Assembly (NCBI GenBank): GCA_030867685.1
Contig: JAQOWU010000008.1
Location: 930,001 to 994,000 of the forward strand
Direction: 5' to 3'
DNA from: Wickerhamiella versatilis
Taxonomy: Eukaryota
Length of the DNA: 64,000 nt
Positions 1 through 64,000 of the stretch are shown one piece after another (position 1 is the stretch's first letter; each line of letters opens with the position of its first letter). Position numbers and translations under genes: made by a program. The notes beneath the pieces are model-generated. The model was not told the DNA's origin and did no database searches. It was given only the letters and a program-made list of their open reading frames with translations.

Positions 1-673
1 GATCCTCAGAAGCTCTTGTCTCACGGCAAAGGTAGTCAATATGCAACCCATCCTCACTATCACTTTCTTCCAAGATAGATGCAAGACGCTTTCGCAACGG
101 ATTATTTCCAATACTGTCAACCCATAGTTCCTCACCACCATCCTCCTGGTGCTTATCTTGAGCAGAAGCAGAAGCTTCTTCAGCAGGAGAGGCTACCTTT
201 TGTGAGCCGATCTGTAGCTTACCTGTAAAATGTAGGTGATGTTGTAATGCCTCCATTTCATGGTATAGGATCAGATAAGGACCAGGATTTGTGTCAAATC
301 TCCAAATATTGAGTCTTAACTGTCCCATGTACCTCCGAAGAAATGCATAAAATACCACATAGGAGCCTAAAGTGGGTTCTTCAAAGTCATCGCCTTCGTT
401 ACGAAATACACGGCCAATGGTTGATCCAGTGGTATCCTCGAAAGTGATATCAATGCCAGTCTCATGATGATCGATCTTGCGAACTCTCGCTACTATTCGT
501 GCGTTTTCTACCGGTGCACCATCAATAGTGATAGGTTCGTCTGTGGCGGTTCCATCCAAATTGTTGATCTGCTTGATAACAACAGCACGGAGATGAAATT
601 GTCTTTCTGGTTGTGTTGAGCTTAAAGGGGCGCTAGCACTCGTACCTGAGAAAAAACCACCTTGGCTACTCAT
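1..673 (-). CDS. RFA2: Replication protein A 32-kDa subunit (partial; 3' end runs off the window)
   Basis: Not in the ORF track. Manual minus-strand translation from ATG 673 is open to the edge: MSSQGGFFSG...LRAVVIKQI...ITFEDTTGS...YHEMEALQHHLHFT...DGLHIDYL. This fits an RPA32 OB fold followed by a winged helix. Confidence 0.8.
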   Translation of the reverse strand, partial: MSSQGGFFSGTSASAPLSSTQPERQFHLRAVVIKQINNLDGTATDEPITIDGAPVENARIVARVRKIDHHETGIDITFEDTTGSTIGRVFRNEGDDFEEPTLGSYVVFYAFLRRYMGQLRLNIWRFDTNPGPYLILYHEMEALQHHLHFTGKLQIGSQKVASPAEEASASAQDKHQEDGGEELWVDSIGNNPLRKRLASILEESDSEDGLHIDYLCRETRASED

Positions 674-676
674 TTG

Positions 677-687
677 ACGCGTCGCGT
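677..687. promoter_or_regulatory. MCB (MluI cell-cycle box) ACGCGT plus adjacent CGCGT
   Basis: ACGCGTCGCGT lies directly upstream of the RFA2 ATG; RPA genes are classic MBF targets. Confidence 0.55.
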
Positions 688-1046
688 TTCGATAATGTGA
701 CTAATAAACTGATATTTACCCTAGCACCCGGCGTCTACTGCCCAGTTAGATATTATTTACGAGCCTTATATTAGAGCGGAGATCCGTGATCATGCTACTT
801 ATCGATCTTTTATGCGTCAAACAGGAAATAAATCATATGCCGGTGCTAAGCTCGGATAAAAAACTTTTAGAGATTACGGAATGATGAATTGCTGAAATAT
901 ATTGTTACTTACTCGAATTGGGCTAACAAAAAAAACTTTGATCGTCTTACATCGGTTTGGAATGTGCTGGACCGGGATATTCGCCCTAGCCCTTGACCGG
1001 GAGCATTGCTAATCAATCGTTCATCGTTCACGCTTCAGCAGAAACT

Positions 1047-3014
1047 ATGGATCGCACGGTGCAGGAAGAGCATGGCCCTGCATGGCTATATGACGGGCTT
1101 GGAAGTGTTTTTGGCGCAGCTTTTACCATATTCTTCCGAGAAGTACATGTGCGGGGATCTCATCATATCCCAGATAAGGGCCCAGTTATTTTTGTAGGGG
1201 CGCCCCACGCCAATCAATTTGTTGATCCAATGCTCATAATAGTCAAATGCTTAGAGGCTAAAAGCCATAGAAGGGTTTCAATTCTCATTGCCATGAAATC
1301 CTGGAGGGAATTGATCGTAGGCACATTGGCAAAATGGATGCGAGCCATTCCGGTGGATCGGGCGCAGGATAATCTGAAGCCAGGTACTGGGGAGATTTGG
1401 GGAGATGAGCATGATTCCATGCTAGTTCATGGGTCAGGTACTAAGTTCACCCGCGAGTTTAAGCCGGCGAGTCTGCTTAATATTCCAGGCTCTAATGATA
1501 TGGCTCACGTGAAAGAGATTCTCAGCGACACTGAATTAGTGCTTAGCCGTACGTTCAAAAACCCAAAGTCACTTTCTCGATTGGCCAAAGGGCCTACGAA
1601 ATTCAAGTTTGCTGACCATGTTGACAATGGTGGTGTTTTCCGCAGCGTCTTTCAACACCTTGCAGCAGGGCATTGTCTCGGTGTTTTTCCTGAGGGCGGC
1701 TCACATGATCGTACTGACCTTTTGCCCTTGAAGCCGGGCGTCGCAATCATGGCCCTCGGAACTTTGGCCGACCATCCAGATCTTGACCTGACAATTATAC
1801 CGGTAGGACTGAACTATTTCCATGCTCATAAATTCCGAAGCAGAGCTGTCATTCATTATGGTGTACCTTTTAAGGTTCCAAAAGAACTTGTTGAAGAATA
1901 CCGTGAAGGAGGAAGAGAGGGTAAAACACACTCTGCGGGTAAGCTATTATCACAAATCGCCGAGAAATTGGAAACAGTTGCGATTAATTGTCCAGATTAT
2001 GACACATTGATGGTTGTTCAAGCTTGTCAAAGGTTATATCGTCCATCTGGTCACATTCCATTAGCCATGGTAATCGAGTTCACTCGCAGATTTTTGTACG
2101 GATTTAATATCTATAAAGATGACCCACGGGTCAAGAAAATCTATCGCGATGTTCAAGAGTATAATAAAATGCTTATGGATATGGGGTTAAAGGATCATCA
2201 AGTGGCAGCCGCCGTTCGAACCAAAAGCCAAATTTTCTGGCGATTGGTGCGCAGGACTATTCGAATCACGATTTTTGCCTTGGCGAGTCTACCTGGACTG
2301 GTTATAGGCTCTCCAATTTTGATTATGACAAAGTGGTATTCGAAAAGAAAGGCAGACGCAGCTTTGAAGAAGTCTACAGTCAAGATCAAAGCTAGGGATA
2401 TAATGGCTACTTGGAAGATCCTTGTCGGACTGTTCTTGACGCCAATGCTCTATTCTTTGTATTCGCTATTCGATTGCTGGTTTGTATTCTCATACAAGCG
2501 ATGGTTACCATTCACTTGGACCAATCTTATTTTGGTATTTTATCTCTGTTTATTCGGGCTCTTCGCATTATCATATACTACACTCTTTATTGCTGAGGCT
2601 GGCGTAGGACTTGCTCGTAGTCTGTGGCCTCTTTATTTGGCCCTTTCTCCCACTCTAAGTGATACATTGGCCAGAATTCGTGAAATGCGGGAAGGACTGC
2701 GAAATGACATCACTGAATTGGTTCATGAGCTGCTGCCGGAACTTTTCCCTGATGGAAATATCATAGGAGAGGCTGAAATAGACCCTCAAGATGATCCACG
2801 AACAGATCTTTCTGGATTGAAGTCATCACTAGATCTAAGGGGGGACTATGATCTCAATAAAGTGCCACTTCTCAGCACATCGGAACAAAATCAAACAGAT
2901 CAAAGAGATGAATCACCTTCAATCGAAGCTAACGATTCCGTAGATGCTGGTCAAACATCTTCAGCTGAAGATCACCTTAGTTTCCAAGCACGACGTCGCG
3001 TCAAACGTACATAA
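1047..3014 (+). CDS. SCT1: Glycerol-3-phosphate/DHAP O-acyltransferase (SCT1/GPT2 family)
   Basis: Acyltransferase motifs APHANQFVDP and FPEGGSHDR; C-terminal TM segments. First in-frame ATG is at 1047. Confidence 0.88.
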   Translation: MDRTVQEEHGPAWLYDGLGSVFGAAFTIFFREVHVRGSHHIPDKGPVIFVGAPHANQFVDPMLIIVKCLEAKSHRRVSILIAMKSWRELIVGTLAKWMRAIPVDRAQDNLKPGTGEIWGDEHDSMLVHGSGTKFTREFKPASLLNIPGSNDMAHVKEILSDTELVLSRTFKNPKSLSRLAKGPTKFKFADHVDNGGVFRSVFQHLAAGHCLGVFPEGGSHDRTDLLPLKPGVAIMALGTLADHPDLDLTIIPVGLNYFHAHKFRSRAVIHYGVPFKVPKELVEEYREGGREGKTHSAGKLLSQIAEKLETVAINCPDYDTLMVVQACQRLYRPSGHIPLAMVIEFTRRFLYGFNIYKDDPRVKKIYRDVQEYNKMLMDMGLKDHQVAAAVRTKSQIFWRLVRRTIRITIFALASLPGLVIGSPILIMTKWYSKRKADAALKKSTVKIKARDIMATWKILVGLFLTPMLYSLYSLFDCWFVFSYKRWLPFTWTNLILVFYLCLFGLFALSYTTLFIAEAGVGLARSLWPLYLALSPTLSDTLARIREMREGLRNDITELVHELLPELFPDGNIIGEAEIDPQDDPRTDLSGLKSSLDLRGDYDLNKVPLLSTSEQNQTDQRDESPSIEANDSVDAGQTSSAEDHLSFQARRRVKRT

Positions 3015-3030
3015 GCCTAGACACCCTAAT

Positions 3031-3597
3031 TTAATCTTCACCGGCAGGTAACTCGTCCTCGAGTACTTTTACCAGTCTTACCCTGATTTCAGTGTTCTGC
3101 GCACCCTGTAGGACATCGCTCACAAATTCAGTTTCAACTTGAAGCTGAACCATTTCCAATGCACCACGCAAAACACCAGCATAAATATTACTATACCAAA
3201 GCTCACGACAAGCCCGCTCATCAGGAAGCTCAACATAATTTGCCAAAGGGTTTTCTGGGAGGAGGAGACTGAACTGCTGATTGTCAGGCGTCCAATTCGC
3301 AACTACCGGGACTATATTCAGGAACATTTTGAAACCAACTCTGCTAACCGCCTCTGCTGTATCGCGGAAATTCTGGCATCTTGGGAGGCTTGTTTTTGCC
3401 AGGACTTCCTCAATCAGCCGTGAACCTATGTTGTATCCCATTTTCTCTAGCTGTTTGTTGACCCGTACGTAGTCCTGATCAAAGTCAGAACAGAGTTGTG
3501 CAACGATAGAACCGTACGTCAAAGTGAACAGTTCAGCATTTATTTTCTCTGTTTTGTGCTTCCATACGTCCTCGCCGAGCGTGCGTGCTCGTGACAT
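3031..3597 (-). CDS. BET3: TRAPP complex subunit Bet3
   Basis: [46 protein letters not shown]. Confidence 0.95.
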
Positions 3598-3856
3598 AGG
3601 AGAAGGATTATGTCACCACCTTAAACTATGTAGAAGCTACAAGACCTTCGAGTTCAGGCTAGAGGTGATATTAGGTACTAAAGGGCAATACTTTTTTTAG
3701 AAAAAAAAATTGTGTTGAAGATTATCGGCTGTACATATTAATTGATTCCGCAACTAGTTCTTGAAGCGCAAAAATACCATACCAAATCCGCATCGAGATA
3801 CAGAGCAACGGCTTGGCTTCGTACTTTCGCTATAATAAAATCGATAGTTTTTTTTT

Positions 3857-4897
3857 CTACTCAAGGTCCTCAATGAGCTCATCTAGCCCATCGGCACCTA
3901 GCAACTTAGCAGTCTTAATGTTCTTCACGGCTTTGGCATAAGTAGCGTCCTGCTGCTCGCTCTCATTCTCTTGTAAGTTTCCAAGGTTGAGAAGTGTCTC
4001 GCCAAGACGAACATAAGAGTCAGGGTCCGATTCCTCGAGTGCCGCTTCGAAATGGGCAACTGCACTGGACAGTGCTTCTGCAGCTATGTCAATTTCATCA
4101 TCAGAAGGCTCCTCTTCATCTTCAATCCTTTCTAATACAGGAGTAGACTTGGAAAGCTCGTAAAATCCAAGTCCTTTGTGTGCAAGGCGTTGGGTCTTGT
4201 CAGTAGTTATTTTAGCTAATTGGGTCAAGCGTGGATGGCAGAATTCCATAAATTCTTGTGCTTTCGCATGATTCAAAGTATCAAGAGAGCCTGCGAACTC
4301 CAAAAGCCTATTCAGGGCTTCTACCTGGCTGCCATCTGAGCCCGCCAGCAAGCTGACAGCTTTATCAATCGACTTCAGCACATCACCGACTGCCTTTTTC
4401 TTATCCGAAGCAGCTGCCATCTGGTTATCAGCATCCTCAATTAATGACAGTGCAGCAAGTGCCTTAACACCAGTATCGGCATTTTCCAACCCAATATCCA
4501 TGCGTTCCAAGCCAACTTTGCGGAAGTCCTCCGGTTTCTCCTTAGAATCCTCATTTTGAAAGGCTGCAATAGCCAATAGTGCTGCTCCATATACTACATG
4601 ACCTTTCGCGGGAAGCTGCTCTCGAGCACGTAGTAGCGAGTCTGCCTCATGCACAATACCACGAGCTAGCTTTAGTTGCTCCTGGGGATCATCATCTGTA
4701 TGAAGCTTATTGAACAGACCATATATCTCAGCGAGCTCCTCGTCTGCTGTGGTATCTTCGGGCAGCTCAATCTCGATGTTAGGTGTAGCCTCTTCCGCAG
4801 GCGTATTTTCTTTCACCTCCTTATTAGTGTCCTGCGACTCTGTCTTCTTTTTCTTAAGCTTTGCCGCTTGCCCCAGGCCCAGAGGTCTTTTGCCCAT
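3857..4897 (-). CDS. ETT1: Enhancer of translation termination Ett1/Nro1
   Basis: N-terminus MGKRPLGLGQAAKLKKKK, GIVHEADSLLR motif, helical-repeat C-terminus. Confidence 0.8.
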   Translation of the reverse strand: MGKRPLGLGQAAKLKKKKTESQDTNKEVKENTPAEEATPNIEIELPEDTTADEELAEIYGLFNKLHTDDDPQEQLKLARGIVHEADSLLRAREQLPAKGHVVYGAALLAIAAFQNEDSKEKPEDFRKVGLERMDIGLENADTGVKALAALSLIEDADNQMAAASDKKKAVGDVLKSIDKAVSLLAGSDGSQVEALNRLLEFAGSLDTLNHAKAQEFMEFCHPRLTQLAKITTDKTQRLAHKGLGFYELSKSTPVLERIEDEEEPSDDEIDIAAEALSSAVAHFEAALEESDPDSYVRLGETLLNLGNLQENESEQQDATYAKAVKNIKTAKLLGADGLDELIEDLE

Positions 4898-5053
4898 ACT
4901 GAAAGGAAATTAGGTGAAGAATTACTTCAAGTGAAAACGATGGGACCGATCAGGCGAGAACAGCCAAACGAGCAAAAGCCACAGCACAAAGTCACATGAC
5001 AAGGTACTCTCGGCGTTCGCGTTATCTAACACCGAGTTGGATTTTTCAACTCT

Positions 5054-6493
5054 ATGGGGCTTCTCGCCAACCTTGAGATCGAGGGCCAGCATTTCTTGAT
5101 ACATGGCAAGGCTGCCCTCACTGCTAAACGGGTGAAGCTCGTACAGTCACTCAATGGTGTAGCTAAGGAATTGACGGAGATTTCACCAAGCGATCTAACT
5201 CGCTATGGTCGACCTGAAGTTGATGGTATCGTCGATGGCGTCTTTTTGGTTCCATCTTCGTCAGATATACCATCTCTATATGAAAATATAGTGAAAGAGT
5301 GTCGTCGTCTTCGAATTCCTGTTAATGTGTCAGAGCGGCCTGACCTCTGTAGTTTTACATTGCCGTCAACCTGGGATGCAGCACCACTTCAAATTGGGGT
5401 GACGACAAATGGATCGGGCTGCAGGCTGGCCAACAGAATCAAACGAGTTCTTGTGCAGGCCCTCCCGGCCAACATATCCGAAATATGTGCGAATGTTGGC
5501 CGTCTCAGACAGCAGCAGGCTATCACGTATGAAGGCTCTTCAGGAGATGATGATGACGCCATTCAGAGCGTGGATTTGAACCAGCTGGTAAAAAATAATG
5601 ACCCGACTCCACAGCAGCGGCTTCGATGGCTTTCCCAAATGGTGGAATACTACCCACTTGAGAAGCTCGCCCACATAACTAATGAAGATCTTCAGATCGA
5701 GTTCAAGGGTCAGGAAACTGCTAAACCCGTAAAAGAAGTCAAGAGGGGACAGATATCTCTCGTAGGTGCAGGTCCTGGAAGTGTGGGCCTACTAACCACT
5801 GAGGCCTTACAGAAAATTAACAATGCCGATTTTGTTCTGGCGGACAAATTGGTTCCTGAAGAGGTGCTTGCACTTGTGCCGAGAATGGTTCCCGTATTTA
5901 TCGCTCGTAAATTCCCTGGGAATGCCGAGAAGGCCCAACAAGAACTTCTCGAAAAAGGATTGACAGCTTTGCAGCAGGGTCAGAAAGTTGTTAGGCTTAA
6001 ACAGGGTGACCCTTATATATACGGCCGTGGTGCTGAGGAATTCATTTTCTTCCGAGATCATGGCTTTACTCCGCATATTGTGGCTGGAATAACCAGCGCT
6101 CTTGTCGCTCCTTTACTGGCTAATATCCCCTCGACGCATAGAGGAGCAGCAGACGAGATTTTAATTTGTACTGGAACCGGACGTGCAGGCTCACTACCGC
6201 AGCCACCTCCTTATCTAGAACGTCGAACCACTGTATTTTTGATGGCCCTTCATAGAATAAAGGACGTGGTGGGTGTTCTGATTGATCATGGTTGGGATGC
6301 TAATGTTGCGTGCGCTGCAATTGAACGCGCTTCGTGCCCGGACCAACGTATTATCCGCGCAAGGCTGTGTAATATCCCTGCTGCACTTGATGCAGTGGGA
6401 AGTCGACCGCCTGGTTTACTGGTTGTTGGCCGTACTTGTGAGGTCATTGATCCTTGCCCTCAAGATGGCTGGATCGTTGATGAAAGACACTAG
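5054..6493 (+). CDS. MET1: Uroporphyrinogen-III C-methyltransferase (siroheme synthesis)
   Basis: ISLVGAGPGSVGLLT, VVRLKQGDPYIYGRG, CysG-like N-terminal region. Confidence 0.93.
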   Translation: MGLLANLEIEGQHFLIHGKAALTAKRVKLVQSLNGVAKELTEISPSDLTRYGRPEVDGIVDGVFLVPSSSDIPSLYENIVKECRRLRIPVNVSERPDLCSFTLPSTWDAAPLQIGVTTNGSGCRLANRIKRVLVQALPANISEICANVGRLRQQQAITYEGSSGDDDDAIQSVDLNQLVKNNDPTPQQRLRWLSQMVEYYPLEKLAHITNEDLQIEFKGQETAKPVKEVKRGQISLVGAGPGSVGLLTTEALQKINNADFVLADKLVPEEVLALVPRMVPVFIARKFPGNAEKAQQELLEKGLTALQQGQKVVRLKQGDPYIYGRGAEEFIFFRDHGFTPHIVAGITSALVAPLLANIPSTHRGAADEILICTGTGRAGSLPQPPPYLERRTTVFLMALHRIKDVVGVLIDHGWDANVACAAIERASCPDQRIIRARLCNIPAALDAVGSRPPGLLVVGRTCEVIDPCPQDGWIVDERH

Positions 6494-6579
6494 AAATAGT
6501 TTTATAATATCTTGAGAATAGAAATGCATTTATACATGGTAGACACAGCCTCCCACCGGAAGCAGGAACATTGTGGCTA

Positions 6580-7524
6580 ATGACTAAATCCCTTGGGTTC
6601 GCCTTCGACATTGATGGCGTTCTTCTGCGGGGTGGTGTGGCTTTAAAAGGAGCACGACCAGCCTTGAACAAGCTGATATCTCACAAGATCCCTTGGATTC
6701 TACTAACCAATGGTGGTGGGATGTCCGAACGGGAGAGAGTGAACAATCTCATGGCGAAGCTGGAGGTTCCGATTCGGCCATCACAGTTCTTGCAGAGTCA
6801 CACACCTTTTCAGCAGTTCATTGGAAACAAAGATAGAGTGTTGGTTGTCGGTGGTAAGGATGATAAATGCCGTCGAGTGGCCTTGGGCTATGGGTTCAAG
6901 GATGTAGTTATTCCCGCGGATATTGTACAGACGTGTCCAAAAATATTACCTTTCCCGAGCTTCACGCAAACATTTCCCGGTGCAAAGCCATTATCCAATT
7001 TAGAAAAACCGTTCGATGGAATATTTGTTTTCCATGATTCGCGTGACGCTACGGCTGATATCCAGGTGATTATGGACCTACTGTTATCAAAGAAAGGAGT
7101 TTTGGGCACCCGCAGGGAGTCCCATGGTGGTTCACCCTCTGTGCCCATCTACTTTAGCAATGGGGACATGCAATGGGCCTCAGACTATCCTCAGCCGCGG
7201 TTTGGACAGGGTGCGCTGATTGAGTCAATAAAGGCCATTTACAGGGCTGTAGCAGGCCATGAATTGGAGCATTCCGTTATTGGAAAACCACAGCGGCTTA
7301 CTTACGAGTACGCGAATAAGCTTCTACCTAATGTGGATACTGTTTTCATGGTGGGCGACAATCAATATTCCGACATTCGGGGAGCAAACAATTTTGGCTG
7401 GGAAAGCGTACTTGTGGAAACAGGGGTTTACAGGCCCCATGATAAGTTGTTTACGAGGCCCAGCTACATATGCAAGGATGTTTTGGATGCCGTGGAGACA
7501 GTAATTCGAAAGCAATCTAGCTAA
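6580..7524 (+). CDS. HAD-superfamily IIA hydrolase (CECR5/YKR070W-like)
   Basis: FAFDIDGVL, LLTNGGG, IGKP, MVGDNQYSDIRGAN. Confidence 0.88.
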   Translation: MTKSLGFAFDIDGVLLRGGVALKGARPALNKLISHKIPWILLTNGGGMSERERVNNLMAKLEVPIRPSQFLQSHTPFQQFIGNKDRVLVVGGKDDKCRRVALGYGFKDVVIPADIVQTCPKILPFPSFTQTFPGAKPLSNLEKPFDGIFVFHDSRDATADIQVIMDLLLSKKGVLGTRRESHGGSPSVPIYFSNGDMQWASDYPQPRFGQGALIESIKAIYRAVAGHELEHSVIGKPQRLTYEYANKLLPNVDTVFMVGDNQYSDIRGANNFGWESVLVETGVYRPHDKLFTRPSYICKDVLDAVETVIRKQSS

Positions 7525-7759
7525 TACGATATGTACACGAGGAGAGAATCAGATTCGATAACCTTCCCTGGTGACTGGCCTATGGGCTATTTTAATAATT
7601 GATAATAATAAAAAGCTTTTAAACGCAAAACTACATAAAGAAAGTTCGTAACCCTTCCAGGACGTTCCAGTCATAGGCTATCTGTCTGGGCTTCTCGATT
7701 TAGAAAAGCGACTATGAAGCAATGGTGAGGCTACAGATTAGGGAAAACAATTAAAAAAT

Positions 7760-8236
7760 CTAAACCTTGTGAGATATTGTCTGTTGCTGCTGGAGCTTGT
7801 GCGCGTTGCGCTCATGCAGCTGTTGTTTACAGCCCTGCAATCCTACGCACTTATGCTGCTCCATAAGACGATGGCGGGAACAAAACTGGCCGTCACAATT
7901 ACCACACGAGCCCACGCCTCGCAGGGGCATAGAGGTACAGGTGGGAAAGGAGCACCGCTTCCGCCGCTTGACCGGTCCCGCGCTAACTTCGAGCGTCCGG
8001 CGCTCAGCAACCAGCATAAGTGGCTGCTCATGATTAACAGCGAACTCCCCCAACTGTTGATTCTCATCCAACTTCTGGTCATTGAGTTTCAAACTGTCCA
8101 GTCCGGATAACGTGGGATCCAGCTCCTGAACCATACGTTTAGTATCACCAACAGTTTGCGCTGGCGAGCATGTGAGCTCCAAAGCCTTTGAATCCTCCCC
8201 ACGCTTCACTGTCACATGCATCAATTGACCCGACAT
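7760..8236 (-). CDS. TMC1: Ubiquitin-like domain plus C-terminal AN1 zinc finger (Tmc1-like)
   Basis: TVGDTKRMVQE...KLDENQQLGEF UBL-like segment; CSFPTC...CGNCDGQFCSRHRLMEQHKC AN1 finger. First ATG is at 8236. Confidence 0.7.
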   Translation of the reverse strand: MSGQLMHVTVKRGEDSKALELTCSPAQTVGDTKRMVQELDPTLSGLDSLKLNDQKLDENQQLGEFAVNHEQPLMLVAERRTLEVSAGPVKRRKRCSFPTCTSMPLRGVGSCGNCDGQFCSRHRLMEQHKCVGLQGCKQQLHERNAHKLQQQQTISHKV

Positions 8237-8440
8237 TAGTGGATGGTACAATGATAAGCTAAGGTGGCGCCGACCTGGGCTGGAGATGTAAGCGTACTTT
8301 CCTACCCAACCCGTTATTATTAATAGTAGCAGCAAGTCTCGGTAGCTAGACTTTGAACTTTCTTTTTATTTCGGGAAAAGCAAAAAAAGAGAACTGCATA
8401 CTTTTCGGTAAGTAACGTCAAAAAATTGTCTCCTTGCGGA

Positions 8441-8872
8441 ATGGCATCTCTTGCCTCTTCTAGTGATGATCCGAGCCAGGAAAGTCCCGATGCGTTTTTG
8501 TTGATGCTCAAACGGAACGGCCATTTTGACTCGTTGCGGTCCCAGATTTTAAAGCAATACACAGGGAGTGATATTGAGGCAAATGTGCATAATTCTATTG
8601 AAGAAATAGTCTCAGAGGACGCAAGATCAAACCCAGCTATATTCGAACGTCCGGATGCAAAATTGTTTTTGGAACGCCATATAAGGCGAGAAATTGCCGT
8701 GACCAGTACGTCGCGCAGTGGACTACCCGATTTTGTGGAGAAATTCATTGACGAGGAAGTTGCAAAAATAATGCCACAGATAGATGAGTTGATACAATCC
8801 AGAAAAAATGCAGGGGCCGACCAGACGCTGGCATCCTCCTCAAAGACTCAGAGGCCCAGAAGACGCTACTAA
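8441..8872 (+). CDS. SHG1: COMPASS subunit Shg1/BOD1 family
   Basis: LKRNGHFDSLRSQIL motif typical of the Shg1/BOD1 domain. Confidence 0.7.
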   Translation: MASLASSSDDPSQESPDAFLLMLKRNGHFDSLRSQILKQYTGSDIEANVHNSIEEIVSEDARSNPAIFERPDAKLFLERHIRREIAVTSTSRSGLPDFVEKFIDEEVAKIMPQIDELIQSRKNAGADQTLASSSKTQRPRRRY

Positions 8873-8883
8873 AATCCACCGTT

Positions 8884-10389
8884 ATGACTCACTCACGTGA
8901 GATTCGTTATCGCATTGCTTACATCATGACAATGCTTGTGGCGATCGCAGCTCAGGTCGTGGCGGCGGCAATGGCTGCGGCCCCAGTTGAGGGGCAACAG
9001 GCTGTCATGGGCCGTCCGGTGATCGATACGGATGAGCTTCAAAAATTTTTCACTGTGAAGGATCTTCGTGCATCTGCAGAGAATCTGTACAAGGCGGCCG
9101 AGGAGAGTATTCCAGTCGAAGGGCATCCAACCCGGGTAATCGGCTCTGCTGGCCACGATGCTACGCTAGACTATATATTAGAGAGTCTTGGCAAGTACAG
9201 TGACTACTGGGATGTATGGACGGAAACTTTCACCGAGCTTGTTGGAACTGTGCATGGCTACAACCTCACCGATGCTAATCATGAAGAGATTGAAATCGAA
9301 CCCCTGGAATTGACCAAAGGGACTGACGGGGTCGTCAATGCGGAAATAAAGGTGATCCCGAACTACGGTTGCCGTAATTCGGACTACCGTGACGTTGATG
9401 GCAAAATCGCTGTGGTGAAACGTGGTGAGTGTTCTTTTGTGGTAAAGGCAGAATCTGCAGGCCAGTTTGGTGCCGTTGGAGTGTTGATATGGGATCCAAA
9501 AGAGACGCCTGGTGAGCTTATTTCGGGCACACTTGGCCCTCCTTTTGAGAATCAAGCGGCGGCTGCGTTCGTGCACAAGGATTGGGCAGAATCAGTGAAG
9601 GATGGTGACAACGTTACTTTTTATATAGATTCTGAGCTTCGAAACACGGCCACGCAAAATATTCTGGCGGAAACTAAAGAGGGTGATCATGACAATGTGG
9701 TGATGCTGGGATCTCACAGCGACTCGGTCCAGAAGGGTCCTGGAATTAATGATAATGGCAGTGGCACCATCACTCTACTTCGTCTAGCTGAGTACCTCAC
9801 GAATTTCAAGGTAAACAACGCGGTGAGGTTGGCCTGGTGGTCGGCCGAGGAGGAGGGTCTACGTGGTTCGCTGCAATATACGGAGCATATTTTAGCATCT
9901 GAAGCTCAAAAGATCCGTCTTTTTATGGATTATGACATGTTGGCCTCGCCAAACTATGTCTATGAGGTTTACGACAGTGATGATAACGAAAACCCCACTG
10001 GATCTGGGAAACTTCGGGATATGTACATCGACTGGTTCGAGTCACATGGGCTTAACTGGACCCTTCAGCCCTTCGATGGTCGAAGTGACTATGTTGGTTT
10101 TCTAGAAATTGGAATCCCTGCCAGTGGAATTGACGCTGGGGCAGAAGAGCTCAAGACGGCAAATGATGTTGACAACTTCGGAGGGGTCCAGGACGAACCA
10201 TATGATAAGTGCTATCATGAAGCTTGTGATGGTCTTGAGAATGTCAACTATGATGCTTGGGTCGTTAATTCAAAACTTGTGGCACATTCAGCGGCTATTT
10301 ACGCGCGGTCCCTGGAAGGTTTCCCGGAGCGCACGAATGACTACATAATAAATGGTAGAAAGGAGCGTCGTAAGCAACATACGTCCTAG
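8884..10389 (+). CDS. APE3: Vacuolar aminopeptidase Y (M28 family, PA domain); start may be 8926
   Basis: Signal-like N-terminus; HPTRVIGSAGH, LGSHSDSV, GINDNGSG, WWSAEEEGL, DYDMLASPN, DKCYHEACD. Confidence 0.92.
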   Translation: MTHSREIRYRIAYIMTMLVAIAAQVVAAAMAAAPVEGQQAVMGRPVIDTDELQKFFTVKDLRASAENLYKAAEESIPVEGHPTRVIGSAGHDATLDYILESLGKYSDYWDVWTETFTELVGTVHGYNLTDANHEEIEIEPLELTKGTDGVVNAEIKVIPNYGCRNSDYRDVDGKIAVVKRGECSFVVKAESAGQFGAVGVLIWDPKETPGELISGTLGPPFENQAAAAFVHKDWAESVKDGDNVTFYIDSELRNTATQNILAETKEGDHDNVVMLGSHSDSVQKGPGINDNGSGTITLLRLAEYLTNFKVNNAVRLAWWSAEEEGLRGSLQYTEHILASEAQKIRLFMDYDMLASPNYVYEVYDSDDNENPTGSGKLRDMYIDWFESHGLNWTLQPFDGRSDYVGFLEIGIPASGIDAGAEELKTANDVDNFGGVQDEPYDKCYHEACDGLENVNYDAWVVNSKLVAHSAAIYARSLEGFPERTNDYIINGRKERRKQHTS

Positions 10390-10549
10390 CTTACTGTAAT
10401 GTATTTAGGCTCTAGAATGAGTGTGATTTAGGTAGTTTATGATCGTGATTCCACTCCTATTACTGCTTCTATTAAAATTTGGCTCTTTCATATTACAAAT
10501 CCCAACGTCCGTCTAGGTAAGTGCTGTGGACGGGAAAACACAGTATGGG

Positions 10550-11449
10550 ATGGGCAGTGATCCATTCAACTTTGACAGCTTCCGTGCTAGCGCACCTGGG
10601 TTCGAGCAGAAACCAGATTCGATGTCATTAGAGGATGTTCGCCAGCTGGTTGACGAAATACGTAGCCCGCCACCCCCAGAGCAGGACGCCCCTGCCGACA
10701 TTTCCATGCCCGATGCAGAGGTAAGTGATGATGATGTGCAGGACGAGGAAGGGATACCAGAAAATACTGATACTAAGGCTTCCCCGGTGCAGACCCCTCA
10801 ATTGGAGGAGACAGACGAAGCTTCGAGACCCGGACCATCATCACAAACACCAACGAGATGGTTGCATCCGTCACAAATGGGTGCACAGCTAGCAGTAGCC
10901 CCTCTCCAAAAGGCCCCTGAAATGCCCATTTTTGTGCCATGGCACCAAAGTATGCCTTATATCTTGAGCACGTTTTTGCAGCTTTTGTTCAATGTTGCAG
11001 TTATTCTTATCGCTGGTTGCTTGATATTTCTTTTCCGAAAGGATGTAAGTTTTGAGGTGCGTGAGCGGTCCTCCGCCATCGCCAATGAAGCTGCAGCTTG
11101 TGCTGATCAGTATATCATTAATGAGTGCCGACTAGGCCTGCGTCGTCCTGAGCTCTCTAAGTTCTGCGAAGACCTCGAAAGATGCATGGAAAGGGATCCT
11201 ATGGCGGTTCGTAGACTTAGTGCTGGTGCTGCAACGCTGGCAACTATTTTCAATGAGTTCCTAGACCCCCTCTCTATTCGAACTATGTGCCTTCTTGTAG
11301 GAATGTTTGTTGTTACTGCGTTTGCTGGAAACTATGGATTCGGATTTTTGCGGGCAAGGACATTCCTTCCCACAAGGAGGGAATCAAACTCTCGCGAACG
11401 CCCATCATCAACTGCGCTAACTGGGAAGCATAGTCCAGAAATGAAGTAG
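10550..11449 (+). CDS. BRR6: Nuclear envelope protein, Brr6/Brl1 family
   Basis: PYILSTFLQLLFN TM, four-Cys luminal loop (CADQYIINEC...FCEDLERCM), second TM. Confidence 0.8.
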   Translation: MGSDPFNFDSFRASAPGFEQKPDSMSLEDVRQLVDEIRSPPPPEQDAPADISMPDAEVSDDDVQDEEGIPENTDTKASPVQTPQLEETDEASRPGPSSQTPTRWLHPSQMGAQLAVAPLQKAPEMPIFVPWHQSMPYILSTFLQLLFNVAVILIAGCLIFLFRKDVSFEVRERSSAIANEAAACADQYIINECRLGLRRPELSKFCEDLERCMERDPMAVRRLSAGAATLATIFNEFLDPLSIRTMCLLVGMFVVTAFAGNYGFGFLRARTFLPTRRESNSRERPSSTALTGKHSPEMK

Positions 11450-11518
11450 CGCTGGACCCTGGCAAAAAGTTACTGTTAATTGAGGCGTTAGATTCTTAAG
11501 AAAAAAAATTTATGTACA

Positions 11519-12334
11519 TTAGTGGAACCCGAAGTCAGATCCCTGAGCTCGGTTATTTACCATTTCCCAATCAATAGTGTCAAAGAAGTTCTTTACGAAC
11601 TGTCGCTTGCCCCCCACACCATAATCATGGAGATATACATGTTCCCATAGATTAACACATAGCAACGGCCTGAATTTTGTCACTGCCTTATCATCGGAGC
11701 TACTGGATAACTGGGCTGAAGTGTACGGGTTACCCCATCCGTATGTGTTGACCAAAAAGCAGTCTGCGTTAACCTCCAGTAGCCAGAGATATCCATTACC
11801 AAAGAGCGAAGAGCCACGGTTTATCATTAGTTCGCGGAACGCGGAAATACCTTCAAATGAATAGTCCAGTTTCGCTCCAATGCCACTATGAAGGGTCGAG
11901 TAGCTCGACGCATCCCCCATAGGCGGCGGATTGAGAACCTTATTCGATGTATCCACTGCATCTGCGGTAGGCTCAGACGTCCGAAATTTGGCACCTGGAT
12001 TCACAGATGCTGGTCTCAGGCTCCGGAAGAAAACTTCATTGGCATATGCTTGTGAAGCCAACGCGGCCAGAGGCTTGTCCTCGGCATTTCCGGTCTGCAG
12101 AATCGCGGTTAGCAGCTCAAAGGGGGTCTTTTTTTCACTATATGACTCGTCCTGTGATGTTTTTTCATTAATCCTATCCAGCAGGTATTGTTGATACTGG
12201 AACCACGCAATATCGAGTCCTTTAGAGCTTAGAAGCCCAGGTATTCCTTTTTCCCGCTCCAACGCCAGGTCAGGCAGCGTGTGGAGACGCCTAAGTCCCG
12301 ATACCCTTCTCAGTCCCGAACGGAGCCCGATCAT
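11519..12334 (-). CDS. RSM26: Mitochondrial small-subunit ribosomal protein with Fe/Mn-SOD fold (mS42)
   Basis: Arg-rich presequence; GIPGLLSSKGLDIAWFQYQ; PLLCVNLWEHVYLHDYG...FFDTIDW; SOD metal ligands incomplete. Confidence 0.8.
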   Translation of the reverse strand: MIGLRSGLRRVSGLRRLHTLPDLALEREKGIPGLLSSKGLDIAWFQYQQYLLDRINEKTSQDESYSEKKTPFELLTAILQTGNAEDKPLAALASQAYANEVFFRSLRPASVNPGAKFRTSEPTADAVDTSNKVLNPPPMGDASSYSTLHSGIGAKLDYSFEGISAFRELMINRGSSLFGNGYLWLLEVNADCFLVNTYGWGNPYTSAQLSSSSDDKAVTKFRPLLCVNLWEHVYLHDYGVGGKRQFVKNFFDTIDWEMVNNRAQGSDFGFH

Positions 12335-12435
12335 GTCAGCTGAAAAATCAACCAAGCGTTATCCTATTATGCAGGTGGGCATACAAACATACACTATAGC
12401 GCATTAAGATTTTAAGTTAACTTAAACGAGGGTTC

Positions 12436-13605
12436 TTAGCGACGTCGGCTGACACGTAAACTCCGTACGCGGCCTAAAAGACCACCTGATGGCTTAGGGT
12501 CGTCATCTTCGTCAGGCAAGGCACTGTCGCTATTGCCACGGTGCACTATGGGTCTCTGCCTTTGAGACCTCTGTCGACGCAGAATCGACCTTGACCTTCC
12601 TAGATGCTCACTCTTCTCTCTGCCTGCTTCTTCAATATCATCACGAGATGCTTTTGTACCGTCCAGGAAGGTTGAACTTCCAAGGCCTGCGGTCATCTTA
12701 CCATGGACCTTTTCTCCCTTATCCGTAGGATCGAAAGACATTTGTGCCGCTTCTGGAGGCACACTCTGCTCAGCTAGCTGTGCAGCCCGACCATAAACCT
12801 GTTCTTCTGTCTGGTATCTGCCCAAGGCCGGATCCACCCTCAAGCTGTTGTTGGGTCCATCTGCCAAAAAAGCCGTGATCGGAGGCGGTCCCACGCGCTT
12901 TCGGGTGGCCTTTTTCGAGTTACGAGCTGGAGTTAGTGCATCGAAAGGGCCATCATGATGGAATGACCCTGGTCCGTACAGACCCGTCACATCCATTTTG
13001 TCGATTACATCAAGAGAAGCCTGATTGACCTTCTTCATGCGCCTGCTAGAAGAGTCTGAAAGATGGGCGGCTTCAGATTTCGAGCGCGTCCGGGACGAAT
13101 GATGACGGCTTGACGTCGAACGGCTAGATGGTTCTCGAGGGGGGGTTCCACGTTCGCGATGGCGTTCACGAGCTTCCTTCTCACGTAGCCTGCGCTCACG
13201 TTCTCTGTAATATCCCTCACGATCACGTTCTCTTTCTCTCTGTCGCTGCTCTCTTCTTGCCAGTCTTGTCTTCTCATCTCCATCGGAGTGACGCCGTTGG
13301 GAGGCAATATCTGGGGCAACCTGGTCATAGGAGGGAGGGGGCTCAAGTTGTTCTTCTGTATCATTGCCAGCGGAGTCCTGCTCCGTCCTGAATGGATTTG
13401 ACGACTGCCGGACTGGAGGGGTATTGTCAGTCCGTTGATGGTTCAATCTACCACTTTCCCCTCTCGGTGGCGGTGGTACTGGCGATTGTACTGGCGATGG
13501 AGATCTTCCTCCTACACTAGGCGATAGCTCCCGTAATATCATTGACCGGCGGAATGGATTGGTCTCGGGCACAGCTAGCCTTCGAAACTCGCCAGCATCA
13601 CTCAT
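12436..13605 (-). CDS. PAL1: Pal1 family endocytic/cell-morphology protein
   Basis: DVIDKMDVTGLYGPGSFHHDGPFDA Pal1 signature, NPF motifs, PPPSY, GLGSSTFLDG. Confidence 0.88.
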   Translation of the reverse strand: MSDAGEFRRLAVPETNPFRRSMILRELSPSVGGRSPSPVQSPVPPPPRGESGRLNHQRTDNTPPVRQSSNPFRTEQDSAGNDTEEQLEPPPSYDQVAPDIASQRRHSDGDEKTRLARREQRQRERERDREGYYRERERRLREKEARERHRERGTPPREPSSRSTSSRHHSSRTRSKSEAAHLSDSSSRRMKKVNQASLDVIDKMDVTGLYGPGSFHHDGPFDALTPARNSKKATRKRVGPPPITAFLADGPNNSLRVDPALGRYQTEEQVYGRAAQLAEQSVPPEAAQMSFDPTDKGEKVHGKMTAGLGSSTFLDGTKASRDDIEEAGREKSEHLGRSRSILRRQRSQRQRPIVHRGNSDSALPDEDDDPKPSGGLLGRVRSLRVSRRR

Positions 13606-14351
13606 TACCGTTGGGATGATATATCTGCGATTTTCGCGTGGACTGATGAAAGGGGTACTTTGCTGAATAAGCACCTCTCAGGTCTCATGCTGTCTCGCGC
13701 CCACGAGCAGCCCGTCAAAGAAGAACGCGAATAAGCTGGTCTTAAGATATTTGGTATAATTGATTTTGAGAAACTAATTGAAATGTTAAATTTGATGATT
13801 TTTTGATGGTGTGGACTGGTTACCACCACGCGCCACAGGCAAGTGACATTAAATAGTAAGTAGTAAGCTGGCTGTGTGTTGGCTGCGGCGTCCGCCGTCA
13901 AACTAGCAAGCGAAGATTAGTATTAATTATCTCAGAATATATCAGCTTATGGCTGGATTAAGCGGTGGGGCAGCAAAATTTACGGTTGATGCTGAACTCA
14001 TAATAATAATGATGATTATATTGGTAGCTCCGAGATATAAATAGCTCGGGGTCGGGAGTAAAGTGACGAAATAAACGAAATTCAAAATTTAACATTTAGC
14101 GAAAAGACAATTAAAAAAAGATCACAGCAAAGATTCATAGCAATTGGTTTAATTCCTATTTCCGTTTTTGTTGACCTTTTCCTGTATCGGGATTGGCCAG
14201 TAGTAAGATTAGGCACAGCCACCCCCCTACTTACGAAATTAGAAATAAAAGTTTGATCTAGCCAATATCAATTTAATTTGATATACTTTATTCCGACTGT
14301 GCAAAAAAAACTCCCAAAAGTACGCACAAACAATAGACTTTTCAAGCCATC

Positions 14352-15803
14352 ATGTTGAGTGAATACAACGTGCTTAGTTACACTCGTTTGTCGGTGGAAG
14401 ACCTGTCAATGCCCATACTTCTGCTGGCGTTGGCATTAACTGTCGCACTTACGAGCGTGAAGTATACATCTAAGAGGTATGACAGTAGTATTTGGGGCCT
14501 GGGATTGCGCTTTCTGGTGTCAGTGCTCTTGGCTGCATCTGCGATGGTGGTCATGCTAGTGGTCTGCGAAGTAGGAAATCTTGGGGATACAGAGCCACGG
14601 GCAGAACTTTGGCGTAAAGTGACGGGATCACTGCTATTTCTTCTCGGTTTTGTGGTGCCTGCAGTACATGGTGCACGATACTGGGGGATGCATACAAAAT
14701 TTTCTTGGATCGCATTTTGCTGCACTTACATTGTTTACCTTGTAGCTTTCACTATAGCAGCAGCAAAACTTCCCGTAGAGCGGGAAGTTGGCGTGCATCG
14801 GGATTGGTTTGCGGTTAGACAAGACCTACTTGCATGTATTAGCTGCATCGGAATTACGGCCATGGCGGCCCTATGCGGTGTTTCATCAGTCTCGGCTCCA
14901 TATATAGCCTTCATTGCTGAAAAGCCTCATGTTACGGAGGTGGATCTTGCAAGAATTAGGCAAAATATTGCTTACACCGATACGTCGATTGTTGAAAAGG
15001 AAATGCAGGTTTCGCGACTTCGGATGGAGGCTGCATCTAAGCCGTCAAGAAATAGTCATAATAATCTTGTGGGAATGATTGTCGGTGGATTATGGCGGAG
15101 TGAAGGTATTCACAAACAGTTAAGCGATGCCTCCGAGGAGGTACAGAGCTTACGCAGTCTGCGTAAGGATCTTATCGACGATGCTGAGGCAATGGAGGCA
15201 GCAATTTCACAGCAAAAGTTCTCCCGTACCACTATTGGACGCTTGCATGCCATAATATATGCATTCTTCGCATCATACTGCATCTATCGTGTTATCAACG
15301 GATACTTTCGCATGGGGTGGTGGGCCTTCTCAACGCATACAAGAGAGCCAGGGGCTAGTGCTCCGCGGGATGCCCTAGTTGCGACAATCGCAAAACTGGC
15401 GAATCACATTATTCCGCAAATAGACACTAATGGCTGGGTGCGCATTGTTGGAATATTTATGTCGGGATGTGTCTTCATAGCTGCCTTAAGCGGGGTACTA
15501 CGAACTGTAAAGAAAATAATTCCCCGACATTCGCAATCAAGTTCAGTTCTAGACCCATTGCTAGTGGCAAACATTTGCGGAGTATATGTATTGTCGATTG
15601 CGACCACCCTTCGACTTAATCTTCCTAAGGAAATGTCTGGACCAATCACCACGGCTCTTCAGAGCCCATTGCTTGTACCATCTGTACAATTATGGAATGA
15701 TATTGTATTATGCGGAACATCTACAATAATGATCGTGCTTATTTATGGGGCTTCTCATGTGAGAGACGAACCATGGGATGAGGAAACCCCCAAAGCTGAA
15801 TAG
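14352..15803 (+). CDS. Golgi pH regulator / GPR89 (GTG) family membrane protein; start may be 14409
   Basis: Multi-TM; GITAMAALCG..SVSAPY; central coiled coil; FSRTTIGR...YCIYRVI. Confidence 0.78.
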   Translation: MLSEYNVLSYTRLSVEDLSMPILLLALALTVALTSVKYTSKRYDSSIWGLGLRFLVSVLLAASAMVVMLVVCEVGNLGDTEPRAELWRKVTGSLLFLLGFVVPAVHGARYWGMHTKFSWIAFCCTYIVYLVAFTIAAAKLPVEREVGVHRDWFAVRQDLLACISCIGITAMAALCGVSSVSAPYIAFIAEKPHVTEVDLARIRQNIAYTDTSIVEKEMQVSRLRMEAASKPSRNSHNNLVGMIVGGLWRSEGIHKQLSDASEEVQSLRSLRKDLIDDAEAMEAAISQQKFSRTTIGRLHAIIYAFFASYCIYRVINGYFRMGWWAFSTHTREPGASAPRDALVATIAKLANHIIPQIDTNGWVRIVGIFMSGCVFIAALSGVLRTVKKIIPRHSQSSSVLDPLLVANICGVYVLSIATTLRLNLPKEMSGPITTALQSPLLVPSVQLWNDIVLCGTSTIMIVLIYGASHVRDEPWDEETPKAE

Positions 15804-15844
15804 TAGAAAGTTTATCACTGTTGCATTAAAGTAAATAGAATAAT

Positions 15845-16381
15845 TTAGTCATTTAATTGTGCCACGGCATTAGCTATGGTCTCGACTTGTCGCGATGACC
15901 TGGAGTCGGCAGTTTTTTTCCGGTGCAACAGGCCGTCCCGGTCTGCAGGGTCATACCATATATCAAGAGCTTCATTATTACCAGCAACTTTCTTGAGGGC
16001 TTCATTCTGAGGAATCACGGCCCAATATCTTGACAGAATTGAGGCCTGGGTCTCGGAAAAAGCACGGATGGCACCTGCGACGAGCTCAGAGACTGCCGTT
16101 GGAAACTCATATTCCCTGAGTTGGGAAACGTAGACAGAATTTCCCGATGATAATTGTGATACTGCTTCAATCGTCATCTTTAAATCGTCAGGTAGGTCTC
16201 TACCGAACTCGGACAATACGTCAGCTATATCTGTGGCCTTCTCATATAGTTGGTGTGCTAGCAATACCCATAAGTACTTAGTAAAAAAAGAAAATGAGCG
16301 CGAGGCATGACCAGCTAGTAAATTCACCGTCGCCTCGTACTCATGCATGCGCATGCTATCCAAATCACCATCCTGACGCAT
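15845..16381 (-). CDS. Hypothetical protein, possibly a CSN8/PSMD8/eIF3K-type PCI protein
   Basis: 178-aa helical ORF of similar size to CSN8; C-terminal QVETIANAVAQLND resembles the CSN8 terminal helix. Weak. Confidence 0.45.
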   Translation of the reverse strand: MRQDGDLDSMRMHEYEATVNLLAGHASRSFSFFTKYLWVLLAHQLYEKATDIADVLSEFGRDLPDDLKMTIEAVSQLSSGNSVYVSQLREYEFPTAVSELVAGAIRAFSETQASILSRYWAVIPQNEALKKVAGNNEALDIWYDPADRDGLLHRKKTADSRSSRQVETIANAVAQLND

Positions 16382-16724
16382 ATGTTATGAATCACTCCAG
16401 ACAGTGGATACTTACTGAGAGGAAAATTTGAAGCCCGAAAACTATGGTAGGGATTATCACTAAAGAATCAAATAGACCAGAAGACCCCTATCACTCAATT
16501 TATTCAAAGTGTGCGAATTTATGAGTTCCACGCTACTTACAGATAATACAAGTGACAGATACAGATAGTCGTCAACTAGCAATAACAACTAAACCACGCA
16601 AACATCTTTGCACTAAAATAGACAAATAAGAAGGAAGTTTAAAATCTAGCAAGCGGCCACTCAACTGAATACATTTCTGACCAGTCGTGCTAGATCGTTA
16701 CTGACTAAGTCTCGAACACCTGTC

Positions 16725-18776
16725 ATGGGCGATTCCGCGCTAACCACTTCGCGGAACCTGCTAAAGGTGACATCTCTCGTGTTGATCGCAGGTGCAGCTG
16801 TTGCCATGCGGCTGTACTCGGTCATAAGATTTGAGAGTATCATCCACGAGTTCGACCCGTGGTTCAATTTCCGGGCAACTAAACGGCTTGCAAATGAGGG
16901 ATTCTACTCATTCCTTAACTGGTTTGATAACCGTACGTGGTATCCCTTGGGTCGTGTGACTGGTGGAACCCTGTATCCTGGACTTATGGTGAGCTCAAAC
17001 ATTATCCATACTTTCTTGGAGTGGGTCGGTCTGCCGGTTGATATTCGCAACGTATGTGTGATGTTTGCACCAGCTTTCAGTGGTCTTACCGCACTTATGA
17101 CGTATTTCATTGGGTGTGAGGTCAAGGACACTACAGCAGGCCTCCTTAGTGCGCTCTTTGTAGGCCTGGCACCGGGATACATTTCTCGAAGTGTTGCTGG
17201 AAGCTATGACAATGAGGCCATTTCCATCACGCTCATGATGGCAACGTATTATTTTTGGATTAAAGCTCTGAAAACGGGCAGTGCACTGTGGGGTGGTCTC
17301 ACTGCTCTAAGCTACTTTTACATGGTGTCGGCATGGGGTGGATATGCGTTCATCACGAACATGATTCCACTCCATGTCTTCATCTTGCTTCTCATGGGCC
17401 GCTATCACCCTCGTATTTACGTTGCATATTGCTCGTGGTACGCCATTGGTACCCTTGCCAGTATGCAAGTGCCGTTTGTGAACTTCATGCCCGTTCTGAC
17501 ATCAGAGCATATGAGCTCGCTAGGAATTTTTGGTCTTCTGCAGCTCATTGCGTTCGCAAGCTATATCCGCTCATACATCACACGAAAGCAGTTTTTTACG
17601 ATTGTTGTGAGCAGCTCAGTGGTCATCGTCACTGTTGCAGCCGTTGGCCTTGTGACGCTTACTTACCTAGAGATTATTGCGCCATGGACAGGCCGTTTTT
17701 ACTCGCTGTGGGACACTGCCTATGCCAAGATACACATTCCTATCATTGCATCTGTGTCTGAACATCAGCCAACCGCGTGGACTTCGTTCTTTTTCGACAC
17801 CTCGTTCCTCGTCTGGCTTTTCCCTGTTGGTGTGTATATGAGTATTCAGGAGCTACGTGATGAACATGTCTTTATTATTACTTATGCCATTCTCGGTGCC
17901 TACTTTGCTGGTGTCATGGTGCGTCTGATGCTTGTTTTAACTCCATTGATGTGCGTATGCGGTGGCATGGCGGTCAGCCAGATCCTGGAAATTTATTCAA
18001 ACAGCAAGGGACCTGGCTCGTGGTCTGGAAGATTGGCGGTACTCGTGCCATTCGTTGGGTACCTTATCATGTTTGTACTCCACTGTGACTATGTCACCCA
18101 AAGTGTTTACTCCTCACCATCGGTTGTGCTTGCTGCCCAGAGACCAGATGGATCGCCTCTTATTATCGATGATTTCCGAGAGGCCTATTACTGGCTGCGT
18201 ATGAACACGGCAGATGATGCTAAGGTCATGTCTTGGTGGGATTATGGCTACCAAATCGGTGGTATGGCCGACCGAACAACACTGGTTGATAACAATACCT
18301 GGAACAATACCCATATTGCCACCGTCGGTAAGGCGATGTGCAAGGATGAGGATACCGCTTACAAGATTTTGCAACAGCACGATGTGGATTACGTGCTAGT
18401 TGTTTTTGGCGGAGTTCTGGGCTTCAGCGGTGACGACATTAACAAATTTTTGTGGATGGTACGGATAGCTAGTGGTGTTTGGCCAGATGAAGTACAGGAG
18501 GCCGATTATTATAGTGCTGGTGCGTACCGTCAAGATTCTCAGGCTACTAAGACCATGCTTGACTCCCTGATGTACAAGATGTCTTTCTACCGGTTCCCTG
18601 AGTTTAACGGCGGTATGGATCGCATTCGTGGACAATTAATTACGCACAGTCCAACGCTGGACGTTCTCGAGGAGGCGTTCACCAGTGAAAATTGGCTTGT
18701 GCGTATTTTTAAGGTTAAAAAGCCCGATACATTTGGGCGCAGTTTGCACCAGGCCGCAGCTTATGCTAACAAGTGA
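16725..18776 (+). CDS. STT3: Oligosaccharyltransferase catalytic subunit
   Basis: IIHEFDPWFN, GSYDNE, SVSEHQP, WWDYGYQI, DINK. Confidence 0.98.
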   Translation: MGDSALTTSRNLLKVTSLVLIAGAAVAMRLYSVIRFESIIHEFDPWFNFRATKRLANEGFYSFLNWFDNRTWYPLGRVTGGTLYPGLMVSSNIIHTFLEWVGLPVDIRNVCVMFAPAFSGLTALMTYFIGCEVKDTTAGLLSALFVGLAPGYISRSVAGSYDNEAISITLMMATYYFWIKALKTGSALWGGLTALSYFYMVSAWGGYAFITNMIPLHVFILLLMGRYHPRIYVAYCSWYAIGTLASMQVPFVNFMPVLTSEHMSSLGIFGLLQLIAFASYIRSYITRKQFFTIVVSSSVVIVTVAAVGLVTLTYLEIIAPWTGRFYSLWDTAYAKIHIPIIASVSEHQPTAWTSFFFDTSFLVWLFPVGVYMSIQELRDEHVFIITYAILGAYFAGVMVRLMLVLTPLMCVCGGMAVSQILEIYSNSKGPGSWSGRLAVLVPFVGYLIMFVLHCDYVTQSVYSSPSVVLAAQRPDGSPLIIDDFREAYYWLRMNTADDAKVMSWWDYGYQIGGMADRTTLVDNNTWNNTHIATVGKAMCKDEDTAYKILQQHDVDYVLVVFGGVLGFSGDDINKFLWMVRIASGVWPDEVQEADYYSAGAYRQDSQATKTMLDSLMYKMSFYRFPEFNGGMDRIRGQLITHSPTLDVLEEAFTSENWLVRIFKVKKPDTFGRSLHQAAAYANK

Positions 18777-18855
18777 AGCATCTTGGCTTGATGTGATTGA
18801 TTGATTGATTTAGATAGCCCACTAAGATTACATAAGGGAACGCGTGTACAGCAGC

Positions 18856-19488
18856 ATGGCCACCCAGAATGGCACTAAGATTGAACAATCTTCATTTGAA
18901 CAGACGAAACGCCCATCAAAGGCCGAGGCAACCATCGAGGCCCGCAATTTTGTCTTTACCAATTCCTATGCTACCATGAATACTATACACCAGCAGGGAC
19001 AATTCGAAGGATTTCCCACGGGCCAGGTTGAGTACTATGCTGATACAAATAGCGATGATGCCTCACTACTGATGATAAGAGTTGATATGTCCAGCAGCTT
19101 TAACAATATCAAGGCGGGGTCGCCGCTATCCCTCTCCATCCGCACGGGGGATTCGCCCAACGCCCACGCACCAGAACAAATGGCAAGCTCCAAGAGAATT
19201 GTGCTCTATGGCAGAATTCAAAGTACCGAGCCTTCGGAAGAAGAGAAGTCACTCTATTTCAAGCTGCATCCGGATGCTCTTGCATGGGAGCCCGGAAAAC
19301 CAGGATGGCATTTTACCGATTGGGTTAAGTTCGTACCTGAAGGAATATACTATATTGGAGGATTTGGGGACAAGCATTTTATTGGCACTTTGGCAGTTGA
19401 TAAGTACACAGAAGCGCCTATTATTCCCTCAAATACCCCAAAGCAAGACTCAATAGTCAAGGTATTCCGCAATATTTTACCTTTTTAA
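18856..19488 (+). CDS. CREG-like / pyridoxamine-5'-phosphate oxidase-like split-barrel protein
   Basis: GFPTGQVEYYAD, HPDALAWEPG, IYYIGGFGD..FIG. Confidence 0.72.
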   Translation: MATQNGTKIEQSSFEQTKRPSKAEATIEARNFVFTNSYATMNTIHQQGQFEGFPTGQVEYYADTNSDDASLLMIRVDMSSSFNNIKAGSPLSLSIRTGDSPNAHAPEQMASSKRIVLYGRIQSTEPSEEEKSLYFKLHPDALAWEPGKPGWHFTDWVKFVPEGIYYIGGFGDKHFIGTLAVDKYTEAPIIPSNTPKQDSIVKVFRNILPF

Positions 19489-19599
19489 AATTCACCAATC
19501 AAGTTCCGGCCTTTAGCTGCTATAGATAGCTAGGATAGATAGGACTACAGCTCTTACGTGCATTACTAATATCCTCACCCCGGACGGCTATTTGAATTC

Positions 19600-20784
19600 A
19601 TGAATGGTTTGAGTGCCGATTTATGGGTTGAACATATATTGCCGCTGGTGGGCCCATGTGATTTGATACGGTTATCGCTAACAAGCAAATACTTCTATCA
19701 ACTAACGCAGACTGCTGTTAAGGAGAATTATTACCAGGAATGGTTTGGAGATAACGACATGCATCCCAGACAACGCAAATTCCGCAATTGGTATGAGCGT
19801 GTGTCCCATCGTAGGGGTGGTAGGCTATTTGCATGGGGTCTATGCCAGGGTCTAGAGCTAGGATATTTTCCAGAGGCTGGGAACATTCGTGGGGTGGCCC
19901 AGCCTACCCAAGTTGACCTGTCCCAACTTCCAGTGATTCGTAAATTTTGTGAATTTCCTTGGCAGTTAGGATGGATCACTGCCCAAGGTGAAATATGGGC
20001 ATTTCATGTCCATTCGCCAAATCTTTGCCAGCTTATGAGCGATCCTCCCACACAATTCGTAAATGCATGCAGTGCGAACGACACGGTGATAGCATTAGAT
20101 GTAACTGGCAATGTTTATTTTTGGAAAGGGATTTCGGATGTGGGACGCAGGATAACAATGTTGGAACGAGTCCGGAAGATATCAGGGACAAGTTGTTCTC
20201 GATATGCGGCTCTTCTCAGTGATGGAACCGTACTTGCATGGAGAGCCAATGATCCTTCAATCAAAGAAATCCTTAAGGGCTTACCTGTCGTAGATATAGC
20301 GGCTGGTAGCCATTATGTATTTGTTCTGCTCGAGACTGGGCAAGCGGGTTTTGTTTGGATAACTGGTAATTTCGTAGGTCGCGTGGAATGGCTAGTTGGC
20401 CCAGAGAAATTTTCGAAAATTACTGCATACTGGGGCCATTTCGCTGCCATTACCAGGGAAGGTAATGTTTTTGTGGGTGATTGTATCGGGTTTGCTGTGG
20501 TGCCTTCATCACAGCCCATTTTCAAAGAAAAAATCAAGGAGGTAGCATTAGGTGCAATGCATTATGCTGCGATTTCCGAAAGTGGCGCAGTATACACATG
20601 GGGCCAGGAACTTGATGGCTGGGTAGGAAATTGGTTCATCGATACCTGTGGCACGCTGGGAAGTGGTAGCAGTGTCAAGAGTAGTTTATACCCACGGTTG
20701 GTATCGCGAGGAGGTGTGCTTAAGGTCACTTGTGGGACTCTATACTGTGCCACACTTCTTGATGAGAGTGCTATACCTGGATGA
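19600..20784 (+). CDS. SAF1: F-box plus RCC1-repeat protein (Saf1-like)
   Basis: N-terminal F-box (LSADLWVEHILPLV..DLIRLSLTSKYF); RCC1 repeats (DIAAGSHY, VALGAMHYAAISESGAVYTWG). Confidence 0.72.
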   Translation: MNGLSADLWVEHILPLVGPCDLIRLSLTSKYFYQLTQTAVKENYYQEWFGDNDMHPRQRKFRNWYERVSHRRGGRLFAWGLCQGLELGYFPEAGNIRGVAQPTQVDLSQLPVIRKFCEFPWQLGWITAQGEIWAFHVHSPNLCQLMSDPPTQFVNACSANDTVIALDVTGNVYFWKGISDVGRRITMLERVRKISGTSCSRYAALLSDGTVLAWRANDPSIKEILKGLPVVDIAAGSHYVFVLLETGQAGFVWITGNFVGRVEWLVGPEKFSKITAYWGHFAAITREGNVFVGDCIGFAVVPSSQPIFKEKIKEVALGAMHYAAISESGAVYTWGQELDGWVGNWFIDTCGTLGSGSSVKSSLYPRLVSRGGVLKVTCGTLYCATLLDESAIPG

Positions 20785-20867
20785 ATCGAGCTAAAATAAT
20801 AATAATGAAAGAAAAATGAGATATCTTATAAGCTAAAAAAGGTATGGAGGACTAGGCTAGGCTAAGC

Positions 20868-22115
20868 TTAGTTGTAAATAACATACTTAGCGCTACCAGA
20901 TGTAACGGTAACAGTGCATCCATCGCCACCACCGTTGAACTTACCGTTCTCGTAAACACACTTACCAGAGACGGTCGAGTCACCGTCAGCAACGATTTTA
21001 ACGTTGAAGTTAGCCGCTTCCCTGTTGTTGGGGTTGGGAATCAGTGAAAGCCATGACTGACCATTAGTGGCACCGGCACCGAACTCCACAGGAGCCCAGT
21101 TACCCTTTCCAGAGCCTTGAGATCCCCAGTTGCAGCCGTCCTCAACGGAGACACCAGCGTTGTTAACATAGTACTGAGCAGAGGTCTTACCACCCTGCCA
21201 GCGGTAGTAGGTGTCCTCATCGACAACGGTGAGGGGCTGGGTACCACCAGCCTCAACGACAGTAGGGATGACCATGTTCTCGGTACCAGGGTAGTCGGTA
21301 CGGCAGACGGCGACAGACTGACCAATCTCTGAGACAATCTTAGCAGTGCCTTTACCCCAGGCACACAAAGCTTTCTCATCCTTATTGGTACGGTACAGCT
21401 TACCGTTCTTGCACTCAAGACCACCCTTACTTACACCATTGGAAGGCTGTTCGCTAGGGTATTGCGTTTTGCTCATACCTGGCTGGCAAGCGTAAGAGCA
21501 CAGAGCGCCCTCCTTACAGTCGCCACCGGTAGAACCATCGCTATTTTCAATTCCTGACCAGCCACCGAATCCGAGCCAGTCAAGAGAGAGGACACCATTG
21601 CCCGAGGGGAAGTCACTGCACGAAACAGTGCCGTCCTCGAAGTCCTGGGGGGTTTCGTTTTCACTAAGATCTCCATTGAGATCTCCAGAGCCAGAGGAAG
21701 AGCCACCACCAGAGCTGGACGAAGATGGGGCGGGAGCAGACGACGACGAAGAAGTTTCAACGAATGCGGAGGAAGTGGTGGTAGCCGGCGCCGGGGCCTC
21801 GCTGCTCGAGGTGACCACTGGGGCCACCTGAGACGAGGTGGTAACGGCAGGGGCGGGTTCGGACGAGGTGGTGACAGCAGGAGCGGCCTCGGAGGTGGTC
21901 GGTGCCGCAGGGGCAGGGCCAGCCTCGGACGTAGTGGGAGCAGCACCACCAGTCTGGTACGCAGAAACGGTGTTACCATTCTGGTCCACCTCAATCACCT
22001 GGTAAAGGAGCTGGTGCTCAACAGCCCGCTTCTCGGCATCATGAGCATGGTGAACACCCGCGCCAAGGGCGCCGGAAAGCATAAAGATCGCAGCAGCAAC
22101 AGAAAAGTACTTCAT
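20868..22115 (-). CDS. SUN-family secreted glucanase-like cell-wall protein (Sim1/Sun4/Uth1)
   Basis: Signal peptide, KR site, Ser/Thr/Pro/Ala-rich linker, [30 protein letters not shown]. Confidence 0.95.
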
Positions 22116-23266
22116 AAGGAATGACGAAGTCTGAGATGTTAGTGTTCTGTATGGATTTTAAAACAGGAGAAAACAGTCACAACCAATTCGAATAGGCACG
22201 AATGTGAGCGAAACTAGCAAGAATCAGAGGCGTCAAATTACAATGCAAGGCGCTACCTCCTATGATCACTCGAATATTGGGCGGTATGCGAATATACCCT
22301 AGCCCACACAAGCAAAACATAGGAAATATCCAGATCCCTTGGGCCTTAACAGGTGGCATGCATCGACTCAAATAAGGTTCAAGATCACATACCATAGCGA
22401 TAGGCATTGATACCCAAATCTCATAAGATTCCCGACGGCCAGTACCAGTCGAGCCCCATGGGAACCCCAAACGAGGGGTACGCAGCTGGAACTCACAGGC
22501 AACTAGGGGCCCCTCTCTCCATCACCATTGGAATAATAAGGTCAGTTAATACATGACGCAGGTAGACGAAGAAAGCTGAACCCTCGTAGAAAACCGAACC
22601 ATATGGTTCAGCCACCTCATAAGTGATTTAGACCCAAACAAGGGGGCACGAAACGACTCAGTGCATTGAAATTGGTGTGTACTGTTCTGTTAGTCCATCA
22701 AATACTTACTGATAAAAAAGGAAAGGAATAACCGTTAAGGTGTTATGTTGCGTGTAAGAGAGCGCTTGGGTCGACTCGCTTACTTTTTGTACTGTTGACT
22801 AATGTGGTTTTTTTTTGTATACTTGAGCCCTAACATCCAAGACCGCAGGGCATCTAAAAAAAATAGAAATTTCTTATAATTAAAATAGATCTATTCGAAA
22901 ATTAAAGTAGATGCGAACAGCTATTTCTGGTTATAAACCACGCAATTAGCTAGACTATGTTTCTGGACCCCCTTAAAAGAGTTGGGGTGGCGGGTATCAT
23001 TCTTAATCCGGCGGAGGCTGGTAAAGTTAGCAGACTAAGGATTGAATTTTAAAACTAAACAGCTCTATCATTTCATTCAAGCCCTCTGAGCTCCAGATGA
23101 GTGGCTTAACGCGGCCCCAACAACACAAGCCCTCGGTCGCGCCGCTGAGCCACACACGCTCTGGGATAGGGGAAGGGCTCTAAGCCCTAAGGCTGTCGAA
23201 TGTTAGTAAGGCACTCAAGCGAGGCCTGACAGTCTTGGTGCGATTTGTCAGTCAGATTATACGAGA

Positions 23267-23815
23267 ATGTCGTCGACTGAGATAGAGCAGGGTGCTGACG
23301 TTTCAGTTGTGCCTAAGTCCAACAAGCGCGCTATTAAGGCCCTGAAGGGTACTGGTGTCAAGAAAGTTGACGGTATAAACCGCGTGGTGTTGCGCAAGCG
23401 TGGTGGCATTTCTTTTGTAATTGAACAGCCTGAAGTTTACCGTACTCCTAACGGCTCCTACATTGTTCTTGGTGAGGCCCGTGTGCAGTCCCAGGATGTC
23501 GCCAAGCAGCTTGCCCAGTTGACTGGCCAGCAGCCCAACGCTGAGGACAGTGCTGCTGCCGAAGCTGCTTCCCAGGCCACCGGCACCAGTAAGTCTCCAG
23601 AGGCTATCACTGCTGACCTTGAGGCTGCTGCTGCCAAGAAGAAGGATGAGTCTGCTTCTGATGTTCCTGATGAGGAGGTCGACACCACCGGCCTTGACCA
23701 GGATAAACTTGACATGATCATGCAGCAGGCAAACTGCAACAAGAACCAGGCTGCCAAGGCATTGCGTGACCACGACGGTGACCTTGTGAATGCTCTTATG
23801 GCCCTGACCACTTAA
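23267..23815 (+). CDS. EGD2: Nascent polypeptide-associated complex alpha subunit
   Basis: NAC domain (GINRVVLRK..FVIEQPEVY..YIVLGEA) plus UBA (DGDLVNALMALT). Confidence 0.93.
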   Translation: MSSTEIEQGADVSVVPKSNKRAIKALKGTGVKKVDGINRVVLRKRGGISFVIEQPEVYRTPNGSYIVLGEARVQSQDVAKQLAQLTGQQPNAEDSAAAEAASQATGTSKSPEAITADLEAAAAKKKDESASDVPDEEVDTTGLDQDKLDMIMQQANCNKNQAAKALRDHDGDLVNALMALTT

Positions 23816-23972
23816 GAATAATTCGCTTGTATAATGAACGTTGTAAAGCGATGTTTCTCGCTCCTGCGTGCAGCCGTACAGTCCTCCTGAATTCAGTTAT
23901 GAACTGGGTTGCTATATCATCGCAGCATATTAGCTTTGTGTTAAGAAAAATGCTATAGGCAAAAAAGTAGGT

Positions 23973-24428
23973 CTAATCTTTAGGAACGGCAAACTTTTGC
24001 GTCCATTCTTTCGCGGTTGCGATAGCTTTCGCCTGGTTCTCCTTCCATTCGGAAGCTACATCGTTTGCAAGTGGGTCATCTGGATTAGGGGCGCTCAATA
24101 GAGCTTGGACAGACAATAGTGTTGTTCTGATCTGCTGTGCCGGGGACCATCGCTCTTTAAGGATGTCGAGACAGATGCGGCCAAGGCGATCTATGTTAGG
24201 GTGGTATATTCTAGTCAGAAAACGAAGACGTGGCGCCTCCATGGGGTAATCCTGCGGCAAGAACAGCTCCAGTTTGAACACGCCACCTTCGTACGGGGTA
24301 TCTATGGGACCGTCGAGTGTGACATCGAAGTAGCGGAGATTGTCGCTATGCGGCACTGCAGTAATTCCTGGTACAGGCTCTGAATTCAAACGCTGAGTCT
24401 CTTTCACAATTCGCTTGGGAAGAGACAT
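23973..24428 (-). CDS. UBC13: E2 ubiquitin-conjugating enzyme Ubc13
   Basis: [41 protein letters not shown]; intronless here. Confidence 0.93.
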
Positions 24429-24483
24429 ATCCACCACCCTCGCGCTACTCAGTGGGAGAGAGCCCGGATATGATTAGTGAGCA

Positions 24484-24765
24484 ATGGATATAGGACCGGG
24501 CAGTAACTCGGGCCCCACGGTTCGTGGACGGTTCTGGGCTGTGACACTGGGGGTGGTTATGGCTGCGGCAGCCACAATGTATATGATGAAGGATTTTCAG
24601 CTAGTAAGACGGCTTGATGATCCTAACGAGGAGCCCAAGAGACGCCCGTTCCGGGTGTCGTTTCAACCTAGCGAAAAGCTTGAGCTGAGACAGGAAGCCC
24701 AGGAACAGTTGGAATTGATGCGGCCAAAAATTCAGGAGAAAAAGGAGAAGAATGAAAGGAATTAG
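24484..24765 (+). CDS. Small single-TM hypothetical protein
   Basis: 93-aa ORF filling the gap; hydrophobic FWAVTLGVVMAAAATMYMM followed by a charged tail. Confidence 0.6.
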   Translation: MDIGPGSNSGPTVRGRFWAVTLGVVMAAAATMYMMKDFQLVRRLDDPNEEPKRRPFRVSFQPSEKLELRQEAQEQLELMRPKIQEKKEKNERN

Positions 24766-24984
24766 CTTATAAACGAACCATATTGCATTTGTACATACTG
24801 GAAGAATTTACGATATAGCGTCAGATTCTAGCTATAGGTAATTGACAAAAAATAGTCTTCTTTTGGAATAGATACTTTAGGAAGTCCTGCTTTTTTTTGT
24901 CTTGAGACAGGCGCTTAAGAGCAACCGTTCGTAGTGGCTCTCCGTCGAGGTTCGTGAGAGAAAAGAAAAAGATTAAATACCTCC

Positions 24985-26838
24985 TTACTTAGCTTCTTCC
25001 CCCTGGCTCTCCAGGAACTGCTTGTAGGCAACCAAGGCCTCCTCAACCTGCTCCTTCAGGGAAGCATCATCCTCCGCAAGAGCGAATAGATCATTGTTAT
25101 CCATATCAAGAAGCATACCCGTGATCTTTCCTGCGAGTTCATCATCGCTGTTGATTTCTGGCTGCACAAGGATCTTGGGGTATAGAGCTTCACCGATGAC
25201 CTGCTTCTGGGCCTCAGCTGGGACCCGGCTGACAATGTCACGAAGAGAGTCCTGGCTGGCGGGGGCACCGGCTGCGGCTGGAGCGGCGCCAGCTGGATAG
25301 CCAGCAGCTGGGGCCGGTGGGTAAGCACCCTTTCCTGCCTGCCATTGGCCCGCTGGAGCACCAGGTCGCTGTCCCAGCGGCGGCAAGCCTGCACCACGCG
25401 GCGGTATGATCATCTGGGGGTTGGCAGGGAAAGGCACCCTACCAGCGAATGGCATGGTCTGACCCGGGTACATGGCAAGAGGTGCACCCATGAATTGGCC
25501 AGGCAGTCCACCTGCAAGTCCTGCCTGCTGTTGCAACCGGAGCTGGTTGCGGGCATTCAGTTGCTGGCGCATCTGGGATTGACGCAGGTCCTTCCTCTGG
25601 GCAAGTGCAACATAGAGGGGCTTGTTGGCTACCATGTGCTGGTTCATCTCAGCAATTGCTCGGTTGGCTTCTTCTGGCGAAGAGTAGCACACGAAACCGA
25701 ATCCGCGCGACTTACCCTCATCGTCGGTCATTACTTTGACAGAAGTGATGCTGCCGAAAGGAGAGAAGATCTCACGGAGCTTTTCATCATCCACTGAATC
25801 GTCAAGGTTCTTCACGTAGAGGTTGATACCTTGGTACTTCGTAAGCTTCTCAAGACGGGCCTGCTCGTACTGCTTCTTGAGTTCAGACTGGCGCTCGAAC
25901 TTGTTCTGTGCACGGCCGACGTAGAGCTTCTTTCCACCCTCGACGTCCGTGTCATTAAGCTCCTCAACAGCCTTCTGAGCTGCCTCGTGTCCCTCGTAGT
26001 TAATGAACCCGAAGCCCTTGGACTTACCCTCGGCGTCAGTGGCCAAGAGGGCGCTAGTGATCTTACCGAACTTACCAAACAGCTCCTCCAGACCCTGCTG
26101 GTTGAGCGAGCGGTCCAAGTTCTTCACGTACACATTTGTGAACTTAGCCTTCTGAGCCTCGGCCTGGCTCTCGCGCTCATTGCGTGGCACGTGGTGGGCC
26201 ACATATACTGCACGGTCATTCAGAACCATACCATTCACAGTCTCAATGGCCTGGTCGGCGGCCTCTGGTGTAGCAAAGTGGATAAAGCCAAATCCCAGGC
26301 TCTGGCCCTGTGGGTTGGTCACAACCTTGCAGGACAGAATATCGCCAAAGGCATTGAAAGTGTCATGCAAAGCCTTGTTATCAATAGATGGGTCCAAGTT
26401 TTTAATGAAAATGTTGCCCTTGCCGCTCTTACGAACGCTTGGGTCACGCTGGGACCACATGATACGGCAAGGCCTACCCTTGATGATAGCGTAGTTCAAC
26501 TGATCGAGGGCCTTTCTGGCATCCTCTGGGTTGTGATAGTTGATGTACGCGTAGCCCAAACTCTCACGAGTGACAGCATCACGACAAACGCGAATGCTTG
26601 CCACAGATCCAATCGTGCTGAAAATTTCGAACAGAATGGCTTCTGTGACGCTGAGGTTCAGCTCGCCGACGTACAAAGAAGCATTCTGCATTGGCTGAGG
26701 TGCCGAAGGCTTCTCCTCACCATTTTGAGGTCCACTGGATGTAGCATCCGTAGCGGTGGCGGCGGGCTTATCCTCCACCTTAGTGGCCGAGTCCTTCAAA
26801 GACAACGACTCTAGGGCTTTCTCAGGAGCTTCTGACAT
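24985..26838 (-). CDS. PAB1: Poly(A)-binding protein
   Basis: Four RRMs (SLGYAYINY, KGFGFI, SRGFGFVCY) plus MLLE domain (KITGMLLDM). Confidence 0.98.
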   Translation of the reverse strand: MSEAPEKALESLSLKDSATKVEDKPAATATDATSSGPQNGEEKPSAPQPMQNASLYVGELNLSVTEAILFEIFSTIGSVASIRVCRDAVTRESLGYAYINYHNPEDARKALDQLNYAIIKGRPCRIMWSQRDPSVRKSGKGNIFIKNLDPSIDNKALHDTFNAFGDILSCKVVTNPQGQSLGFGFIHFATPEAADQAIETVNGMVLNDRAVYVAHHVPRNERESQAEAQKAKFTNVYVKNLDRSLNQQGLEELFGKFGKITSALLATDAEGKSKGFGFINYEGHEAAQKAVEELNDTDVEGGKKLYVGRAQNKFERQSELKKQYEQARLEKLTKYQGINLYVKNLDDSVDDEKLREIFSPFGSITSVKVMTDDEGKSRGFGFVCYSSPEEANRAIAEMNQHMVANKPLYVALAQRKDLRQSQMRQQLNARNQLRLQQQAGLAGGLPGQFMGAPLAMYPGQTMPFAGRVPFPANPQMIIPPRGAGLPPLGQRPGAPAGQWQAGKGAYPPAPAAGYPAGAAPAAAGAPASQDSLRDIVSRVPAEAQKQVIGEALYPKILVQPEINSDDELAGKITGMLLDMDNNDLFALAEDDASLKEQVEEALVAYKQFLESQGEEAK

Positions 26839-26949
26839 TTTTTTTTGAATTTTTTTTTGTTAGATTGTAATTACTTCTGCTCGCCGCCAAAGTAGTTGGA
26901 TTGGGTAAAGACCCTTTTTTTTTACGATTACTGAAGAGTTTTCGGCAGG

Positions 26950-26972
26950 GGTCACGTGACCGGGTAAGGGTT
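26950..26972. promoter_or_regulatory. Composite site: bHLH/Cbf1 palindrome, Reb1-type site and telobox-like motif in the PAB1 promoter
   Basis: Perfect palindrome GGTCACGTGACC (26950-26961) overlapping CCGGGTAA and GGGTAAGGGTT. Confidence 0.55.
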
Positions 26973-27204
26973 GTATCATGGGGACCTGTCAGAATATTAC
27001 TCAAAGACACGACAAGGTCGGCCTGTGGGAAAAAGATAAGGGCGAACATGTCGGGTACAATTAGTTAGCTACACACTAATGTGGGGGATCGAACAGATGT
27101 GATTTCTATTCTGGCTGCTCTGTGCAATTATTTTTCTCGATGCTCGCATGAATTATTTTATCCTGTAGAGAAGGCCACCTTGAAAGATCTATCTCGCAAG
27201 GTCA

Positions 27205-27966
27205 TTACCCCAGAGCTTCCTTCCATTTCTCGTAGGTTGGGGAGAGCCCCTGCAGTGAATAGCTGGCTGGTGGCTCCACGCATATGTGGACGTTGCGTAA
27301 AAGGTGGGGAGGAAATCCATTAGTGCAACCGTCAAACGTTACGAATGCCGTGGGTACTTCCACTGGCGGATTATTCTGATCAGTGAAGACTACCTGAAGT
27401 GTCTGGTCGCTGTCTTCTAAAACGAGCACCTCAAATTGTAGAGACAAGTTGCGCTCAATTGGTGTTTTCTCCATTATCGCTGCAATTTTCTGCCAATGTG
27501 CCCTGACCAGTCCCTGGTTTTGATGAATTGTAAGGCGGATGATGCGCTGGTCGATTGCCGCCCATTTAATGATATCTCTCACATAGCTGCAGAATAAGTC
27601 TCCTTTTTTTTCATATGGCAGGCTGACTGCTACGTGACTTACTTCGTCCGGTGCGCTAGAAGTAGCTTCAACTTCGTCCTCCTCGACCCCATTATCTTTA
27701 TCGGCTGAGAGTAAAGCCACTGCCTTTTCCAGGTAATTTTCAATACCAGTGAAATGGGGCAGAATTTCATACGAATTGGTCAAATTCCATGTCAAAGCTA
27801 AGAGATGGCGCCTCATAACAAATCTTTGGCCCTTGCCATCCAGCGCGCTCTTAAGGGCGCGATCAACATTTGTGCCCGGCATATTGAGTGCTCTACTGAC
27901 GCAGCCACTCCCAAACATTTTCGCTACATTCTTTAATTTCTCGGTTTTCACCTCTTCCATGGACAT
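27205..27966 (-). CDS. Divergent Nus1/NgBR-like cis-prenyltransferase subunit
   Basis: HVAVSL...IIKWAA...LTIHQNQGLVR and NGFPPHLLRNVHI resemble Nus1 motifs; no C-terminal RxG. Confidence 0.5.
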   Translation of the reverse strand: MSMEEVKTEKLKNVAKMFGSGCVSRALNMPGTNVDRALKSALDGKGQRFVMRRHLLALTWNLTNSYEILPHFTGIENYLEKAVALLSADKDNGVEEDEVEATSSAPDEVSHVAVSLPYEKKGDLFCSYVRDIIKWAAIDQRIIRLTIHQNQGLVRAHWQKIAAIMEKTPIERNLSLQFEVLVLEDSDQTLQVVFTDQNNPPVEVPTAFVTFDGCTNGFPPHLLRNVHICVEPPASYSLQGLSPTYEKWKEALG

Positions 27967-28239
27967 TGTATTAGTTTTGGTAGTTAGTACTGTGCGATAC
28001 TAATCGTGGTGGGGCGCGCCCCAGGTTCATATCTGGGTAAGGGTTTAATTAGAAGCATGACAAGATCAATGGCCTACTATATTGAGACACTTTTACTTTT
28101 TTGCAGTGTGGAGAAAGAAAAGAAAAAGGTGAGCAATGCTTTGTAGCCTTACGCCAACTTCGTTCAACTTCCGACCAACGGCACTTTGAGTTCATTGTTG
28201 TAATAGTAGTTATACCTTAAATTAATTCTACGTTGATGT

Positions 28240-31200
28240 TTACGTATGTTTTTTCTTCTCGTACATCGCTGCGAGAGTCTTTGAAGGCGGTAGGACTTTA
28301 GCAGGCCAAAATTGGCGCATGTACGACCAAAGATGTTTTTTACGCCGCGAGTCCGAGTTGTAATGCTGCTGTATAAAGTCACCAATCGCAATGAGATCAT
28401 GCTTCAATTCAGTCGAATACTGTTTACGGTCAATATTCTTTTCTCGGCCTCGTTTAAGATGATGAAGGGTTGTTTCTACAGGCTTCATCGTTTTACGGCA
28501 TTCGCCCTCATCCATACTATCATACTCGGCCTCAGCACCATCGGATGCTGATGGAGGGGGCGAAGCATTAGCCTTCGACGACTTCGATGATGCGGATGCT
28601 CGACTGGAATTTGCAGATTGTTTTGGGTCCTTCTCCTTCTTCGATTTCTTTGGACGCGGTGCTGGCGACGAATCCTTTTCTTTCTCCACCTTGCGCTTTC
28701 TGGCAGGTTTCGCAGGTTTTGCGGGCCGCTGGTGTGCCTCATCAGTGCCACCTTGCAATACACTTAAAAGATAGTCAACGCGCCGGCTTAAATGTACCGA
28801 GCTAGGGCTCAAGGCCTTTTTCTTCCCTTTACCCTGCTGCTCAGCAGGACCGCCAGGTTTATTTCCTGCGGCTTCTTCTATACCGGCTTTGGCCGCACGC
28901 TCCTCATCTTTCGTATCCAAAAACATCTTGTCACTGAGCTTCAACGTTGGATCATCCCTGATCAGAGACCAAGCACCATATCCATATCTTCGAACACCCA
29001 CAAGCAACTCTGAGTCTTCTTTATTGGTCCAAGGCACCGACCAGTCATTCACAGGCTTCAAATTTGCTGGGAATAGCCACCCCGGTTCATTCTGAGGCAC
29101 TTTTTCTCTCAGTAGCTGCATCTCAACAGGCCTATTCAGAACCAGCTCACCATTTACACCTTTAACTCCTCGAAACTCAAAAAGAATAGCCTTCTTTTCC
29201 ATTTTCTTGAGAAGTGCGGCCTCCTGGTTAGGATTCCCACCCGCAGCAGCCTTAGCCTCTTCGGCACGACGCTCATGCTCTCGAGTGACTTCTGCCCGTG
29301 AGCTGTCAACTAATTGCCGCCATGCTTGCTTGATTAATTCAGGCCGCCGACTTGGAACATTGCCTTCTTTGAAAAGCTTGGACCACTGCTTGTCGATATC
29401 ACCAAATCGGATAACCGCTCTATAGAGTGCACGTATTTCCTTTTCTGTGAGACCCTTAGGACCTCCCTTTTTCTTCGTGGCACCATCGTCGTCATCCTCA
29501 ACATCTGAGGCGTTTTGTGATGACTCGGTCGCTCGCACGGCCGCACGACGTTTCTGGGACATCTCAATCTGCTGATTTAGGAATTCCTCTTCCTTACGCT
29601 CTCTTTCCTCCTGTTTCAACACCTTCAACTCGTCCTCAGGGATGATCTCATCCCAGGTCACATCAGCCTTGTAGTCGGTGACTTCGAACTGCTTGAGGAA
29701 TTCCTCGCCACCCAGGTGACTCTCACCCAATTCTGGGGTTGTAACATGGTCCTCGGCATGATCAAGAACATCGTCTAGGTTCATGTTTTCCAGTTTCTTC
29801 TGGTTATTATTTGCCTGGAACATACTTGCTGCACCGAATTTCAAAATCTCACTGAGCTCGGTCGAGCTCGGCTCGTCCTTCTTGGAGTTTCGATTGTTAT
29901 CAGTTATACCCAACGAAATCACCGCATATTCCAAAATCATTTTCCGTCGTGCTCGTTCAAGAACCTGTTCCTCCACCGTGTCCCTAGACACAAATCGATA
30001 TATCATAACGTGCTTCTTCTGGCCGATCCTATGAGCACGGGCCATTGCCTGGAGATCAGCCTGTGGATTCCAGTCGCTGTCAAAAATAATAACAGTGTCG
30101 GCGGTCATCAAATTGATACCAAGCCCACCTGCACGGGTGGAAAGCAAAAATACGAAGTCAGGACTATCTGGAGAATTATAATGGTCAATTGCAACACGAC
30201 GCTGGGCTGCTGGGACTGTACCATCCAGCCGCTGATAAGCAAATCCTCGAATAGCCATATAGTCTGCCAATATATCAAGCATGCGCACCATTTGGCTAAA
30301 AATCAATACCCTATGTCCATCTCTTCGGAGCCTAGTGAGAAGCTTGTCGAGCAAGACCATTTTGCCGGAATTCATAATTAACCCGCGAAGAGTATCTTCC
30401 CGGGTAGGCTTCTTAGACAGCGCGACATCGAATTGGTGTTCGGCATTTGGGAACAAATATGGATGGTTCGATGCCTTCTTCAACTCAGACATCACATTCA
30501 GCAGACTCATTTTGCTGCCGGAGGCGGCACCTGCATTAAGGGCAGAATAATTATGAGAAATAATGTTTTTATAGTACTGCGTTTGCATATCACTCAGCTC
30601 CACTCGGAGAATCCGCTCGGTTTTAGAGGGCAAGCTCTTCTCCACATCCTTCTTCAACCGACGAAGGATAAATGGTTGCAAACGTTTGTGCAAATCACGG
30701 ATATACTCTTCCTGGACAGCATCGGGCTGTTCAAAATCTATTTCTTGATCAATGTGAAAATGACCAGGCATCAGGAAGTCCACAAGAGCAGCGAGTTCCT
30801 TGATGTTATTCTGGAGCGGCGTTCCTGTGATAAGCAATCGGTTGCCAACTTTGAACTCGCGAAGAGATTCGTAGAGAGCACTCTCACTGTTTTTCAAGCG
30901 ATGTGCTTCATCCACAGCGAGAAATTGCCAGCGAATGCTTCCCAACTCGTTGCGGTCTTTCAGGATATATTCGTAAGTTGTTACCAGTACGTTGAAGCGT
31001 GGACGCCTGTTTGCGGCGTTAGGATTTACCCAAAATTCGTGTTCCCGAATCGCCTCACGTGCTTTAGTGTTGCCAAAATACATGACTGTATTGAGGTCTG
31101 GAGCCCACGTTTCGAATGTCTCCTGCCATGATGGGACGGTTGACAGGGGCACGACGACAAGATGAGGGCCGTTTTGTTTTCTCCCATAAATTAGCCAGGA

Positions 31201-32322
31201 TAGGAAGGCCACCGTTTGTACAGTCTTACCAAGACCCATTTCGTCGGCCAATATTCCGTTCTCATTGCGAGACCACAAAAAGGCCATCCAGTTCACACCG
31301 GTTATTTGGAAGTCACGCAATTCACCCCCCTGAACGAAGTCTGGCTGCTCCTCCATCTTACGGAACTTTGGTCGGTTGTTTGAGGCATATGTGACCGAAT
31401 ACTGGGGAGATATACGGGAGTTCAGCCGGTTCTGGTAAGCCTCGACTTGTTTTGGTGCAATGCCTGCGATAACATCAGCACTTTCCCATGTGCACTGATC
31501 ATAATTAAGCCGTCGCCACTTAACCAAATAGTGTAAACTTGGAATGCCATTCTCTTCATCCGCACGACGTTCTGACAAAACTATACGCTCCACATTCTTA
31601 TACTCGTCGAGATTTTCGCGTACACGTTCGCGCTCAATGTCCATTGCCTCCAGGTCTTCTCCAGTTGTGGAAGGGTCGGAGCGGATTTCGTGGTCCAGTA
31701 CTATGGCCTGCTTGATGTAATTCTCCACACGTTTTGAGCCTTTGAATCCCGATAATGACGACCACTGTTCCCACGTATTGTGCAGATGCGATTTCCCAGC
31801 CCACTTGATCAGAAACTCGAAGTGGGCCTTCGGATTATCGATGAGCTCGTCCGGCTTGACATCTTCTTCATGTTTTATCGGCCGATGGTCCAGCACCGCG
31901 TCGATGGCAATGACAGGTCCAGTTTCCTCTGGTTCTGCAGCTGTATCCAGCAGCTGTAGACTCTCCTCACTTGTAAGATCGTCTGGATCATCCAAATCGT
32001 CATCTTCATCATCGCCGTCACTTTCGTCCGAATTCCAAACGTATGGGTTCGTCTTCTTTTTTCGCGACGTTGACCGACCCACAGGCTTTGGTTTCGTGAC
32101 ATTTGGCTTCGGCTGTGACTTCTTGCGGCTTGACTGATGTGCCGGCCGTCCGTATTCATCGTCTGTCGCGTCACTATCAAAGGGCTCACTCACCTCGCTA
32201 TCCGCAGGCCCATCATCGTTAAAATCACTCTCAGACGTGTTATACTGAGTTTGCGCATTTGAACGCTGGCTTCGACGCAACCCGTAAAGCTCTGGGTTGC
32301 TGTAGACCTCGTTGAAGTCCAT
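28240..32322 (-). CDS. CHD1: Chromodomain-helicase chromatin remodeler Chd1
   Basis: PELYGLRRS, double chromodomain, [25 protein letters not shown]-terminal DUF4208-like region. First ATG is at 32322. Confidence 0.97.
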
Positions 32323-32479
32323 CAGGCAGCTTGAGTTTGGCGGCGCTGTCAGCAAATGGCAGGTCCACGGCCTCCCAGTAGGGAGAAAACCGCTGAACAA
32401 TTAGAAGGTAATGCTAAGTATACGTGCAAGATATATAAATAATACTCGAATTCCACAAAAGTAATTAGTGTCTAAATCA

Positions 32480-33270
32480 AATGCACACCCCAAAGATGTG
32501 CCCCCATCGACTGTCCAATCAGAGGCTTCAGATGCTCTGAGACATTCATAGGGAGTGATAGTGCTGGTGTCTATAGGGAAACTGGGCCAAACAGTTTCTC
32601 AGTGGCGGAAAACGAGCCATCAACAACAACCTGACAGGGGACGCCAGGAAATACAATGCCTAGCTGGCTGGTATGGCTCCCGTTGAAGCCAATCTCAAGC
32701 CAGAGCTATGACAACGAATTCTGAGACGACAAAGTGCGATCTTCTGTTATCTCTGTTACTGTATCCAGCATCACTTGAGTCAAGGGCCCGTCCCCACGTC
32801 CCAGGCCCTTGATTCCAAGATGGAGGCCACACCTCTTCTCTACAGGCTGCATGGTGTGGGCAAGAGGTTGTGGAAAGGCATAAACCTGGCGAGATGCTGA
32901 AAATAAACTGCCTTAGTTTCCCAGCACCCGTCCCGTCAGCATACAATACAGACAAGAGCCAGGCATCATTAAACCCCAAATCACAGCCTGGAACCACACC
33001 CTGGTGATGCCCAAAGGCCGACATTAAAGTCAGGCGGTCAGGTCATATTCAAATGCATTTCCAGACTGCACACAGAACTTGCAAAGTGATGCGTGTATTT
33101 ACAGAGAGCAAGAGGCATTGGCCTGGACCCCAACAAGCTCTAACCAGTGATAGACATCCCATGGATCCCACTAGCGACCACCTCCACAGAGGTATGCCAG
33201 CTAGACGCTTCGGTCCTGCCTTGCACGCTCCTTTATTTGCTAATTTGAGAAGTCAGCTTGGGGGAGAGGG
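32480..33270 (-). ncRNA. Candidate large structured ncRNA (telomerase RNA-like)
   Basis: Many nested inverted repeats including end-to-end pairing; no credible CDS. Most imperfect pairs read as G-U on the minus strand. See findings. Confidence 0.55.
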
Positions 33271-33714
33271 GTAGCCACGGTCCAGGGCTGGAGGCTGGTT
33301 GGGAGAATTAGAAGGAGGGATGAATAACAATGGGTAAGGGTATACAGCGCGAATTACGCAATAAGTTTTTGGGCTCCTTGGGGTGATGTAGGGGGGAAAG
33401 TTAAGAACCTTAATGAAAAGTAGCTTGAGTTTAATTGATATAAACGCGGCAAGATGAAAATTAAACTGGTTTCAGAGGTCGATGATCTCAAGAAACCTTA
33501 GCCTGGAGTCCGATTATGCTTGACGTAAGACCCACATTCTAGAAGAGTCACACTAGCTGACCAGCGTCATCCATTACGTAACAAGTAACATCATTGGTCT
33601 TTACAAGTAAACTGCTCAAATCAAGCGACAGTAAAAAGGGTTTGCACTTTTCATACGCTTGCCATCAACAATAATTGATATTGTGAATTCTTCTGCGCGC
33701 CAATTGCCCTCTGT

Positions 33715-34980
33715 ATGGCGGAAACATTCCGGCAACGGTTCAAGGAGGTTGCGGCGCTCAACCGTGGCTCTTTTGGTCTAGTCACTCTCGTTGAAGAATT
33801 GAAAACAGGCAAGAAATATGCGGCAAAGCGCATTGATGTGGCAGAGGATGCCGAACTGGAGTATAGTGCACATGTGCAGCTTGGGGATCACCCAAACATC
33901 CTGAAGGTTGTGGCCTATTACAAGGAAGAGGACTGCCATCGTCTCATATTGGAATATGCGGATGGTGGCGATTTGCATGAGGCAATCTCACGTAGCGACA
34001 GCGAAGGACTTCGTAGAGAGACTATCCGGATGGTCCTCGAGCAGCTTGTTGATGCGTTGAGCTACTGCCATTCACGTGGCATCTGCCATCGTGACATTAA
34101 GCCCGAGAATATATTGCTTGCAGCAGATGGAACTGTAAAGGTTGCTGATTGGGGGTTGGCTTCGTTTGAGACGATGTCCAGCGAGTTTAATCTGGGCTCT
34201 GAGCAGTACATGGCACCCGAGTGCTTTGATCCAAAAGCTGGGGAATACGATGCGGCAAAGGCTGACATCTGGGCAGTGGGGATTGTTCTCCTCAACTGCT
34301 TATTCGGCCGTAATCCGTTCAAGGTGGCGAATGGGACAGACCGCTTGTTCACCGACTTCGCAAGTAGTCGTGAAGCCCTCTTTGATATCTTCCCCACCCT
34401 TTCGCAAGATGTATTTGCCGTGCTTAGACACTCACTGACCATTGACCCTGATAATCGTAGTTTAGAAGGGGTGCGGGCTGCCCTGGCCAATGTGAAGACA
34501 TGGACTACCGATGAGGAGCTTGATATGCTCTCTCCGGCTTCCTACGAATTTGCCCCTCCCTCGAAGGCAGTCGGCATACGTCGGCCTTTCCGAGTCCCTA
34601 CGGCTGTTTCTGGCCAGGCGACGCCCTGTGAGAGCTGGCACCGTGAGTCAAAGTATACCCCCCCATCTCATCGCTGCCTCTTCTCCAGTGCCTTTCCCCT
34701 GACACAGTTGGATGAGGAGAGTAGTGAGGAATATAATGACACCGAGGAAAGCTCGCCTAGTGGTACCCGCGTTGACGACGGTGTGTTTGCTATGGATGGG
34801 TTGGTAGATAGCTTAGCAGCACTTTCGACTTCCTCTTCTACGTCCAGCAGTAATGCATTTATCATCAATGATTTAGACGAGCCCCGCTCATGGGCCGATG
34901 ATGATGATTATTTTCCGGTTGTGCCAAAAGGTGATAAAATGATGTTGCGTTTGGCACAAAGCGCTGATACATTCAGCTAA
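33715..34980 (+). CDS. KSP1: Ser/Thr protein kinase, Ksp1 (Ran1-like) family
   Basis: GSFGLV, HRDIKPENIL, DWGLA, RNPF, REALFDIFP..SQD...LTIDPDNRSL. Confidence 0.82.
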   Translation: MAETFRQRFKEVAALNRGSFGLVTLVEELKTGKKYAAKRIDVAEDAELEYSAHVQLGDHPNILKVVAYYKEEDCHRLILEYADGGDLHEAISRSDSEGLRRETIRMVLEQLVDALSYCHSRGICHRDIKPENILLAADGTVKVADWGLASFETMSSEFNLGSEQYMAPECFDPKAGEYDAAKADIWAVGIVLLNCLFGRNPFKVANGTDRLFTDFASSREALFDIFPTLSQDVFAVLRHSLTIDPDNRSLEGVRAALANVKTWTTDEELDMLSPASYEFAPPSKAVGIRRPFRVPTAVSGQATPCESWHRESKYTPPSHRCLFSSAFPLTQLDEESSEEYNDTEESSPSGTRVDDGVFAMDGLVDSLAALSTSSSTSSSNAFIINDLDEPRSWADDDDYFPVVPKGDKMMLRLAQSADTFS

Positions 34981-35133
34981 GCATATTAAGTGTATGTAAT
35001 GACTTTTTTAAAGAACTCCATTTTTAAAAAAGAGATTATCGAAATGAATATAATTTGATTTTTTTTGTTGTCGTTGTTCTAGCTGTTATTTCGCACTATT
35101 GAGGGGAGTGGAAGGCTAATGTTATGTACAGGT

Positions 35134-35718
35134 TTAAAGTGCATCAGTCACAATCGGTGAGTCGGGTCGAGCCATATACTCGACATTGCGTATAACATGC
35201 AAACGTATGCGTTCTGCATTTTCATCAAGAGCAAATTCGAAAGATCCTGCCAATACAGGATATTCATCTGGTAATAGTCCAAGACTTTGAATAATTCGCC
35301 CAGGTTGAAAAATATGTGAAGAATTTGGAGAAGGCTTCGGTCTCTCCGGACTAATTGAGCGCCAATTGACATATATATGGCGGTCTGCTATTTCATGGCA
35401 ATGCTCGTCCACACGCATACTGATCACGAAAAGCTCGCTATTGTGGGGGATCAGGAGTGCCGTTACTGCAAGTTGGAGTAATTTAGACGCTGCAACATAT
35501 GTGGTATTCCCCGTGAATTGTAGAGCTTTGGTTTCGGGGAACATTTCGAAAACTATATTACGATGAATATAGTTGCTTGGAAGTGGGGTTTGCAACAGAT
35601 GTGGGATTGATCTATCAAGCATCCTGACTGCTTGGCCAAAGTTGGAGAGCTTCTCCTGTTTCGATAAACTGCTTAAAGTTCTCCAGAGCTGTCTACATGG
35701 ACGTATTCCTCTCAGCAT
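35134..35718 (-). CDS. Hypothetical protein with predicted mitochondrial presequence
   Basis: 194-aa ORF; N-terminus MLRGIRPCRQLWRTLSS is Arg-rich and acid-free. Confidence 0.65.
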   Translation of the reverse strand: MLRGIRPCRQLWRTLSSLSKQEKLSNFGQAVRMLDRSIPHLLQTPLPSNYIHRNIVFEMFPETKALQFTGNTTYVAASKLLQLAVTALLIPHNSELFVISMRVDEHCHEIADRHIYVNWRSISPERPKPSPNSSHIFQPGRIIQSLGLLPDEYPVLAGSFEFALDENAERIRLHVIRNVEYMARPDSPIVTDAL

Positions 35719-36085
35719 TCACCGGTTTCCATCACAACCCTAACCTCGATCTTTCTAAGGTATTGAAGCGACAAGGGATCATTCTATAGCGGACATAGGA
35801 AATTACTTTATTATTTATTGGTTAATTGAATTGTGCCGTCAAGCGTTTAAATAAATTTGTTCTTTCGGGTGCTGCGCAGCTCAAGCCCTGTCAAAGCCAA
35901 GTTGGACATCTTGATAGCAAAAATTGGATCTCCGATTGACAGTAGCCTGCAAATGAATAGCAATTAAAATCTAGCTAAACGACATTTTGTCTCCAGAAGA
36001 GGCTAGCGTAACTGATTAACACTCCCGTTCTGTTCACAGATAAATTCTAAATTTTAAAAAAAATATTATATCATCAACATTGGAA

Positions 36086-36367
36086 ATGAAGGAGGCAAAG
36101 GTTCGCAGGGTGCCGAAGCGAGGCAATAAAAAGATGCAGAGGAGAAGAGACCTCCGCTCTCAAAAAATAATGGATGCGAAGAAACTTAAGGAGCTCAATG
36201 GAATTGTACAGCAGCAGCAAAATGCACAATTTCGTGGTGAGACACATGATAATCTCCCGGAAAATGAAATCGCACCAGAACTCAAAAAGCTGGCAGCTGC
36301 ACCTGCACCGCAGAAAAAGGACATTGAAATGCCCTCAGATCTACTTTCTGAGCTGAAGAAAATGTAA
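36086..36367 (+). CDS. Small basic hypothetical protein
   Basis: 93-aa ORF with Lys/Arg-rich N-terminus, A-rich leader and UA-rich 3' region. Confidence 0.6.
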   Translation: MKEAKVRRVPKRGNKKMQRRRDLRSQKIMDAKKLKELNGIVQQQQNAQFRGETHDNLPENEIAPELKKLAAAPAPQKKDIEMPSDLLSELKKM

Positions 36368-36495
36368 TGTCTGTGTATATATAAACATGAGTATGAGTGT
36401 AAAGAAGTGTATGAAGATGTATATTTATATGTAAATCTATATGAGTAGATGTATGAGCATGTATATATAATTCCAAAGAAAAATGCTTGCATAAT

Positions 36496-38076
36496 TCAAT
36501 CCCGTCGAAGAACCAGCCCCGAACGGTCTTTTGCAATTCTGGGTCGCGCCATCCAGGTAGGCTTAAGTCGCTCCAGTATTTCTTCCAGTGCTTGTTGATT
36601 TGCATCATTCGTTTGAACAAATGATAGCACATTGATGCATTGAAGCAGTGATGCTGCCATCTCCGAAGCATTGGGGAGGGAGGAGTCGAGACCTACCGTG
36701 CCATCTCCCAACAGTTGTTGAAGTATACCTGCCAGCGGTACCACTACAACATCGCGGTAAGCGATTAAGCCATACTTTCGTATGGATGGTTTTGCCGATG
36801 ATGATGAGTGGGCCCCCAGGCTCTTCACGGGCGAAGGCTGGAGCGGTTTCCAATATTTTTGCGCCTCTTCAGGTGTTTGCAAAATCGCACCACATCCGTC
36901 AAATTCTAATTGCAAAGGTAAAAATACAGCTTCTAGTGCAGGAAGCACATCAGTCAAGAACCTGTGCCATGATGAAGCAAGTTTGCTTAACACGTGGATC
37001 TTTCCGTCATCGGCCGAGTTTGTGTTAATTCCAAATCCTGCATTCTTCAAACCAGAATAGAGGAACTCATTCAAGCGATCCACAATCTCTCTAGGGGAGC
37101 CTTGAGAATGATAAAGTGCCCCAAAATACATCTTCACTAGGATATTGGTATCTTCAACTGGAATCGATGGCCATTCGGACTTAAAGATTGGTTGCGACCT
37201 TTTACAAAGTTGTGACCACGTCTTAATCAAAAATGCAGTGCATTCCTCAGGGGATTTGAACTCATCCATGTCAGTTCCATGCCATTGGGTAGCATTTGGT
37301 GCTGGTTGAAAGCTATACATGGAACCTTCGCTGGCTAGCTTTGAGTTGGAGGCGGAAGATGAAAGTACAGCAGCTGGACTATCTTTCTTCCGAAATGATA
37401 TATGTGGATGGTGATGATGGTGGTGCCGGCGATTTGAGATAGCCTCACTATCCTCACCGTTGGCCACTGAGGTAGGCACAATGGAAGCGATTCGCTCTAG
37501 CTCACGAGACGAGCGGGTCATGGGAGACCGATCATTGATTGATTGCTTTGCTGCTTGAATTGACAAGTCTGTTTTCATTCGTAAACTCTTTAGGTCCGAT
37601 TTGGATTGTCTGAACATTTTCGACTTTCTCAGAGATCCCCCAGAACTTTCACCATCAAAACTCGCACTCTTAGGTTTGTATTTTGTTACCTGCGCGGCTG
37701 CAGATGCAGCTGTAGAGAGCTTCGCTCCAAATGCTGCGATATTTTGCTTCGCGCTACTAGATCGAGGCATGCCGGTACTTTTGACACCATCCGCAGAGCC
37801 AGCGCTCATTGGCGATCCCACTGATCCTGCCGAGGGTGTTACAGGGCTGCTCAATCCCCAAGTAGATGGCTGTTTAGGCGGACTCAATCCAAAATCAAAA
37901 GAACCCTGAGAATAAGGAGACCCCCAGGTGTCTGCAATTGAGGATGAGCCTAGCGCACCCTGGGGACTCATTTCATCGTAATTACCAATACTGGATAAAC
38001 CTAAAGGTAAATCCAATCCTTCCTCGCCAGGTTTATCCCTCAGGGGAGACCGTCTCAGTCCATCCGTCTCGCCCAT
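36496..38076 (-). CDS. BIT61: TORC2 subunit Bit61/Bit2 (HbrB domain)
   Basis: Low-complexity N-half; PVEDTNILVKMY, LPALEAVFLPLQLEF, LIAYRDVVV, LLQCINVL. Confidence 0.82.
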   Translation of the reverse strand: MGETDGLRRSPLRDKPGEEGLDLPLGLSSIGNYDEMSPQGALGSSSIADTWGSPYSQGSFDFGLSPPKQPSTWGLSSPVTPSAGSVGSPMSAGSADGVKSTGMPRSSSAKQNIAAFGAKLSTAASAAAQVTKYKPKSASFDGESSGGSLRKSKMFRQSKSDLKSLRMKTDLSIQAAKQSINDRSPMTRSSRELERIASIVPTSVANGEDSEAISNRRHHHHHHPHISFRKKDSPAAVLSSSASNSKLASEGSMYSFQPAPNATQWHGTDMDEFKSPEECTAFLIKTWSQLCKRSQPIFKSEWPSIPVEDTNILVKMYFGALYHSQGSPREIVDRLNEFLYSGLKNAGFGINTNSADDGKIHVLSKLASSWHRFLTDVLPALEAVFLPLQLEFDGCGAILQTPEEAQKYWKPLQPSPVKSLGAHSSSSAKPSIRKYGLIAYRDVVVVPLAGILQQLLGDGTVGLDSSLPNASEMAASLLQCINVLSFVQTNDANQQALEEILERLKPTWMARPRIAKDRSGLVLRRD

Positions 38077-38228
38077 ACGCTGATTCAGCCTGATACTACA
38101 GTAAGGGTCGCGCTACCTCCGTGTTATTTCACGTGTAATTTTCCTATAAAATATAAATTATTTGCTGGATAGCTAGATGCAACGGATAACGAAGCATGCA
38201 TATGTTCTAATTTTTTTTGTCTGCTGTC

Positions 38229-40340
38229 ATGTTAGGTAACATGTGGCCCGGCCTGGTGCTGTTCGTCGGCATCGCGTTATTTGCACGGGGCTTCCTTCCA
38301 CCACCGCCATCAATTCCTGGATTTGCTACTGATGGTGTCCCTGTACCCCCACAATTTGATCGGATGATTTTTATGGTCGTCGATGCTCTTCGTAGTGATT
38401 TCGCGTTTAGCGCTCACTCGTCGAATTTTAGGAATTTGCATAAACTCATAAGAGAAGGACATGCTCTTCCTTTCACAGCATATGCATCACCGCCTACTGT
38501 TACACTACCGCGTCTCAAGGGTTTGACTACTGGTGCTGCGTCGAATTTCCTTGATGCAGTTATCAATATAGCTGAATCTGATAGCGCTTCTGCACTCACG
38601 AATGTGGACTCTTGGGTTAAGCAGTTAGAAATTCATAACAAAAGAATACATTTGTATGGTGACGATACGTGGATCAAATTATTTCCTGGGGCTTTTACTG
38701 AGGTTGATGGTACATCAAGTTTTTACGTGTCAGATTTTACAGAAGTTGATAACAATGTCACCCGTCATCTTAGTCCTCTATCGGATGATTTTGATGCCCT
38801 TATTATCCACTATCTAGGACTCGATCATATCGGGCATAAGGGTGGTCCTGAATCCCCTTTCATGGCCGCGAAGCAGCAGGAAATGGATGACATTGTAAGC
38901 TCCTTATACAACAGCATTGACGATCGTACCGTGATTGTTTTGGTAGGAGACCACGGGATGAACGATGTGGGAAACCATGGTGGTGCTTCGACGGGGGAAA
39001 CAAGTGCCGCTGTTGCATTTCTTAGTCCAAAATTCTCAACACCTCAAGACGCTCCGCTTGAATCTCCAGGCTTTGATTTTTACGATCGCATTCAGCAAGA
39101 AGATATTGTCACTACGATATCTGTGTTGCTCGGGTTGTCAATTCCCAAAAATTCTCTGGGTGTGGTCATTCCAAAACTGCTTGAGCAGTATTCAGAAACT
39201 GATAAGGTGAAACTACTCGAGGCCAATTGTAAGCATCTCGAACTGGAGGACTGTTCAATTGCGCAATTGAGGGAGATCCAACAATCAAAGTTACGTGCAT
39301 CTTCTTCGTATATTATGGAAATAATGTACGCGGGAATCGCCGTGCTCACTTGTGCGGTATTCCTATCTCTTTGGCGACTAAAGTCAGCAAAGTCATATTC
39401 TGTCAAGACAAAACTCGTTTGGCTCTCAATATCTGTATTATACTTCGCAGCAATGCTAGGTAGCTCTACAGTCGAAGAAGAACACTATTACTGGTATTGG
39501 ATATTTTCAGGAGGTGCGGCCTGGCTCACTGTCAAGGATTGGCCTTGTGGAATCTTGTTATTGACAGCATTTCGCGTTATTCGTGGTTGGCATTCCACTG
39601 GGCAAAAATGGTCTGCATTGTACGACACTGCCGGCTTCTTAAATAATAATCCTGAGCTTTTGTGGGTTTTCATTGGAATTTATGCCCTCACCTTGGCTTG
39701 GAGGTTACCTCGATCTGTTTGGGCTGTAGTGGGATGTCTTTTTGGCTATAAGTTATGTGCAGCTTCTGATGCTGGCGAGTGGGTACCATTTACTTTTGAG
39801 AATGTCAGCCTGATACCACTTGCTCGTTTAGTATTTGTGGCGATTTTGGGAGTTATGGTATGGCAGAAATCAATGACTAGTTTTGAGTTACTCCTAGTAA
39901 TGCAAACGCGTCCCAGTAATATTCCTCTTCTAGGTGTCTGTGTTGCTGTTTGCTATATTTTGGATGCTGCTAGAGTTGATCAAAATTCCAAGAGATTTTT
40001 CTATTTTGCAATGCAGCACTCAGTGTTTTTTGCATCTGGAGGCTCGAATTCAGTTGCAACTGTGGATTTGTCACAAGCCTACAACGGCGTCAGTTCCTAC
40101 AGCATACCTATTGTGGCCCTCTTGACCTACCTGAGTAACTTTGCTGGCCCATTGTATTGTTCTTTTGCCTCTCCACGAGGTGGAAGAGTTCTCACTGACT
40201 GCTGGTATTCTTTTGCAACGCTTGGTGTTGCTTTATCTTGTCTTGTGCTTAGACAACACCTGTTCATCTGGACAGTATTTTCACCAAAACTTTTGTATAA
40301 TGCCGCGTGGATAGTTCACCACTTCATCTCTGATAGATGA
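38229..40340 (+). CDS. GPI7: GPI ethanolamine-phosphate transferase 2 (PIG-G)
   Basis: VVDALRSDF, PPTVTLPRLK, HYLGLDHIGH, GDHGM..GNHGG, SSTVEEEH, HLFIWTVFSPK. Confidence 0.9.
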   Translation: MLGNMWPGLVLFVGIALFARGFLPPPPSIPGFATDGVPVPPQFDRMIFMVVDALRSDFAFSAHSSNFRNLHKLIREGHALPFTAYASPPTVTLPRLKGLTTGAASNFLDAVINIAESDSASALTNVDSWVKQLEIHNKRIHLYGDDTWIKLFPGAFTEVDGTSSFYVSDFTEVDNNVTRHLSPLSDDFDALIIHYLGLDHIGHKGGPESPFMAAKQQEMDDIVSSLYNSIDDRTVIVLVGDHGMNDVGNHGGASTGETSAAVAFLSPKFSTPQDAPLESPGFDFYDRIQQEDIVTTISVLLGLSIPKNSLGVVIPKLLEQYSETDKVKLLEANCKHLELEDCSIAQLREIQQSKLRASSSYIMEIMYAGIAVLTCAVFLSLWRLKSAKSYSVKTKLVWLSISVLYFAAMLGSSTVEEEHYYWYWIFSGGAAWLTVKDWPCGILLLTAFRVIRGWHSTGQKWSALYDTAGFLNNNPELLWVFIGIYALTLAWRLPRSVWAVVGCLFGYKLCAASDAGEWVPFTFENVSLIPLARLVFVAILGVMVWQKSMTSFELLLVMQTRPSNIPLLGVCVAVCYILDAARVDQNSKRFFYFAMQHSVFFASGGSNSVATVDLSQAYNGVSSYSIPIVALLTYLSNFAGPLYCSFASPRGGRVLTDCWYSFATLGVALSCLVLRQHLFIWTVFSPKLLYNAAWIVHHFISDR

Positions 40341-40519
40341 TGGGCACGGACACAATATAATACGTTCAGCAAGAGCTCACATTTGTTTTTCATAAGACAA
40401 GCTGTGAAAAGAATAACAAAAAAGTAAACTTTATTTTTTTTAATTTGTATAAAACCAAGGGGGAACGGAAAACGCCGACCTCCCGATATAGCTAAACACT
40501 AATAAGATCAGATGCATTT

Positions 40520-42040
40520 TTAGTTTACATTTTTATACTCAATGAAACTGTCCAAGTTTTCAAGACCTTCGAGGGCGCGCTCATGGAATTGATCGTCCTC
40601 AGTGGTACTCTGGATTCGATTTCTGATATCTTGTCTTGCCGATATTAATCTCTGATTATAGGCGCCATTTTGATAAATCCTTTTATCATAATCAGCATCA
40701 TTATCACCAAACAAGTCAAACAGAGAGTCCAAGGAGTCGACAATAAGAGAAGACGGCACCTCCGTAGAGTTCTCTAAAATCTGGAAAAGCAACTCAGCGC
40801 TACGATAAGCCACATTTGGAGCTAGTGGCAGAGCTACTACCAGTGCCGCCATAAGCTCCGTCCAGTCATATTTGTTCTGCAATTGACGAAGTTCTTCCGC
40901 GCGATCCATGATTTTCTCCAGTGGGAGGTCATCTAGAGAGCGGCCGTACTGAAGTGCTATACATACAAGTGGACGAAGGCCCAAAGCTGCATGTGATAAA
41001 AGGAGCGGCAGAATTGACTGCCAAATCGCATCTGCTTCTTCTGGAGCCCAGCGCTGGCCAGATGCACTTAGAGTCCAGCCCTGATTATTTATATATGAAA
41101 GCGCAGCAGGAACCAGTTCATCAATGCGTAACGCATCCAGTGCCTTTGGCAGACAAGCCAAAGGATAGATTTCAGCAACACACGCTGCAACCTCGAAAAA
41201 TACCTGTGCTTCGTTGAGGCCGACCCTCTCATTATTTTTTTCAGCTTCAGAGGCATTGGCTTTATCGTTAGTTTCATCCTCCTTGCCCAAGTGACTGAGA
41301 TTTAGTTCTCCGACAAGCTTTTCCAAATTCGCAGCAACTGCACTTATATTTTCACTAACATAATAGTCAATACCCGCCTCATACACGCGAGATGTTGTTG
41401 TTTTGGCCAAATTTTGTAGATTCGGAGGTGTTTCTATGGCCCACTCTTCGCTCGTGGCGTAAAACAGCAGTTCGAAAGCTGCATTATGAAGAGAGGGTGG
41501 AACATCAGACTGCTTTATGACTGCGACAGCTACCTCAACTACTTTCAGCATGTGCTGATTCTCATCGAATCTGTCGGTATGGATGATTAGCGCAGTTAGC
41601 AATCCACAAATGTTTTCAGCCAGTTCGTACAGCACTTTAGAGTCTAAGTTACTGGCAAGCAGTAGATTTCCTGCAGAATTCATAAATACTGCAATGTTAT
41701 GATCCATAAGAAATGTAGCCACATCCCGTCCTTCATCTAAAACAACATTGCGCAACAATCCGAACGCCTCAGATACTAATTCATTCGAGGAATCACTTAA
41801 CGTATGGGTAAGAATAACATTAAGAAGGCCTTCACGAAGCAAAAGCTCTCTCATAGGCTTTTCATCAGACATAGAACTGGCAGCGCTCAAGGACAATGCA
41901 CGTTCGATTGGTTTTGCAGACTTCAGACCTGCTACAAGTGGTAGAATCCTTTCTTCTCGTACCTTATCATACCTTTTATCGCTTTTTTGCAAAGGATCCG
42001 AGGATTTCTTCACACGTCTCTGACGCTTGTGCTTTCCCAT
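40520..42040 (-). CDS. SYO1: Symportin Syo1 / HEATR3
   Basis: Basic MGKHKRQRR N-terminus, ARM/HEAT repeats, C-terminal ENLDSFIEYK. Confidence 0.82.
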   Translation of the reverse strand: MGKHKRQRRVKKSSDPLQKSDKRYDKVREERILPLVAGLKSAKPIERALSLSAASSMSDEKPMRELLLREGLLNVILTHTLSDSSNELVSEAFGLLRNVVLDEGRDVATFLMDHNIAVFMNSAGNLLLASNLDSKVLYELAENICGLLTALIIHTDRFDENQHMLKVVEVAVAVIKQSDVPPSLHNAAFELLFYATSEEWAIETPPNLQNLAKTTTSRVYEAGIDYYVSENISAVAANLEKLVGELNLSHLGKEDETNDKANASEAEKNNERVGLNEAQVFFEVAACVAEIYPLACLPKALDALRIDELVPAALSYINNQGWTLSASGQRWAPEEADAIWQSILPLLLSHAALGLRPLVCIALQYGRSLDDLPLEKIMDRAEELRQLQNKYDWTELMAALVVALPLAPNVAYRSAELLFQILENSTEVPSSLIVDSLDSLFDLFGDNDADYDKRIYQNGAYNQRLISARQDIRNRIQSTTEDDQFHERALEGLENLDSFIEYKNVN

Positions 42041-42082
42041 ACTCCAAAAAAATTTGACTAATCGACAATTTGACTTGTACCT

Positions 42083-42382
42083 ATGTTCAGGCAGCTTATT
42101 AGAGGTGTACGTTTCTATAGTGATGCTGTGAAACAAGCTGGAGTTAAGTCGAGCGTTCCAGAGGGTACAGTTTTGAAAGGATGCAATGTACGTAAGAATG
42201 GTGAGGATCCTGTGGCTCTAGCGGACGACCAATATCCTGACTGGCTTTGGGAAGTTCTTGATCCCGAGGCACAGGAACGTAAGCTCAAGATGGACCCAAT
42301 ACGATATGCCACAAAGCAGCGAAGGGAGGAAAATCGTAAAAGGATTAAAGACCAGAACTTCCTGGCGAAAATGAATAAGTGA
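42083..42382 (+). CDS. MRPL37: Mitochondrial large-subunit ribosomal protein mL54
   Basis: SSVPEGTVLKGCN..K.GEDPVALADDQYPDWLW...IKDQNFL. Confidence 0.92.
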   Translation: MFRQLIRGVRFYSDAVKQAGVKSSVPEGTVLKGCNVRKNGEDPVALADDQYPDWLWEVLDPEAQERKLKMDPIRYATKQRREENRKRIKDQNFLAKMNK

Positions 42383-42390
42383 AGTACATG

Positions 42391-42641
42391 CTATCTATTC
42401 TTATTTGCATCATCGGAATCGGAGGCATCAGTTAAATCTCCAAGCCGCTTTTGGACGAGTTTTTCGTCAGGCTTGTATCTTGGATCAAGATTTCCATCTT
42501 TAGCTAATTGTTCACTTCGTTAGAATGTCCAATGACAAAGTTAAAAAGAAAATATACTTACAGAATAATTGGTTGGAAAGTGTACACGCTGGTGGCAACA
42601 CTTACGAGTCCGATTACTAGCAGTGACAGCTTGTCTCTCAT
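42391..42641 (-). CDS. ECM19: Spliced 67-aa Ecm19-like membrane microprotein (exons 42641-42562 and 42514-42391)
   Basis: 47-nt intron GTAAGT...TTCTAAC-G-AAG. Product MRDKLSLLVIGLVSVATSVYTFQPIILEQLAKDGNLDPRY...; the FxPI...DGNL motif recalls Ecm19. Confidence 0.72.
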
Positions 42642-42824
42642 CGGTTAAACTCGACCTTGATTTATTAGTCAGGATAGAAAATTTAAAACTTCAAAAACTA
42701 CAGGCGCGCGAGTGTGAGCCTGTCGATTTTGATACCGGCCTGTGATGAACATGAGATAGGGACAACCGAAACTTTGTGACGGATAAAACTCGATAATCGC
42801 TAGAATACTTCTGAGGCCATATTA

Positions 42825-44066
42825 TTATGTATTTTTAAATCCTTGGAAATATCTATCATGAAAGGCATTATTCACCGCAACAGGTTTTTCTGGCCCCTCA
42901 TCGCCGATCTGTCGCCTCTCATAAATTAATAGCCATCTTTCCCATTTACTAAAACTTTGGCAACCCACATTTAGGAAATGAAGATGTTTATGTAGGGGAA
43001 TATCAGGCTTGTCACCCTCCTCCAAGGGAAGCCAGAAAACTAGCCGACCCCCAGGAACAAGTCGCTCAGCAGAAAACTGAAGTAAATCAGCTAATAGCCT
43101 ACTGAGTTCATAAGGTCGTTTCGTAGGAACGTAGTCTTTGCGTAAGTGGGCTGGCACGTCATCTATGAGAATATGCTCTTTGCCGACAAACTTCTCGGGT
43201 TTTGCAGCGCCACAAACAACAATTCGCTCACGCACGCCGTAGGGCGGGTCACATATGATCGCATCGAATTTAAGCGTGGGTCGAAGGGTATTGTGGGTGA
43301 AGTCCATAGCCAGTGTATCAAGCAGCCGGTTTTTGGTTCTGTACTGCTCGAAGTTCATATCATATTTTTTAAGGGGACGAACATCGATGTCGGAGCATAG
43401 AATCACAGCACCTAAATAGGCCGCTGCAACTGCAAAAGATCCAGTGCCTGCGAAAGGGTCGTAGACCCACGAGTTTCGCTTAAGTTTGGCAATGTTGGCA
43501 GTAACTAAAGATAGCTCTGCCTCAAAACTTGTTGTACCAACAAATCTCCTCTTACGGAGGTCATAATTAGCGACTGTGGCTCGGTCGGAATCGGCAACCC
43601 ACTTGGTGAACCATAAATACAGCAGTTCGCCCGCCAAGGTATATGACTCAATAATGCAGAAACGTACCTCTGGATTTTTGAGTCTGACTTTACCTTCTAA
43701 CCCCATGTATGCAAATTCTGATATTAGAGCACGCCTACTAGCGTCACTTCGTGATCCCTGAAAACTTTCAAATTCAATTTTGAATGTGTTGTGCTCAAAC
43801 TCAGAAAAGTCCACCTTTTTATTTGCTTCATGGAGCTCCTCTTCATTTCTTCCTTGAGAAAACAGGCGATAAATTCCCCTAACTAGAAAGCTATGACGCA
43901 CCAGTCGATAGGCCTCGTCTTCCGATTGAAGATCGACGATTAAATATGGGCTTCCTACATCATAGCCCGACAAGTCCACATTGATGTTCTCAAGTTCTGC
44001 CAATGCCTCGAGCTCTAGCTTTCTAAATCTCTCCTGCACTTGGGCCAAAAGTATGAGAAACTGCAT
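42825..44066 (-). CDS. TRM11: tRNA m2G10 methyltransferase catalytic subunit
   Basis: GTTSFEAELSL, YDPFAGTGS, DAIICDPPYGVRE. Confidence 0.93.
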   Translation of the reverse strand: MQFLILLAQVQERFRKLELEALAELENINVDLSGYDVGSPYLIVDLQSEDEAYRLVRHSFLVRGIYRLFSQGRNEEELHEANKKVDFSEFEHNTFKIEFESFQGSRSDASRRALISEFAYMGLEGKVRLKNPEVRFCIIESYTLAGELLYLWFTKWVADSDRATVANYDLRKRRFVGTTSFEAELSLVTANIAKLKRNSWVYDPFAGTGSFAVAAAYLGAVILCSDIDVRPLKKYDMNFEQYRTKNRLLDTLAMDFTHNTLRPTLKFDAIICDPPYGVRERIVVCGAAKPEKFVGKEHILIDDVPAHLRKDYVPTKRPYELSRLLADLLQFSAERLVPGGRLVFWLPLEEGDKPDIPLHKHLHFLNVGCQSFSKWERWLLIYERRQIGDEGPEKPVAVNNAFHDRYFQGFKNT

Positions 44067-44401
44067 TTTTATGCATTAAATTTGTGATTATCTAATAATT
44101 TTGTATCTGCTATTATTCCTAGCAGACTAAAGAAAGAAAAAAGACACAAATAATGGAGCAGAGGGTTAGCTTGGAGTAATTGTCATTACGAGATTCTCGC
44201 TGGTCAACTAAAACAAATAGGACTCATTGACAGAAGATATGACTGATAATCAGAGTGCACAGTGACACAATAGTAATCCTTAATATAGATAGATTTCAAT
44301 GACAAACCGCAGTTCTTAGTCTATGGATAGACATGTGTATATATATATATATAATTCAGATGTACAGAAACGATCCTGTCTGTAATATGCTAATTGAAAC
44401 A

Positions 44402-44809
44402 TCACGGATTTGAGGTCCCGCATGTGTGTGCCTCTTCCGATAAGTTCATTGATGACAGTAGCAGTTGCAGTTCATTTTTAGCACTAGCTATAGCTTGTGA
44501 TGAGCAACTAGCAGCACTTTTAGCATATTCAGTCATACAGCGGTAGAGGGACTCTTTCTGGGACTCACAAAAGTCGACACCAATACGTTGTACATCCACT
44601 AACTGATGAAATATACCTTCAATTGTAGGTGATAAAGAAATAAAATCTGATGTATCTGCATCCTGTGAGATAGATTTCGACGAGGTATGTTTATCGTTTT
44701 CTCGTTCCGATTGGCTGAGAATTGAGCTATTTTGAGAGGAACTTAAGTCCTGGGGCTCAATTTCTGTACCGTTCGCATCAATTATTAGCCATTCTTCCTC
44801 TGAGGCCAT
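44402..44809 (-). CDS. Hypothetical acidic/Ser-rich protein
   Basis: 135-aa ORF from ATG 44809 (MASEEEWLII...), divergent from HRP1. Confidence 0.55.
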   Translation of the reverse strand: MASEEEWLIIDANGTEIEPQDLSSSQNSSILSQSERENDKHTSSKSISQDADTSDFISLSPTIEGIFHQLVDVQRIGVDFCESQKESLYRCMTEYAKSAASCSSQAIASAKNELQLLLSSMNLSEEAHTCGTSNP

Positions 44810-44903
44810 ACTAATATCGGGCTGGTTCTGCGGTGGGCACGCTGAATAACCTGTATTTGTACCGCAAGTGCTGTACCGGTCTACACGATTACATAACCAT
44901 AGC

Positions 44904-46224
44904 ATGTCGCACCAGGAGGAAGACGAAGATTTTGCTGATATCTAGTATGTTTTGAGTATAATATTGAATCCAGAAAGAGTACTAACGTAGTGGTGAAGAG
45001 GTAGCTCCGAAGCAAGTGCCTACAAATACCGATATTGGGTCTCACAAACCACAAAGTGGGTCCTTTACTGAAAACCAGGAAAAGGCACCAGCAGTGACGA
45101 GTGAGCCTCCCAAGGCGCAGGAAACATCGCAGATGGTAGCTCCTGGGATGCCGCCTATGCCAGGTCCTATGCCAACAATGCCAGGGACTGCAGCGGGAAA
45201 TACTTTTGACGCGGCACAGTTCTCTGCGCAGCTTCAACAGCTTCAAGAAATGCAGCGTCAAGTTCAACAGCAACAGGACGATCAGAAACGTGAAGGTTAC
45301 AGTGCAGGCAGCATTTTCATCCCAGCGAAGGATGAGGGAAAAATGTTTATTGGTGGGTTAAACTGGGAGACCACTGATGAATCTATGAAAAACTACTTCT
45401 CACAGTTTGGAGAGGTGACTGAAAGCACGGTTATGAGAGACAATATAACAGGCCGTAGTCGTGGATTCGGATTTCTCACTTTTAAGGCTTCACATGTCGT
45501 TAGTGAGGTACTGAGCCGTGAACACTTCCTGGACGGGAAACTCATTGATCCCAAGCGTGCCATCCCGCGAGAGGAGCAGGATAAAACGGCAAAGATATTT
45601 GTTGGAGGCGTGGGCAGTGATGTGACTGAGGAAGACTTCACAAAATTCTTCGAGCAGTATGGTACGGTGATTGATGCTCAGCTCATGATAGACAAGGACA
45701 CCGGCCGCCCCCGCGGGTTTGGATTTGTGACGTTCGACGGCGATGCTGCCGTTGACAAGATTGTGAGTATGCAGTTCCTCAATCTAAAAGGCAAGGATAT
45801 TGAAGTGAAGCGGGCAGAGCCTCGGGGGCGCGAGCAACGCCAACAGACACTAGCAGCACATGGTGCATTCGGTGGAAGTGCTAATGGAATGGATCCTACT
45901 ATGGTACAGCAGTATTATCAGCAATGGCAGGCTTATATGGCCCAAATGCAGGAGGCCATGAGACAAACAGGCCCGAATAATCCGATGATGCACATGTACC
46001 AACAGGCCATGCAGCAGTGGCAGCAGGGCCAACCCAATCCACAGCCACAGTCACCAGCTCCTGCTGGTGAAGAGGAAGGCAGTGCCTCAGAGGACTCTCG
46101 TGACCCGCGGCGGGACCGCAAGCGTGTCGACGAACGTCGTCGGTCGAGATCCCCTCCTCGTCGTCGCCGTGGAGGACGGTGGGACCGTGAGCGTGAGCGT
46201 GACTATCACTATAACCGAGGCTAG
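44904..46224 (+). CDS. HRP1: Cleavage/polyadenylation factor Hrp1 (exons 44904-44944 and 44991-46224)
   Basis: 46-nt intron GTATGT...TACTAAC-G-TAG restores MSHQEEDEDFADIYGEE; two RRMs (KMFIGGLNWETT, KIFVGG..RPRGFGFVTF). Confidence 0.92.
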
Positions 46225-46334
46225 TTCTTATATCGCTAGACGTTTCATGATGGTACCTTATTCTTCACTTGAACTTATTTTAACTGTAGGTATATTAGAT
46301 CCTAGAGAGGGCTAGGTACGTAATCAATCTTCTT

Positions 46335-47237
46335 ATGATTGGCACAGGCTGGTTGATGGTCGCGGTTACGACCGCAGCCACTGTACTGGGCTGTTTACAA
46401 GTATATGTCGATAGAATCAGCCACTTCCTTTTTGGGACTCAATTTACGGTCCTTGAATCCCGCAAATTTCTAGGAGGTAGTCTTTCCTTGAGTGCGGGTA
46501 CCCTGATGGTTACTGCTCTGAATAGTGTTATGCCGAGCGCACAGCGGTATATTGATGATTCGCCACATAAAAAAGAGGTAAACGTATGGATTTTAGTCTC
46601 AGTGTTTACTGGATTTTGTTGCTGTCTGGCTATGAACTATCTTGTGCATCATATCATAACCCGTTCCGCTGTCAGATGTCCGCACATGTTGACCCATAAG
46701 GCCCACCCAACAGAAAATTCACAGTTGCTGGACAGCGAGAATGGTTCCTTGATAAGTGAGAGGAACAGATCAAATCAATTGCAACTCGTAGTGGTCGCGT
46801 TACAAACTGTGCTGGCTATCGCAATACATCGTGTCCCAGAAGGCTTTCTGATTTATGCCACGGCTAATAATGACGAGGAGCTGGGCTCTAACATGATCTT
46901 GGCCTTGACAATACATTCCTTCTGTGAGGGATTTTCAATTGTGGCCCCTCTCTGTTCTGCACTGGGGTCGCGGTTCCATGCCGTACTAATTGCAAGCCTT
47001 CTAGGTGGAGGTTCTCAGCCTTTAGGTGCATTGATTGCAGTATACTTATTACCAAATTCGGGTTTCCAAGCTTCTAGCTTTTTTTTATTTGGCATTTGTA
47101 TGGGGTTCACCTCTGGTTTCATGATAATTATAGCTTTGCAGTTAATTGCGACAGCCGCGGAGTTAGTTGATTCTACGCTCGCCGTATCGTGGTCTGTCAT
47201 TGGCATTTTCCTCGTACTTCTTACTCGATGTATTTAG
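46335..47237 (+). CDS. ZRT3: ZIP-family zinc transporter (Zrt3-like)
   Basis: LSLSAGTLM, AIHRVPEGF, IHSFCEGF, GGGSQPLGA. Confidence 0.78.
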   Translation: MIGTGWLMVAVTTAATVLGCLQVYVDRISHFLFGTQFTVLESRKFLGGSLSLSAGTLMVTALNSVMPSAQRYIDDSPHKKEVNVWILVSVFTGFCCCLAMNYLVHHIITRSAVRCPHMLTHKAHPTENSQLLDSENGSLISERNRSNQLQLVVVALQTVLAIAIHRVPEGFLIYATANNDEELGSNMILALTIHSFCEGFSIVAPLCSALGSRFHAVLIASLLGGGSQPLGALIAVYLLPNSGFQASSFFLFGICMGFTSGFMIIIALQLIATAAELVDSTLAVSWSVIGIFLVLLTRCI

Positions 47238-48007
47238 ATTTCCCTTCCTATATACCAACCGTCCATTTCTACATATATCTATAACATATAACCTTCTGAT
47301 TGTCGTACGATCGGTAGTCAACCAGCCATGCGCGGAGACTTTACATTTCTTCATGATGCCAGACTAGATATCCTCTTAAAGGGATGATCAAATCCCGATT
47401 TTGAACAATCGAAAAGCGTACTGTAGCAAAATAAACAACACGCTAATCTGTACTCTGCATTATTTTATGTATATAAGCATTAGTGACTCGTTGGTAACAC
47501 TAGAAATTGTAATGCAAATGTGAAGATGAAATGGGACCTGATAAACACTGGTAATATCGCGACTGGGATAATAACAGTGTATTCAGTTTGACTTCAACGT
47601 TCTTTATTTGGGAAACCATAAACAGAATTTGATTCTTTTTAACAATAAGCTTAAGCCCAGCTAAGGTGATTATCTGGATCTCCGAGCTCTAAAGTTTCAT
47701 GCCAACAAATACTTTGACGAAGAGGTAAATATCAAACAAGTTACGATAAAGACATTTCTGCATTCAGCACGCAGTAAATCTACTAGAGCCCAGTTTCGTA
47801 GCTCTCCCTTTCTCTCGACATGCCTTAAAATACTGTCAAATCATCCTCCCTCGGAGGTAAAGCTAAGAAATCATCTTCACCGAGCGCGCGCACTATAACT
47901 CATTCCCAGGGCCCGTATCAAAAGATTCTATTTCAGCAAGCAAACAGTAAAAAAATATTAGTGGAAGAATGATGCCTGTTTTTAGAAGATTAAGTTGACA
48001 GTTAAGA

Positions 48008-48790
48008 TCAGTCCTGTGACTGGTTGGAGAGAGCACCTTCCTCTTGGTCATGGTCAACTTTTAACCTTTTAGCATTAGAAGAAGCCTCTGCCTCTGGTGC
48101 TTCCTCGTTTTTGTCTTCGCCATCGTTAGCAGCCGTGTCCCCATTATCTTCTTCATCTTCCTCATCGTCCTCATCTTCGTCATTCTCCTCTCCTTCGACT
48201 TCCACCTCAGAAGCCTCCTCCTCGTCCACAATGTCATCATTATTGTCCTCTTCCTCATCACCATATTCTCCAATGTCCTCAAAATCGGCTTCAGGCTGCT
48301 CTGGTGGGAATTCGTCAGTGTTCTCTGTGTCCCATGGAATATCATAACGCGTGACACGAGGCTTTTCAGCGAGTATATTTCGTACTATGTGGTTTGTATC
48401 AACCCTGGTAGGAGGATTTTCCCGTAATTCCGGCGTGTCATAATCATTATTCACGTAGTAACCAACCTGCACAAACTCACGCTCGCGATAGGAACATGAC
48501 AGAATCATCACTGTGATAGAAACAAGATTATCCTTAGGTATGAGATCGGGATTGGGAGGCGCGGCTTCAAAAAGAAACTTACTTACACCTAAAGGTACCG
48601 GCCCGACAAGTAGCGAGTCAAGCTCTTGGTCATGCTCACTGGAGTGTGAAGAACCAACGTACACAAGCTTCCATTCCAAGTCTTCCTGCAAGGGCTCGAG
48701 ACACTCAAATGTGATTTCAAACTGATAAGGCTCTGTAAATCGAGCTGGATTGTTTAATACGGTGACATTCAGAAGAGACACCGTCGACAT
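48008..48790 (-). CDS. ASF1: Histone H3-H4 chaperone Asf1
   Basis: [35 protein letters not shown]; long acidic tail. Confidence 0.96.
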
Positions 48791-48820
48791 TAATGGCGTT
48801 TGTTTGTCAGCAAATTTCCG

Positions 48821-48826
48821 ACGCGT
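48821..48826. promoter_or_regulatory. MCB element ACGCGT upstream of ASF1
   Basis: Perfect ACGCGT about 30 nt upstream of the ASF1 ATG. Confidence 0.5.
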
Positions 48827-49393
48827 CAGAACCCGTAGTATGCTGCTCACATTCTATACTGATTACAATAAAGGTTCTGTGAACAAAGAATAAGTTTATC
48901 AGCCTGTTCCCCTGGTGGGTTTCAACTCCCGTGAGCTATAGGCACGTTACGGACTAATTTCATCCAGAGTGCCTCTAGAATATCGTTATAAGCAGTATCG
49001 TATGCTATCGGGGGTACTTTTTCACTTTTTCAATACCACTCCTACCTTGCAGAAAGGGTTGACCTGGAAAGTTTCTAATGGCCCTTGAAATATTGGGTAA
49101 GGTCACTCGAGTTAAACTTATAGCCCCTACCCATACATTGTTTACACCCATCTGGGTAAGATTACGTCTTTTCTCTTATCTGTTTAATTTAGGTGCGGAC
49201 CAAAGGCATTCCTTTTTGTATAGCCCCCATACTGTCTTTGGACATACGTACCGTAACAAATCTGCACTGACGGATATCCAGCAAACCATTTGTTCGAAGC
49301 GGCCAAGCACTAGCCTCATATTGAGCACTAGCCTCGAATCGAACCCTGGTGAGTCTTTGCGAAGACTTCACAGTCCTAACTAAGACATACTTT

Positions 49394-50848
49394 ATGCGAA
49401 TGTCGCTTTCGGTAGCATCCCCTACACCTATTACATTGCAAGATTCTGCTTACCGTGGTCCCAACTCGGGAAAACTGGACTCACAGCGCAGGGTGATAAT
49501 AGCGCCTCGTCCAGATAAGAATTCCACAATGCAAAAGCCTGTGCATGGGCCAAGTGAGCCGGGCTCCCCTCCCTCTCGCTCATCTCGACAACAGCAAAGT
49601 TTGCCGCAAGACTCACAGCAAGACTCTACGTCTCGAGATCCTTTACGAGAAGGTACTATAGGTATGGCAGCTTTGCTTCCAGGTATTCATCACTGGCAAC
49701 ACTCTGAGGAAAGTCTTACTGAAGCGTTGCGATTAAGATCCGAGGCGGTCAAGCTGCGAGCTGAGCAGGAGAGAACTCGACAGGAGAGCCTTAGACTTGA
49801 AGGCCGTCGTCAGATAATGGAAATTATGGAAACTGCCTTGCGCGCGGGCGTGCCAGGACCCAGCATTCCATTACTTTTCGGTGAACAAAATATACCGACA
49901 TCATCGGGACCAGCAGGACCTGCTGTTACACAGGGAATGATGTCACCCACCCCATTGATGCCAGCACGACCTGCTCCTCCAGTGATTCAGACGTCTCCTC
50001 CAGCACTTGCATCCGAGCCTGGTAATGAGCCGCGTCCCCCAATCTCGATGCCTCGATATAGGGGCCACCATCGCGGCCAGAGCACGCCAAGTTTCCCCAT
50101 TGCATTTTCCACGACTGCTGGTTCAGCTCAACGTCGACCTGTGACTCAGGGAGTATTTCCTCCGCCCCATAGACAATCACCCACCCCAGGATCTCAGGGA
50201 GGTCCATCTCAAGACCTCCAGATTCATCAGTGGAGACCATCACCCCAACAGTCGGTCCGTTCTCAAACACGGGAAAGATCGAATAGCTCTCCAAAGCGAG
50301 ATTTTGGCAATCCTCCAGGTGCTGAGCGGCCATCGAAACTTCCAGCTATCAATCAACACCCGGGACCACCACCAGCTACGTCACCTCAGAATTCACCTGC
50401 CCAAGTTGTTGCAAACCAAAACCAAGCGCGCCGGAGAATGGGACATGCTCGTCATCGTAGCGACATCACGGATTTACGTGGCTTTCATGTGCCTGATGAT
50501 GGCGTGAAGATCTTGGCAAATGCGGCTTCTGAAAGATCAAAGCAGGATGGTAGTACACCGGATGATCGTCCAAAGCGCTTTAGCCTACCGCCAAATTTAC
50601 AATCTGCACCTATAGTACAGCCAATGCAAGCAGTTCAGCAAAATCAGAGCAACTCACTTCCAGATTCACACCTTCTGCTGCAAACGCGCGGTGAGTCGCA
50701 TATGGGATCCCCACCTCAAGCACCACCTCAGCATCAGTACCAACCTCAACCTCAATCTCAATCTCAACCTCCGTTGGCTCCATATCAAGGATCGCCGCTA
50801 TCGGAGAGACAAGATAAATTAACAAGTCATCATAATGGAAGTCAATGA
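49394..50848 (+). CDS. Pro/Gln-rich protein with a Bop3-like coiled-coil motif
   Basis: EQERTRQESLRLE...ALRAGVPGPSIPLLF resembles the conserved Bop3-type motif; otherwise low complexity. Confidence 0.65.
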   Translation: MRMSLSVASPTPITLQDSAYRGPNSGKLDSQRRVIIAPRPDKNSTMQKPVHGPSEPGSPPSRSSRQQQSLPQDSQQDSTSRDPLREGTIGMAALLPGIHHWQHSEESLTEALRLRSEAVKLRAEQERTRQESLRLEGRRQIMEIMETALRAGVPGPSIPLLFGEQNIPTSSGPAGPAVTQGMMSPTPLMPARPAPPVIQTSPPALASEPGNEPRPPISMPRYRGHHRGQSTPSFPIAFSTTAGSAQRRPVTQGVFPPPHRQSPTPGSQGGPSQDLQIHQWRPSPQQSVRSQTRERSNSSPKRDFGNPPGAERPSKLPAINQHPGPPPATSPQNSPAQVVANQNQARRRMGHARHRSDITDLRGFHVPDDGVKILANAASERSKQDGSTPDDRPKRFSLPPNLQSAPIVQPMQAVQQNQSNSLPDSHLLLQTRGESHMGSPPQAPPQHQYQPQPQSQSQPPLAPYQGSPLSERQDKLTSHHNGSQ

Positions 50849-51222
50849 GCATTTCCTCTTAGCATAAATTTATGTATCTTCTACCCCTATATTTTGTTGA
50901 AACGATTTAAAAATAGATATTACAAGAGACAAAACAAGTATATGTCCATCATATAATTGTGACTGGAGTTCGTTTTTAGTTGACTGCATATCGTCTGGAC
51001 ATGAGATCTTTCAATATGAGAAAGATATAAAAAATTAATAGAGGAAATTTCAAATCTATACTTAAAAACTTGGTTAACGAAATGGTTGTACTAGTCTTTA
51101 ATCATTAGCAGCGCATATTGCGACACATTACCTTTTTTCTCCTCCTCGTATAAATTAAAATTAGAGGTCAAAAGTGCACTGTAAAAAAACAAAAAAAATA
51201 TTGATTTTTTTTAGCGTCACTT

Positions 51223-52473
51223 CTACTCACTCTCGTCATCCGAATCAGGCGTATCGTTTGATTGTGCGAATTGTGCGGGATCAGCTTTGTCGAGTGAAAT
51301 TAGATCAATTTCAGAGAAATTTGACTTATCAAGCGACGTTAAGGCCTTTATAAGCTCGGACCTGACAGTAGAGAGTACCCGGTCGGATGCGTACTGTATC
51401 CACACTGCATAATCTTCAAGAAGAATTTGTCGATAGCAAAAATGTAATTCCGATTCAAATGCAACAAGAAGCCGCAAAAGCCGTTTAAGTACATGCTTTC
51501 GGCTTTGAAGAGCTTGTATAACATCCTGCCAGACTCTCATGGTTAAATCCCAGTTGCGGTATAATGGGTAGGTCAGGCTCAGTAGGGTACAGTCCTCCAC
51601 AACGTCGGTCACTCGATAATAATCATTGAAAAGAAATGACATGTTAGATGCTAGTCTTCCCACATTCCAGGAACTTTCTACTGTAATATCGCCAGTATTC
51701 GATCTTTCATCATAAGCACATCCAAAGAGTAACGGAACTAATCCCAAATAGACGGGTTTCGGATTATCAATAATATGGCGTCGCTTTGGTAGCTTAATGA
51801 CCAGGTCTGATTCTTCTGGTGAAAGCTCAACTTTTGTATCAGGCTCGTACCGTAATAACTCGTGGATCATGTCTGGCTCCCAGAGATCAGCAAGATAATG
51901 CTCTTGGTCAAAATCTTCGATGGCTTTTTTGTGCAAAATGTCCCGTCTTTCCGTGTTTGCGGTGTGCTCAGGATCTGGTAGCAAATTTATCTCATTCGCG
52001 GAGTGTAGGGACACACCAATAAATTCAGAATATTGGTTATTGAATCCATAATGATATTTTTTTATCGGATCAGTTTCAGGGAGGTGTTGGTCAATTTCCC
52101 AGTCATCCTCATCGTCCTCATCCTCCTCGGGCTGAGCTTCAGACATGTCTTCTTCTACTAAAGCCTTTTTAGGAGGCTCGCGCCGCGACAGCAATTTAGA
52201 TAACATGTCAAGGTCCTCAAAGTATTCACCTGGGTTTTCTTTCGCAATTGAGCAATGCACAGTACTTCTGGCTATGTCGTAATTGCTGGTCATCCGTTCA
52301 TCCTCTACCAAATTATGTGGGAACCTTAGCCGAAGAAAGTAGGGTGGTAGACTAAACACAAAAGTATCCCCTGCTACTTCAAAAGTAATATTTGAAGCTT
52401 TTATATAAGGTGCGCGGATGCTAATTTTGACGAAATCATCATCTTGGCTCACCTCGAATCGGGGAGTGATCAT
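51223..52473 (-). CDS. SHQ1: H/ACA snoRNP assembly factor Shq1
   Basis: MITPRFEVSQD CS domain (PYFLRLRFP, FEDLDMLSKLL), YGFNNQY, TVESSW, YPLYRNW. Confidence 0.93.
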   Translation of the reverse strand: MITPRFEVSQDDDFVKISIRAPYIKASNITFEVAGDTFVFSLPPYFLRLRFPHNLVEDERMTSNYDIARSTVHCSIAKENPGEYFEDLDMLSKLLSRREPPKKALVEEDMSEAQPEEDEDDEDDWEIDQHLPETDPIKKYHYGFNNQYSEFIGVSLHSANEINLLPDPEHTANTERRDILHKKAIEDFDQEHYLADLWEPDMIHELLRYEPDTKVELSPEESDLVIKLPKRRHIIDNPKPVYLGLVPLLFGCAYDERSNTGDITVESSWNVGRLASNMSFLFNDYYRVTDVVEDCTLLSLTYPLYRNWDLTMRVWQDVIQALQSRKHVLKRLLRLLVAFESELHFCYRQILLEDYAVWIQYASDRVLSTVRSELIKALTSLDKSNFSEIDLISLDKADPAQFAQSNDTPDSDDESE

Positions 52474-52495
52474 TACTCATAATTTTTTTTGGGCC

Positions 52496-53707
52496 ATGGT
52501 CGACAACCAACCTCGCCGAAGGTTTGTTGGTCGCCCTAAACAAGAAGGAGATAATAATACGCTTGTAAAGAGGAATGTCCGTCGAGCACTTAATCAAATT
52601 CCTCAAGACATCTTGGAGGATAAAGAGCTCAATGAGGCGATGAAACTTTTGCCATCGAATTATAACTTTGAAATTCCAAAGACTGTCTGGAATATAAGGA
52701 AGCAAAATGCAAAGAGAGTCGCTCTTCAGATGCCTGAAGGGTTACTGGTATACTCCTGCATTGTCGCTGATATATTGGAACAGTTTTGTGGCTGTGAAAC
52801 CGTTGTAATGGGTGATGTGACTTATGGTGCATGCTGTGTGGATGATTTCACCGCTAGGGCTCTTGGATGCGATATGCTTATCCATTATGCTCATTCATGC
52901 CTCGTGCCTATTGACGTTACCAAAATCAAAGTTCTGTACGTGTTTGTCACGATCGATATCGATACTGGGCATTTATTGCGTACCATTTCACATCATTTGC
53001 ATGGCAAGCGGCTGGCACTGGTGAGTACCATTCAGTTTAACTACACTCTGCATAAAGTTCTGGAACCCTTGCATCAGGCTGGTATTGATGCCTGGGCTCC
53101 TCAGGCCTCGCCTCTTTCTAAAGGTGAAGTGCTGGGATGCACCTCAGCAAAGTTGAATAAGGAAACTGATGCAATTGTGTACATCGGTGATGGCCGTTTC
53201 CACTTGGAGAGCGCTATGATATGCAATCCTGACGTCCCGGCATATAAATATGATCCTTACAATAAAGAGTTCACAATTGAAATGTATGACCATGCAGAAA
53301 TGCGCAATGTACGAGAATCGGCCATTAATGGAGTACGGAGGGCTAATAAGGTGGGCCTTATTCTTGGATCACTAGGGCGACAGGGGAACCCTAAAACACT
53401 AGAAATGCTTGACGCAGCTTTACGGGAATCCGGAAGAGATACGATTCATGTTGCTCTCTCAGAGATTTTCCCACAAAAGCTCGCTCAATTCACTGATGTA
53501 GACTGTTGGGTACAAATTGCCTGTCCACGGCTCAGTATTGACTGGGGTTATGCCTTCCCGAAACCACTTCTCACACCGTATGAAGCCATGGTTGCGTTAG
53601 GAAGAGACTCCTGGTTAGTTGATGGTTCATATCCTATGGACTATTATACTACGAATGGATATGGTAGAGGTAGACACCCCCGCTCCCAGGAGCTCACCTC
53701 GGCGTGA
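52496..53707 (+). CDS. DPH1: Diphthamide biosynthesis protein Dph1
   Basis: NYNFEIPKT, ALQMPEG, GDVTYGACCVDD, GEVLGCT, QIACPRLSIDWG. Confidence 0.96.
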   Translation: MVDNQPRRRFVGRPKQEGDNNTLVKRNVRRALNQIPQDILEDKELNEAMKLLPSNYNFEIPKTVWNIRKQNAKRVALQMPEGLLVYSCIVADILEQFCGCETVVMGDVTYGACCVDDFTARALGCDMLIHYAHSCLVPIDVTKIKVLYVFVTIDIDTGHLLRTISHHLHGKRLALVSTIQFNYTLHKVLEPLHQAGIDAWAPQASPLSKGEVLGCTSAKLNKETDAIVYIGDGRFHLESAMICNPDVPAYKYDPYNKEFTIEMYDHAEMRNVRESAINGVRRANKVGLILGSLGRQGNPKTLEMLDAALRESGRDTIHVALSEIFPQKLAQFTDVDCWVQIACPRLSIDWGYAFPKPLLTPYEAMVALGRDSWLVDGSYPMDYYTTNGYGRGRHPRSQELTSA

Positions 53708-53857
53708 GAAAATGCATATGGGCCACTGTCAAAATAAAATTTTATATAGAAATAGAGTTAATTGAATGCCAATGAAGGATAGAAAAAATAAAAAAATAAC
53801 AGACTGATAATACCTTAAACAAGTATGTATCTACCCCCGTTATATTGATATCACCAA

Positions 53858-54568
53858 TTAGCACCACTTTTTCAATGGCTCTTTCAACTTATATTTCCCT
53901 TGATCGTTAAGTTCCATAATCACAGGCCGAGCATTCGGCAGATTTTCGAGCCTCTCAAACTCTTCGTACGGCCATTGGAACCATCGCATCAAAAAAACTC
54001 TTCCCCATATACCATGCGAGACCAATATTACTATATCAGGATCCGCACGCTCAAATGTCCGAAATAGAGTATCGCAAAAGCTGCTGCAGCGGTCGTATAC
54101 GTCCGCAGGGCTTTCGCCACAAGGGATCCGGTAGAAAAACATTCCGTACTCGTCCCTATCATTTAGAATACTTCGCATTGATTCGGACTCTTGAAAGTTA
54201 CCGAAGTCTTGCTCTCTCATTCGAGGATCTTCTTTCACTGTTACCTCGCATTCCGGGTCTTTCTCGTCCAGAACCCCTCGTATCTGTTTCGCAGTTGAAC
54301 GTGCCCGTGTATAAGGAGACTGGAATATCATAACACGTTCACCATTTCGAGTCAAATCAGCAATGATATGTCCGGCATTTCTCGCTTGATCTTTTCCGGT
54401 TGCCGTCAACTCCACTTTGTGGTTAGGCTTGCGTACATTGATACTCCAATCGCAGTTTGCTTCGCTTTGGCCATGCCTCACCACAAACATTAACTTCTGT
54501 TAGTAGAGCCCTTCCTACTTTCGGCTTGTAGGTGCTTCATTCGAAATACTTACTCTTGGCTTTCCCAT
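53858..54568 (-). CDS. DET1: Histidine phosphatase / phosphoglycerate mutase family, Det1-like (exon 1 is 54568-54554)
   Basis: Intron GTAAGT...TACTAACAG(AAG) gives MGKPR(K)LMFVVRHGQSEAN; SPYTRAR, REQDFGNFQ, VSHG. Confidence 0.85.
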
Positions 54569-54680
54569 GCCGTATATTAGTTAGTAATTATCTGGCTAAC
54601 GTCAAGTATCGCATAATATATAACATTAAATACTCAAGATTTGCCCCATGAAAAAAAAGGACTAAGGCGTAAAGAAACTA

Positions 54681-56552
54681 TTAACGTGTGACTTCTCGGA
54701 TGGTCGTCATAAATTCATCCTCACCCTCAGGTATACGTGGTTTATCAAGCTGTAAACATATTTGATCTGCATCTTCATAGAGCCAAGCCTCGTTCATTTT
54801 AAGAATCCCGAGACTAGCCCGGAGAAGGAATGAGTCTCCCTCAAATATAAATACATCCATAACCCGAGCCGCATGCTCTATAGGGAGCTGGGGGGCAAAA
54901 ACACCAGTAATAAGATTATTCAAATAATCCTGAGGCTTGAGGTCCAGTTTGTTAAAATGCTCATCTAAATGCGAGAAGTTCGAACGTAGAAACTTCATGA
55001 AGGACGAATAGTTTGCAGCAATTGTTTGCTCATGACCAGCGAGTATAGCATAATTAAGACTTGAAGGGTCGAGAAGGCTTATTATCGCTCCAGTCGCATC
55101 CAATTCACTCATATATAGCACAAATAACGCGGCTACCCCCAAAATTGAAAACTGATAAGGCACAGCCGGATAAGCTCCTAAGTAAGCTTGCACAACACGA
55201 CAAGTGGACTCATGCAATGCGTGACCAGCACCGAAAAGGCCCAATTCGGGCCACACGCGCTCACTATCACTGGCAATCACCTTTAAGTCACCACTGAGCG
55301 TGAAAGCACTTGGTTGGTTTGGACGTGAAAATAACACCTTTTTCCATACTTGAGGCCGCAAATCCTGGGGGATCCCACGCCAGCGCAAATCCTTGAATTT
55401 ATGAGATGTTTTGCTGATGTGGCTTCCATTGGCGAGCCACTTAGTCCAGGAATGATGATCGCGTTTCCGCTGCTTTTCACGCTCCTCACGTTGCTTTAAT
55501 ATTGATTGGCTGTGCCGCTTCTCTTTGGCAACAGTTGCCGCAATCATTGTTTCATACTCCTGTAAATGCTTGCGTTCTTCCTCGGGATCCTTGGGAGGCA
55601 GGTTTTCAGGACGGGTCAGCGACGTCCGGCGGGAAGAGCTGGGCGATGAGGAGTCCTCATCTTCTGAGGCCGCAGGCAACTTAGGGGTAGGCAAAGGCAT
55701 ATCATCATGATCCTTTTCCCGCTCAGCGAACTGCAACGTGAGATCAGTTGCATCCACATCTAGCCCATCGATATGCTGATTTGGTAAATTTGCGGGATCC
55801 TGATACCGTCGACTGAAATGTTCCTGCGGCACAGGTGGTGCCGGCTTCCCTCGTCGACCACGTGGAGCAGTAGCAGTTTCATTAATGGCTGGAAGGCAAT
55901 GCGACTGTATTGGTACTGGTACCGCTCCACGGCGTTTGGCTTGTAATGGATGGATAGGTTGTTTTTGTTGATGCTGATTTGGGGCTCGTTGGACATCGCG
56001 ATGGCGCTTCTGTTGAGCCCACAGTGCTGGAGACATAGGCACATTGAACATGAGTCCGTCACCAGGCCATATGTCTTCACCGTCATCGTTATCGTACTCG
56101 CTTTCCCGCTGCTTTCTACGCGATCTCAATGAGGGCAGACGGGTTAATGTTTCGAGTGATGTGTTGTCTGGCAGTGATGCACGACGCGATGGCCGTCCAG
56201 TGGGCTTCGCGTGCCCAAATGATAATCTCAAACCTGCCTTCCCATCGGCCAGAGCTGGTGTCGACGCCGAGGACAAGGATGATCGGATGCTCGACGTGTC
56301 ACTTGTCAATGCAGGAGTAGCCATTTCCTCACTGCTTCCGGACGATCCGGGGCTGGAATGTGTGATTGATGCTAAAACCGAGTCATTGGACCATCTATGA
56401 GGACTCACTCCTGTCTGATTTACCTTGCCAAGAGGGGATGAAGTTTCGAATAAAGAAATATCCTCGAAGTCATCTGAACGAATGTGAAAACGACCTAGTG
56501 AATTATGCCTCTGTTCGCTTGTCACATGGCTATTCACCCGCGCAGGTACCAT
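54681..56552 (-). CDS. TBC/Rab-GAP-domain protein (Sbe2/Sbe22, TBC1D12/14-like)
   Basis: TRPENLPPKDPEEERKHL, WRGIPQDLRPQVW, ARVMDVFIFEGDSFLLRA. Confidence 0.75.
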   Translation of the reverse strand: MVPARVNSHVTSEQRHNSLGRFHIRSDDFEDISLFETSSPLGKVNQTGVSPHRWSNDSVLASITHSSPGSSGSSEEMATPALTSDTSSIRSSLSSASTPALADGKAGLRLSFGHAKPTGRPSRRASLPDNTSLETLTRLPSLRSRRKQRESEYDNDDGEDIWPGDGLMFNVPMSPALWAQQKRHRDVQRAPNQHQQKQPIHPLQAKRRGAVPVPIQSHCLPAINETATAPRGRRGKPAPPVPQEHFSRRYQDPANLPNQHIDGLDVDATDLTLQFAEREKDHDDMPLPTPKLPAASEDEDSSSPSSSRRTSLTRPENLPPKDPEEERKHLQEYETMIAATVAKEKRHSQSILKQREEREKQRKRDHHSWTKWLANGSHISKTSHKFKDLRWRGIPQDLRPQVWKKVLFSRPNQPSAFTLSGDLKVIASDSERVWPELGLFGAGHALHESTCRVVQAYLGAYPAVPYQFSILGVAALFVLYMSELDATGAIISLLDPSSLNYAILAGHEQTIAANYSSFMKFLRSNFSHLDEHFNKLDLKPQDYLNNLITGVFAPQLPIEHAARVMDVFIFEGDSFLLRASLGILKMNEAWLYEDADQICLQLDKPRIPEGEDEFMTTIREVTR

Positions 56553-56881
56553 GCCAAAACGAATGTGGTAAGTCCGTGGTTTGTGGAATTCCGAGGGCCA
56601 CAAAATTCCTGGGAAAGGGTAAAATTCTACCCGTGCCCTTGTTGCTAAGTTTTCGTTTATTAAGAGCATTTCTCCTATAACGTGTATCTATATATCTCAA
56701 CCCCGACAAGGGTGTGAGTAAGTTCCAAAAAAGGCCTAAGGGAGCCTTTCAAAGGCACGACTATTTAGTTTTCTGATCAAAAGCTAGTTTTATATTGCGA
56801 TCCTCTCTAGAACCATTCGAATCAGTCGCCCAGTTGACGTCTGGGTAGCCCTAGCCCTGCGGTTCGCGACTGTATTAAGGG

Positions 56882-57135
56882 ATATGTAAGACATGTTGAG
56901 TGTAAGCTGCACAGCTACTATCGCAGCTTCGAAACTGAAACATGGCATAGTGACATGTCTTACGTATTAATCTATTATAAGGTTTGATCTAGTTGGGTAA
57001 TCGCGTTAAAATTCGTAGATCGCAGGTCCAATATGACCAGATCCATGTTGGTGGCTGGTTCTGAAGTGGGCGGTGAAGCAAGCAGAAGCTCCCAAGCACT
57101 TAATGATGAAGACAGGCGCCAGCCTTCAGACATGT
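56882..57135 (+). ncRNA. Candidate structured RNA upstream of KRR1 (class uncertain, snoRNA-like)
   Basis: 16-bp stem 56882-56897/56952-56967 plus further hairpins; see findings. Confidence 0.3.
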
Positions 57136-57163
57136 AAGAAAGTGCTCCCATTTGATTACATAA

Positions 57164-58102
<939 letters not shown>

Positions 58103-58136
58103 GAATAATTTATTGGGTCGTTCGTGTATCTGTCCA

Positions 58137-59291
58137 TTACAGTTGGCCACACCAAGGTCTCCCATCGTTTTTTTGATAAGAGCAAAGTGCAGGTTCGAGC
58201 CAAAGGGAAATCAATCCAGCAATGACTATGCCGCAGGAGTCAGAGACTGCGACCGCCCCCATGGCAAACTCCCTGTGATCCTCGGATATCTCTTCGGACA
58301 CGCACATGAAGGTGTTTACATAGGAAAAGCCACCAAGCAGCCCCTCATAAAAGATCATCAAGAATACTAAATATATGTTGGGCAATATCATAGCGATGCT
58401 CTGCGAGATAAGAAGAATCAAATTTAGCATTTGCAACCCTGCAATAATCCATAGTTTGTACAGCCTGAAGTATAATGCAGATGACCGGGAAATAAACACA
58501 CCGACCTGGTATAATGTTCCGTAAGCTACGTATGCGTCGCGAAATGTTCGCACTGGCATTTCCTGTAGTGGAAAAAGTAATGTTGGGGAGACTCCCTGGT
58601 TAATTGCATACTCCGCGAAGTATACCGTTGATAGTGGCAGTATATATGGAACAATTAATGGCTTCAGGAGTTGAATTGCGGTGGAGGAGGAAAAGTCCTC
58701 CATTTCGTGTATGCTTGGAGAGGGTCTGCGCGGTTTAGGACTTCGCGGCAGCAAAACGGCATAAATAAGTTGGAGTAGGAGTGGAAGCATACTAAATATA
58801 AGCAGTGCGGTGTGTGTGTTGACCTGGAGCCAGGACGTAAGTGCCATGTACAAGAACGCACCAACCAGCCCTGCTGCACCAGTGCCACTAGACCATCCGT
58901 GTATTGCACTCCCTTCATAGTAATGGGTTAGCTGCAGAAATGTGATTTCACCGAGTCCACTGGATGCAGAGGCCATCATGACCCCAATGAGACGCGACGG
59001 AACCGCGGTCAGCAAGGCAATGAAAAGCATTCCGAACACGCTTAGAGCTACTGCTGTACCCACCCGAATGCCATACGGTACACGATGCAAAAAAAATGGG
59101 GCAGTGAGCTTCAAAACAAAAGAGGGAAGGACATCAGCTAAGAGCACCACTCCCTTCGGCGTACGCGCACCAACCAAATCAACTGCAGCTGAGAGAATCA
59201 CCACATATAACACGTTATTCAGTAATCCAAGCCCCCAGAAGCACGCTGTAACGCGAGCATCAAGATTTAGACGTATCATACTGGTCATCAT
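58137..59291 (-). CDS. YHC3: Battenin/CLN3 vacuolar membrane protein
   Basis: FWGLGLLNNVLYVVILSAA, GWSSGTGAAG, YFAEYAINQG, YEGLLGG. Confidence 0.94.
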   Translation of the reverse strand: MMTSMIRLNLDARVTACFWGLGLLNNVLYVVILSAAVDLVGARTPKGVVLLADVLPSFVLKLTAPFFLHRVPYGIRVGTAVALSVFGMLFIALLTAVPSRLIGVMMASASSGLGEITFLQLTHYYEGSAIHGWSSGTGAAGLVGAFLYMALTSWLQVNTHTALLIFSMLPLLLQLIYAVLLPRSPKPRRPSPSIHEMEDFSSSTAIQLLKPLIVPYILPLSTVYFAEYAINQGVSPTLLFPLQEMPVRTFRDAYVAYGTLYQVGVFISRSSALYFRLYKLWIIAGLQMLNLILLISQSIAMILPNIYLVFLMIFYEGLLGGFSYVNTFMCVSEEISEDHREFAMGAVAVSDSCGIVIAGLISLWLEPALCSYQKNDGRPWCGQL

Positions 59292-59473
59292 ACTGGTCCC
59301 TATTATCTGTGCTTATCTATCAATAGTCACATAACCTGGGTGTCCCAGGAACACTCAAAACATATCTAATGTGACACAGTTCCATTCTAGCTGTTGTAGT
59401 GTAATATTTATCCTCCTTCTAAAAACGGCTGAGCGGTGGGTAAAATATTCACTGGAAGTGGTAAGTCGCACTT

Positions 59474-60235
59474 ATGCTTCTGCTCGCTTGGCTTGCGCCC
59501 GTAATTGCTGCCAATTGGGCCATATTGGTTGCGACTAGTGGCTTCTGGTACGATTACAGGCATACAACCAACGTATTGCTTCTTAATAGGCAGCTACGGG
59601 CGCTCGGAATACCCAGCAACAGAATAGTGGTACTCACAGCCGGCTCCACTGCATGTGACCCGCATAACCCGTTCCCCGGCCAGCACATGGGAGTCGAGGC
59701 AAACCTTTACGACGAATTTTCGCCTCATTTACGTGGCCATGCAGTGAGTCCTCTCTCCTTAGCCGAGACACTTACCGACCTAAGGTCTGACGACCAGTCA
59801 GATGTCTTTTTGTACATCACGGGCCATGGCGGCCCGGGATTCATAAAGTTTCAAGATTCAAAGGTCCTCAGTGCAGAAAGCCTGCAAAAAATCATTGACG
59901 TTATGAAAATAAAACGCAAATTTCGGAGAATGTTACTGGTTGTAGATTCATGTTCGTCTGAAACCATGAAAGTCAATGGTGTTTCATTTGTGAGTTCTAG
60001 CGAAACCGGAAAAAGCTCCTACAGCGTCACTCATGACCGAACTCTCGGTACCTCGCCGGTTGATCAGTTCACTTTGGAGTTTGCCGCAAAGCTAGATAAA
60101 GGACTTTCATTGGAGAAGAGTATAGAGTCTCTAGAAGGATTGAGATCAAACCCAGTGGTTTCTGGCTCCCCAATATCAAATCTTACAGCTTTTTTAAAAG
60201 ATGAATCTTCAGTTATTCTAGACACTCAGATTTAA
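59474..60235 (+). CDS. Divergent, C-terminally short Gpi8-like C13 peptidase (GPI transamidase family)
   Basis: Signal peptide, NWAILVATSGFWYDYRH, YITGHGG..FIKFQD, VDSC; no C-terminal TM. Confidence 0.78.
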   Translation: MLLLAWLAPVIAANWAILVATSGFWYDYRHTTNVLLLNRQLRALGIPSNRIVVLTAGSTACDPHNPFPGQHMGVEANLYDEFSPHLRGHAVSPLSLAETLTDLRSDDQSDVFLYITGHGGPGFIKFQDSKVLSAESLQKIIDVMKIKRKFRRMLLVVDSCSSETMKVNGVSFVSSSETGKSSYSVTHDRTLGTSPVDQFTLEFAAKLDKGLSLEKSIESLEGLRSNPVVSGSPISNLTAFLKDESSVILDTQI

Positions 60236-60321
60236 CGATTCCGCCGTATAGGATTAGTAAGCTGCTCGCTTCGAACCATTGCTGGGCTAGGTTAAGGTCT
60301 GGAACTGGACTACATAAGTGA

Positions 60322-62001
<1,680 letters not shown>

Positions 62002-62107
62002 AAAACTGTATTAGTTAGTAGTTATAAGTTTAGCAAACAAAAATTTAAGACCTTAATATATATACTGATGTTACGTTAAAATTCCACGCTTGGTGGCGGG
62101 CGTCACA

Positions 62108-63874
62108 TTAAACGCTGTGATCGATATCCTCGACACTCAGCTTGTGGGATAGGCTAGAAGATGAACCTGTGGTTTTTGCTGTATCTCCTGAAGCTGGGGT
62201 AGATTTCGAGGGGGATATGATACCTTTACGGAGATTACTTAGGTTCTCCTTGACCAAATCCATGGTTCGCATTTCAAAGATGTCGTCAATTTCTTCCAAG
62301 GTCTTTCCTTTTGTTTCAGGCATGAACAATAGCTGGTAGAAAAACCCAAGAATGGCTAGGCCACCATAGAATCCCCAGGTGAGACCCGTATACTTCATTG
62401 CTGTAGACATTCTAGTGAAGTTATACGTTACAATCCAGTTCCACAAAAATACGGAAGTGGAGCAGATGGCCATCCCTTGTGCGCGGGTACGTAGGTTGAA
62501 ACTTTCTGCCGGAACAACCCAGGTAAGACAGGCATAAGATCCAAAGAACCATTCATATAGAATCATTCCGGTGAAATAGACACCCATTGATGCTCTTTTA
62601 CCACTGGGGTCATTGTCCCAGTCAGTGGATTCCTGCTTCAAGTAACCGATACCTACAAGCATAAGGCCGAAGAAGAATAGAAGAATGTTTTGGGCCCACA
62701 CACGCCGACCAAACTTGTCCATATATAGAATGGCAGGAATGGCTCCGAGCCACAGGGCACCGCCACCTACCAAAGACATGGCATTCGCCTCCTTCGGTTC
62801 GAAGTTCATCTTTGACATCAAGGTAGACATATTGTAGAGGATAGCGTTCACACCTGTCATTTGCCCGAGGCATTCCATTATGTTGGAATAGACCAGTGCT
62901 CGTCTGTTGCGGGGAATAGTGAAGAGCTCGAACCAGCGCACATACCATTTCTCCTGGCTGCTAAGTTCAGTTTCCCGATTTGCAGTTTCTCGCATTTCAA
63001 GATATTCGAGGAGTGCTTCTGGCTGGTTGACATCGCGTAGTTGCTTCCACACATGCCAGCCTAAGCCAGCCTTACCTTTCGACACTAGCCATCTTGGTGA
63101 CTCGGGAAGGAAAAGGAGACCAATAAATAGAATGGTCGAAAAAACCAGTGAAGATCCGAGCATGTATCTCCAGCTTCCCTTGACGTCGAAAAATATGCAA
63201 CCAATCGAATAACCTAAAACCTCGCCGAATGCAATGTTAAATTGATACATCGAAACTAGATTTCCACGAACATCAGGAGGAACACATTCCGAGATGTAAA
63301 TACCGACACATCCACCTTCGATACCAACACCAACGCCTAAAATAAATCTTCCGGCGAGCAACATCCCAACGCTTCGAGCTCCAGCACAGAGCCCTGCTCC
63401 CAAAGTATACCAGAGACAAGAAATGATCAAGGAATTCCTTCTTCCGAAGAAATGGTTAAGTGGCATCATCATCATCGATCCTCCCATGGCTCCTAGCGGC
63501 ATTAGTGAACTCACGAGGGATTGATCGTCATCGTCCACTTTAGGAGCAACATAATCCTTTGCTCCATTGGTTCCTGTATGATAAGCACTCGCACCACTAA
63601 TGACGGACTGGTCAATACCAGAAAGAATTCCTGCGAACGATGCAAATACTCCGAGTGTAATGACAAGCTGCTTTGTTGACTTGAACGTAACCGGAATACG
63701 CTTTGTTAAAAAACGCCACCATAGAGTTTCTCCTGCCTTCTGCTCCTTAGCCTCTTCGTCAAGGTCAGCAACGCGTTGCTGGAGGTCTCCATGGTTCATA
63801 TTTGCAAACTGTAGCTCATCGAGCTTTGGCTCGGGATGCTCAAAGTGATCAACAACAGCGAATTTCTCTTCCAT
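62108..63874 (-). CDS. FSY1: Fsy1-like high-affinity fructose/H+ symporter (sugar porter, MFS)
   Basis: SGIDQSVISGA, LVSSLMPLGAM, GVGVGIEGGCVGIYISE, MYQFNIA, ELFTIPRNRRAL, PETKGKTLEEID match recalled Fsy1 sequence. Confidence 0.85.
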   Translation of the reverse strand: MEEKFAVVDHFEHPEPKLDELQFANMNHGDLQQRVADLDEEAKEQKAGETLWWRFLTKRIPVTFKSTKQLVITLGVFASFAGILSGIDQSVISGASAYHTGTNGAKDYVAPKVDDDDQSLVSSLMPLGAMGGSMMMMPLNHFFGRRNSLIISCLWYTLGAGLCAGARSVGMLLAGRFILGVGVGIEGGCVGIYISECVPPDVRGNLVSMYQFNIAFGEVLGYSIGCIFFDVKGSWRYMLGSSLVFSTILFIGLLFLPESPRWLVSKGKAGLGWHVWKQLRDVNQPEALLEYLEMRETANRETELSSQEKWYVRWFELFTIPRNRRALVYSNIMECLGQMTGVNAILYNMSTLMSKMNFEPKEANAMSLVGGGALWLGAIPAILYMDKFGRRVWAQNILLFFFGLMLVGIGYLKQESTDWDNDPSGKRASMGVYFTGMILYEWFFGSYACLTWVVPAESFNLRTRAQGMAICSTSVFLWNWIVTYNFTRMSTAMKYTGLTWGFYGGLAILGFFYQLLFMPETKGKTLEEIDDIFEMRTMDLVKENLSNLRKGIISPSKSTPASGDTAKTTGSSSSLSHKLSVEDIDHSV

Positions 63875-64000
63875 GGCCGAAAGATTTCTAACAAACAGGT
63901 TCTGGTGTTTGGGTGTGCTCTTTAAATACTGAAGGAATTTGGAAGTTGGGAACCAGAGTCATTATGCCCTTAAAATTCTCCTTAGTCATTGCAGAAAATC

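Follow-up and report, generated by a model that had tools for sequence, protein, structure and literature searches.

In the 64-kb stretch of DNA analysed here (the window), a gap of 1392 nt separates CHD1 from a Ser/Thr kinase gene, and the initial annotation had placed a structured RNA between these two genes, naming them CHD1 and KSP1. The first name was borne out, as the core of the CHD1 protein is 83% identical to CHD1 of Sugiyamaella lignohabitans and 80-81% identical to its counterparts in Trichomonascus, Lipomyces and Yarrowia. The second gene is best called KSP1-like, its best named match being KSP1 of Wickerhamiella sorbophila at 40% identity, and the kinase homologues in the closest public assemblies show 99%, 79% and 46% identity. 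The source organism can be placed only broadly, among early-branching budding yeasts of the Dipodascales type. The gap, which had been described as among the longest in a compact region, ranks third in the window among gaps between ORFs of at least 200 aa. The longest of these (22116-24984) contains smaller genes, and by eye its translations include a NAC-alpha-like ORF of 182 aa and a UBC13-like ORF of 151 aa. The CHD1-kinase gap has no repeat copies elsewhere in the 64-kb window; being single-copy there, it is not accounted for by a repeat or transposon, which is ruled out.

PAB1 (24985-26838, minus strand) is encoded on the CHD1 strand as well, two genes further downstream. In S. cerevisiae CHD1 and PAB1 are direct neighbours, and part of an ancient CHD1-PAB1 neighbourhood seems to have been kept in the window. 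The homologues of the kinase and of CHD1 in two relatives appear to share a contig in each case, their longest contigs being of identical length (22,417 nt for P0002 and P0126; 30,007 nt for P0003 and P0129), which suggests that the adjacency of the two genes is conserved in both. The features discussed below are collected in Table 1.

Table 1. Position, strand and basis of the features at the CHD1-kinase gap (coordinates of the window)
Feature	Position	Strand	Basis and remarks
CHD1 ORF	28240-32322	minus	protein comparison
KSP1-like Ser/Thr kinase ORF	33715-34980	plus	protein comparison
RNA transcription unit	32407-33278	minus	RNA-seq; ~0.81-0.87 kb before tail; unspliced
5'-end cluster	33241, 33259, 33272, 33278	minus	reverse-complement adaptor GTATCAACGCAGAGTACATGGG at read ends, X12 and X13
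3'-end cluster, taken as poly(A) sites	32407, 32418, 32431	minus	read-start pile-ups, two PolyA libraries
Motif GGGTAAGGG (sense CCCTTACCC)	33332-33340	minus	55-100 nt upstream of RNA 5' ends
A/T-rich TATA-like block	32431-32448	minus	sequence; ~95-105 nt upstream of CHD1 5' end
Sm-like string AAUUACUUUUGUGG	32453-32466	minus	sequence; 22-59 nt before 3' ends; C where U run should begin
Longest ORF, 109 aa	32695-33024	minus	judged not a conserved CDS
Template-like direct repeat CCUGACCGCCUGAC	33029-33042	minus	8-nt period, 6-nt overlap; candidate
Second template-like repeat CCACAACCUCUUGCCCACA	32855-32873	minus	14-nt period, 5-nt overlap; C/A-rich; candidate
25-nt-period template candidate	32548-32579	minus	four variable places, one with three alleles
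Complementary pair 1	32501-32512/33251-33264	either	pairing computed
Complementary pair 2	32660-32668/33196-33204	either	pairing computed
Complementary pair 3	32752-32764/32941-32952	either	pairing computed
Complementary pair 4	32777-32788/32804-32815	either	pairing computed
Complementary pair 5	32827-32837/32862-32873	either	pairing computed
Complementary pair 6	32962-32968/33005-33011	either	pairing computed

A discrete transcript on the minus strand

Reads of three RNA-seq runs labelled as the same species and coming from two studies (X9, X12 and X13, the latter two being PolyA libraries) were mapped to 32100-33900 and kept at 95% identity, and a contig set under another organism label (X1) was compared over the same interval. 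A discrete transcript is present in all three runs, and it derives from the minus strand, the one favoured in the initial annotation. The strand follows from the orientation of the adaptor GTATCAACGCAGAGTACATGGG, which we take to be the SMART template-switch oligo: it stands in forward orientation before 33580/33583, where the plus-strand kinase mRNA begins, and is reversed at the 5' ends of the new RNA. The majority of its molecules begin at 33241-33262, the depth in 33259-33319 being about one tenth of that in the preceding bin; beyond 33320 the depth is below 8, and it is near zero across 33320-33563. The kinase mRNA has its 5' end (33580-33583) 132-135 nt upstream of the ATG, and the divergent promoter region common to the kinase and the new RNA measures only about 300 nt. 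Since no splice joints were reported in any of the four mapped sets (the three RNA runs and X1), the RNA is regarded as unspliced.

The summed depth over the body of the RNA is 200-690 in X9, 176-526 in X12 and 268-840 in X13, as compared with ~90-100, 6-11 and 7-17 at the 5' end of CHD1 and with ~430-570, 117-156 and 296-378 over the kinase mRNA. The depth over the RNA is thus about as high as over the kinase mRNA and 7-50 times as high as at the 5' end of CHD1. Its internal profile is distorted and unreliable, owing to the 95% identity filter and to the changes in the RNA strain, of which there are up to 7 per 108 nt. In the PolyA libraries the depth is skewed toward the 3' end of the RNA, and we infer polyadenylation from the library label together with the pile-ups, the tails themselves lying outside the part of the reads shown. 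The adaptor at the 5' ends, the pile-ups that both PolyA libraries show at the 3' ends and the lack of joints are the marks of a polyadenylated Pol II lncRNA, and plain promoter DNA devoid of a transcript is ruled out by the RNA-seq data. The G+C content of the RNA body (0.45-0.53) is coding-like, while the other spacers in the window range from 0.36 to 0.42, which suggests more than promoter-associated transcription.

Downstream of the RNA, the molecules of CHD1 begin at 32339 (9 molecules, adjoining depth 22), and the depth in X9 falls from 67 to 1.6 across 32343/32344. The interval 32344-32404 is a clean gap in X9, with a depth below 2; the PolyA libraries X12 and X13 have a depth of 6-9 there, which is ~1-2% of that of the RNA and resembles the depth at the 5' end of CHD1. 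This may reflect transcripts of the RNA that continue into CHD1, or else a CHD1 start farther upstream in that strain or condition. We infer that the A/T-rich block in this region is the TATA box of CHD1, and it is likely to double as the poly(A) signal of the RNA.

The Sm consensus is A-U(4-6)-G. The string AAUUACUUUUGUGG, earlier singled out as the closest approach to an Sm site on the minus strand, is indeed found at 32466-32453 in imperfect form; it departs from the consensus and lies inside the A/T-rich terminator, where such strings are common. It is followed on the minus strand (32392-32445) by GUAUUA, UUCUAAU and CAG, in an intron-like order spanning ~54 nt, which is reminiscent of the spliceosomal 3'-end processing of some fungal telomerase RNAs; no spliced or cleaved reads were reported for this stretch, and the poly(A) sites lie inside it.

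Upstream of the RNA, the motif GGGTAAGGG had been taken for a telobox. Its position is correct, but it lies outside the RNA (depth ~0-4) and recurs in two other promoters, which speaks against a telobox. The window contains three copies (26962-26970, 28035-28043 and 33332-33340), all on the plus strand and within 6.4 kb, as against 0.62 expected; three copies are reached in 3 of 100 shuffles. All copies are oriented alike, each 55-125 nt upstream of one of three minus-strand units, namely PAB1, a gene of 253 aa and the new RNA, and the copy in the PAB1 promoter abuts CACGTG. The sense string CCCTTACCC resembles the Reb1 site TTACCCG. The motif is best read as a promoter element rather than a telomere relic, and a general promoter factor probably binds it.

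Coding potential

The 109-aa ORF begins at the sixth AUG of the RNA and is preceded by ORFs of 37, 5, 26, 6 and 2 aa, the first of which carries a 1-nt insertion in X1, behind 33127. Pfam has no match for the 109-aa ORF, and among 13 reading-frame pieces it recognised no family except for a single chance-level match, with E 0.23, to a tail fibre of phage T4 (bit score 11.9, the cut-off being 26); a relic of a protein gene was rejected on these grounds. In a word-indexed search of 5.8 billion proteins the ORF matched itself only, and the relative with the 79%-identical kinase has proteins in that same collection. A HMMER search of 1.84 billion representatives returned the ORF itself and three weak matches of 36-39% identity over short stretches. 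The weak matches are read as compositional, and two of them sit in very long multi-stretch proteins.

Across the three strains, 12 nucleotides of the ORF are variable, 10 of them non-synonymous and 2 synonymous, and the replacements between strains are radical (V>E, G>W, P>L, R>E); the ORF is open in all three. Neither an ORF under purifying selection nor a homologous protein was thus found in these searches, as is expected of a lncRNA. The late AUG, the 10:2 ratio and the lack of a Pfam family or homologue agree with the earlier statement that the gap holds no credible CDS. All in all, the RNA does not look protein-coding; that it encodes a young protein restricted to the species keeps a small probability.

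Folding and known RNA families

Structure was the feature that had drawn attention to the locus. All six complementary pairs described for it exist where they were reported and can pair on both strands, with duplex energies of -6.7 to -21.1 kcal/mol, and the 9-bp helix CTAGCTGGC/GCCAGCTAG (pair 2) is perfect in the sequence of the window. The description of the region as highly structured did not hold. The minimum free energy of 32480-33270 (791 nt) has a z-score of -1.31 on the plus strand and -1.05 on the minus strand, and for either strand an equal or lower energy is reached by 2 of 20 dinucleotide shuffles; the comparison with shuffled controls, which the initial annotation itself had named as a check, thus gives folding no better than shuffled. 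Local folding in fifteen 150-nt windows of the minus strand ranges from z +1.68 to -2.36. Perfect inverted repeats were likewise compared with 300 dinucleotide shuffles: at k=10 there are none (0.34 expected), at k=9 three (1.57 expected; 65/300 shuffles reach this number), at k=8 eight (5.98 expected; 88/300) and at k=7 there is a mild enrichment, with 34 observed and 23.8 expected (16/300).

The evidence on the related claim, that imperfect pairs mostly become G-U pairs on the minus strand, is mixed: two helices are stabler on that strand, one is stabler on the plus strand and three are equal. In the expressed strain, a change at 33201 converts a G-C pair of the 9-bp helix to A.C on the transcribed strand, and no compensating change occurs at 32663 in that strain; the alignment of the three near-identical strains displays no compensatory changes. 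The six pairs (130 nt) hold 1 of the 23 changes of the RNA strain, with 3.4 expected (23 x 130/872). The structural argument is not above chance.

Rfam gives no match at the gathering level in the whole 64-kb window. With E values up to 10, the interval 32300-33750 yields only four chance-level matches, to animal miRNA and lncRNA models, and even at this level none to the telomerase models. ARAGORN finds no tRNA genes in the window.

Variation between strains

Compared with the window, the RNA strain carries changes at 23 of the 872 nt of the RNA (2.6%), all within 32536-33232, and at 2 places in ~580 nt of flanking genic sequence. Of the 25 changes in X12, 23 thus fall in 32536-33232 and two in CHD1 (32149 and 32230, both third codon positions), with none in 33564-33900; this tally covers the places listed, and X9 has one further place outside them. 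Two silent changes in ~90 silent sites of CHD1 correspond to a neutral rate comparable to that of the RNA, although very imprecise. This suggests that the primary sequence of the RNA changes about as fast as neutral DNA, the rate being taken from those two silent changes.

The X1 contigs carry 56 changes and 6 gaps over 1800 nt. Since 24 of these 56 changes are shown, those in X1 only ending at 32733, X1 was left out of the spatial statistics and the clustering result was set aside. In 32557-32643, X1 has 11 differences in 87 nt, its listing being incomplete, and the RNA strain has 6; the place 32557 has three alleles (G, A, C). Variation seems to be locally concentrated in this stretch, which belongs to the 3' third of the RNA.

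Template-like repeats and telomere sequences

Direct repeats with an overlap of at least 6 nt and periods of 5-30 number 8 in the RNA and 4.3 +/- 2.2 in shuffles. The first and most telomere-like candidate, CCUGACCGCCUGAC, would specify (GGCGGTCA)n in the window and (GGCAGTCA)n in the other two strains; its unit shares AGTCAGG with the Yarrowia repeat TTAGTCAGGG, and its predicted unpaired probability is 0.17-0.28, as compared with a mean of 0.34 over the RNA. Place 33036 within it reads G in the window but A in both the RNA strain and X1, so that, if this were the template, close strains would carry different telomere repeats. The second candidate, CCACAACCUCUUGCCCACA, lies in a block identical between the window and the RNA strain; the hairpin 32827-32837/32862-32873 takes one of its arms (32862-32873) from the 5' two-thirds of this repeat, and many overlaps as short as the one seen here (5 nt) are expected by chance. 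By predicted accessibility no template candidate is prominent in the RNA except a G-rich hairpin loop, and the RNA has no CCCUAA-type stretch. The C-rich strings at the 5' terminus (33261-33271) were rejected as a template: most molecules lack them, the depth beyond 33259 being ~1/10 of that of the body.

Telomere repeats are published for relatives: the Yarrowia clade has TTNNNNAGGG (PMC6746865), Trichomonascus vanleenenianus has TAGAACGGG (PMC13130702) and Lipomyces oligophaga has TTTGAGGG (PMC6692504), and deep budding-yeast lineages are described as keeping a TTAGGG-like motif with a spacer (PMC12449055). The repeat of the closest lineage is not given in the main texts of PMC12983215, PMC13376923, PMC12449055, PMC12412787 and PMC7857110, nor in those of PMC6692504, PMC4022394, PMC13130702 and PMC6746865. 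A metagenome scan for tandem (GTCAGGCR) returned at least 118 stretches, their G+C content ranging from 0.37 to 0.77. Most of the 80 listed are internal, and the ones close to ends have mixed orientation. They are regarded as generic microsatellites, uninformative either way. A full-text literature search for 14-mers of (GTCAGGCR) found four unrelated primer matches only.

Discussion

The locus is best explained by an independent Pol II lncRNA gene of ~0.85 kb, which lies on the minus strand, runs into the CHD1 promoter and would act most likely in cis, a reading that we hold with about even confidence. The defined strand and ends, the non-coding character, the lack of an Rfam match and of excess structure, and the fast change all support a lncRNA. 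The RNA has its own promoter region, divergently shared with the kinase gene, and it accumulates to mRNA-like levels, poly(A)-selected libraries included. Its 3' ends (32407-32431) are situated 68-92 nt upstream of the CHD1 5' end (32339), past the TATA-like block, and each round of its transcription would cross the CHD1 upstream region, which makes a function in cis the most likely one. Transcription and termination over the CHD1 promoter may then set or dampen the initiation of CHD1, by tandem interference of the SRG1-SER3 type, and there would be little constraint on the sequence of the RNA product. The cis reading draws on the geometry of the 3' ends and on the promoter motif common to PAB1 and one other gene. 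Geometry alone is no proof of regulation, since a spacing of ~100 nt from a poly(A) site to the start of the following gene is ordinary in this compact genome, and modulation of CHD1 initiation by the transcription of the RNA, suggested by analogy, is weakly held. Against the cis reading stand the coding-like G+C content of the RNA, which the mechanism leaves unexplained, an Sm-like site where a yeast TER (telomerase RNA) or snRNA would carry one, and the 109-aa ORF that is open in three strains.

In S. cerevisiae, the abundant polyadenylated ncRNA SRG1 crosses the upstream region of SER3 on the same strand and ends near the SER3 start. The new RNA is likewise a same-strand, upstream, abundant and non-coding transcript that ends close to the start of CHD1. 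SRG1 is the shorter of the two, however, and both its regulation and its effect on SER3 have been demonstrated, whereas an effect on CHD1 is only proposed; unlike the SRG1-SER3 arrangement, most of the new RNA ends 68-92 nt before the CHD1 start. A second comparison is with the SUTs, polyadenylated Pol II RNAs of several hundred nt with no conserved ORFs and little sequence constraint, properties that the new RNA shares. Most SUTs are weak, and are antisense to or divergent from gene promoters, whereas the new RNA has the abundance of the neighbouring mRNA, a dedicated 1.4-kb spacer and a coding-like G+C content.

The transcript may alternatively be the mRNA of a young, species-restricted small protein, encoded by the 109-aa ORF or a shorter one. 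Its polyadenylation, its mRNA-like level and ends and its coding-like G+C content would suit an mRNA, as would an ORF that is open in three strains and is called as protein P0121 in a public assembly. Yet five AUGs precede that ORF, its 10 non-synonymous and 2 synonymous differences include radical replacements, no domain was found in it, and no homologue came to light despite the presence in the same collection of a relative with a 79%-identical kinase, all of which renders this explanation very improbable. Less improbable, but still quite unlikely, is a trans-acting structured ncRNA of an undescribed kind (of the Sm class, for example), which would act via its folded product. Such an RNA would account for an abundant, discrete transcript that is G+C-rich for a spacer, for the Sm-like site AAUUACUUUUGUGG and for the two hairpins of 9-11 bp (32777-32815 and 32827-32873), which fall in a 145-nt stretch unchanged between the window and the RNA strain. 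However, folding is no better than in shuffles, the change at 33201 disrupts the long-range helix, and with 23 changes in the RNA a stretch of 145 nt free of them is unremarkable (for 33 places P was still 0.07, the X1 changes beyond ~32733 being incomplete).

The proposal made at the outset was a TER or another novel large ncRNA. Its second part stands, in that an abundant, unspliced and apparently non-coding transcript is present; its first part is the less probable of the two. TERs of budding yeasts are transcribed by Pol II, contain a template, have an Sm site close to the mature 3' end and occur also in a longer, polyadenylated form, and rapid sequence divergence is usual in TERs. The stand-alone, non-coding Pol II RNA of 0.81-0.87 kb fits this picture, as it is a discrete transcript within ~0.5-2 kb devoid of coding capacity, and so would the imperfect Sm-like string AAUUACUUUUGUGG at 22-59 nt before the 3' ends, the fast sequence change, the presence of template-like repeats and the fact that no Rfam family claims the RNA. 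Yet the template-like repeats are at chance level; the best of them, CCUGACCGCCUGAC, varies between strains at 33036 and lies mostly in paired positions of the predicted fold, and the 25-nt-period candidate carries four variable places. The RNA has no CCCUAA-type stretch, whereas relatives have TTAGGG-like repeats with spacers (PMC12449055, PMC13130702). No Rfam telomerase model matches at E 10, folding is not in excess, neither a pseudoknot nor a three-way junction can be supported, and the change is near-neutral overall. The locus is also not syntenic with the Yarrowia TER, which is located between FRE2 and FRE3 (PMC6746865). On balance a TER is unlikely, and the specific form of this idea, a TER of ~0.82 kb from an early-branching lineage that has no described TER, found in poly(A)-selected RNA and with its template among the listed repeats, is slightly more doubtful still. 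Annotation of the RNA as a TER is not justified by the present evidence.

The comparison with the Yarrowia-clade TERs (Cervenak et al. 2019, PMC6746865) illustrates both sides. There too, a Pol II transcript of ~0.9 kb occupies its own spacer in early-branching budding yeasts; it carries an imperfect Sm-type site toward its 3' end, occurs in longer forms that are polyadenylated, and diverges fast in sequence. The TER of Y. lipolytica measures ~950 nt and has both the longer polyadenylated forms and the imperfect Sm site (PMC6746865). In Yarrowia, however, the locus was defined by a match of 1.5 repeats to the telomere sequence TTAGTCAGGG, and its deletion shortened the telomeres (PMC6746865). 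The template was thus matched to a known telomere, whereas the candidates here come from the RNA sequence alone, and the neighbours differ, being FRE2 and FRE3 in Yarrowia and CHD1 and the KSP1-like gene for the new RNA (PMC6746865). In contrast to the Yarrowia TERs, no conserved pseudoknot, template boundary or three-way junction can be supported for the new RNA.

Conclusions

The present work adds a real, abundant and previously unannotated lncRNA gene to a compact yeast genome, at a locus where gene callers already predict a spurious 109-aa protein. Were the RNA a TER after all, it would supply the template, and thus the telomere repeat, of a poorly studied lineage, and would add to what Yarrowia and its relatives have shown of how telomere repeats evolve; with the 8-nt template the repeat would be (GGCRGTCA)n, related to the spacer-type repeat of Yarrowia. 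If, as in the favoured reading of a Pol II lncRNA acting in cis, the RNA acts on the CHD1 promoter, it would represent a case of tandem interference at the gene of a chromatin remodeller.
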